Source: Dimorphilus gyrociliatus
Taxonomy: Eukaryota; Animalia; Annelida
Direction of reading: 5' to 3'
Length of the DNA: 64,000 nucleotides
Assembly (NCBI GenBank): GCA_904063045.1
Contig: CAJFCJ010000001.1
Span: 2,976,001 to 3,040,000 of the forward strand
In this document: in pieces, positions 1 through 64,000 of the stretch
How positions within the stretch are numbered: the first letter of the stretch is position 1
Layout of the letters: each line of letters opens with the position of its first letter
Program-made: the position numbers and the translations under genes
Notes under the pieces: model-generated
The model's database searches: none
What the model was told of the DNA's origin: nothing
The model's input: the letters and a program-made list of their open reading frames with translations, nothing else

Positions 1-12035: not shown

Positions 12036-15000
12036 GATAATCATTTATTAAATATATATATATATATATTCATATATGTATGTTATATTATACGCTATAT
12101 GTAATATTGAATTCAGTATAAAGCAACAAAAAATTATTGCACAATAGGCGTTTATTTTGTTTTCCTATTGAGAAAAATGAAAAAAAAACTACGCAAGATT
12201 TAGATTCAAGTAAGCTTCTTTTATATAAGTAAAATGAATTAGGATATGCATTGCCAGAAGGGTTTAATCAATTCTTATTGATCAGAAGAACCTATTAACG
12301 TCTGTTAGGTATAGAAAATAACTTGTTGGTAATAATTGTATATATATGCCTGTATTTCAAGTCTTTTCTCTTTCGTTTACTTAGGCCAAAAACCAGGAGT
12401 TTTTATTTTCTTAGCATATTGAAATATATATAAACATGAACAAAATTCAATTTGCATCTTGTACAAATTCAATCAACGACACATTCAGAACGAAACAATA
12501 ATTCTTCTATCAACGTAAAGAATATTAAAAACATTTCGATTATATTATCATTTCTACTGAAGTATATATTATATCATTCATGTCATTTTTATTCATTTAT
12601 TTGAAAATTCGACATTTTATTGACTAATAAAGCATTTTTAACTATGTCACATCCGTTAGGAAACTGCTCATTTCCTTTTTCACAACAACATATACTATAT
12701 ATATGTTGTATAAATTATACATGTATATATCCTTATTTTTCACATGACCTTAATTTTTCTACATATATAAACGTCAATTTTCTAAGGATTCGTATTAATT
12801 TCCGTTAGATATTTTCAAAATCTCTATTGCTATTATTTTTCTAGAGCGCCATCTATAGTATTCAAGTAATACTACAGAGAATAACACTTATCATTGTTTG
12901 TTTTGCAATATTCGTATTTATTTCAGTACATAAGATTTCCAAAATATTTATACTTATTCGATTAAATCTATATATATTTAATCATTATTAATATTTAACA
13001 AAAAGAGCAATAGATCGACCCAATTCAGAGACAAATCATCGTTTACAACAACGTCAATAAAACAGTCTATTGTGAATAAATGGAATATTTATAGTAGGCT
13101 TAAAAATCGTTAATTCCTAGACAAATGGATAACAAGGTAAAATCGAAAAAAGGAAGGAAAGTAAGAGAGAGAAAGATGAATAATCATATAAATGTTATTA
13201 ATAAGTAGTAGACAAATATTATTATTGTATGTTTATTTATATATACATATAGACTATACTATAAGCCATATATATATGCTGTATACATAAAATACTATTT
13301 AATATACTTGAAGATTATTATATCGAAGGAGGTATTGCGTAATATTTCGAGAAATATGAAATATGCTTGAGCCTTCTATATACTATATATATATAGATAT
13401 ATATAAGAACGTGTGTGAATTTTCTTCTTTGTTGCTTCCCAGCCTAGTCACGAGACCTTATAGGTAGTTTATTTTTACCAATTAGTCACATATTGTTCTC
13501 TCTTCTTAAAGACGTCCATTTCTTAATATATAAAACAATAAATAATTATTCATATATGGAATAATGAAGTTATAAATAACGATAAATATATTTTGAAGCC
13601 TTTTAATTATTGCTTTAATTAATATTTAATTAATTAGTTAATTAATTATCTAATATATCTATCGTTTCATAATTTTCTAATAAATTTTTCCAACCAGTAT
13701 ATATATTGCGTAATCTATTTTTTATTTTTACATAACGACTCTTAATATAAGATATAATGAATTTAATTGAAATGTTAGGTTAATAAATTCAAAATTTAAA
13801 TTATTATTAGAAATTTAGAAAAAATATTCAATTATTTTTTTGGAATTTGTACCTTTTATACCTAAATAGAAAGTTTTTATATAAATAGAGAAAAGATAAA
13901 GAAATTTATCATAAATTTTTTACTAAAAAGCACTGAAATAGTAAAAACACAATTTTCTCTTTATTTTTACTTGATAAATATTTATTAAAAATTTGTTTTA
14001 TGCCGTTAAAATATAAAAATTTCTTCAAAGTAATTCGAAACCAGCTACATATGATAAGTTACGAGCTATGCAATCAACCTTGACATTAAAACAGACTTTT
14101 AGGTATGACTAAATCTTGTTATGAGACACAACTGGCAGTTAACGCTGTTTGCTTGCAGGAGTAGGAATAAAAATGAATTGCGCTCTCTTCGCCTCCGATC
14201 TTGTCTTTTTTATCGGTAAATATATACATTAAAAGTATAAATATCATATATTAACATATATATATAACTATTATTTCATTAATTAATGATATTTTGATCG
14301 TTAAATATTTCTAACGAAAGAAGCAGAATATGTGTTGTAATCTGAAAAAGGTAAACAAATGAGTGATAATAGGTTTATTTTGATAAAAATTGATTAGAAT
14401 CATATATCTTAACAATTTTAACATTTCGCAGCGTTTTATAACAGGAAGGCAATTCTAAACCAGTTACCTATCACTTTTTAAGATGAACTATATACGAAGA
14501 GAAATATATACTAGGTGTAGCAAAGGCTGTTGCTATACAATCGTAATACACAGCTGACTGTTAGGTGGTTTATATAAAACTGTAAAATTTCTGACCGTCA
14601 CGTAGATGGTACATAATAATAGTAATATTTATTGAATAGTGACTGATTTTTATTGATATTTTTCTATTTTTTTTGTTCTCTTTTTTTTTATTTAATAATA
14701 TTCAATAGGAATTTTTTGGTGAGTCATTAGTACCTCGCAAAAAAAAAAAACATCGCTTTTAATACGTTATTAGCCTTTATTTGCGTATTGCATAAATACA
14801 TTCGTTTCGTATTATAAATATTTGAATATTTAATTTTTAGTTAATATTTTATTATGATATAAAGATTTTATTCTTAGTAGGTCACTTAATGTGTTGCAGT
14901 GATAAAAATAGGGACGATGTTATTTTGTAAACAAAAAAGTATAAATCTATTTTTTTAGTATCATTTGATACTGTATTGTTTTTTTAGCAGACTATATTTT

Positions 15001-15168
15001 TTATATTAAGTGTTTTAATTCGAGGTCAGTGTTCTTTAGAGTCTATATAGGAACCTAAGATTAAAGTACAAAACAAAAATTTCTGTAGGTCATGTGTGTT
15101 ATTGACGATCATTGTTTAGTATGACCAGTCACCAGTTTTTCCTGAGCTGAAAACGAGGCTCAGAAAAC

Positions 15169-15182
15169 TCGTGACGTCACGA
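15169..15182. promoter_or_regulatory. Perfect 14-bp palindromic CRE/ATF site in the WDR26 promoter
   Basis: TCGTGACGTCACGA (TGACGTCA core), about 190 bp upstream of the WDR26 ATG. Confidence 0.65.
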
Positions 15183-15369
15183 AGCAAAATAAAGGAGACT
15201 GTCTACATTATTGTTGATTTTCATCAGAATTTACCGAAGATAAAGAAGTTGGCCATGAACAAGCTTTAACCAATCGCTTAATTTAAGTAAACTGGCCTCG
15301 ACGTCGGACAGCGAAGACAGCGGTAAAGCTAGTCCGCCGCGTAAAAAAAAGAGACTGGCCACTACAATA

Positions 15370-18300
15370 ATGCAAGCGAACGGCTGTGAGAATAATCATG
15401 ACGGTGATGATACCCACGTATCGAACGGTTCATGCAATGGAACTTCTTCGGTACCAACTGCAAACAGTTCGAGAAAGAAAATGTCGAAAAAGGACATGGA
15501 TATTGTCCGCCTTATTGGCCAGCATTTGCGCAACCTCGGACTCAAGTAAGTATTTGCCAAATGTTTTGCATAAACAATAATATAATATTTTAAAGTAAGA
15601 TAGCCGAATTTGAACAGTCGTTTCCGGTATTTAAACTTTTTCATAAACGCCGCCTAGTGGCATATTTTTGCATGGGATATTTTTTGGGGAGTGAGTAAGA
15701 TGTCAACGTTCCATTCGCCCATGGAGCATTGATATCAATTTGTCAGTTCTTAATCCAAATCTTTAATATTTCGTTGACAAATTCTTATTTTAGAAGGTGG
15801 TAACTTTATAGTTTCGGTAGAAGTAATATTCTTTTATCGTCATAAAAACCATAATATAAACAAAAATGTAAGAGAATTTATTTGAAGAATTAAACAACGC
15901 ATCTTGGTATTTTATAACGTTATTAAATTAATTTTTCAAAATATTATCTCTCCTACGAAGCTGTATAAAAAATTTTTGCACAACAGAATTAAGTAAACTA
16001 TATAGATTCGTTAAGCATGTCAACATTCTATACTAGTCAAGAGATGATACTTTTTCCCAAGATACCATCTCATCTAATAGATAACTGAACGTATTAATTT
16101 TTTCTTTTCCTCTTATATCTTTAAAACAAAACGATAAAAGCAAGGGAAAAACTACATATTGTGTCGAACTAACCTACTGCCTTGATTAAAAATTTCTATA
16201 GAATATCCTATTTATCGAATCCTTTTAATATAAATCGATTAAATACAGCATTTAGTTTTTATTATTACTCTCCCTCTAGTAATTTTTTTAGCATTACAGT
16301 TTTAAATTATTTGAAAAATTACTAAATATCCGTTACATTTGGACTATTTTACATTCAATAACAATATTATCATATTTTTTTTTTTAAGTTTTATTCTATA
16401 AATAAAATTTAAGAAAATAGGAAAACTCCCTCTTTATATTTAACTTTTTAATATGATTACAATAAAGAAACTGTTTGGTAGCTCTTTCCTTCTCCCCCCG
16501 CTCCCCCCTTCTCTCTTTTTCAATAAATAAAACCTTCGTTTCGTTTGCCGTCAAGTTCACTGAACTTGGGTGAACTCTTCAACGAGTGTCAACGGTCTTA
16601 GCGTTTTCAGTCTATAGTAGTAGTTTTTATAGAATTTTTTTCTGCAATTAGATTTTTTTATATTTAGGGGAAAGAAAACATAAAACTTAGGGAAGTTGTT
16701 TTTTGTTAAATTTTAGTATTTCTACTAATAATTACATAGGAACATTTTTATTTAATATTCATATGCACGATCTTATTTAGTTTAAAGCGAAATGGACTTA
16801 TCCTTTAATACTGGATGGTAGGATTACGTTCTATCTTGGTATGACCTTTTTTAAAATGCTCATTTTCCCTTTTTTCCTCTGTTGTAACATACCCGCTGGG
16901 CTGTAAATTTCTCCTGCTAGTCATTAATGACAATGACTCCGTTTTCATAATCGAGACTGCTTTCGTCCTCTGCATAATTAAATAACTCTCATTGTATGTT
17001 CGTTCTTTACGCTAACATAAAGAAAATTATATGATGCATCTTGGACGAAATTAAAACTAATCCTTAATTGAAAAATGTAATTTGCAAATCATCAAGCTTC
17101 TAAGAAGTTCTAATTCTAAACAAGCCTTAAAAATATTCTTTGAAGCTGTTGCAAAAAATTGTTAAATGCAATGAAATGCGTGAACTTTTAGAGCTATTTA
17201 AGAATGTCTTTAAATTGAACTGTCGACGAGAAAAAATCGGATTTGATAAGATGTTATCGAAGCATTTATCTGTTCTATTACCAGATAGCCATTGGTGCAG
17301 AGCAGGTTGCGAAATAGTGAGACTTAGGCGTTGGAAATGCGCATGCTCCGCAGCGGTCTAAATAATCATAATGTTACCAGGGTGGGTTAGACATTTTGAA
17401 AATTGATGTGAAAACAGCATTAGATTTGACCCAAAAACACCAGAGGAAATAGCTGAATCTTTGTACCATTATATAAGCAGTTGTAATTTATGTAATTGCG
17501 ATAAAATATTGATCTTTTACAGATTAGGCTTTTGCATTAGTACTAAAAATTCTTTTGTTGAATATTTCTTATTTATTTTGCTGAGAAAAAATTGCAAAAA
17601 TTCTTGTTTTTCTTTAATTTTCTCAAAGAAAATCGATAAGTAAATATTGTAAAGAACATTGATAACTTTAATTTTGAAAATAGCTGCAAAAGCTTAAATT
17701 TAATTCATTGTTTACATTATTTCGTTAGAACTATTAAAACATATCCAATTGTGGATTGAGAAGCGAAAAATATTAAAAATATACATTTATTTACATTCGT
17801 AGAATTACATAATAAAACATTTTTGCACTAAGCTTCATTCAGCAAAACGATAATGTAATTTAGGCCAAACACGTGTATGTTTTGCAACAAGTCTAAATAA
17901 AAAAAATAGATATTTTTCTTTGCAAAAGATTATTTAAAAAGAGAAATGTTTTTCTTAGATTAATTAACTCTTAATTAATTTTAACTATTCACTTTCAAAA
18001 CCAAGCGAATCTGTTGATATATAGTATCTTTCAAACTAATTAAACTTTTTCCCTTCAGAATATTGAAGATTTTTTTGTTATTTTTTTGTTTTCTAATTCT
18101 TTATTTTTTGCAAAATATTTAAAAAAAAGACATTCCCTTTGAGGTTACCTTATCGTAACTATATTACAATAACGTTTCTATGGATCAGTATTTCTGCCAC
18201 GGAAATTTGAAAGAATGGCTAAGCTTATTTTTCCTTTTTCAATTGAAAAGATGGATAAAATTTTCCCTATTCTTCCTTCTTCGACTTTTTGTTTTGTAAT

Positions 18301-21300
18301 AAAAGTTTACTACTTACTTAATCATAACATTTCAATATAAGATTATTAAATATTCTCTCTTTCTCTCACTTTTATTTACCGATGATAAAACTATATATAT
18401 ATATATACATATATAAATATTTTTTTTAAATTTTCTTAATATTATTCCGATTGATATGAAAACCACTTATAATCATACCTTTAATGAATATTATAATTCG
18501 GATATTTTACTTGCTTAATTTTAACAAATTTATTATATATACAGTATGTAATATATGTTTATTTACTATACTGTATTTCCATATTTTTTTAAAGCGGTTT
18601 TATTAACCCTTGTCTCAATCTAATTGTTTCTTTTGTTCTTACAGTAGAACTGCAGAGCAGCTGATTGTAGAATCCGGATGTAGTCTGGAACATCCGTCAG
18701 CCGCTAAATTCCGATCTCATGTGATGGAAGGGCGTTGGGATTTAGTAAGTACTTAAAATGAATGTTCATATATTATAATGGAATGGGTATCGATTAGCCA
18801 TTCGTATGCAGAATTTGAGGCCTTTGTTTCGCACGCATGGCTGTTTTGCAAGAAAAGTAGGGCGTATCGTCATAAATTATGAGACTACTCATTAATATTT
18901 ATATATTTATCATATGTTTAGTTGGCAACACTAGAAACATTTTGTGACTCAGCTGTTGCGCAATATTTTGTTTGTTTTTGAGTTTTCTATATAGTTTTTA
19001 TTATTAGTTAAGCCAATCTTTTATTAGAAAGCTTACTTGAACGCAAAAGGTTCTTCTACAATTCACTGGAGGCAAGCTATTATTCACTTTTTTTGGAAAT
19101 AAATACCCAAAGATAAATAGACGTGTATACATAAATTTATAGATTTTTTTAAAGGCCGCTTAGGGTTTACTGGGTCAGAATGATCTAACTAAATTTTCAA
19201 TGTTAGCGACCGTTTAAAAGTAAAGGAAAATTCTGACACAATCTGTCTCTTCTTGGGCTATCAAATTAAGGCTCTTTATTGACTTTTGGCCTTTAGAAGA
19301 CTGCCATATATTGGAAAATTTGAATAGCTTAATTTGTTCCCTTGTATATGAGCAATGTCGCAAATATGTTAGTCATATTTTTAAATACCTGTTTTACTAT
19401 TTAAAATATTTTTCTATAAAATGGTTTGTTAAATTTTTATCCTTCCTTAAAACTAAACAGAATGTTTTTAAGCATTATTTGACAATCGATTCTGATTAAG
19501 AAAAACGTGATTATGTCTGAAAGTTTACTTTCTACATCATCATTCTAGGCAAAATTCCTTAGGAGGGTGTTCCTGAGTGAATCACATGTGTCATACGTTG
19601 TTGTTTTTTTTACTCATATTTAACAATCAATTATTATGCAGTGAATATATATATTATCGTATTCTCTTGCTTCCCTAACAGTATAGTGCCCTGGTAATCC
19701 AGGGTACAGCAAGAATGTACCCGCTATTAACTGCTTTTTTCTGTTATGGTAGAAACTTAAATTAGAAATGTAGCCCCCTTTTACTTTAATCGTATAAAAC
19801 TATTTCAATATTCTTTCGTATTGAAAATATATCATCTGGTTTTTATAAACATTGCGCAATTTATTTTACTACACAGCTTTTACGACCAATGATTTATTTG
19901 TAGCCTATTGCTCTTGTGTACGCATATAGCAGCCTTGATCCCTTCTACTTTTTATATACTCTACTAGTTGACTATGTTTTTACATTAATCAAAATTATTC
20001 AGCTGTATTCTGTAATTATGTAATATGGTTTTTAAGTCGAATAAGAAAGCTTCCACTTATATTTTCTTTGTCTTTATCCGAAATTATTAATAGCAAATAT
20101 ATTTAAAAGAAGATAGCAGAAGATAATTCTATATTTATGTACACGTATCTTTTTTATCCTATTGCATTAGCGATAATAAAATAAATATCTTGTATTGACT
20201 CTTTTCAAATATCAACTTAGAAAGTGTACATTTTTAATTCGCTATAAATTGCAGTCATTCTGTTTTTATTATTTCAAAATACTGTATTTTTTTTAATTAA
20301 AGCTTGAACGATCGAATTTCTATAAGTTTTATATTGTGTTATGTAGATTTTATTATTGAATATTTATATATGGTGATAAATATGATTCGGGTAATGTTGT
20401 GCGTAGAAAAGAAGAAAATATGTATAAAATTCTATTAAAGTTATAGGCAGATGATTAGAGAGAACCCTTTATTGATTTCCAGCATTAAATTGACTGTTAC
20501 GATTGTGGTTACAGAAGAAACCCACAAATCTAAGAAATACGTTTCATAAAACAACTACATTTTTTTTCTATTATACTCTCCGACAGGTAACAAATTTTAG
20601 GAAGCTCTACTTTATATAATAGTTTAATTGACTTTATTTTATATGGAAGATATATATATATATATATATATCTTGGGTAAAGTAAAAGAAAACCTGGATT
20701 AATGTAGCTTTCGAATTTCCAAAAAGAACACACCTTTACGCCTTTATTGTAGTAACTATAATAAAATGTTAAATTATGTTTTAAATTAAGTATCTTTTTT
20801 TAATTGAATTATTCTAACAAGCCTTATTAAAGTAGAAAGTAATTATTTTTGCTCATAAATATATGTAGATTATTATACTCTTTACATTTGATCAATATAA
20901 TACCTTGCAGACACAGCTGCTGATATATTCGAGTGATTTTGTCCACCTGTGCGAATTTGGTGTTAAACATTTAAACTTGCCTTAATTTGATCTTAATCTA
21001 TCATTAGCTAGGCAATCAGTATATTAAAATATATGTAATATATATATATATATAATAAGTTTTTGCCAACATAATGATTATGTAGGATTATTATGTAAGA
21101 GAATAGTAATTGTAAATAATACGCACATAAGTTGTTTGTATGGTAACTGCAAAATTTAAGATTGATTTAATATGCTTAGTTGTTTTTTTTCATTATTGTG
21201 CTCGTGGTGTTATAGAAATTTCAACTCTCTAAAAAGAATAATTTTTATTTATACTTTAACTCACAGGCCGAAACGTCCTTATCCGATTTCAAAGATCTAG

Positions 21301-24264
21301 TTCTGCATGAAGACGGCTTACTACGCATGCGTTTTTTAGTCCTAGAGCAAAAGTATTTGGAACTTTTGGAGGATAGCCGTCTATTGGAAGCCTTAAACGT
21401 CCTACGCCAGCAATTGACACCTCTCCACTATTGCACAGAACGTGTACATACATTAACTACATATATGATGTGCTCAACGGCCGAAGAACTCAGGGAAACC
21501 GCCAAATGGGAGGGTAAAGGTTCGATTTCCAGGCAGAGAGTGATGGAAAGGCTCCATGAATTTTTACCAGCCAACGTGATACTTCCTCCAAGAAGATTAG
21601 ACACGTTAATATCACAGGTGGGAATTATGTTAAGTTACGCTACTAGAACATTAAGTTGAAGCATAAACAACTGTAAATAATGTAGGCTTTGCAATAAAAA
21701 GTCAATGTTTGAATGGACTTTCTTTTCATTCTTTTTTGTATTATCTCATTTTTACAATCTGCTCTGTTTTGAAAAACTACAGGCTGTCGAACTGCAGCAG
21801 CAAAGGTGTCCTTATCATAACAGCAAAACAACGGATACAGACGATTGCCTTTTAGTCGATCATCAGTGTTCTCAGGAGCATATGCCAAATGTCACGATTC
21901 AACTGCTAACAGATCATACTGACGAAGTATGGTTTTGCAGATTTTCCCCAGATGGCAATAAACTGGCAACTGGGTGTAAATCCGGTCAACTTATTCTGTG
22001 GAACGTTGATAAAAAACGGTATACTGTTCAAAAGTGGAAGGTATTGGATGGTCATTCATATGGTGTTTCAACGGTGAGAAATCGTAATCAGTTGTTATTT
22101 AATCGTTTAAAACTTGAAATTGAAGGCATTCATCATAGTAATTCTTATAGCTTGATAATTTTTTAATAACGATTATAAATTCATTAAATGAATCATTAGA
22201 CAAAACTTGAAAAATTTCTTTACGTTAACAGATTGCATGGTCAACGGACAGTAAATATATTATAGTATGTGGTCCTGATGATTGCGCTGATTTATGGATT
22301 TGGAATGCCGAAACGGGAATTTTAAAGACCAAAATGAATAACTCACCAGAAGATAGCTTAACAACAGCATCATTTTATAACGATACCTATCAATTTATCG
22401 TCGCAGGCACCAGAGGACAATTCTTTCATTGTGTTAGTATATATATTTTGTTATACTCTTCGAGATAATTACTCCCTCGTCAGCTATTGAATACGATAGA
22501 TTATTCTATAAAAGTAAAAAGCTAGATTGTACTTCCATTTTTATCCATTCTACTATTTTATCTAATAGAATGAGCGTTTAATGAAGTAGAATTCTAAATA
22601 GAACCAATTTCGTTATGGATAATCTTAAAGGATATTGAAAGCACATTCCCTGTAAATTAAAAGTTGCATAATTTATTTCCTAAAATTTCATTCCATTTTA
22701 TCTAAATAACTATACTTCGAAAAAAATAGAATGAAAACTCTTAGATAAAACAAGAGTAAATTGGTAAATTCATGTGAATCTCACAAGAATCAAAAATTTA
22801 ATGTGACGTTAGTGAAATGTCTTTTTAATCAAGACGATTTAATAGGGATGAGAGTAACTTGGTTTTATCATATACGTTGTATATATATACGTATATACAG
22901 TATGTATACTTATAAAATACGTATAAAACTTTAAGGTTTATCGTTTACTTCAAGAGTTCATTAGATATATGACATAAGCCTTTCCTAAGTTTTTCATTAA
23001 TAAAAATAACGATCTAGTCTTTTCAAATAATGCCAATAGAATATTTTGACTACATATAGCGATGAAATAATTATCCGCATTGAATTATTGATTTGCCAAT
23101 GCGAACTACAATGGGTTGGCGGCAGCACCTTAAAAGAAAAAGGGAATATAAAGAGGAGTGGTTTCGAAAGATCTTAGATCGTTAATAGAATTTTGCTTAT
23201 ATATCAAGTACTAATGGTACATTATAAATTATAATAATCTATCGAATTCATGGTATTGTTAATTAAGATAAAAATATCTTTATCCATTTTTAAAAACTTT
23301 AACGATGGAAAATGTACAATACCTAAATTAAGAGATTAGAGTTTTTAACTCGAAGAAGAATCTCGTTCAGCATACAGGTGTGAGATACTAATTAGATCTT
23401 AACTCTCTCGTATGGTGTTGCTCACAGGATTTGGAAGGTCACGTGCTGGATCAATGGGAAGGAGTTCGCGTTCAGTGCGTTCAGTGTTCCAATGATCACG
23501 TAACAGTATACGCAGCTGATACGCATCATCGAATAAGGGCGTATAACTTTGAAGAAGTCAGTGATCAGGATGTATTGATGGAAGATCATGCTATTATGTC
23601 TTTCTGTTTAAACGATTCATGCGAATTGGCTTTGCTCAATGTGGCCCAACAGGGCGTTCACTTATGGAGCGTGAAAGATAAGATACTCGTACGCAAGTTT
23701 CAAGGATTGACCCAGGGATATTATACAATATATTCCTGCTTCGGTGGCTTGAACAACAACTTTATAGCTTCCGGAAGTGAAGGTAAAAAGCTCTATAAGA
23801 TATTTTCTGATTTATTTCATTTGCTTAGTAAATCTTCTACACAAAGAAATCATCCAGAAGGAAAAGGATTGACAATTTTTAGTCATATAAGATTATCTTA
23901 CCCGCTCCCTTTTACTATTCTTTATTCTTAACATTTATCAACTTTGTTCTCTTTAAGTTGTAGCCTTCTACTATAATACATTTGATGTAGTAGGGTACCT
24001 TTACTTTAATATGTAGTTGCCATTTCTTTTGCTTGGAATTAAATTAATACTTGTGTCGTTATTTTAGATAATAAAATTTATCTGTGGCATATTCGGAAGG
24101 AAGAGCCAATAGCCACCCTTTCGGGACATAATAGAACTGTAAACTGTGTACATTGGAATCCATGCGTTCCAGAAATGTTAGCCTCAGTCTCAGATGATAG
24201 TACCGTTAGGATATGGGCGCCGGCTGCTGTGCAAGCTAAAAATGGAACTTCAACACCTATTTAG
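15370..24264 (+). CDS. WDR26: WD repeat protein 26 (GID7; CTLH E3 ligase subunit), 7 exons, 556 aa from the ATG
   Basis: Exons 15370-15545, 18645-18744, 21267-21617, 21783-22073, 22232-22432, 23428-23782 and 24068-24264 sum to 1671 nt, in frame. Motifs: MQANG start, Lis[50 protein letters not shown], and WD40 repeats ([27 protein letters not shown]). Confidence 0.95.
15648..15660 (+). promoter_or_regulatory. CTCF-like motif at the start of WDR26 intron 1
   Basis: CGCCGCCTAGTGG closely matches the CTCF core YGCCMYCTAGTGG. Confidence 0.4.
16553..16576. promoter_or_regulatory. Composite nuclear-receptor element (IR1 + DR4 of AGTTCA)
   Basis: AAGTTCA-C-TGAACTT-GGG-TGAACT contains three perfect AGTTCA half-sites. 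Confidence 0.45.
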
Positions 24265-25299
24265 AAATATAGAAGGGATAAGAAGACAACGCTTCTATGC
24301 ATCCATGCGCAAAAGGTGCTCTCTTCAATGAGACAGACGAATAAAAAACAAACTGGTCATATTGTATAGCTTATATTATATAGGTTTTTGTGCTGAGTAT
24401 ATTTGTTAAAGGTGTACTAGACTGGTTACGGAATGGTTAAAGTATAACTTGATTTGGAAGATTTGTCCCATATTAATTCTAAAAAAAGCCTGTAAAGGAA
24501 AACTAATGGAGAGAATGAGAAAGAAATTGATTATTTCGTAGAATATGATCTTTTACTGATGCATGTCTAATCATTTTAAAATCGTATATATGTATAAAAT
24601 CATATATCGTATATTATAAGTAGCCAGTTATCGGTTAAACATTTACAAATGTTCCGATAAAAATGAAGAAAAGTCTCTTTTCAAGACAAATAGCATACAA
24701 AATTACCAATTTTTCTTAAAATAATTGGATGACAACTATTTTTTAGATGAAAATTATCACTAGCTGAGAATTCAATGAATTCGAAATGTTAAAAAGAAAT
24801 TATCGATTTCTAATGATAATTAGAGTAATAATAGGTTAATCTTAAGAAAACCAATTGAAATATATTCTTTTAAAGTAAGCGAACGAAAATCTATCAAAAT
24901 TCTTTTGTTTTTTCTATTTTTAATTTTTACAATATAAGCGAAATTAAAATGTCAATAGAAAATATTCTTCAATTTTATCATCTGATTTGTCTTAATTAAT
25001 ACACTAAAAGGTGAATGAAGTAAATAAGTAAATTTAATTAATACGTAGTCTTTTATACATATATGCATATAAAGACTATTAAAATCATCATTAACATATA
25101 ATTCGTATTTTCAAGAAAAATACAAGGAAGCTGCTTAAAAAGCAATCTGTAATTGACGAAAGGAGTTTGTAAAATAAGTTTTTTTTGTAATGTATATATA
25201 TAAATAAAAGAAAACAGTTTTATCTTAATCAGTCTAGTACAGTTTAAAGAAGAATGTATTACGAATATTTTTTCTTTTTTTGATACCTTTACAGTTTAA

Positions 25300-25621
25300 T
25301 ATATATACTAATATATATATATATTGTTATATATATATATATATATATACAATGTATATGTAACTTTTTTGGGATGGAAACATCTGTAATTTTTTTTTTT
25401 GCCTTAAAATTTGCTAGTGATTTATATTTTTTCCTTATGTTTCCCTTTTTTTCTGTTTCTGCTTTAGGGAAAAAAAAAGTGCTAGGTAAAAACAAGACAA
25501 AAAAATGTGTGCAGTTTCGTCGTGTAATTTGCACAGAAATATATATATATATAATTCTTCAGTTATAATATCCATATATATATATATATATATATACAGT
25601 ATATATATATATATATATATA
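25300..25621. repeat. (TA)n microsatellite cluster
   Basis: Several long TA tracts at about 25310-25350, 25540-25552 and 25575-25621. Others lie at about 26560-26583, 36120-36145 and 49712-49740. Confidence 0.9.
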
Positions 25622-27334
25622 GATATTTCTTTCTTTCTTTTCTCTTTTCTTCAAAATATTCACTGAATGATCAATTTTTTTGAATAAATTGAATCGATAA
25701 AAACCTGTTAAGTTAATGTCTTTTTTTTAGGAGTTTATTGCTTTATTTCACTATTTACCCAGACGTCCCTGAAGCAGACGTTGTCGACGATACAATCTCA
25801 CTTTGTATATATAAAAATAATTATTTTAAACGAATAATGACCTATAGATTGTTAATTAACATTTATCTCAAGGAAATCTGGTTTTGAAGTGAAAACTGTT
25901 ATACTGGGCCAAGGATGGTAACTATTTCTCTATGGACAAAAAACACAGCTATACTCCACTCTGTTAAAAAGCGATGGTTGAGATGAGTTTCTTTTATGTC
26001 TTATGGACGGTCGATGTAGATCATTACCACATTCTTGTTGCATTAGACAGTTTTTTCTTAGTAAACGTAACCTCGAAAGCCGAACAAATTTACTATAGAA
26101 AATGACTTTTGTGATATTCTTTGTACTTTTTGTCAATTACAGAAGAAAATATATATAAAGCTAATGTCTTCTTATTGAACTTGTTCTATATTGTTTCTTC
26201 ATTTTAGATGAAAGCGTTACAAATAATAACTATAGAGCACAAAGTAGTGTACAAAAAAAACATATAATCTTCAAGGTTCAACAATCGAGGACAGGATCGT
26301 TCTAATTAATATAAGAAGTTTCCTTTAAACATAAATTTTGTAATTAGTAAAGACCCTGGAAGAAGTAAACTAGGACGACTAGTTTTTTTTAATATACAGT
26401 ACCAACTATCTACCAACTATTAACAGCTTATTGTTTAATGTTATTATATATAAAAATACAGTATATACGCATTTTATATTTTGGTTATGAATAATAATTA
26501 TAATAGAAAATAAAAACAATAAAATACTGCAATTTATTGTTTTGCAGTTGACAGATAACTGTATATATATATATATATATATACAGAATATATATAATTT
26601 TCAATATTCTACAATAAGCACTTCTTTTAAATGTTTCTACTAATTTTTTTTTCAATCGCAGGTAAAGTAAATATTCAAATTATTGATTATCTAATGTTTA
26701 ATTGGTTTTTTATAACACCTAGGCCTTTCTTTCTATATTCTTACAACTGTTTGACTATCTATAAATAAATAGCAAGATATTTCTTTAAAAAAAAAAATCA
26801 ACATTTGCTGTAAGAGATCATTAGAAATGTGTTTAGAAAGAGGAAAATATGGGATATATAACATTTAGTTTTAAAGAAATTCTATGCCAATGTCATATTT
26901 AATTTAATAGGATTTTATAAGAGAAGAAGAAATCGTTGGTATCTTTATATTTTTGACTGGGTAAGTTGAATAAATCATTGAAAAGAATTTTATTAAATAT
27001 GTGTAGAAACTTGAATAGATTACAAATGATAAACTCTTGTTATTTAATATGGAAGAAGAGAAATATATATATTCTTATAATGGTATAAATACACAAAATA
27101 CTCCTTATTACATAGTTTCACAGGTACAGTATTAATTTGTAATAAGTAATACCTTATATGTTTGTTAAGCAGTTTAATAATTCAATAATTGTAAACCTTA
27201 AAGATAAATGAATGAAAAAAATTGGATACTAAACTAATAAATAATTCATTATTATTTTTCATTCCATTAATTAAACGCCTATCAATATTTTACGTTATTT
27301 TTTACTTTATCTTCTTCTTTCCCTTTTGTTTTTC

Positions 27335-29894
27335 ATGAACGAAAACAAACAGGCCTATGGCAATAACGTTAGTCAATCGATCTATTCTCAGCAACATTCT
27401 TTACGTAACGATAATCCTAAAAGCTCTCCAGTTAATGTTACGATCGGCTACAGAAAGCCAGTTATAAAACGTAAAAGACTGATAACAAACGATGGATGCA
27501 AGTTGTATATTATACTTTCTTTGACAATTCTAACGTTGATAGGACTAGGAACTGGTCTATATTTTGGTTTTAGTTTTAAGCAAGGTATAATTCGATTTTT
27601 GGGTGAAAATATCGAAATAATTTATTTATGTTAGATAAAAAGGTTAACATTGAAACAACAACAGAAATAAATTTTTCCCAATCCGATACAATTGATGGAA
27701 ATATTCCGTTACAAACGCTATTATTTACTGAAAGTCAGAAAATCTCCTCCTCTCGTGATAGTGAATTATCAACTTCTATAGCGTGGACCTCAGAGGTAAA
27801 ATGATGTAGGCATAGGGTAGAAATAGCTTGTATAACATATGTGGCTTTTAAAAAGGGGAAAACTTCAAAGGAGTCTTTTTCAAAAATATCATCATACGTC
27901 TCATCAGTAACGGATAAAATTAAATTTGAAAATGTAACAATAAGAGCAGACGATGAGGCAACAAAACATCGGGAAGAGACTAGCTCTTTATTTACAACGA
28001 ACCCTCCTCAAATCTCCGATAAAACTACAGAAACGTCAACTGTTCCAGATAAAATTACTCCAATTTCTAATACTATTTGGACAAGACTAACGAAAAAAGA
28101 AGATTTTACTTCCAAACAACCGGCAACAACTAAAGACGAGGATAAACAGACTACATTATCCTCAAGAGCAAGTACATTTCCTATTAAAACATCTGATATG
28201 ATTCCCTCAAATAGTTTGCCCGTTACAAAAATCAATTATAGTCAAGATAATTTAACTAAGAAGCCTTTTAAGGGAATATCTACGACTAGAAATGCAATAG
28301 AAAATACGTCCGTTAGACAAACTTTTCCAATTGATCTTACGGATAGCACGAGCAATCCTAGAGAGACTAAAAAACAATCCGTTACAACTGATGATGGTTT
28401 CAACACCAAGTCGACTTCTATCACGCTTGAAGCTAGACAAACTGATAAAACTAATCGTGTTTCAACAGTTTCCTTCGAAACCCAAACAAAAATGGCTGTT
28501 ACAGTTACAAAATCGATAAAACTTTCAACTATGGAATTATTATTAGCTAATTTAACAACTGGTCCGACAGATAGAGGGGAAGCCTCTACAGCAAAACTGC
28601 AAACTACTACTTTTACTCCCATTATTAATAATTGCGAATCATTAAATGTTATCGCTCCCCGAATCATAGGTGGATCGAATACAGTTCTAGGAGAAATACC
28701 CTGGCAGGTAGAAATGCTTCATTTTTTTTTCTCCTTTTACAAACGTCTTTTTAACATTGTATATCAAAATAAAGCAAAAACAACAGAATATAAATTAATT
28801 AATAAGCAAAAATATACATTGTTTAAGGCCTTTTTGAAGATAAATAGAGTTGGAATGGTTAGTAGGTGCGGAGCTGCTATTATCCATGAAAGATACTTAA
28901 TAACTGCTGCTCATTGCGTAGAAAAGTTAGCATAATTTTTTAAAGCTTTTTCTCTTTGATCCTTTCTTTAAAAAAATTATTAGGCAACCGTTTCGTGTAA
29001 CTGCAATTATGGGAACAGCAAATATCAAGAGCCCTGAGAAAGTGGAAGTTCTTTGTACAGACTATTATATACATCCTAACTACTCATCATTGAATTCCGA
29101 ATATAAGAATGATATTGCAGTCTTACGTCTTGATACAGTATTATCTTTTGATTGGAAATTAGGACCAATATGCTTTCCTCAAAGGGATTATTCCGAAGAT
29201 ATTTCCTATGAATGCAATTCATCTGGTTATGGTAGAATCCGTATTAATGGTAGGATAAATAATTAGATATATACGTTTATATATATATATATATATTGAC
29301 AAAGTTATTTCTTTTATTGAATCGTTATTTTATCTTTTTTTCCCTCTCCTCTCTTCTTCCTCGAAGACGACAAAGTTAGTGACATTTTAAGGAAATCTTA
29401 TCAAATAATTGTTCCTGTAGATGAATGTAAAAAGCATTTCTTAAACGATGGTAGTCGTGTGACATCACCAGACATGATATGTTCTAGAGATAAATATAAA
29501 AAAGACTCTGGTACTTGCAACGTTAGTATTCTTTATTATTTAATTTATATAGAGTTTTCTTTTTAATCTTATTCTAATGTAACTAATTGTAATTGGTTTA
29601 TTGCATATATCATTAATGATAATAATTTGTTCTCCTTTTAAAACGAAAGGGTGATTCTGGCGGTCCACTATCCTGTTTTATTGATGGCCAATGGAGAGTA
29701 TTGGGTATCACTAGCTGGGGAAGAAAAAATTGCTCAGATGGTTTTACAGTCTATTCTCGGGTAACAATAAGAAAACCTTACCAATAATCATTACTTCGTA
29801 TATGAAATAACCTGTTTTGTTTTTTCTATTCATTATACAGGTTTGGACTTTCAGAAACTGGATTAACACAGTAATTAAGCTTACGAATAATTAA
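27335..29894 (+). CDS. Type II transmembrane serine protease with mucin-like Ser/Thr stalk and S1 protease domain
   Basis: N-terminal TM ([23 protein letters not shown]), a Thr-rich stalk of about 330 aa, and activation site APR-IIGG. The triad motifs [13 protein letters not shown] and GDSGGP are intact across in-phase GT-AG introns. Confidence 0.92.
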
Positions 29895-31501
29895 TCAAAT
29901 TGAAGGAGTTTATCAATTGTTAATTCACATATGGAATACTAATCAGGATAAAGATGTCTTTCCTTTTCTGGATTTTATCAAAGCGAAAAATGTATATATA
30001 CAGTATATATAATAAAAATTAACGAAAACTGATACTTAACATAATCTATTAATAGAAGTTCAAAGTTAATCGATAGAGAAGGATACATAATATATATATA
30101 TATATATACTGTATATGTATTCAAAGAAACATTCTTTTCCTTCTTTATCAAGATACACACACATTATTTATAATCTAATAGCCTAATTATCATATCACAA
30201 TCTATAATCGAAATGATGAGACGCTTGCCGCTACCCCAAAACACAGCCTTGAGCGTTTATTATTAATTATAGTAGTTCTATTTATAATCTTCACTAATTT
30301 ATTTATTAATATCATATACCTGTTTTTTCTTTTTTTTACAATTTTGCATTATATATAGGGCTTATAAAAAAGAAATCCGTACTAATTCTTACACGCTAAT
30401 TAGTATTTATTTATTCAAATCATGCTAATAAGATAATTAATGCAATATTGGTTGAAATATTGCAAAATAATTCCATCTACTTGCAAGTATTATATAATCG
30501 TATGAAAATATTTTATCATTTTGACGATAGATGGAGATGATTAATAGGATTGATTTTTTTTGTACTTTTTTCTGGCTTTACCTTTATTTTCTCCTACTCA
30601 AAACGTTATCATTCACGTTTCCAGCCTTCAATTTGATTCTAACTGATAAAGAAATATAATTTAATAATTGATATCCTTTTCTTTATATTTTTCCTTTTAA
30701 CTTATAAGAGTCATCAGAAAGATCAAGAGCTAAAAAACTATAGATAATGAGATAGGAGGAAGGGAGAGGGCGAAAAAGAAAGAAAGATAAATAGACTTAG
30801 AGATAGATGGTGAGAGGACTATAGAAATATAAAGTAACGAATGAGAGAGTGGGACGGAGTGAGAGAGAGATATATATTTAGATAGATTATGTGTGCATGT
30901 GAGTGTGTGTGTCTGGATAAGAAAGAGAAAAGAGAAACATAGTTGGAATAGAGAAAAATATATTTACTATTGTAGCCAGGATATAATCTGTGCACCCATA
31001 TACCTAAAGTTTAAAAGAAACAGCAGAGCATAATATGCTCGTGTTACCTATAGCAGAAAAAGAGAATGTATGATATTTTCCGATAAGAATCAATTCCTTA
31101 GAAGACTCAGAAATGTTGGTAACAACGGATAAATACATATCTACAGTATATACAATATACTGTATACTATATATTGTATATAAAAAGTTAGAAGAATAAA
31201 AGTCACGTCCAGTAAAATGATCTTTTATTCAAATAGTATAATTATATAGATTTTAATCATTTTATTCAATATTTATTAACCTATTTAACGAAATAGAAGT
31301 AATGTTTATAATAAGAATGTAATATTTATTATAACAAAACTCGTTTCTCTTTAAAACAAATAGTAAAAAAAAAATAGCAGTTCGTTGACCTTCAAAGGAA
31401 ACAATGAAATGTATAAAAAACAGGGGACGTTTATTATTTTAATCTATTTATCTTATATATATATACTGTACAGACAGTTAATATTCTTTAAATATTTTAA
31501 A

Positions 31502-32992
31502 TTATTCGTCTCTATATACAGAGTTTCTTCTCTCTGTTTCTAGATATTCAGCTTTTGCAGCTAAATACATTTGACGCTCAACTGTTGTTCTTGACGCTGA
31601 TTTTTTATCCAATGCAGTTTTTAATTTCATTCCAGGCCGTTTTTGTAGAGCTCTATTACCTGTAGCTAAACCATTGTTATAGCAAACCGACCTCTTTCTG
31701 ACCCTTTCCATATCACCGCCAGCAGCTGAGAGTTTAGCTTCCATTGTTAATCTGTCATCTCTTTCCCTTCTATCCTCTTCCTCTAAGGCGTTTGACGTGA
31801 CCGTTAAATTGAGGATTATGTCATGCATTTCCGATTTCATTTCTTGCACCCTTTCCCTGAGCTCTTTAGTGCCCTCCCAACTTCTTACCATCTTTAGGGG
31901 CTTACTAGCCGCCGTTCTAGGTCTTGAAGAAACGTTCGAATCGTCTGACCCTTTTCTAGAAGGTCTAGTTTTGGAAACGTTGGCGGATTTTGCTCTAATT
32001 TCAAATTTTGTCTCTATAGGTGGTTGGGTAACAAAGACAGAGGGGCTAGCAGATACGGGTCTTAGAAGTAACCACGGTTGCGAAGCATCATAGTTCAAAA
32101 GAGCGGAAGCCGAAGTATTACCGGCAACAATTTTCCTAATAGTCTCTCTATCCTTATCTTTCTGAGCAAGTCTAAAAGTGGAGAAGGAGAGAAAGAGAGA
32201 AAGAGAAAATAAAATACTTTTTTAGACATCATTTGACCAAAACTTCTAAAAAGTTAATCGAAAGATTTTTTGTCGCCTATTTCTTTACACTTTGCTTTGA
32301 AAATATAGAAAAAGACGTCAAACTAATAATATCTAAAGCGAGAAGAGAAAAAGAAAAGCTTCTTTTATACTATTTATGCCATTATATTTCAATTCTTAGC
32401 TAATATTATTTCATTAATATGTTTATTTAACGTATTGTGATAGTACGATTTATGATAGGCTAGTTTTATTTTACTTTTATTATTCAATAAATTGTATAAA
32501 GTTGATTGAGCGGAAAAATACTTCTTTTCTTTACTAATTGCTATCAATACCATTAGGTCATAAAATTTATATTAATAAGTGTTATCTAATTTGTGTTTTA
32601 TTATAGCTTACTTACCTTTTCTCTAATAGTTTCCTAGCAGATCTTACTGTAGGAGAGACGTAGAGAGATCTGTTCAAGCCCGTTAAATCACCAGCGCTAA
32701 ATGGTCTTCTAGACGGATAATGCAATGGTTTTCTTTCACCATTTTTTGGCTTTGCATAAGAAGGATGTCCGATACTTTCAACATTTTTACCTTCGTAAAC
32801 TTTATTGCAATTGAATTCGAACTGCTGAACTTTAAATTTCTTCTTTTGCAAGTCGAATAAAAAGCTTCTCCTATCCTTTTCAATACTAAATTGTTCCTTT
32901 TTTAAGAGCACATCTTCTAACTGATTTTTAGCAATCACCGATGGATGTGGGTTTAAAGAAATTTTTAATTTGTTGTCCACTTTAGCGGCCAT
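31502..32992 (-). CDS. Uncharacterised basic/coiled-coil protein, about 350 aa (2 exons, intron 32172-32615)
   Basis: ORFs 32612-32992 and 31502-32098 join in phase 2 via GTAAGT...TTTTAG (..KLLEKR-LAQKDK..). The composition is coding-like and there is no recognisable domain. Confidence 0.75.
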
Positions 32993-34841
32993 ATTGCTGA
33001 ATGCAGAGATATTTTTTTTTCGCCAAGAAGGCCTTCAATGGCCTCTGTAAGAGATTAAGGCGGGCTTTTGTCAATAGGAGGATTATATAGCGAATAGTTA
33101 TTAGATAAAATAATTGTCTGTAGTTGAGTTTTATAGTCTTTTGAAAGCCTACGGAGTGTATTTAGACCTATATTTTTAATTTTTATAAGATTTTCTACTG
33201 ATAAGAAGAATCTATAAAACAAAATGTGACTGTTTGTATTTACTTTTAAGTATAGAGTTGCGATGTAAGTTTCATTTCAAGAAGGCTTTTAAGTCTTTAC
33301 ATAATAATCATAATAATAGAAAGTATAAAATAAAACACTTAATGATTTACTAAGTGAACAAACCAATAAGAATTGACAAGCCTCTTACTTAAAATCTATT
33401 ACTCTATTTACTTTTTTCATTCCCTAAATGAATAGAAAAAAAAATAGAAAATATATGGAAATTCTTAAAGGATTGAAGTACTTCCCATACAGTATATTAA
33501 TAAAGATTATCTATGTTATTCTTTGGAATTAAATTAATTATAGGTATTTGTTGAAATTTCTATGTTCAGTGTGAGAAAGAGGGGGAGAAACTATACAATA
33601 TTATTTCTTCTATTACGAAGAATATCAAGTTTTATTTCATCAATCATTTACGCCTTTACGATTATGTCTAAATGGGAGAATTACTTACTAAATTCATAAA
33701 TGTGTTGTATACAATCATTTCTCGTCATATCAAAAGTAGTAATCTATTTAAAAAACACCTAAGCCACCCTAATACTCTAAAATCCCATATTATTACATAT
33801 CTTTAATTAGATATATCCTTTTCTGGTGGAAAAAATTTACTTTCTCATTTAGATAATCATCAAAAGTAATCGCTAGCTGTTACTATCAATAACCTTTATG
33901 CTTATATAATTAATATATGTATATGTATATGTAAAATAAAACTATATCTATATTTCATTTCCACTTACCTGATAATACAATTTTACAATAAATTAAATCC
34001 TAACAATTTCTATAATTTCATATTGATTGCCTACATAGTTTGTTTGAGAATTACGTGATTGTAAGGTAAATTCATTTTATTAAAAAATTTAATTTGAATT
34101 ATGAATATTCATATTGTGATTATGCTCTATATGTTATATAATAATAAGAATGTTATTAATGTATATATATATAAATGTATATATATACAAAGTTAAAAGT
34201 CGGAAAGTATTGATATTTTTTCAAGTGATTTGTAAACAATATATAAATAAAAAAATTGATTAGGATAGGTTGAGGTAGTAAACACATTTCTGGATAACAA
34301 GGAGAGGAAAATACTAAGTTCATTATTTATTAAATATCATTCAAATTAGTGCAGTACGGTGGATATAGATAAAAAAATTTAAATAGTTTTCTAAAATATT
34401 CCTTTTCTCTTCTCTCTCTCTCTCTCTTCTCTTCCTTTCTGTTTTCTCCCACATTTTTTGAGGTTGTAAATGAATTTTTTATTCTAACCTTGCGGTAATT
34501 GCAAAAAAAGAGAGAGAACGTAATGTTTAATTCTCTACAATATACTTTTCTTCTATGCCAATATAAACTTGAATTATTTCATGTAATTTCTGATATAGAT
34601 AGATGTATAGAGATTGTTTTCGGTTCTTGTCTTTGGTACTTACTGCTTTTAGCAGCTGAACCACATTGATTTTCTTTTTTTTGATGGATGAAAACTGGGT
34701 TCTTCGTGTTAACATTTCAAAAAAAAAAACAATTATTATGACTACCAATCAAAAATAGTTTAGAGCCGAAAGAGGTGTTTCTAGGCAGGGAGAAAAACAA
34801 CTTTTCTTCAAGTATACATTCATATTAAAGCTTTCGTTTCT

Positions 34842-35618
34842 TTAAGCTGTGTTTGTTCTCTGTGTATTAGGGTTAGATAAAATATCTTCGTAGGAAGGCA
34901 ATCTGTCGTCGACTACTTCATCGTAGGAAGGCGGTTCTAGTCTATTTTCGTTGCTAACATTTATATGAACACCAGGTGCTGCCACGAGAATTGGCAGTCC
35001 ACCCACCCTACTTGAAACCCTTCCATCTTCTAATCTACCTAGTGGAAGTTGCTCGACAGGAGCGTCTATCACTACCGTTGTTCTAGACGCCGATCTATAC
35101 TTTTTTAACATAATTGAACAAACTAAAAATAATAATGTTATAGGTAAGACAAGACAGATGATATAGTAAATTCTTTTTGTTGCTCCATCAGTATAATTCG
35201 AACAAGTGAAATATGTTTCACATTTGGTATTTAAATCTCTTCGACAAATTTCCGATTGGGCAAGACACTCGTATCCGCATCTTATAAAACCCATTGCACA
35301 GCCTTCCTCCGGACAGTATAAGTCTCTAGCTATACACCGTGGGTATCCCGTATAACATTTCTTCTCGTTCGAACTACACTTTGAACAGGCGGTGAAGAAG
35401 AGATGTGTCTCTACGCACGAGAACGTACTGGAACACCATTTCATATCAGGACCACAATTTGCAAACGGATAGTCATATTCACATTTGGATATATCCGAAG
35501 TTTTGTCTATGCATCTGCCATTAGGACATCTCATCTTTCCATTGGGACAAGAATCAATCATTCCTCTAACTCTTAATAAACTAATTAACGTAAGAACCAA
35601 TATATTTGATGTAGACAT
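34842..35618 (-). CDS. Intronless type I membrane protein: four truncated LDLa-like Cys repeats, TM, cytoplasmic PPSY/LPSY motifs
   Basis: 258-aa ORF with signal peptide, repeats such as CPNGKMRCPNGRCI and CSSNEKKCYTGYPRCI, TM YYIICLVLPITLLFLVCSIML, and tail EPPSYDEVVDDRLPSYEDIL. Confidence 0.85.
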   Translation of the reverse strand: MSTSNILVLTLISLLRVRGMIDSCPNGKMRCPNGRCIDKTSDISKCEYDYPFANCGPDMKWCSSTFSCVETHLFFTACSKCSSNEKKCYTGYPRCIARDLYCPEEGCAMGFIRCGYECLAQSEICRRDLNTKCETYFTCSNYTDGATKRIYYIICLVLPITLLFLVCSIMLKKYRSASRTTVVIDAPVEQLPLGRLEDGRVSSRVGGLPILVAAPGVHINVSNENRLEPPSYDEVVDDRLPSYEDILSNPNTQRTNTA

Positions 35619-35754
35619 CGCCTTAGAGATACACCAAATGAAACTAACACTTGTGACCTTGACCGTAGCTCAGCCTGGCGGTTAATCAATAAAATAATTC
35701 AGAGATGGCATCTAGTGAGCGTTTCTCTCTGTACTGAAAACTTTTTTCCCTGTG

Positions 35755-35756
35755 CC

Positions 35757-35792
<36 letters not shown>
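35755..35792. repeat. Poly-C run followed by (CT)n
   Basis: About 13 C followed by about 12 CT units. Confidence 0.9.
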
Positions 35793-35793
<1 letters not shown>

Positions 35794-36744
35794 TCTTTCT
35801 CGTGTCTTTCAGTCTGTCTAAACTTTAGTTAGTGTTTGCCCTTTTCTCAGTACAAAGTATTAAAATACAAAATTATTTAATGAATATTTATAAAAAACAT
35901 AAATCGAGTACCGTTTCCCCCAAAATAATAATAAAAAGAAAATCGAATACATTCAAACGGAAACAATTAAAATATAAAATATGACTGTTATAAAACTTAC
36001 AGAGCGTTGCGTAATATATCTTATTTGTAGCAAATTTTTCAATTATTCAACGAGTTTTCCAACTGTTAGTTGTTTAGTAGTTTACTATCAAGTATTAAAG
36101 GAGTATAGTTATATATACTAATATATCTATATATATATATATATAGAATAGTACTAAAAATGAAAGGGAAGAAGAAATACAAAGGAGAAATGAAAGAAAA
36201 AAGTAGAAGAGAGAAATAGAGTTAAAAGACATTAATTATTAAATTAATAACGAAACGAAGAATGATTAGTCAAATCACGATATACATACACACTATATAT
36301 TTGTATAGCATTTCTTTTATTAACTAAATGTAACAAAGTTTATTGGGAATTCGACATAAAGGAAGAGAAGGGCAAAAATATAGAATAGTTAGAGGGTAGG
36401 ATTGAAAGGATGCTTTCTTTATTTCTCTTTGAGCCAATAATACATTCAAATCGGTTGTTGGATACTTGCTATTACATTTAGAGAAAGAAAAGACAAATTA
36501 GGTTATCTATTTGTTCGCCGAAAGTAACATATAGATATATTTTGTACATTAAATGAAAAATGTTCTCTCATTAACAAGAAAAATTTATCTTTTAAAAGAA
36601 ATAAATAAACAAAACAACAAATAAAGTTACAAGATAAACATAGATGTTCTATGCGAATGTCCATGTGGAATAATATTCCTTTTATTATATTTATATTGAA
36701 ATTCAATTTAGTTTAAAACGTTTCTTGCTGTAAACGAAAAAACT

Positions 36745-39363
36745 ATGTTCAGAAGAATTGTATTATTGACTATTTTTCTAACAGTGTCCACTGAAGATAT
36801 TATTGTGGACACACAATGGGGACAAGTTACAGGACATACTGTTGATTTGTCCGATGGCACTAAAATTAATAGCTTTTTGTCAATTCCTTTTGCTAAACCT
36901 CCTACTGGCAACCTACGTTTCATGGTAAATGTATTCTCTCTTATTTATTTAACATTTCTATCTTAATTGTATCCTCATTTCTTAATGATAATAAAAAGAA
37001 TTTCTCACTTCTAGCCTCCAGAGAATCCAGATAGATGGGAAAATTATGTTGCCGATTCTTTAGGACCTGTTTGTCCTCAAGGATCTGCTGGAGTATTGTT
37101 GCTCACTCATCCTTTGTGGGATTCATTTGATGAAAATTGCCTTCATTTGAACTTGTACGCTCCAAATACCACGTCATCAAGTGAAGGGTATCCAGTCATG
37201 GTAAGCTTTGCACTATTTTGCAGACTACAACTTATTTGTTATTTGTTATATTTCGTGAAAAATAGGTTTGGTTCCACGGCGGTGGATATACAAGTAGTGG
37301 CAATATTCAATACCCAGGTCATTTCTTAGCTTCTAAAGGGGTCATTGTTGTCGTTCCTAATTATCGTCTTGGACATTTAGGTAGACTAACGATACATTTA
37401 CTAAACAGTAAATTGACATTTTTGATAATATAATACAGGATTTATGTCAACTGGCGATTCTACAGTTCCTGGTAATATGGGTTTATTGGATCAAAGAAAA
37501 GCTTTAGAGTTTATTAGAGATAATGTCGCTAATTTTGGAGGAAATCCTAATAAAGTTACTTTATTCGGTCAATCTGCGGGAGCTAGTAGCGCGGCTCTTC
37601 ATATGTTAATGCCAGAATCAAGAAGTAAAAAAAAAAACAAAGTTTACTATTTAAATGTCACGCATTGTATATAAATTTGCTCTTTAGGTCTATTTCACCA
37701 AATTATTCAAGAATCGGGTGTGGCAATATCTCCATGGGGCTATAATGAAGAATTTCAAGAACCTGAAAAATATACAGAAGAGGCAAACATCTTATCTAAT
37801 TTAATCAAATATTTGATATTTAGCTCTATAATATAAATTTCATGTTTTCTTATCTTGCTAGGTTGCTAGAAAATTAAATTGTACTAGGCCGACAACAGCA
37901 GAAATGATGGATTGTTTACGAGATGTCGATGCTGAAACTTTGAGGACGACTCCATTCGATTGCAAGGTATTTTAAAGAAAACTAGATAAATATTATCTAT
38001 GGCCGTATATTTTGAAAAATAGGCTGGAACTCTTTGTCAAGGATTTGCTCCCGTAGTCGATGGAACTATTCTACCCAGGGATCCTCTTCAAATGAGGGAG
38101 GAAGAAGATTATAAAAAGTGTCCAATTTTGAGTGGACAAACAACCGAAGATGGATCATTGTATACAATTGCTTGTAATTTTTCTTTAGTTTGTAAATACG
38201 CAATCGTTATTAATTATTAGTCGGTATTCTCCTCTTATTATATAGTGGTTCCCGATGCTGTGGAAGGACCCCTAAATATCACAACGTTTAACGAAAATAT
38301 AGATAGATTAACCTCGTATTTCGCTCAAACCTTTCCGAATAGGAAAGATGACGCAATTGCTATTCAACGTTTCTACTATTCGAACTGGGACGATTTGAAC
38401 GATGGTGAAGCCAATAGACAAAAAATCAATGAAGTAAGTATTACACCTATTTCACAGAATTACTTCAATTATTGATTAAATAAAGATGATAACCGATTTT
38501 GCGTGGGGATGGTGCGGAGATCTGCAAGCTAAGCAGCAATCTGAACACGACGATGTTTACATGTACTTGTTCGGATTTAGGAGTAAGCAGGCGGATGATA
38601 TTGTTCCTCCTTGGATGGGTAAGTTAACTAGATTTTTTAAAAATTGGAATAGAATATCTGTTTTATAACTAATAGAAACATATTAACAGGCGTTCCGCAT
38701 AATGGAGAACTACCTTACGTTTTCGGATATCCATTGTTGGAGGTAAAATCTCTTATTAGGCGTACATTTCTCAAATAGAAGACATATCTTATTTAATTTA
38801 TTACAGAGAAATCCAAATGTAAGGCAAGATCAAGAAATGTTTTTCGATTTTATTCCATGGGATAATCTGGATGTAGAATTTTCAGAATATGTTCAAACTT
38901 TATGGACAAATTTTGCTAAAACTGGGTACATGATCTAATTTAAAGAACTTTTAGAGTTCATTCAATAAAATAATTAAGTAAAAGGTTTCTAACTAGATTT
39001 CTCCCTTTTTTTTTTTAGAAATCCAACTCCTACACCAGTAAAACCACCCGGTGACCAACCGGAAACCAACTGGCAAAAGTTTACTAAAACAAACAAAAAC
39101 TATTTGTATATTACTGACAATGATGTAAATATGAAAGTTAATTATAGGCAAAAAAGTCACGCCTATTTCAGAGAATTACTTCAATATCTAATAAATAGTG
39201 AGCCAGGTGAGAGCCTAAATAACCTTTACAGCTCTAGGCATCAAACGTGTCTTGTATTTTAACAGGGAAAAAAATTAACGCTAAGCCCTGGGCAAAGAGT
39301 ATGACTTCCGATACCATAGAAAAGGCCTACAGCAAATTAGGAAGAAAGTTCATGAGAGGATGA
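36745..39363 (+). CDS. Type-B carboxylesterase/cholinesterase-family enzyme, paralog 1 (13 exons)
   Basis: Signal peptide, [24 protein letters not shown], oxyanion loop WFHGGG, NYRLG, nucleophile GQSAG, acid GQTTEDG, His GVPHNGEL. Confidence 0.93.
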
Positions 39364-39846
39364 TAAAGACATTTTTAATAAACTAATTAGAGAATTGATT
39401 GAAGTTTATGCATTGTTAAAGAATTATAGTAATAATATCATAGGAACAGAGTTAATATTATAGCTATAAATATACACTAATATATATATAGTTACTACAT
39501 ATAGATACTATATACAGATATGTGAAAGTATCTTATACAGTAATAATTCATTATCATTATATACACAAGAAATGATGTATTTATCTAATATTTCATAAGA
39601 AATATAGAGAAAATACCAACTAAGTAACTAATTACATATAAACTGACATTCTTATTTTAAGAAGTAAAAACCAGTAAAAGAGAAGATAGCATTTTTAACC
39701 TTGGAAAAGGTATATATACAGTATATTTATGTATATATATATATGTAGGCCTATGCATACTTTTTTTGAGAATAGCCAGATGGTTTCCAAAAAAAAGGTC
39801 CTTTAATAGAAACGAATTGTTTAAAAAAGTTTCTTGCAACGATATA

Positions 39847-42484
39847 ATGAACCTTAAATATTTAATTGTCGCAGCAGTATTTACATTTGTTTCTTCCCAA
39901 GATGTTGTTGTTAGAACTGAGTGGGGTAATGTAACAGGTCATGTTGTTGAGTTGGCTAATGGAAATAAAATCAACAGCTTTTTAGCTATACCTTATGCTA
40001 AACCTCCAGTGGGAAACTTAAGATTCTTGGTAAATAATTTTCAAGTAAAATATGTAATCTAATTATCTGTCGATTGAAAGCCTCCTGTAGATCCAGAGAA
40101 ATGGGATAACTTTGTAGCTGATTCTCTAGGAGCCGCTTGTCCCCAGGATCCAGTTGGTTTTATATGGTTTACTCATCCCGGTTGGAATCTTTATGAAGAA
40201 GATTGTCTCAATTTGAATATCTTTGCTCCTAATGAATCTCCACCGGCATCAGGCTATCCAGTCATGGTAAAACACAACTTTTACATAGAAATTAATAATT
40301 TTCTTTATAATCGACAATATTCTTGTTCGTTTTCTTAGGTCTATATTCATGGAGGCGGTTATGTTTTCAGTGCCAATGTCCAGTTTCCATGTCATTTTTT
40401 GGCTGACAAGGGAGTTATCGTAGTTGCTATTAACTATCGTCTTGGTCATTTAGGTACGCTATTGATAAACTATTTAGATTGTATCGTATTGAAAATTTTG
40501 CAGGATTTATGTCGACGGGAGATAATACTGTTCCAGGTAATATGGGATTGCTTGATCAACGTAAAGCGATGGAATTTGTTAAACAAAACATAAAAAATTT
40601 TGGAGGAAATCCAGATAAAATAACTTTATTTGGTGAATCAGCTGGAGCATCAAGCGTCGATTTGCATACATTATTACCAGAATCAAGAGGTTTATTAACA
40701 ACAACACTTTTTAAAGAACTCTATGACAAAACTTATTATTATTCTAAGATCTTTTCCATCAAATGATTCAACAATCGGGAACTGTAGAATCCCCTTGGGG
40801 TTATTTGAATGCTAAACATAAACCCGAAGAATATACTGAAGAGGTATTCTTTTGCTTTAACTAGAAATTAGGTTATATATATGTATGCGTGTGTGCACTT
40901 GCATAGGTCGCCGGGAAATTAAATTGTTCGAGACCAACTACTGAAGAAATGATGGACTGCTTAAGACTCATAGACCATAAGACGTTGAGAGAAGCCAGTT
41001 TTACTTGTAAAGTAAATAGATGTTATTAATTCTCTTCCAAAATTGCTATTTACCTTCCAACATTCTAACAGCCAGGTTTATGGTGTGTAGGTTTTGGACC
41101 AGTTATTGATGGGGATATTTTACCAAGGGATCCAGTCGATATGATAAGAGACGGAGATTATAAGAAATGTCCTTTATTATCTGGAATAATGTCAGAAGAC
41201 GGCGTTACCTTCATTGCTAATTGTAAAAATCTTTAAATAGACTTTTAGATTATATAATAAATTTGCATTTTTGACCTAACTAGTTATACCGGAACTCTAT
41301 AATGGACCAGTAAATGGAACCCGATTTGACGAATATCTAGAAAATATAGTTGACTATGTCAGTCAAAATTTTCCATCCAGAAGAAATGATCTAGAAGCTC
41401 TGTTCAAATTCTATTATAGGAATTGGGATGATCTTGAAGACGGAGAAGAAAACAGACAAACGCTTATCAAAGTAAGTAAGCTTAGCTCCTTGAATAAGTA
41501 AGAAAGATGAAAATTGCAAACTAAAGGCGTGACTATTATCAAAGATCGCTACAGACAGCATATTCGGCGCTCCTTTTGATCGACAAGCTAAAGTAAGGTC
41601 AACTGACAGCGATGTATACAAATTTATATTTTCGTATAAGAGTAACAACGCCGGTGACATCATTCCAGAATGGTTTGGTAATAATTAATTAATAAATAAA
41701 AACACGATTATTTGATAATAAATTCAGAATTAACGTTGTAACATTTTAATAATTCCTTTAAATAAGGTGTACCACATGTTGGAGAAATTCCGTACGTTTT
41801 CGGATATCCTTTATTGGAAGTAAGGAAATAAGTATACATTCAAAGAGTATAGTGTTTACTAAGCTTAAAATTTGTACAGAAAAATCCTCAAGTAAGACAG
41901 GATATGGATATGTTTTTTGATTTTATAGAATGGGATGAATTGGACGTTAAATACGCCGATTACGTTGCTACTTTATGGACAAACTTTGCTAAATACGGGT
42001 TAAACCATAAACAATCCATTAATTTTTTTCTCTCTCTCCCACTCTCTTTCTCTCTCTCTCTCTACATATATTTTCATAAACTTAAATAAATCACGCATTT
42101 ACATCAACAGAGATCCTACCCCATCACCGGTATCTCCACCTGTTGGACAAGTTCCAACCAATTGGTTAAATTTTACAAAAAGCGATAAAAATTATCTATT
42201 CATGGGCCAAAATAATATAAATAATAGAGAAAATTATCGACAACAACCTATTGCCTTTTGGGATAAATTAATTCCTTACTTTTTTCAAAATACCTCAGGT
42301 ATGAAAGAAATAAACGTTATCTAATAGATAGAAAACTTTATTATATATAACTTATATTCTAATAGGTGAAAGAAAATTAAATCATTTTACTTTCTCTTCA
42401 AATATTCTTGAGAAAAAGTTGGAATGGATTAAAGATCATGCTAAAAAGCGTCTTGTTAAAAAGCTATTACCTTTAATTGTTTAG
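39847..42484 (+). CDS. Type-B carboxylesterase/cholinesterase-family enzyme, paralog 2 (tandem duplicate, same exon structure)
   Basis: Signal peptide, IPYAKPPVGNLRF, EDCLNLNIFAP, YIHGGG, GESAG, GIMSEDG, GVPHVGEI. Introns are at the same positions as in paralog 1. Confidence 0.93.
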
Positions 42485-42642
42485 AATAAATGAAATTAAA
42501 TTATATTTGACTTTCGTGAAGAGTTTGTAAACTCAAATGTAATATTAATTGTAAATAAAACATCAAGTAAAGTTTATTTTATATATTAATGTCAATAAGT
42601 AACTGAGATATGCATATTTGTTAGGCCTAAAACATAATGATT

Positions 42643-42655
42643 GTTGCTAAGGAAC
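42643..42655. promoter_or_regulatory. RFX X-box-like motif upstream of the DUF4062-STAND gene
   Basis: GTTGCTAAGGAAC (reverse complement GTTCCTTAGCAAC). A second, weaker site GTTGCTATGCTAAT lies at 42826-42839. Confidence 0.45.
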
Positions 42656-43016
42656 TCGTGACTGTTCAAGGCATAGATATCAGAGATTAACGAAATATAC
42701 AGAATATACTTTCAATAGGAAATTGTTGATTTCGCCTGATCTAATCCCATTTTAAATACTAGGAAAACGAATATTAATATACGAGAGACCCTAATATTAG
42801 TACACATAATCAATATGTCTGACTCGTTGCTATGCTAATCGTCGATTCTTGTCGATCTATATCGAAGAGCAATTTATAAAAAGAATCTACTGAGTAAGCA
42901 TGCGAATTTTGAACAATCCTAATTCAACTAGTTTTTTGCTAACCTTTCATTTTTCTTAACCAGAACTAGAATAAAAAGGATTTTATTGCCATATCATCAA
43001 CGGTTTATATGCAAAG

Positions 43017-46000
43017 ATGAATTATCCAAAAGAGTTGAAGGAGCCTAAAGTGTTAAGAATATTTTTTTCATCTCCATTCAATGGTATGGAGATAGAGAGA
43101 GAAGAATTAACGAAAAGATATTGGCCAAGAATACAATCTCTTTGCAAGTATATTATTTCAAACTATCATATATTCTCCATTCTATAAACCTGAATTATAC
43201 AGTGTACATGGACTACAGTTTCGTGCTGTTGATATGAGGTGGGGAATCACTTCGCAAAGTTCGGATGCTGCTAGAGTCATTCAGATTTGCCTTGCAGAAG
43301 CTGCAAGATCTGATATATTTGTTGGATTTTATGGGCAAAGATACGGATGGCATGGCGAAAATGATAAAACTCTTCAAAAGAATTTTGATAATGCATTACC
43401 AAGCTTTCCGTGGATTGATAAATATAGAGATAGGAGTGTTACTGAATTAGAATTTTTAGCAGGACATTTGAACAATCCCGGAAAAATTCCAGCATGTTTA
43501 TGCTTTCGAGATAAGGTATCTCCTAATTTATAGCAATAATAATCAACATAAGAGATATTTTTATCTTTTTTATCCGTTTAATAACTAAAACAAAATGCGT
43601 GCAGAAATTTGACGACAAGAAAGTAGAAGAAGCAGAAAGAGTAGACAAAAAAGCTGCCAACAAATGGAAAATTGAGAGTGAAGTTGCCGAATTAAGAATG
43701 AATGATTTGAAAAGAAGAGTAAAGGAAACTGAAGACGCAGTAAGTTATATCATATGAAATAGCAATAGAGCATCTTAAATCATATTATTCTCAGGCCTTA
43801 GGAGTTGATATCTGCTATAAAACTCCTGAAGAGGTAATGAATTCAAATATCTATACTAATATCATTAATTTAATATCAATTATATTTTGAAAGGGAGCAA
43901 AGTTCATGTTCGATTGCATCTGGAAACATTTAAATGATTATTTATTAATTCATTTAAGATCGACTGGTGAACAATCAAGACTATTAAAACAATTGACTCT
44001 GCATAGTCAATTTACTGAAAGCCGATGTAAGATTTATGAAGAGGATCAAACACTTTTGGATAAGTTGTCAAATTATATCAACAGTAACAATAACATTAAA
44101 TACATTTAAGTAGAAGATATAAAATAGTTAACTACTCTTTGTAGCATCCAACTCAAAACCTATATGTATAGTTGGAGAATCTGGAATTGGAAAGTCAGCC
44201 CTACTATCAAACTGGAAAGTATCGTATTCTCAGAAGAACAACGACGAAGTACTATTCCTGTATCATTTCGGTTGTGCTAAAGGATCAACATCAATCGGGA
44301 GCTTTTTAGCAACTGCTTCAGCATATCTAAATGATATTCTTATCGAAAGAAAACAAACTAAAGATTTCTTTGAAATATCCGACAAGAAAGAATTAGTTCG
44401 AAGTTTTCAAAAGATTTTGAATGATTTTAATGAAGAGTTTAAAAGAAAGCCGATAATAATAATAGATGGATTAGATAAATTAGAGATTGATAAAAGTACA
44501 GCTCCATTTTTCTGGTTTCAAACAAATATCTTACCTTTGGGACATTTTATATTATCAACGAATATTAATGATTCAACACACTTAAAAGTGATAGATGAGA
44601 GAGGATACGATAAATATGAAGTATCCGTTCTCTCTAAGGAGAGAAAACAAGCTTTTTGCACGGTATGATTTATTAAATAATTATTATTTTATAATATCGG
44701 AGAGATTATCAAAGTTTTATATGAAATAGAAAACGTTGAAAGGATATTCAAAAGAATTTTCAGAAAGTCAATTAAACAGTGTAGTTGAAGTTAAACAAAC
44801 TGAAAATCCATTATATCTAAAGGTATTTGTGGAGGTTTGTATTGAGAAATAAGAAAAACTCTCTTTTCCTAATCATGTCTTATTTATTTAAATTGATTTG
44901 AAATAGGAAATTTGCTCTTTCGGATACTTTAGATTACTTGATGAGAAAATTAGTGATCTCTTAAGTGCGTCTACCAGTACTGATCTGTTTGAAAAAGTAT
45001 TGATTAGACTTGAAGCTGATTACAATGATGAAAATAATCCCACGTTTATTCAAGACGTTTGTTTTCTTTTTTGTATAATTTTATATATTGAATTTCAATA
45101 TCTAATGTTTGCATTTGAATAGGCTTTGTGCAGTCTTTTACTAACAGAATACGGATTATCAGAGAAGGATATTTTAGATTATTTAAACGTTGACCAACAC
45201 GTATGGGTTCCATTTTTTTTCTCCATAGAGAAGTTTCTAATAATACGAAACGGAATGTTACAGTCAGTAAATAATTGAATTATCTTGAAATACGGTTAAA
45301 ACGAATAAGAAACTTTGTTTAGAATTTCTATCAATGAATTTGGATTAGCGATTAAAGCAAAATACTGTCCAACTGATGAACTATTGTATGTATTTTCAAT
45401 AATTGTTTATTAATTTAATCTATTATAATGTTTATTGAAAAGGCAACGTTCAACTCAAAAATTGGCAGTTTTCTTATATTCTCAATTTGAGGTACAGGAG
45501 GAGGAGGAGGAAGAGGAGGCGTTACATAGTAATTTCTATATATATTTTTGTATTAGAAAAAGAAAAAGACGGGAGAAAATATGGAATCAGTATTGATGGA
45601 CGAGTTACCTCTTCTTCTCATGAAATTAAATGATAAAGAGAAACTATTGGAGTTTGTCACAACAGAAAATGTTATTAACTATTACAAGTAACCATCATTA
45701 ATGTAATATTTTAATGATGAATATAAATATTTCTTATTTTCCTTCTTTAGAAACAAAGTTAACGCAATTCTGGAATTCTTTTCGAAATTTACATCGGACG
45801 AATTGTATAAAGCATTTTCAAAATTCATTAATAACACTGTTTGTTATAACTATATTGAAAATGAAAGAAACTTTTCAGAGGATGATTTTGTAGCAAAGGT
45901 AATCAATTAGATCTATATATAAATAGTTTATACGTTTTTGATATTAATATAAATCTCTTTATATCTTTAAGTCAATTGATCTCTTGATTTCGTTAAAAGA

Positions 46001-48141
46001 GATTGTTTACGAATGTAAACATTATGAACTGTATGAAATTATTACCAAGAAAGTGATGACACTGATTCCTGTTTCTAAGCATTCTGAAGACAAAAAAAAA
46101 GAATTGAATTTATCAATGAAATACGATTTAGGGTGTATCTATTGTGATTGTTTTGAAATTGATAAATCAATTGCAATTCATAAAGAGCTTTTGGAATATT
46201 ATGAAAGTATTAATAATCTTCGCTTACTTCAACAAATATATCATGCTCTTGGAACAGCATACATTAATAGTGAAGTTTATGATGAGGTTCTAATAGATTT
46301 TATTGTTGATTATTTCAAAATCATACTATGTTTCTTTCATTATTTTCAGGCCGAAAAGTGTTTTGATAAATGCCTCGAAATACTTGATAGTGGAGAATTA
46401 AATGTAGTAGATAATACAAGAGGACTAGTTTACAGTAATTTAGGTCTAATTTATCAAAAAACTAATAGACTAGAAAAGGCCTACGAAATGACATCTCAAT
46501 CAATTAAAGTATGTATTCACCCTTTCAATTTTATACTATTTAGTCATTAATAAATAAGTATTAATGCTAAAATAGATTGAAGAAGAATATTACTTTGGTG
46601 ATTTGCCTTTAAGTATTTCCCATCGTATTCATAATTTAGCAATAATTGAAAGGAAAAGGAATAATTTGGATGAAGCTGATAAACTCTATCTTAAGTATGA
46701 ATAATTTATATTAATTTAATTGTCTACTATTTTAATTTCTATACAGATCTTTTGAAATTATTAAAAATACTGTTGGTGAAAATTCAATAGATGCTGCAAT
46801 GATCTATCAGAATCGTGCAGTTGTTGAAGGAGCGAGAGAAAATCCCGATCTTGATAAATGCCATGAATTGACCTTGAAGAATTTGGAAATCATGGAAGTA
46901 AGATTCTATACCTTTTAAAATTTATACATATATATGAAAGTGTTATTGATATTTTAATAGAAAGCTATTGGAGATAATGTGAAAGATATGAGGTTAACTT
47001 TTGCCTTAGAAAATATGGCCCTAAATTTATTTAACAGAAAGAATTTTGATGAAATGGAAACTTATTTGTGGAGAGCAGGTTTATTATTCATTTTCTCATG
47101 ATTCAATTCAGCATATTTAACATCATTCCCCTAAAAATTTAACCATTTTTAGTTGAGAGACGAGAAATAAATCAAGACTTTAGATCGGCACTTAGCTTTT
47201 ATGATCCTCTCATAATAAAATATGTAAATGAAGATAAAGAATATACAAAAGCTCGAAGACTCATTCTAAATCTATTTCACGCTAAGCAGCAATTGTTTTA
47301 TTTTCTTGTATTATACTTATGTGATAAAGAAATTGGCGATAATCCTGAAAGACCTTACGAAATGACTTTAGAATATGCTTCTGAAAAGTACATATATAGA
47401 TTAACTATAATGTCATTTCTCTTTATGATATTCATGATTGTTTTCTTATTTCCTTTTAGATATCCAACTGATATGCAAACATACTTTTTTAGATTAAAAA
47501 ACGTTCTTATACCCGAGAAAGCAATAGATAAAATAATTGATGCAGCAAATAGATTTTATGTTACAGCACACGAAAGCAAAGATGAGGAAGCTATAGGGAA
47601 TTGTCCTTCAGTATTGGAAGTAAGTATTAAACTCTTGAGAGATAAGGAACTACCTGAAGTAGCCGAAAAAATGGCTATTGAAGCCTTAAAACATGAACCA
47701 GAAAATAAGGTATGAATGATACTTTCCCAATTTGTTTTATCAATGTAAAATATGTATTTATATTAAAAAAAAGGAAATTCTAAATGAATACGCAATTACA
47801 CTGGAAAGCTTAAAGAAAAAACCGGATGTATTAGAAGTTTATGAAAAGTTGTTTAAAATGCATCCTGAAACTATAGAATTTGCCATAAATTGTTGTAAAT
47901 ATTGCTGCGAACTAGGAAAAATTGAAAATGCAGAGAAATATTTAGCAGATTTCGTAAAATTATCGGAAACTAATACAACTCATTCAAATTTGGTAAAGAA
48001 ATTACAAAAAAACAACCTAAATTACATATTTATTATTTAATTTTCTATTACCAGATTCCAATATTTGAAAATGCAATTAAAGAGATGAAAAAGAAGAGAG
48101 AAGAGTATGAAATGTCTGTGAAAAATTCAGAACAACATTGA
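43017..48141 (+). CDS. DUF4062 + STAND (NACHT/AAA-like) NTPase + TPR-repeat protein (NPHP3/TEP1/NWD-like architecture)
   Basis: DUF4062 motifs: LRIFFSSPF.GMEIERE, AVDMRWG, ICLAE, FVGFYGQRYG, SVTELE. Walker A GESGIGKS (44174-44197), Walker B IIIIDGLD, ENPLYL. TPRs such as LGTAYINSEVYDEAEKCFDKCLEI and LGLIYQKTNRLEKAYEM. There are many short GT-AG introns. Confidence 0.88.
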
Positions 48142-49268
48142 ATTCTCCCAAAATCTATTTTATTTTATTGAAAGATATGTTCAAACCTGTTCACAGTTTT
48201 TATAACTGTTATTATTTCTACTGTTTCGCTTTAAACTATGGTTTATTAAAGTAATACAAAATGAAATAGGTTTCAATTTATTTGTCATCTGCATATTGTT
48301 TATATGAATACACTCTGCGTTCTTTTATATATTACTATATAGCCTCATATATTCAATATATTTCAAGCATTTAAGCTATCACAAGTATATTTTCTATTGA
48401 TATATTACTACATACGTAACACATTACATATTCTCTTCACGGAAGTATAATTAAATTGATTAGCGTTGATGTTGATAGCTACACCAACAATAAATTTAAC
48501 CTGTTCTATAATATAGCGTTTAATAAGTTTCTAACATTGTCTAGTTTAACAAGTTTACCAAATACCTTTTAATGATTCGACGCAGGATAAAAACCGTAAT
48601 TGAAAATGTATAGACACATGAATATGCCTATTTATTCTATTTTTTTTAAACATTAATTACTTAGCTACTGTAATACCAAATTCACACAGGATATGTTTAT
48701 TAATATTTTAAAAATGCATCAAACCTTTAAGAGAAGCTAATAAGGAGGATATATCTAACTATAAACAATTAAATCATAGGCTCTAAAACATATTGAAAAA
48801 GCGAATACATAAAAAAATGACAAAAAATAGTAAAGAAGTCCAATGGATGAGTCATATATAAATTAAATAGGACTTGAATGGTATTAATATTAATGAAAGT
48901 AAAAGACCCAATGAATTCACAAAGATGTGAAAGAAAGAAAGAAAGAAGCAAAGAATTAAAGCAGCAAATTCTTCAGGTGAAAAAGTTTGACGCTGTGTTT
49001 TTTTTAAATATAAATAGAACGGATGGAATATTTTGTTTGCAATAATTTACTTTTAGCTTATACAAATGCTAAATTATGTTTTTTAATGATCAAAAAGAAA
49101 GGAAAGACAGAAGAAAATGTATTCAATAACAATATCGCATTCTCTACCTATACAGTATTTAGCTTTAATTTAATTGAATTTTTTTTACATGTTTCATTAA
49201 TTGAAAAAGAATTTTTGTAGTTGGAGAAATTCTACAATAAAACGTTCATTCAGTAAAACTGTTGAATA

Positions 49269-49706
49269 TGGGGTGAACCGAGGGCATAAGTCATCAGTTT
49301 TTACCAAGTATTTGTTTGTCGTGACTCATTTCGTACAGTTTTTATAGTAGGGAAAGTTTTCTTTTTCTAGCTTTGCCATGTTTGAACATTTTAGGGAAAT
49401 TATGTCAAAAGATGGATTTTAAAACAAATACATCTATCCCCCCTTCTCCAATCAAAGTTATCGACTTTTACATACATCATTGAAATGTTACAGTTTAAAA
49501 TAAACTGTAGTGTATATAGAATGTATATAGAAAAAGCATAACTCTCTCTCTCTCTCTCTGTAATGTAATATATTTGTATTCAAATTACGAAATTTTTATC
49601 ATCCTAGGCAAAAGCATATTGAGCATAGGCAGAGTATTGCAAATTAGTTAATTAAACAATACTTAAAGCTAACTTTATATACATTTTATAAACTGTATAT
49701 ATTAAT

Positions 49707-49743
<37 letters not shown>

Positions 49744-50024
49744 AAAATAGCCAAGTTATACAATTTGTTTCATGAGACAATTAGTCATTTTAGAGAAATT
49801 CCGTATAGATATTTATATTTAAATACAATCTGGGGTGACGAGCTGTAGCGATGAATAATCAGCCTGGTGAAACAACATGGAATATTTAGTTGCAATTTTA
49901 CTATAGTTGCTATAGTTCTAAACATATAAAAATTACTTTAAATTGAAAAATATTAAACAGTACTTCATTAAATGTGAATATTTTAGTAAATATAGCGTCT
50001 AAAGAGTAGTTTTTACGGGGTGAT
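49269..50024. promoter_or_regulatory. Three SRE-like GGGGTGA motifs upstream of the ABCA gene
   Basis: TGGGGTGAA at 49269, TGGGGTGAC at 49831 and CGGGGTGAT at 50016. These are reverse complements of the TCACCCC core of SRE-1. Confidence 0.45.
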
Positions 50025-50158
50025 TCCCTTCCCCCCCTCATCCATTTACCTTTGGAAGGTATTGATTGCATAGGTGTCGCCTCTAGTAGCATATAGGGTA
50101 CTATTGTATTTTTATTGAAAGGCTTTCGCAGGGAATTTCATTTTACCTCCAGTGAGAG

Positions 50159-53100
50159 ATGGGTACGAGCTCATGGAGGCAATTTCGCCTTCTTATGTGG
50201 AAAAATTGGCTTATTCAAAAGAGAAAGACAGTTTTAACCTGCTTCGAAATTGGTTTACCTGTGTTTTTTGCAATAGTTATATTTGGTATACGTCAAATTG
50301 TTGAAGTTACAGACCACGATAAAGCTGTTCAATGGAAACCCTACAATATTCCAAAACTATCAAGAAACGATAGTCTAATCATGTATACCCCTGATAATCA
50401 GTTAACGAAAAACATACTAAATGATATGAAAAATGACTTAAAATTAGCAAGAAAACGTAAGTTAAATCTCTTAAAAAATTGAGAAATTAAAGGAAAAATA
50501 TTGAATAGATTACATATCCCTTTATAATTTAAGCTTTTATAAAAATCTCTATGTTGGCTAAGAATTAGGAACATAAAATAAATCAATATAGAAAATAAAC
50601 GATTTTTACTTTTAAACCAGAAATTTTCTTTCACTTTTATTGCTAAGCACTTATTTAAATAAACAAGTACAAATATTTATACGTACATTGCAGTCGCATC
50701 TCACCCTGTTTTTAATAATATACAATGAATATACTGTACACATTGAGTGATCCGTTAAAAGTATCCAAATGTATTCTACCTCTATTATAGTTGATTCCTC
50801 TTTTTTTTTATGACAGCTATTGGTTTCCCTTCGGAAAAAGCTCTTGAATTGCATATTGAAGATTCTGTACGAGGTGAAGAATACAGACTCTCTGTTGGAG
50901 TTGTATTTACTAATCTAAATGGCAGTCAATTACAAGATTCAATTAAATATAAACTACGATTACCAATTGATACCGATGGTATCTTGGGTCCACGCCGTTG
51001 GTTTACAAAATCTGTATTTCCTGCTTTTCAAACTCCTGAGCCAAGAGAAAATGGCCAAGAAGATTTTAAGCCAGGTTATACTAGATGGAACTATCTAACT
51101 TTTCAGTATGCTGTTGATAAATCAATTATAAAAAATATTAAACCTACGTTTGATGCATCGAAATATGATGTTCAAATGCAGAAACTTCTACATCCTCCTT
51201 ACATCGACAACCCTTTCCTCAATATTATCCAATTTCAGTTGCCGTTTATTATACTTTTGTCCTTTATCCTTCTTGTTCCATCCATTGTCAAGGACATAGC
51301 TTTGGAAAAAGAAAAACGTCTAAAGGTAATATATATATATAGAGGAGAAAAAGAATATAAAAATGTAAAACATTGTTGTGTTATTTTCAATAGGAATCGA
51401 TGAAAATGATGGGATTGAAGAGTTGGTTGCACTGGAGTGCTTGGATAGCGAAATACTTACTTTTTATGATGATAAGCATTTTACTATATACAATATTTTT
51501 TTGTATACAAACTGGTAAAGGAGGAGTGTTTGATAAATCAGATCCTATCTGCATATTCGTGTTTTTATTTTTGTATGCTATATGCACAATTTCATATTGC
51601 TGTATGATCACTACATTCTTCTCCAAGGCTAATTCAGCTGCTGCTGCGGGTGGAATTCTCTTTTTTGCCACATATACTCCATATTTTTTCTTGTCTACCC
51701 AAGTTCAAGAGTTAACTACAGGAGTAAAATTTGCTTCATCTCTTCTACACAATCTTGGAATGGCTTATGGTTGTAATGTAATCGGAGTTTATGAAGGTAC
51801 AGGTGAAGGAGTACAATGGAACAATATTGGAAAGCTTGCGACTGAGGACGAAAATTTCAAAATGTCGGATGTATTCTTGATACTTTTAATTGATACCATA
51901 CTCTATGGCATAATCACTTGGTATGTTGATAATATTCACCCAGGTGAATTTGGTCTTGCTAAACCGTGGTATTTCCCCTTCACCAAGTGGTACTGGTGTG
52001 GAGGAGCTCAAAATTTCACTGGTACAGATGATGACAATCTCGAACATGAAGTCAATACCGAAATGTTTGAACCGATTAACCCTGATATTGAATCAGGTGT
52101 TGAAATAAGAAACTTACGAAAGCAATTCAAAGTTGGAGGGAAAATAAAGACAGCAGTTCGAGGCACGACGATTAAAATGTTCAAAGGTCAAATTACAGCT
52201 CTACTTGGTCATAATGGAGCAGGAAAAACAACTACTATGAATATGTTGACGGGCTTTATTTCTCCTACGTCTGGAGAGGCTCTTGTAAATGGATACAATA
52301 TTAGAACTGATATCGATTCAGTGAGAAGCAGTTTGGGCTTGTGTCCTCAACACGACATTCTCTTCGATAATCTAACAGTTGAAGAGCATCTAGAGTTTTT
52401 TGCCGCACTGAAAGGATGTCCCAGCGGGCAAATAAAGGGCGAAGTAACCCAAATGATAAAGCTTTTAGGTCTTGAATCAAAAACAAAAAAGCTATCAAGT
52501 ACGCTTTCTGGTGGTCAAAAACGAAAAGTTAGCGTTGGAATAGCTTTAATATATGGATCGAAAGTTGTTATACTGGATGAACCTACTTCTGGAATGGATC
52601 CTGAAGCGAGAAGACAAACATGGGACATTCTTCAGTCTCAGAGAGAAGGAAGAACAATTATTTTATCAACTCATTTTATGGACGAAGCGGATCTGTTGGG
52701 CGATAGAATAGCAATTATGGCTGAAGGAGTAGTTCAATGCTGCGGAACAAGCTTATTCTTAAAATCGAAATACGGAGTTGGCTATCATATGACTATTGTA
52801 AAGCAACCAACATGTAATGTTGATTCTTTGACAACGATTATAAAAAATTATGTCCCAGAAGCACAAATGGAGTCAAATGTAAGCGCTGAACTATCGTACA
52901 TTTTACCTCAGAAGTGTAGCAACAAATTTGAGAGTATGTTCAGTCATCTTGAAAGCTCAAAAGATTCTCTAGGAATTGACTCGTTTGGAGCAAGCGTTAC
53001 AACAATGGAAGAAGTATTCTTAAAGTATGTAAAAATTCATCAATTTTTTTATTATTAACTGTAAAACAATTTAACCAATAGAGTTGGAGAATCGATGGAT

Positions 53101-64000: not shown

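Follow-up and report, generated by a model that had tools for sequence, protein, structure and literature searches.

The WDR26 gene of the annelid Dimorphilus gyrociliatus carries, immediately before its AUG start, an in-frame extension of 26 codons headed by a CUG. Its substitution pattern among species indicates that the extension evolves as protein-coding sequence. The arrangement goes back to an ancestor shared by a wide range of animals. The extension is old and real and has already been published in part; its evolutionary depth is new. Judged from these comparisons, one WDR26 mRNA is likely to yield two proteins by leaky scanning, the longer of which would bear an import-like motif.

The window, by which we mean the whole 64,000-nucleotide stretch that was analysed, contains an orthologue of WDR26 / Gid7, which belongs to the CTLH/GID ubiquitin ligase as a subunit. 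It was identified from its sequence by a LisH motif (encoded at 15499-15543), a WD40 match that exceeds the Pfam cut-off (PF00400, 38 bits) with more WD40 exons present, and the closest named relatives of its N-terminus among the profile matches, which are annotated as WD repeat-containing protein 26, those from Homalodisca vitripennis and Stegodyphus mimosarum among them. A CTLH-type match (PF21889, E 0.002) falls under the Pfam cut-off. The main ATG, that of MQANG, lies at 15370-15372 in the context acaataATGc (Table 1). An Rfam scan returned matches to two tRNAs only, and in a word search an 840-aa ABCA ORF had its best match at 71% identity.

Table 1. Coordinates of the WDR26 leader, extension and first exons in the window.
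Feature	Position	Strand	Basis or remark
Conserved element: CRE-like palindrome GTGACGTCAC then AAGCAAAATAAAGGAG	15172..15197	+	Comparison among loci
Exon 1 per transcript contigs	15227..15545	+	Some contigs extend 5' to 15162, 15176
Four-codon uORF ATG AAC AAG CTT TAA	15255..15269	+	Context gccATGa; frame differs from that of extension
In-frame TGA bounding extension frame 5'	15256..15258	+	Sequence
Start context AAA CTG GCC TC	15289..15299	+	Proposed CUG codon 15292-15294; 13-locus alignment
N-terminal extension, 26 codons, LASTSDSEDSGKASPPRKKKRLATTI	15292..15369	+	Translation, comparison across species
Acidic Ser patch STSDSEDSG	15298..15324	+	Kept as SS.S.DGG in alignment
S-P site and basic motif PPRKKKR	15331..15354	+	Fits monopartite NLS consensus K-K/R-X-K/R
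A8 run within Lys codons	15343..15350	+	A8 in window, X1, X4, X7; A9 in X8 contig
Exon 1 from main AUG onward, MQANG... up to LisH motif	15370..15545	+	Sequence
Exon 2 of WDR26	18645..18745	+	Joint 15545 -> 18645 (GT..AG) in X1, X4, X7

Within the window, the CTG stands in the context aaaCTGg, with A at -3 and G at +4. The positions that the earlier note had assigned to the ATG, TGA, CTG, uORF and AG dinucleotide were all borne out on re-checking, and its description of a GC-rich frame, open back to the TGA and free of an upstream in-frame ATG, likewise held. G+C reaches 53% in the extension, compared with 28% in the preceding 1 kb, there is no in-frame ATG between the TGA and the main ATG, each of the 11 codons that separate the TGA from the CTG differs from ATG by more than one base, and the extension contains no ATG in any of its frames. 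A 37-codon open stretch has P ~0.04 given the base composition of the window, so that on its own the window departs only slightly from expectation and the argument draws its strength from the cross-species comparison. Residue 1 of the extension would be methionine if the initiator tRNA decodes the CUG.

Transcript evidence for the leader consists of assembled contigs from four runs (X1, X4, X7 and X8), with the X7 library declared as RNA-Seq. The X1 contig spans 15162-15545, X8 contigs span 15176-15255 and 15226-15475, and X4 and X7 contigs span 15227-15545 before joining 18645. No joint occurs inside 15162-15545 in the contigs of the four runs, and since they are collinear with the genome through the CTG, the leader belongs to the mRNA and is unspliced, a result that holds for major transcripts, as contigs drop rare isoforms. 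The earlier note had envisaged that transcription might start 3' of 15292 or that an upstream ATG-containing exon might be spliced to the AG at 15286-15287, just 5' of the CTG; the transcripts were found to begin upstream of 15292, and the contigs run collinearly from 15162, 15176 or 15227. A related reading, in which the extension is coding but begins with the AUG of an undetected 5' exon or of a transcript from another promoter, and the CTG is an internal leucine codon, is very unlikely. It could appeal to rare isoforms missed by the contigs, to the AGT or AGC that precedes the CTG in 7 of the 13 loci compared (AG at -3/-2) together with the AG in the window, and to 24 letters of the X4 contig, 5' of 15227, that do not match the window; against it, the four runs cross 15227-15545 without a joint, a pyrimidine tract is lacking before these AGs, and the vertebrate gene model built from ESTs is likewise without an upstream AUG (PMC3105428). 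A search for the 24 letters across the window, allowing up to 3 mismatches, gave no match. As an exon or spliced leader they were rejected, their last 7 letters being the window sequence shifted by one base, and they are read as a diverged allele or species. Coral metatranscriptomes contain the window gene's transcript.

The comparison set comprised 13 distinct WDR26 exon-1 loci, the window included. The start column reads CTG in 12 of these and GTG in one, a fish-like locus whose relative has CTG. All 13 loci have A at -3 and G at +4, 11 have GCC as the second codon, and nucleotide conservation in the 13-locus alignment has its edge exactly at -3, with the first 8 nt past the CTG conserved even at synonymous sites. 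Conserved leucine columns in the LisH motif, used as a control, employ all six codons, CTG accounting for 9 of 48 (19%). The probability of 12/12 CTG by chance is ~2e-9 assuming independent loci, and all 13 loci are free of ATG, in every frame, from the start up to the main ATG, where ~15.8 would be expected in total (P ~1e-7), both values being rough because the loci are phylogenetically non-independent. On this comparison, the conserved element is the CTG itself. The same data weigh further against an unseen upstream AUG, as an ordinary leucine codon would vary like the controls, a change from CTG to GTG would alter the residue, and conservation of both protein and nucleotides ends at -3 in non-arthropods.

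The 5' surroundings of the start differ among loci. An in-frame AUG before the upstream stop is absent from the window and from L001, L003, L004, L005, L006, L009, L010, L011, L014 and L015; L007 and L008 have an in-frame ATG farther upstream, beside the CRE-like element. Upstream in-frame stops restrict the candidate starts: in the window and in L010, no near-cognate codon precedes the CTG once the stop has been passed, and in L003 the stop lies just 4 codons upstream. Two arthropod-like loci have the CTG, namely L007 (close to Diploptera and Timema fragments) and L015. Conservation in arthropods reaches ~10 codons 5' of the CUG, so that a still earlier start may exist in this group. In the present organism, the pattern of conservation makes initiation at CUG 15292 very likely. 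Initiation at a different near-cognate codon, for which the candidates are an ACG (15301) and the second CTGGCC (15355), is highly improbable: both lie in frame and the latter shares A at -3 and G at +4, but neither is conserved in other loci, the conserved peptide begins upstream of both, and the ACG has T at -3.

Codon-level conservation of the leader, which had been proposed as a check, revealed a coding substitution pattern and strong protein conservation. Differences at codon positions 1, 2 and 3 amount to 0.30, 0.27 and 0.60, the third position differing about twice as often as the first and second, and differing codon pairs comprise 495 synonymous and 625 non-synonymous cases. Codons for the proline, arginine and lysine residues of the basic motif vary between species with the residues unchanged; alignment A1 shows no variation at the P, P, K and K of the motif, and the core P-P-x-K-K-x-R/K is maintained across species. 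The frame is open in 13/13 loci and length differences are whole codons, most extensions measuring 25-33 codons and those of fish-like sequences 72-80. The in-frame motif LASS..S.DGG..PPP.KK.R was found upstream of MQ.NG in 75 of the 120 N-terminal fragments recovered from many species, a count obtained with a pattern that required the P-P-x-K-K-x-R core and which is not an independent measure of the NLS. Its carriers among insects represent five orders (Homalodisca, Nesidiocoris, Timema, Diploptera and Popillia), and the CUG, its context and the NLS-like motif are common to insects, spider-like sequences and fish-like vertebrates. Many of the non-arthropod and fish-like sequences have the S-P site, but in insects it is replaced.

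These figures make it extremely unlikely that the region is plain 5' UTR, conserved as a DNA or RNA regulatory element with an incidental open frame. A clearly non-coding conserved element does lie nearby, at 15172-15197, the synonymous conservation of the first 8 nt after the CTG would suit such a role, and a frame-breaking A9 variant was seen once; the excess of third-position differences, the retention of residues while codons change, the whole-codon length differences and the frame left open in all 13 loci and the 75 fragments argue the other way, as does one peptide of the homologous human extension detected by mass spectrometry (PMC5834625). The A9 variant, from one X8 contig of depth 5.4, would throw the extension out of the frame of the main ORF. 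It may be a homopolymer error, given that X1 has X8's two upstream SNPs yet A8 at a depth of 173, and a real allele in X8 is possible.

Upstream of the protein-coding extension, the four-codon uORF described in the earlier note is real, falls within the RNA contigs and ends 22 nt before the CTG. It is not conserved in the other 12 loci, whose upstream ATGs vary in place, frame and length, several having none within 87-150 nt, and the idea of a conserved uORF was rejected. In the window and in L001, L003, L004, L005 and L006, a near-identical 26-nt element precedes the CTG by 120-144 nt, and a TGACGTCA-type core is found in 11 of the 13 loci; this is probably a core-promoter or 5'-leader element. 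A start-enhancing hairpin 3' of the CUG was also considered and dropped, the fold being no more stable than shuffles (z = -1.1).

An ACG- or CUG-started extension of WDR26 was reported for all vertebrates by Ivanov et al. 2011 (PMC3105428), backed by a two-band western blot in human, for which the published size difference is ~9 kDa. The non-AUG extension was still unannotated in GENCODE v35, and no functional study of it was found in the literature searched. The S/D-rich vertebrate extension with ...ASPPPRKK.R that the earlier note had mentioned proved to be real, being documented by the published case (PMC3105428) and by fish-like sequences, which open with LASA.SSSDSETGGASPPPRKK.R. The vertebrate extension belongs to the same gene, occupies the same place before MQANG and similarly lacks an AUG between the start and the main AUG. 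Fish-like loci have the same start column, in them ACT CTG GCC or ACT GTG GCC, and the same opening motif, LAS..SSDS..GG.SPPPRKK.R. In contrast to the 26 codons of the window, their 72-80 codons include an extra 45-55 between the motif and MQANG. As the motif heads these longer extensions, the published vertebrate extension is homologous to that described here. For non-vertebrates, Ivanov et al. 2011 report the fly AUU extension alone, which was judged to be of independent origin (PMC3105428); the wide invertebrate conservation, which it does not describe, is new. The AUU extension of Drosophila WDR26 (CG7611), compared here by its description only, shows that in an arthropod, too, this gene is extended from a non-AUG start, and the literature search found no papers on CG7611 in connection with non-AUG initiation.

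We propose that some scanning ribosomes would initiate at CUG 15292, in a context that is optimal for non-AUG initiation, giving a form 26 residues longer, and that others would scan past it, find no AUG in any frame and initiate at AUG 15370. Dual-start genes that use a CUG plus an AUG by leaky scanning include FGF2 and MYC. Another is that for the neuronal pentraxin receptor (bioRxiv 10.1101/2024.02.16.580719). Such genes resemble WDR26 in having a near-cognate start in strong context and an in-frame AUG downstream with none between. Their longer form bears a targeting signal, for which the WDR26 extension offers an NLS consensus match; the conservation of the WDR26 CUG and its context from invertebrates to vertebrates is much deeper than in most reported dual-start cases. 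In this species, the uORF (37 nt upstream of the CUG) would probably lower CUG use further, because ribosomes that rescan after it have 22 nt to cover to the CUG and 100 nt to the AUG, and may more often be competent by the time they reach the latter, although an effect of the uORF on start choice is plausible at best and somewhat doubtful.

The extension is probably a short unstructured tail, in which the acidic serine cluster, the S-P site (in many lineages) and P-P-x-K-K-x-R would form a layout like that of a phospho-regulated monopartite NLS. The acidic patch STSDSEDSG resembles casein-kinase-2 sites, and the 'CcN' module of SV40 large T antigen combines a casein-kinase-2 site, a proline-directed kinase site and the NLS PKKKRKV. 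Order and spacing are the same in both (acidic serine cluster, ~8-10 residues, S/T-P-P, K-K-x-R), a likeness of layout only, and the S-P site is replaced in insects. The SV40-type NLS of the earlier note stands as a motif, PPRKKKR matching the consensus with S-P nearby, and its import role is predicted from that match. WDR26 builds large oval CTLH/GID ligase assemblies. Nuclear import of the longer form may be more efficient, or may be controlled by a kinase, and such assemblies would travel with it; for an import function of the extension, we judge the case to be about evenly balanced.

A translated extension whose basic motif is not an import signal is rather unlikely. The motif might instead be a pseudo-substrate or gate that engages the beta-propeller of WDR26 in cis, dock another partner or form a phospho-degron. 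The propeller does recognise a basic motif in its substrate NMNAT1: human WDR26 binds R-K-R-K-W, a stretch that also belongs to NMNAT1's NLS (PMC7616709). The invariant core P-P-x-K-K-x-R is similarly basic and adjoins an acidic, phosphorylatable patch. The human AUG form, moreover, reportedly has its own predicted NLS at residues 111-121, deletion of which reportedly shifts function toward the cytoplasm (PMC7561725), so that a second is not obviously needed in human and a simple nuclear/cytoplasmic switch is less clear in vertebrates. Import is favoured by the fit to the monopartite NLS consensus, with the usual helix-breaking prolines in front, and by the AUG forms of many invertebrates, in which the KKKKR patch found ahead of the vertebrate LisH motif is missing.

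In human, WDR26 is the gene of a disease, Skraban-Deardorff syndrome. Kept from invertebrates to fish-like vertebrates, the CUG, its context and a 20-residue motif place this start among the more deeply conserved non-AUG starts, and such depth argues that the long form has its own function. It also corrects the impression that extensions of this kind had separate origins in different animal groups, and it supplies an annotation rule, in that invertebrate WDR26 models starting at MQ.NG lose 25-33 residues. A more tentative suggestion, which we consider doubtful at present, is that in most invertebrates the CUG form is the sole WDR26 form with a consensus import signal, so that the stringency of start selection sets the nuclear ligase. 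If this were true, eIF1/eIF5 levels, eIF2 availability and lineage-specific uORFs would set the amount of nuclear CTLH/GID ligase, and the adjacent serine cluster would be a kinase-controlled gate. The apparent use of the annotated AUG-started protein in structural and biochemical work would explain why such control had been missed, and translational control of ligase localisation would be older than the split of the major animal groups.

On sequence grounds the gene is an orthologue of WDR26, with a LisH motif closing exon 1, a WD40 match above the cut-off and a CTLH-type match below it in the later exons, and an N-terminus whose named relatives in a profile search are WDR26. The coordinates proposed in the earlier note proved exact when re-checked on the window sequence: the main ATG (MQANG) lies at 15370, the frame upstream is open as far as a TGA at 15256–15258, and from the CTG at 15292 (context aaaCTGg) the 26 codons up to the main ATG read LASTSDSEDSGKASPPRKKKRLATTI. 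From the TGA to the CTG there are 11 codons, among them neither an ATG, as had been claimed, nor any one-base neighbour of ATG, making the CTG the earliest possible start in frame. The extension has a G+C content of 53%, against 28% around it, and a 37-codon open stretch has a chance of ~0.04 at the window's base composition. Another in-frame CTGGCC, also with A at −3 (15355–15360, 5 codons ahead of the main ATG), is not conserved in other loci.

Contigs of four sequencing runs (X1, X4, X7 and X8, of which X7 is a declared RNA-Seq library) were placed on window positions 13100–19000. A GT..AG joint from 15545 to 18645, with almost no cover of the intron, identifies X1, X4 and X7 as RNA. Genome-collinear contigs start at 15162 (X1), 15176 and 15226 (X8) and 15227 (X4 and X7), and together extend to 15545; none of the assembled contigs of the four runs has a joint near 15286–15292, so the transcript includes the upstream open reading frame (uORF) as well as the CTG and the TGA in frame with it. 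The AG at 15286–15287, considered earlier as a possible acceptor for an upstream ATG exon, is therefore unused in these contigs, and the contig starts (15162–15227) lie upstream of 15292 rather than downstream as a late transcription start would require; contigs of this kind can miss rare isoforms and do not locate the actual 5' end. The 24 letters preceding 15227 in the X4 contig match nowhere in the window, and were taken for a diverged allele or species because their last 7 equal the window's letters at a one-base offset. The A8 run at 15343–15350 has one extra A, which would break the frame, in X8's single contig over the site (depth 5.4); since X1 shares both upstream SNPs of X8 and keeps A8 at depth 173, we lean towards an error. 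The transcript was also found in coral metatranscriptomes. X1 has a second GT..AG joint from the exon-1 donor 15545 to 16781 (depth 10.8), and the contig behind it (16781–17157, 17 mismatches, 19 gap letters) could represent an alternative exon of minor use or a related copy at another place. Very deep, very short contigs (31–46 nt, 3 mismatches) at 14659–14697 in all four RNA runs probably reflect a widespread repeat or a low-complexity word, not local expression.

The 95 residues lying between the TGA and the end of the exon, used as query in a word search, yielded 16 exon-1 ORF fragments, and a profile built from these gave 369 matches, 120 of which were used for motif counts. The motif LASS(S/G)(D/E)S(D/E)DGG..PPP.KK.R stands in frame upstream of MQ.NG in 75 of the 120 matches listed; the extension, for which a lack of conservation would have refuted the earlier reading, is conserved as peptide. 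In most carriers the motif lies 25–33 codons ahead of the main Met. Among named sequences, the motif is carried by insects of five orders (Homalodisca, Nesidiocoris, Timema, Diploptera and Popillia), and it also occurs in fragments with an AUG-started part very similar to the one in the spider Stegodyphus. In alignment A1, conservation is higher in the extension than between MQANGC and the LisH motif. Many of the other 45 listed fragments begin right at the ATG, which is not evidence of an absent extension, as a gene caller has no upstream ATG, GTG or TTG to use (likewise in the window). In seven arthropod fragments (P0005, P0007, P0011, P0024, P0030, P0034 and P0048) peptide conservation reaches ~10 codons beyond the CTG on its 5' side (K-F-H-H-G-D-x-L-A-S), and in the arthropod-like locus L007 (330–360), as in P0029 of Timema, MTS.SKHCSAVAKV is read from an in-frame ATG that overlaps the CRE-like element; arthropods may have an extra start further 5' or a conserved element in the RNA.

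The start codon was compared in the DNA of 13 distinct loci. The first-L column is CTG in 12 and GTG in one, the fish-like L011, whose relative L014 has CTG; this change would alter an internal residue, whereas a start codon would stay a start codon. A at −3 and G at +4 occur in 13/13 loci and GCC as second codon in 11/13, while no column upstream of −3 is identical in ≥10/13. As a control, conserved LisH leucines use all six codons (CTG in 9/48), giving 12/12 CTG a chance of ~2e-9 under an independence of loci that is only roughly true. In L003 the upstream stop precedes the CTG by 4 codons, and in L010 and the window no near-cognate codon stands between the stop and the CTG. RNA folding gave no significant hairpin after the CUG. 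Differences within the aligned core are 0.30, 0.27 and 0.60 at the first, second and third codon positions, 495 of 1120 differing codon pairs are synonymous, and Pro, Arg and Lys of the basic motif stay constant as residues while their codons change freely. No locus has an ATG in any frame between the two starts (~15.8 expected in total) and the main ATG has A at −3 in every locus, a layout that would be expected if leaky scanning uses both. The 4-codon uORF described earlier (15255–15269, ending 22 nt before the CUG) is real and transcribed, with a fairly good start context (gccATGa). Other loci either have upstream ATGs that vary in frame, length and distance or have none within ~90–150 nt, marking the uORF as a lineage-specific addition. 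From general reinitiation behaviour, it would likely favour the AUG (100 nt beyond its stop) over the CUG.

For WDR26 from human to fish, a conserved extension that starts at ACG/CUG is published, with a size difference of ~9 kDa and a minor larger western-blot band (Ivanov et al. 2011, PMC3105428), which, with five recovered fragments of vertebrate type, bears out the similar vertebrate motif named in the earlier note. The same authors describe an AUU-started extension in flies, thought independent in origin (PMC3105428). One peptide of the human extension appears in a proteogenomic study (PMC5834625), and the extension is still unannotated in GENCODE v35. The five fragments have KKKKRL ahead of the LisH motif, in agreement with the predicted human nuclear localisation signal (NLS) quoted in PMC7561725, and a 72–80 codon extension opening with the shared motif LASA.SSSDSETGGASPPPRKK.R. 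By this common opening the vertebrate and invertebrate extensions are homologous, the vertebrate form having additional sequence inserted between motif and MQANG.

The NLS, acidic serine patch and SP site claimed for the extension stand as sequence motifs, the SP site being conserved only in part. P-P-x-K-K-x-R, the invariant core, matches the monopartite NLS consensus K-K/R-X-K/R. An acidic serine cluster of casein-kinase-2 type stands ahead of it, as does S-P in many non-arthropods and fish-like sequences. SV40 T antigen has a regulated NLS, which this layout would recall. In the window, RKKMSKK is all that the AUG form has ahead of the LisH motif, and it falls outside the NLS consensus. Vertebrates have KKKKR at the corresponding place, reported to be a predicted NLS and, when deleted, to move function towards the cytoplasm (PMC7561725); different localisation of the long and short forms would thus be more plausible in invertebrates than in vertebrates. 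Alternatively, the tail could bind the WDR26 propeller in cis, as the propeller binds a basic motif of the substrate NMNAT1 (PMC7616709).

Upstream of the extension, a 26-nt element recurs 134–144 nt before the respective CTG in L001, L003, L004, L005 and L006, and its TGACGTCA-type core in 11/13 loci. The start of three contigs at 15226–15227, ~30 nt past the ATAAA, points to a possible core promoter made of a CRE and a TATA-like box; other contigs start upstream of the element. The best relative of the ABCA reading frames is a 1374-residue protein (71% identity).

Upstream element and other loci in the window
Feature	Position	Strand	Description
26-nt non-coding element	15172–15197		GTGACGTCAC then AAGCAAAATAAAG(G/A)AG; almost identical in six loci
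tRNA gene	683–755	−	Divergent pair with the next
tRNA gene	958–1030	+	Divergent pair with the preceding
ABCA-type transporter	51400–53058, 53321–55843	+	Two long ORFs, almost without introns; ABC2 membrane, ABC_tran and R1_ABCA1 domains

The earlier observation on WDR26 is confirmed in the window, and the comparisons support its interpretation as a CUG-started extension. Of the conservation across bilaterians put forward earlier, the extension, the CUG and its context are common to arthropod-like and fish-like sequences, and the conservation may reach further. Such an extension was already known from vertebrates; new are the member in the window, the identification of the CUG and its context as the conserved element, and a homology that spans distant animal groups, with arthropods among the labelled sequences.

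What the first reader, a model, noticed from the sequence alone, without database searches (positions are those of the whole stretch)
43017..48141. NLR-like tripartite protein: TIR/NDT-like DUF4062 effector, STAND NTPase, TPR sensor
The effector-STAND-repeat layout parallels NLRs and bacterial antiviral Avs proteins. From memory, DUF4062 belongs with TIR-like Rossmann folds. This copy keeps the acidic residues expected for catalysis in such folds (ICLAE, SVTELE), plus intact Walker A/B and NPL motifs. Inference: a ligand-activated nucleotide/NAD-processing enzyme of a poorly characterised animal family.
Basis: partly seen in the sequence, partly recalled or inferred. Interest (0 to 1): 0.7.

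Follow-up and report, generated by a model that had tools for sequence, protein, structure and literature searches.

The report
Annelid NLR-like gene with NADase domain
An expressed 22-exon gene of the tiny marine worm Dimorphilus gyrociliatus encodes an NLR-like switch protein whose head domain keeps every residue that the human NAD+-cleaving enzyme TEP1 needs; four 2026 preprints already describe this kind of protein, so it is a well-preserved new member, not a new kind.

Summary
Window 43017-48141 (+) is one gene of the annelid Dimorphilus gyrociliatus (public model DgyrCDS793). It has 22 exons and encodes 1,254 aa, and a spliced 4,309-nt contig supports it. Layout: DUF4062 domain (aa 12-200), NACHT NTPase (Walker A K286, Walker B D377, NPL 468-470), TPR repeats.

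The reading is largely right but no longer new. Four 2026 preprints show that DUF4062 (renamed NIR or TeTIR) is a TIR-like NADase. It sits at the head of bacterial Avs proteins and of most eukaryotic NLR-like carriers.

- The N-domain matches the human TEP1 crystal chain 11gz_A (E 5e-18).
- It keeps all six residues needed for TEP1 activity: F16, R28, R56, C73, R90, E127.
- The N-domain is the best-conserved module: 45-60% identity to orthologs from sponge to starfish, against 21-36% elsewhere.

[quoted passage not shown] TTC41 orthology could not be tested, and activity is untested.

Two tandem paralogs (DgyrCDS795, 796) have lost most or all of the catalytic residues. The scan noted paralogs before: s1-084512 in this window and s1-083624 on another piece of this genome.

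The parts
43017..48141 (+). Whole coding region of DgyrCDS793: 22 exons, 1,254 aa, ATG to TGA
   Evidence: Exon chain solved from the GT..AG joints of a spliced contig and an open frame. It is 97.6% identical over its full length to public protein P0001; all differences are two splice-choice gaps.
43017..43833 (+). Exons 1-4 (43017-43147, 43203-43515, 43605-43739, 43795-43833) encoding the NIR/TeTIR (DUF4062) NADase-like domain, aa 1-206
43450..43452 (+). Codon of E127, equivalent to the catalytic Glu E1008 of human TEP1 (second E of SVTELE)
   Evidence: Alignment to 11gz_A with offset 893, which is confirmed by 9 of 9 published residues. E in 117 of 118 aligned N-domains. Codon checked.
43062..43341 (+). 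Codons of the other residues essential in TEP1: F16 (43062-64), R28 (43098-100), R56-W57-G58 'RWG loop' (43237-45), C73 (43288-90), R90 (43339-41)
   Evidence: Mapped to TEP1 F902, R914, R942/W943/G944, C959 and R976. Each is at least 93% conserved in 118 N-domains. Codons checked.
44145..44662 (+). Exon 6: NACHT-type P-loop NTPase core, with Walker A G280-S287 (K286 at 44192-94) and Walker B D377 (44465-67)
   Evidence: Pfam NACHT 6e-8 and NPHP3_N 7e-7 on the exon. Motifs and 38 of 44 near-invariant columns match the relatives.
44730..45898 (+). Exons 7-13: post-NTPase helical and winged-helix region including the NPL motif (aa 468-470, 44805-44813)
   Evidence: Motif position. The mollusc ortholog P0151 hits Pfam NPHP3_hel over the matching region. 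The target itself gives no Pfam hit there.
45972..48141 (+). Exons 14-22: TPR repeat region, the presumed sensor (aa 705-1254)
   Evidence: TPR_12 4e-19, TPR_10 3e-16 and TPR_2/1/8/7/14 on P0001. TPR hits on exon 14 by reference.
61948..64000 (+). Start of tandem paralog DgyrCDS795 (runs off the window): same layout but a degenerate N-domain
   Evidence: tblastn of the model. 98-100% match to P0005. Loss of 5 of the 6 essential residues. Sister to the target in the tree.

Best explanation
The gene encodes a STAND/NLR-like molecular switch with an enzymatic head. Shown here: it is transcribed and fully spliced. Its first ~200 residues are a NIR/TeTIR (DUF4062) domain homologous to the NADase domain of human TEP1, with the catalytic Glu (E127) and the five other residues TEP1 needs (F16, R28, R56, C73, R90). 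A NACHT NTPase with intact Walker A/B follows directly, and then about 550 residues of TPR repeats. Inferred from the characterised relatives (bacterial NIR-Avs2, TEP1, TIR-NLRs): in the resting state the head is autoinhibited. When a ligand binds the TPR region, nucleotide-dependent oligomerisation of the NACHT module follows. This brings the heads together and opens their active sites, and they hydrolyse NAD+ (and perhaps NADP+) to ADP-ribose and nicotinamide. That would lower cellular NAD+ as a defence, stress or cell-death output. The ligand and the physiological setting are unknown. An innate-immune role is the most likely guess, by analogy only.
Confidence: 0.6

Rival explanations
1. The N-domain is a non-catalytic interaction or scaffold module, as most animal TIR domains are thought to be, and the protein works as an NTP-driven adaptor without consuming NAD+.
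For: Full-length human NWD1, NWD2 and NPHP3 showed no NADase activity, and TTC41 and NPHP3 domains were not toxic in E. coli or cells. The authors themselves raise this possibility. W57 of the RWG loop is exposed in TEP1 and may form an interface.
Against: All six residues whose mutation abolishes TEP1 catalysis are kept here and in orthologs across at least eight animal phyla. These include the substrate-contacting Arg and Cys residues, which a pure scaffold has no reason to keep. Where constraint did relax (the tandem copies 795 and 796), exactly these residues were lost.
Confidence: 0.22
2. The domain is an active N-glycosidase, but on another substrate or with another product: a nucleotide such as CMP or dNMP as in MilB/DNPH1, or an ADP-ribose-derived signalling molecule rather than bulk NAD+ depletion.
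Against: Every DUF4062 domain with measured chemistry gives ADP-ribose plus nicotinamide, with no cyclic products. The target shares TEP1's NAD-contacting residues, and it has Cys at the position where DNPH1 has its protonating Asp.
Confidence: 0.12
3. It is simply the annelid ortholog of the ciliary protein nephrocystin-3 (as UniRef names several orthologs) or of TTC41, with those proteins' non-enzymatic roles.
For: UniRef and JGI label several relatives 'Nephrocystin-3'. Pfam NPHP3_N passes its cut-off. TTC41 has the same TeTIR-NACHT-TPR order.
Against: NPHP3 lacks the catalytic Glu, and its domain lies at about aa 234-470 behind an N-terminal extension. Here the Glu is present and the domain starts at residue 12. 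TPR_NPHP3 scores 34.8 bits against a cut-off of 100, and the NPHP3 domain model 28.7 against 33. No chordate TTC41, NPHP3 or NWD protein appears in the best 120 relatives of the target or of its starfish ortholog, although bacterial homologs do. This last point is weak evidence, because the word prefilter also lost a true ortholog. The TeTIR paper says TTC41's domain needs profile methods to be linked to TEP1, whereas this one is linked by plain pairwise search.
Confidence: 0.06

Closest known systems
[quoted passage not shown]
   Same: Full-length collinear similarity: 29-33% identity at 85-98% coverage, E 1e-140 to 1e-180. Same Pfam content. Members occur in molluscs, annelids (Owenia), nemerteans, cnidarians, echinoderms, hemichordates, Trichoplax and a sponge. 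The target nests in the lophotrochozoan clade. It is a member.
   Different: The Dimorphilus copy is more divergent in its NACHT and TPR parts: only 11 proteins in 1.84 billion reach E 1e-10 with the NACHT exon. It also has degenerate tandem duplicates. No member of the group has been studied functionally.
Human TEP1 TeTIR/NIR domain (PDB 11gz; NADase of the vault particle)
   Same: Direct sequence homology: E 5e-18, about 30% identity by my count of the printed alignment. Same catalytic Glu, Cys, three Arg, Phe and RWG loop. The domain lies directly upstream of a NACHT NTPase.
   Different: TEP1 has TROVE and VWA domains in front and WD40 repeats behind, binds vault and telomerase RNA, and is about 2,600 aa long. 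The target has the domain at its N-terminus, has TPR repeats and lacks R908 (N22). TEP1's activity is measured; the target's is not.
Bacterial NIR-Avs2 (PsAvs2 of Pseudomonas chlororaphis) and other NIR/DUF4062 defence proteins (Swarozyc, Vulcan, Vesta, Evangelion)
   Same: PsAvs2 has the same three-part order NIR-STAND-TPR and a Glu-dependent NAD+ depletion output. Bacterial proteins with the full architecture align to the target or its ortholog over 75-82% of their length (E 1e-60 to 1e-90) and keep the same key residues.
   Different: Those are prokaryotic anti-phage proteins that sense phage terminase or portal. The animal clade is separate from the bacterial and amoebozoan ones in the tree. 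The target gives no PADLOC hit, and its ligand is unknown.
Mammalian TTC41, NPHP3, NWD1 and NWD2
   Same: Same domain family and order: TeTIR/NIR, then NACHT, then TPR (TTC41, NPHP3) or WD40 (NWD1/2).
   Different: Their head domains are divergent subfamilies with inserts, and NPHP3 lacks the Glu. All were inactive or weak in assays. The target's head is of the canonical TEP1-like type and is compact (~190 aa). Orthology to TTC41 was not testable here.
TIR-domain NADase STAND proteins and TIR NADases (plant TNLs, SARM1)
   Different: DUF4062 clusters apart from TIR in sequence and structure trees and uses a different set of NAD-contacting residues. It is not a member of the TIR family proper.

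Membership tests
NIR / TeTIR (Pfam DUF4062, PF13271) | Sequence match to the family model above the curated cut-off | tested here: met
   37.3 bits against cut-off 24.7 on P0001 aa 14-99; 32 bits on exon 2 alone.
NIR / TeTIR (Pfam DUF4062, PF13271) | Catalytic glutamate equivalent to TEP1 E1008 / PsAvs2 E108 / KpSwz E97 | tested here: met
   E127 aligns with chain residue 115 of 11gz_A, which is E1008. E in 117 of 118 relatives.
NIR / TeTIR (Pfam DUF4062, PF13271) | Other residues whose mutation abolishes TEP1 NADase activity (F902, R914, R942, C959, R976) and the RWG loop | tested here: met
   F16, R28, R56-W57-G58, C73 and R90. R908, which is only partly required, is N22.
NIR / TeTIR (Pfam DUF4062, PF13271) | TIR-like alpha/beta fold with extra elements | tested here: met
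NIR / TeTIR (Pfam DUF4062, PF13271) | Position directly upstream of a NACHT NTPase | tested here: met
   Domain at aa 12-200; Walker A at aa 280.
NIR / TeTIR (Pfam DUF4062, PF13271) | NAD+ hydrolysis to ADP-ribose and nicotinamide | not testable with these tools
   Needs a biochemical assay. Shown only for TEP1 homologs and bacterial systems.
STAND / NLR-like NTPase (NACHT clade) | P-loop NTPase with Walker A GxxGxGK[ST] and Walker B hhhhD, matching NACHT models | tested here: met
   GESGIGKS at 280-287 and IIIIDGLD at 373-380. NACHT 29.5 bits (cut-off 26.7) and NPHP3_N 30.6 (24.8).
STAND / NLR-like NTPase (NACHT clade) | Helical / winged-helix module after the NTPase | tested here: inconclusive
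   No Pfam hit in the target. The ortholog P0151 hits NPHP3_hel at 458-588. The target matches conserved columns in that region, including NPL 468-470. The region was not folded.
STAND / NLR-like NTPase (NACHT clade) | C-terminal repeat region (sensor) | tested here: met
   Multiple TPR families at aa ~760-1160.
Nephrocystin-3 (NPHP3) orthologs | NPHP3-specific TPR domain model (PF24885) at its cut-off | tested here: not met
   34.8 bits against cut-off 100. The PF25022 NPHP3 domain model scores 28.7 against 33.
Nephrocystin-3 (NPHP3) orthologs | Degenerate head domain without the catalytic Glu, placed behind an N-terminal extension (human aa ~234-470) | tested here: not met
   The target's domain starts at residue 12 and has E127.
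TTC41 orthologs | Groups with vertebrate TTC41 in a phylogeny or by reciprocal best match | not testable with these tools
   No TTC41 sequence could be obtained by reference. None appears in the best 120, but the word prefilter also lost P0001, so the absence is weak evidence.
Bacterial Avs (antiviral STAND) proteins | Match to curated defence-system models, and prokaryotic defence context | tested here: not met
   No PADLOC hit for P0001. The gene is eukaryotic, has introns, and lies between esterase-like and ABC-transporter-like genes. It works like an Avs by layout only.

The most novel reading that the evidence does not exclude
The DDB_G0287407-like orthogroup is the animal counterpart of bacterial NIR-Avs. 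On this reading it is a catalytically active, ligand-triggered NADase NLR used by marine invertebrates, with no close chordate counterpart seen here. In Dimorphilus, the conserved 'executor' copy (793) would work together with its two fast-evolving, NADase-dead but P-loop-intact tandem duplicates (795, 796) as sensor or decoy partners, in the manner of paired plant NLRs.
Probability: 0.15. Interest if true: 0.75.

Novelty: new member of a known kind. Interest (0 to 1): 0.35.

Why it matters
Of the animal DUF4062/NIR/TeTIR domains assayed so far, only those of TEP1 and its homologs are clearly active. NWD2 is weak, and NWD1, TTC41 and NPHP3 are inactive. It is therefore open whether animals use this NADase in true NLR-style sensors, as bacteria do in Avs2.

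This orthogroup is a good test case. It has the same head-switch-TPR layout as the active bacterial Avs2. Its head is of the TEP1 type with every required residue, and the head is the most strongly conserved module from sponge to echinoderm. No member has been assayed.

The Dimorphilus locus adds a natural contrast: one intact copy sits next to two duplicates that lost most or all of the catalytic residues. If the intact copy is active, that would extend NAD+-depleting NLR immunity to invertebrate animals. If it is inactive, that would strengthen the view that animal NIR domains are mostly scaffolds.

Tried and rejected
1. Bacterial-style ORF listing shows only fragments, because the gene is split by 21 short introns.
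2. A brute-force intron search timed out. The remaining junctions were solved interval by interval, using the contig's length bookkeeping.
3. The RNA-run search found one run of unrecorded kind. Its spliced contig shows transcription, but not level, tissue or strand.
4. Exon 1 alone and the NACHT exon alone found nothing in the PDB sequence search.
5. Foldseek against the PDB gave no match at E <= 1e-3, and procaspases topped the list by chance. The structure library (entries up to April 2026) did not return 11gz.
6. The ESM Atlas returned only generic bacterial 'DUF4062' clusters.
7. PADLOC gave no defence-family hit for the target.
8. Attempts to obtain vertebrate TTC41, NPHP3 or NWD sequences by reference failed. 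The representatives I guessed from length were amoebozoan or metagenomic. A second word search from a starfish ortholog listed no chordate protein.
9. I rejected the reading 'NPHP3 ortholog' (see the membership test).
10. I rejected 'pseudogene or unexpressed', given the open frame, the spliced contig and consensus residues at all 33 near-invariant N-domain columns.
11. The careful tree search did not finish in the time allowed, so the quick tree with SH-aLRT support is reported.
Full report
WHAT IS THERE

The window is AT-rich eukaryotic DNA at about 28% G+C. A bacterial-style ORF list shows only short pieces between 43.0 and 48.2 kb.

A public run (X1) holds a 4,309-nt contig that lies on this stretch in spliced form. 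Fifteen GT..AG joints are listed, five more are not shown, and one was dropped at a low-complexity repeat. I completed the exon chain from those joints, the contig's internal coordinates and the requirement of an open frame:

- 22 exons and 21 GT..AG introns of 52-89 nt.
- ATG at 43017 and TGA ending at 48141, giving 1,254 aa.
- An in-frame TAA lies just upstream of the ATG.

The joined protein was built only inside local scripts, for bookkeeping and local alignment, and was never sent to a search tool. For full-length searches I used P0001, the public protein of the same gene, which the representative search returned.

IDENTITY OF THE GENE

The NACHT exon, searched against 1.84 billion representatives, returned P0001 at 100% identity. 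P0001 is DgyrCDS793 of the annelid Dimorphilus gyrociliatus.

P0001 (1,225 aa) differs from the RNA-supported model only by two gaps. It lacks 19 aa at the end of exon 5 and 10 aa at the start of exon 14. Both come from different splice-site choices in the annotation, and residues 1-250 are identical.

DOMAINS

- Pfam on exons by reference gives DUF4062 in exons 1 and 2, NACHT/NPHP3_N in exon 6 and TPRs from exon 14.
- On P0001, DUF4062, NPHP3_N, NACHT and several TPR families pass their curated cut-offs.
- Walker A is GESGIGKS at 280-287, Walker B is IIIIDGLD at 373-380, and the NPL motif is at 468-470.
- The target matches 38 of 44 near-invariant columns of the NACHT module in 28 relatives.

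WHAT THE N-DOMAIN IS

Four 2026 preprints change the background:

- Osinski et al. (10.64898/2026.05.01.722283) show that DUF4062 is a TIR-like NADase in the bacterial Swarozyc system and in human TEP1. Full-length NWD1, NWD2 and NPHP3 were inactive.
- Le Mouellic et al. (10.64898/2026.09.04.749371) rename the domain NIR. They show Glu-dependent NAD+ depletion by an Avs2 protein with the order NIR-STAND-TPR. They also report that most eukaryotic NIR proteins are NLR-like with the domain at the N-terminus, present in 88% of metazoan genomes surveyed.
- Hornebeck et al. (10.64898/2026.09.21.753143) call it TeTIR and solve the TEP1 domain. By mutagenesis they find that F902, R914, R942, C959, R976 and E1008 are required, and that R908 is only partly required.
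- The Evangelion preprint (10.64898/2026.06.25.731849) adds a plasmid-borne defence family.

Against this background the target's N-domain was tested directly.

Homology to TEP1. Exon 2 alone hits PDB chain 11gz_A (human TEP1) at E 5.8e-11, and residues 1-200 hit it at E 5.1e-18. A single numbering offset of 893 places all nine residues named in the papers on the matching residue types of the chain (F9, S12, R15, R21, R49, W50, C66, R83, E115), so the mapping is secure.

Residue mapping:

| TEP1 residue | Target residue | Note |
|---|---|---|
| F902 | F16 | essential in TEP1 |
| S905 | S19 | lines the pocket |
| R908 | N22 | only partly required in TEP1; the one difference |
| R914 | R28 | essential |
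| R942/W943/G944 | R56/W57/G58 | RWG loop; R942 essential |
| C959 | C73 | essential |
| R976 | R90 | essential |
| E1008 | E127 | catalytic Glu |

In 'ICLAE' the residue tested as essential is the Cys. Its Glu (E76) is conserved (114 of 118) but untested.

Conservation. In an alignment of 118 N-domains, the target has the consensus residue at all 33 columns that are at least 90% conserved.

- SEFIR domains.

FAMILY AND RELATIVES

Orthogroup. The word search with P0001 found full-length collinear relatives at 29-33% identity and 85-98% coverage, with E down to 1e-180. They occur in molluscs, the annelid Owenia, a nemertean, corals, echinoderms, hemichordates, Trichoplax, a sponge and an acoel. 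[quoted passage not shown] Amoebozoan and bacterial proteins of the same architecture follow. A second search from the starfish ortholog gave the same picture.

Conservation is strikingly uneven:

| Module | Identity to orthologs |
|---|---|
| N-domain (aa 1-200) | 45-60% |
| NACHT module (aa 201-640) | 27-36% |
| TPR region (aa 641-1254) | 21-29% |

The NACHT exon alone reaches E 1e-10 with only 11 proteins in 1.84 billion.

Tree. A quick maximum-likelihood tree of N-domain plus NACHT (52 rows, SH-aLRT support) separates the metazoan group (support 90) from the bacterial, amoebozoan and WD40-type sequences. It places the target inside a lophotrochozoan clade (support 99).

No paper studies this orthogroup functionally. 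The name occurs once in the library, as a synteny neighbour.

Is it NPHP3 or TTC41?

- NPHP3 is contradicted. NPHP3 lacks the catalytic Glu, and its domain sits at about aa 234-470. Here the Glu is present and the domain starts at residue 12. The NPHP3-specific Pfam models also fall below their cut-offs: TPR_NPHP3 scores 34.8 against 100.
- TTC41 could not be tested directly, because no vertebrate sequence could be obtained by reference.
- No chordate protein is among the best 120 in either search, although bacterial homologs are. P0001 itself is missing, although the same pair scored E 7.9e-142. The word prefilter therefore loses true relatives, and the absence is weak evidence.
- Indirectly, the TeTIR paper needed profile methods to link TTC41's domain to TEP1, whereas this domain links to TEP1 by plain pairwise search.

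PARALOGS

The same strand holds a second copy from 61948 that runs off the window. It is DgyrCDS795 (P0005). DgyrCDS796 (P0004) is annotated on the same 3.6-Mb contig next to DgyrCDS795 and finds no match inside the window, so it must lie beyond the window edge. A closer paralog, DgyrCDS13642 (P0157, 43% identity), is on another contig.

At the TEP1-essential positions:

| Copy | State of the six essential residues |
|---|---|
| 793 (target) | all kept |
| 13642 | all kept |
| 795 | Y, K, P, N, D in place of F, R, R, C, R; keeps only the Glu |
| 796 | all six lost, including the Glu (now Asp) |

Both 795 and 796 keep the Walker A Lys and the Walker B Asp.

In the tree they are sisters of the target (support 99), with a path of about 2.6-2.7 substitutions per site against 0.36 for the target. 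Their N-domains are only 29-39% identical to the target's, at or below the level of their NACHT modules. When constraint relaxed, the catalytic residues were the ones lost. This argues that in the target they are kept for a reason.

HOW IT MOST LIKELY WORKS

Shown:
- The gene is expressed and intact.
- It has a TEP1-type NIR head with a full catalytic set.
- It has an intact NACHT P-loop and a TPR tail.

Inferred from PsAvs2, TEP1 and TIR-NLRs:
- A ligand binding the TPR region triggers nucleotide-dependent oligomerisation.
- Oligomerisation activates the clustered heads to cleave NAD+ into ADP-ribose and nicotinamide.

I give this 0.6. The main rival is a non-catalytic scaffold (0.22). Every assayed animal relative outside the TEP1 line is weak or inactive. 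Another substrate or product is possible (0.12). A plain NPHP3 or TTC41 ortholog role is unlikely (0.06).

VERDICT

The kind of protein is already described in the 2026 preprints, so this is a new member of a known kind.

What remains of interest is specific. This is an unassayed, widely conserved animal orthogroup that pairs a TEP1-type catalytic head with an Avs2-like layout, and the locus carries catalytically degenerate tandem duplicates.

Noticed in passing
window 61948-64000 (+), running off the edge: Tandem paralog DgyrCDS795 (P0005, 872 aa). It has the same head-NACHT layout, but five of the six TEP1-essential residues are replaced (F>Y, R>K, R>P, C>N, R>D), while the Glu and the Walker A/B residues are kept. 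Pfam no longer detects DUF4062 in its sister DgyrCDS796.
   Followed up: partly
beyond the window's right edge (protein P0004, same 3.6-Mb contig): Third tandem copy, DgyrCDS796 (1,031 aa). All six essential head residues are lost, including the catalytic Glu (now Asp), but the P-loop Lys and Walker B Asp are kept. 795 and 796 are sisters on a long branch next to the target in the tree.
   Followed up: partly
window 44027-44083 and 45972-46001: The public gene model DgyrCDS793 omits 19 aa (end of exon 5) and 10 aa (start of exon 14) that the spliced contig of run X1 includes. The annotation appears to have chosen other splice sites at these two junctions.
   Followed up: yes
protein P0157 (DgyrCDS13642, another contig): The closest paralog (43% identity over head plus NACHT, catalytic set intact) is annotated as a 1,380-aa protein with PWWP and LEDGF domains in front and no TPR tail. 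This may be two genes merged by the annotation, and it may be the 'sensor-less STAND protein' of note s1-083624.
   Followed up: no
window ~36700-42320 (+): Two tandem multi-exon genes whose translated pieces carry carboxylesterase/cholinesterase-like motifs (for example FGGNP..TLFG[QE]SAGASS). Judged by eye only; no family search was run.
   Followed up: no
window ~50150-55840 (+): A large gene with long open exons (554 and 885 aa pieces) lies between the two STAND paralogs. It looks like an ABC transporter of the A subfamily by eye; not searched.
   Followed up: no
(tool behaviour): The word-index protein search from the starfish ortholog P0186 did not list P0001, although one search scored the same pair at E 7.9e-142. 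True relatives at about 29% identity can be lost by the word prefilter, so absences in these lists are weak evidence.
   Followed up: partly
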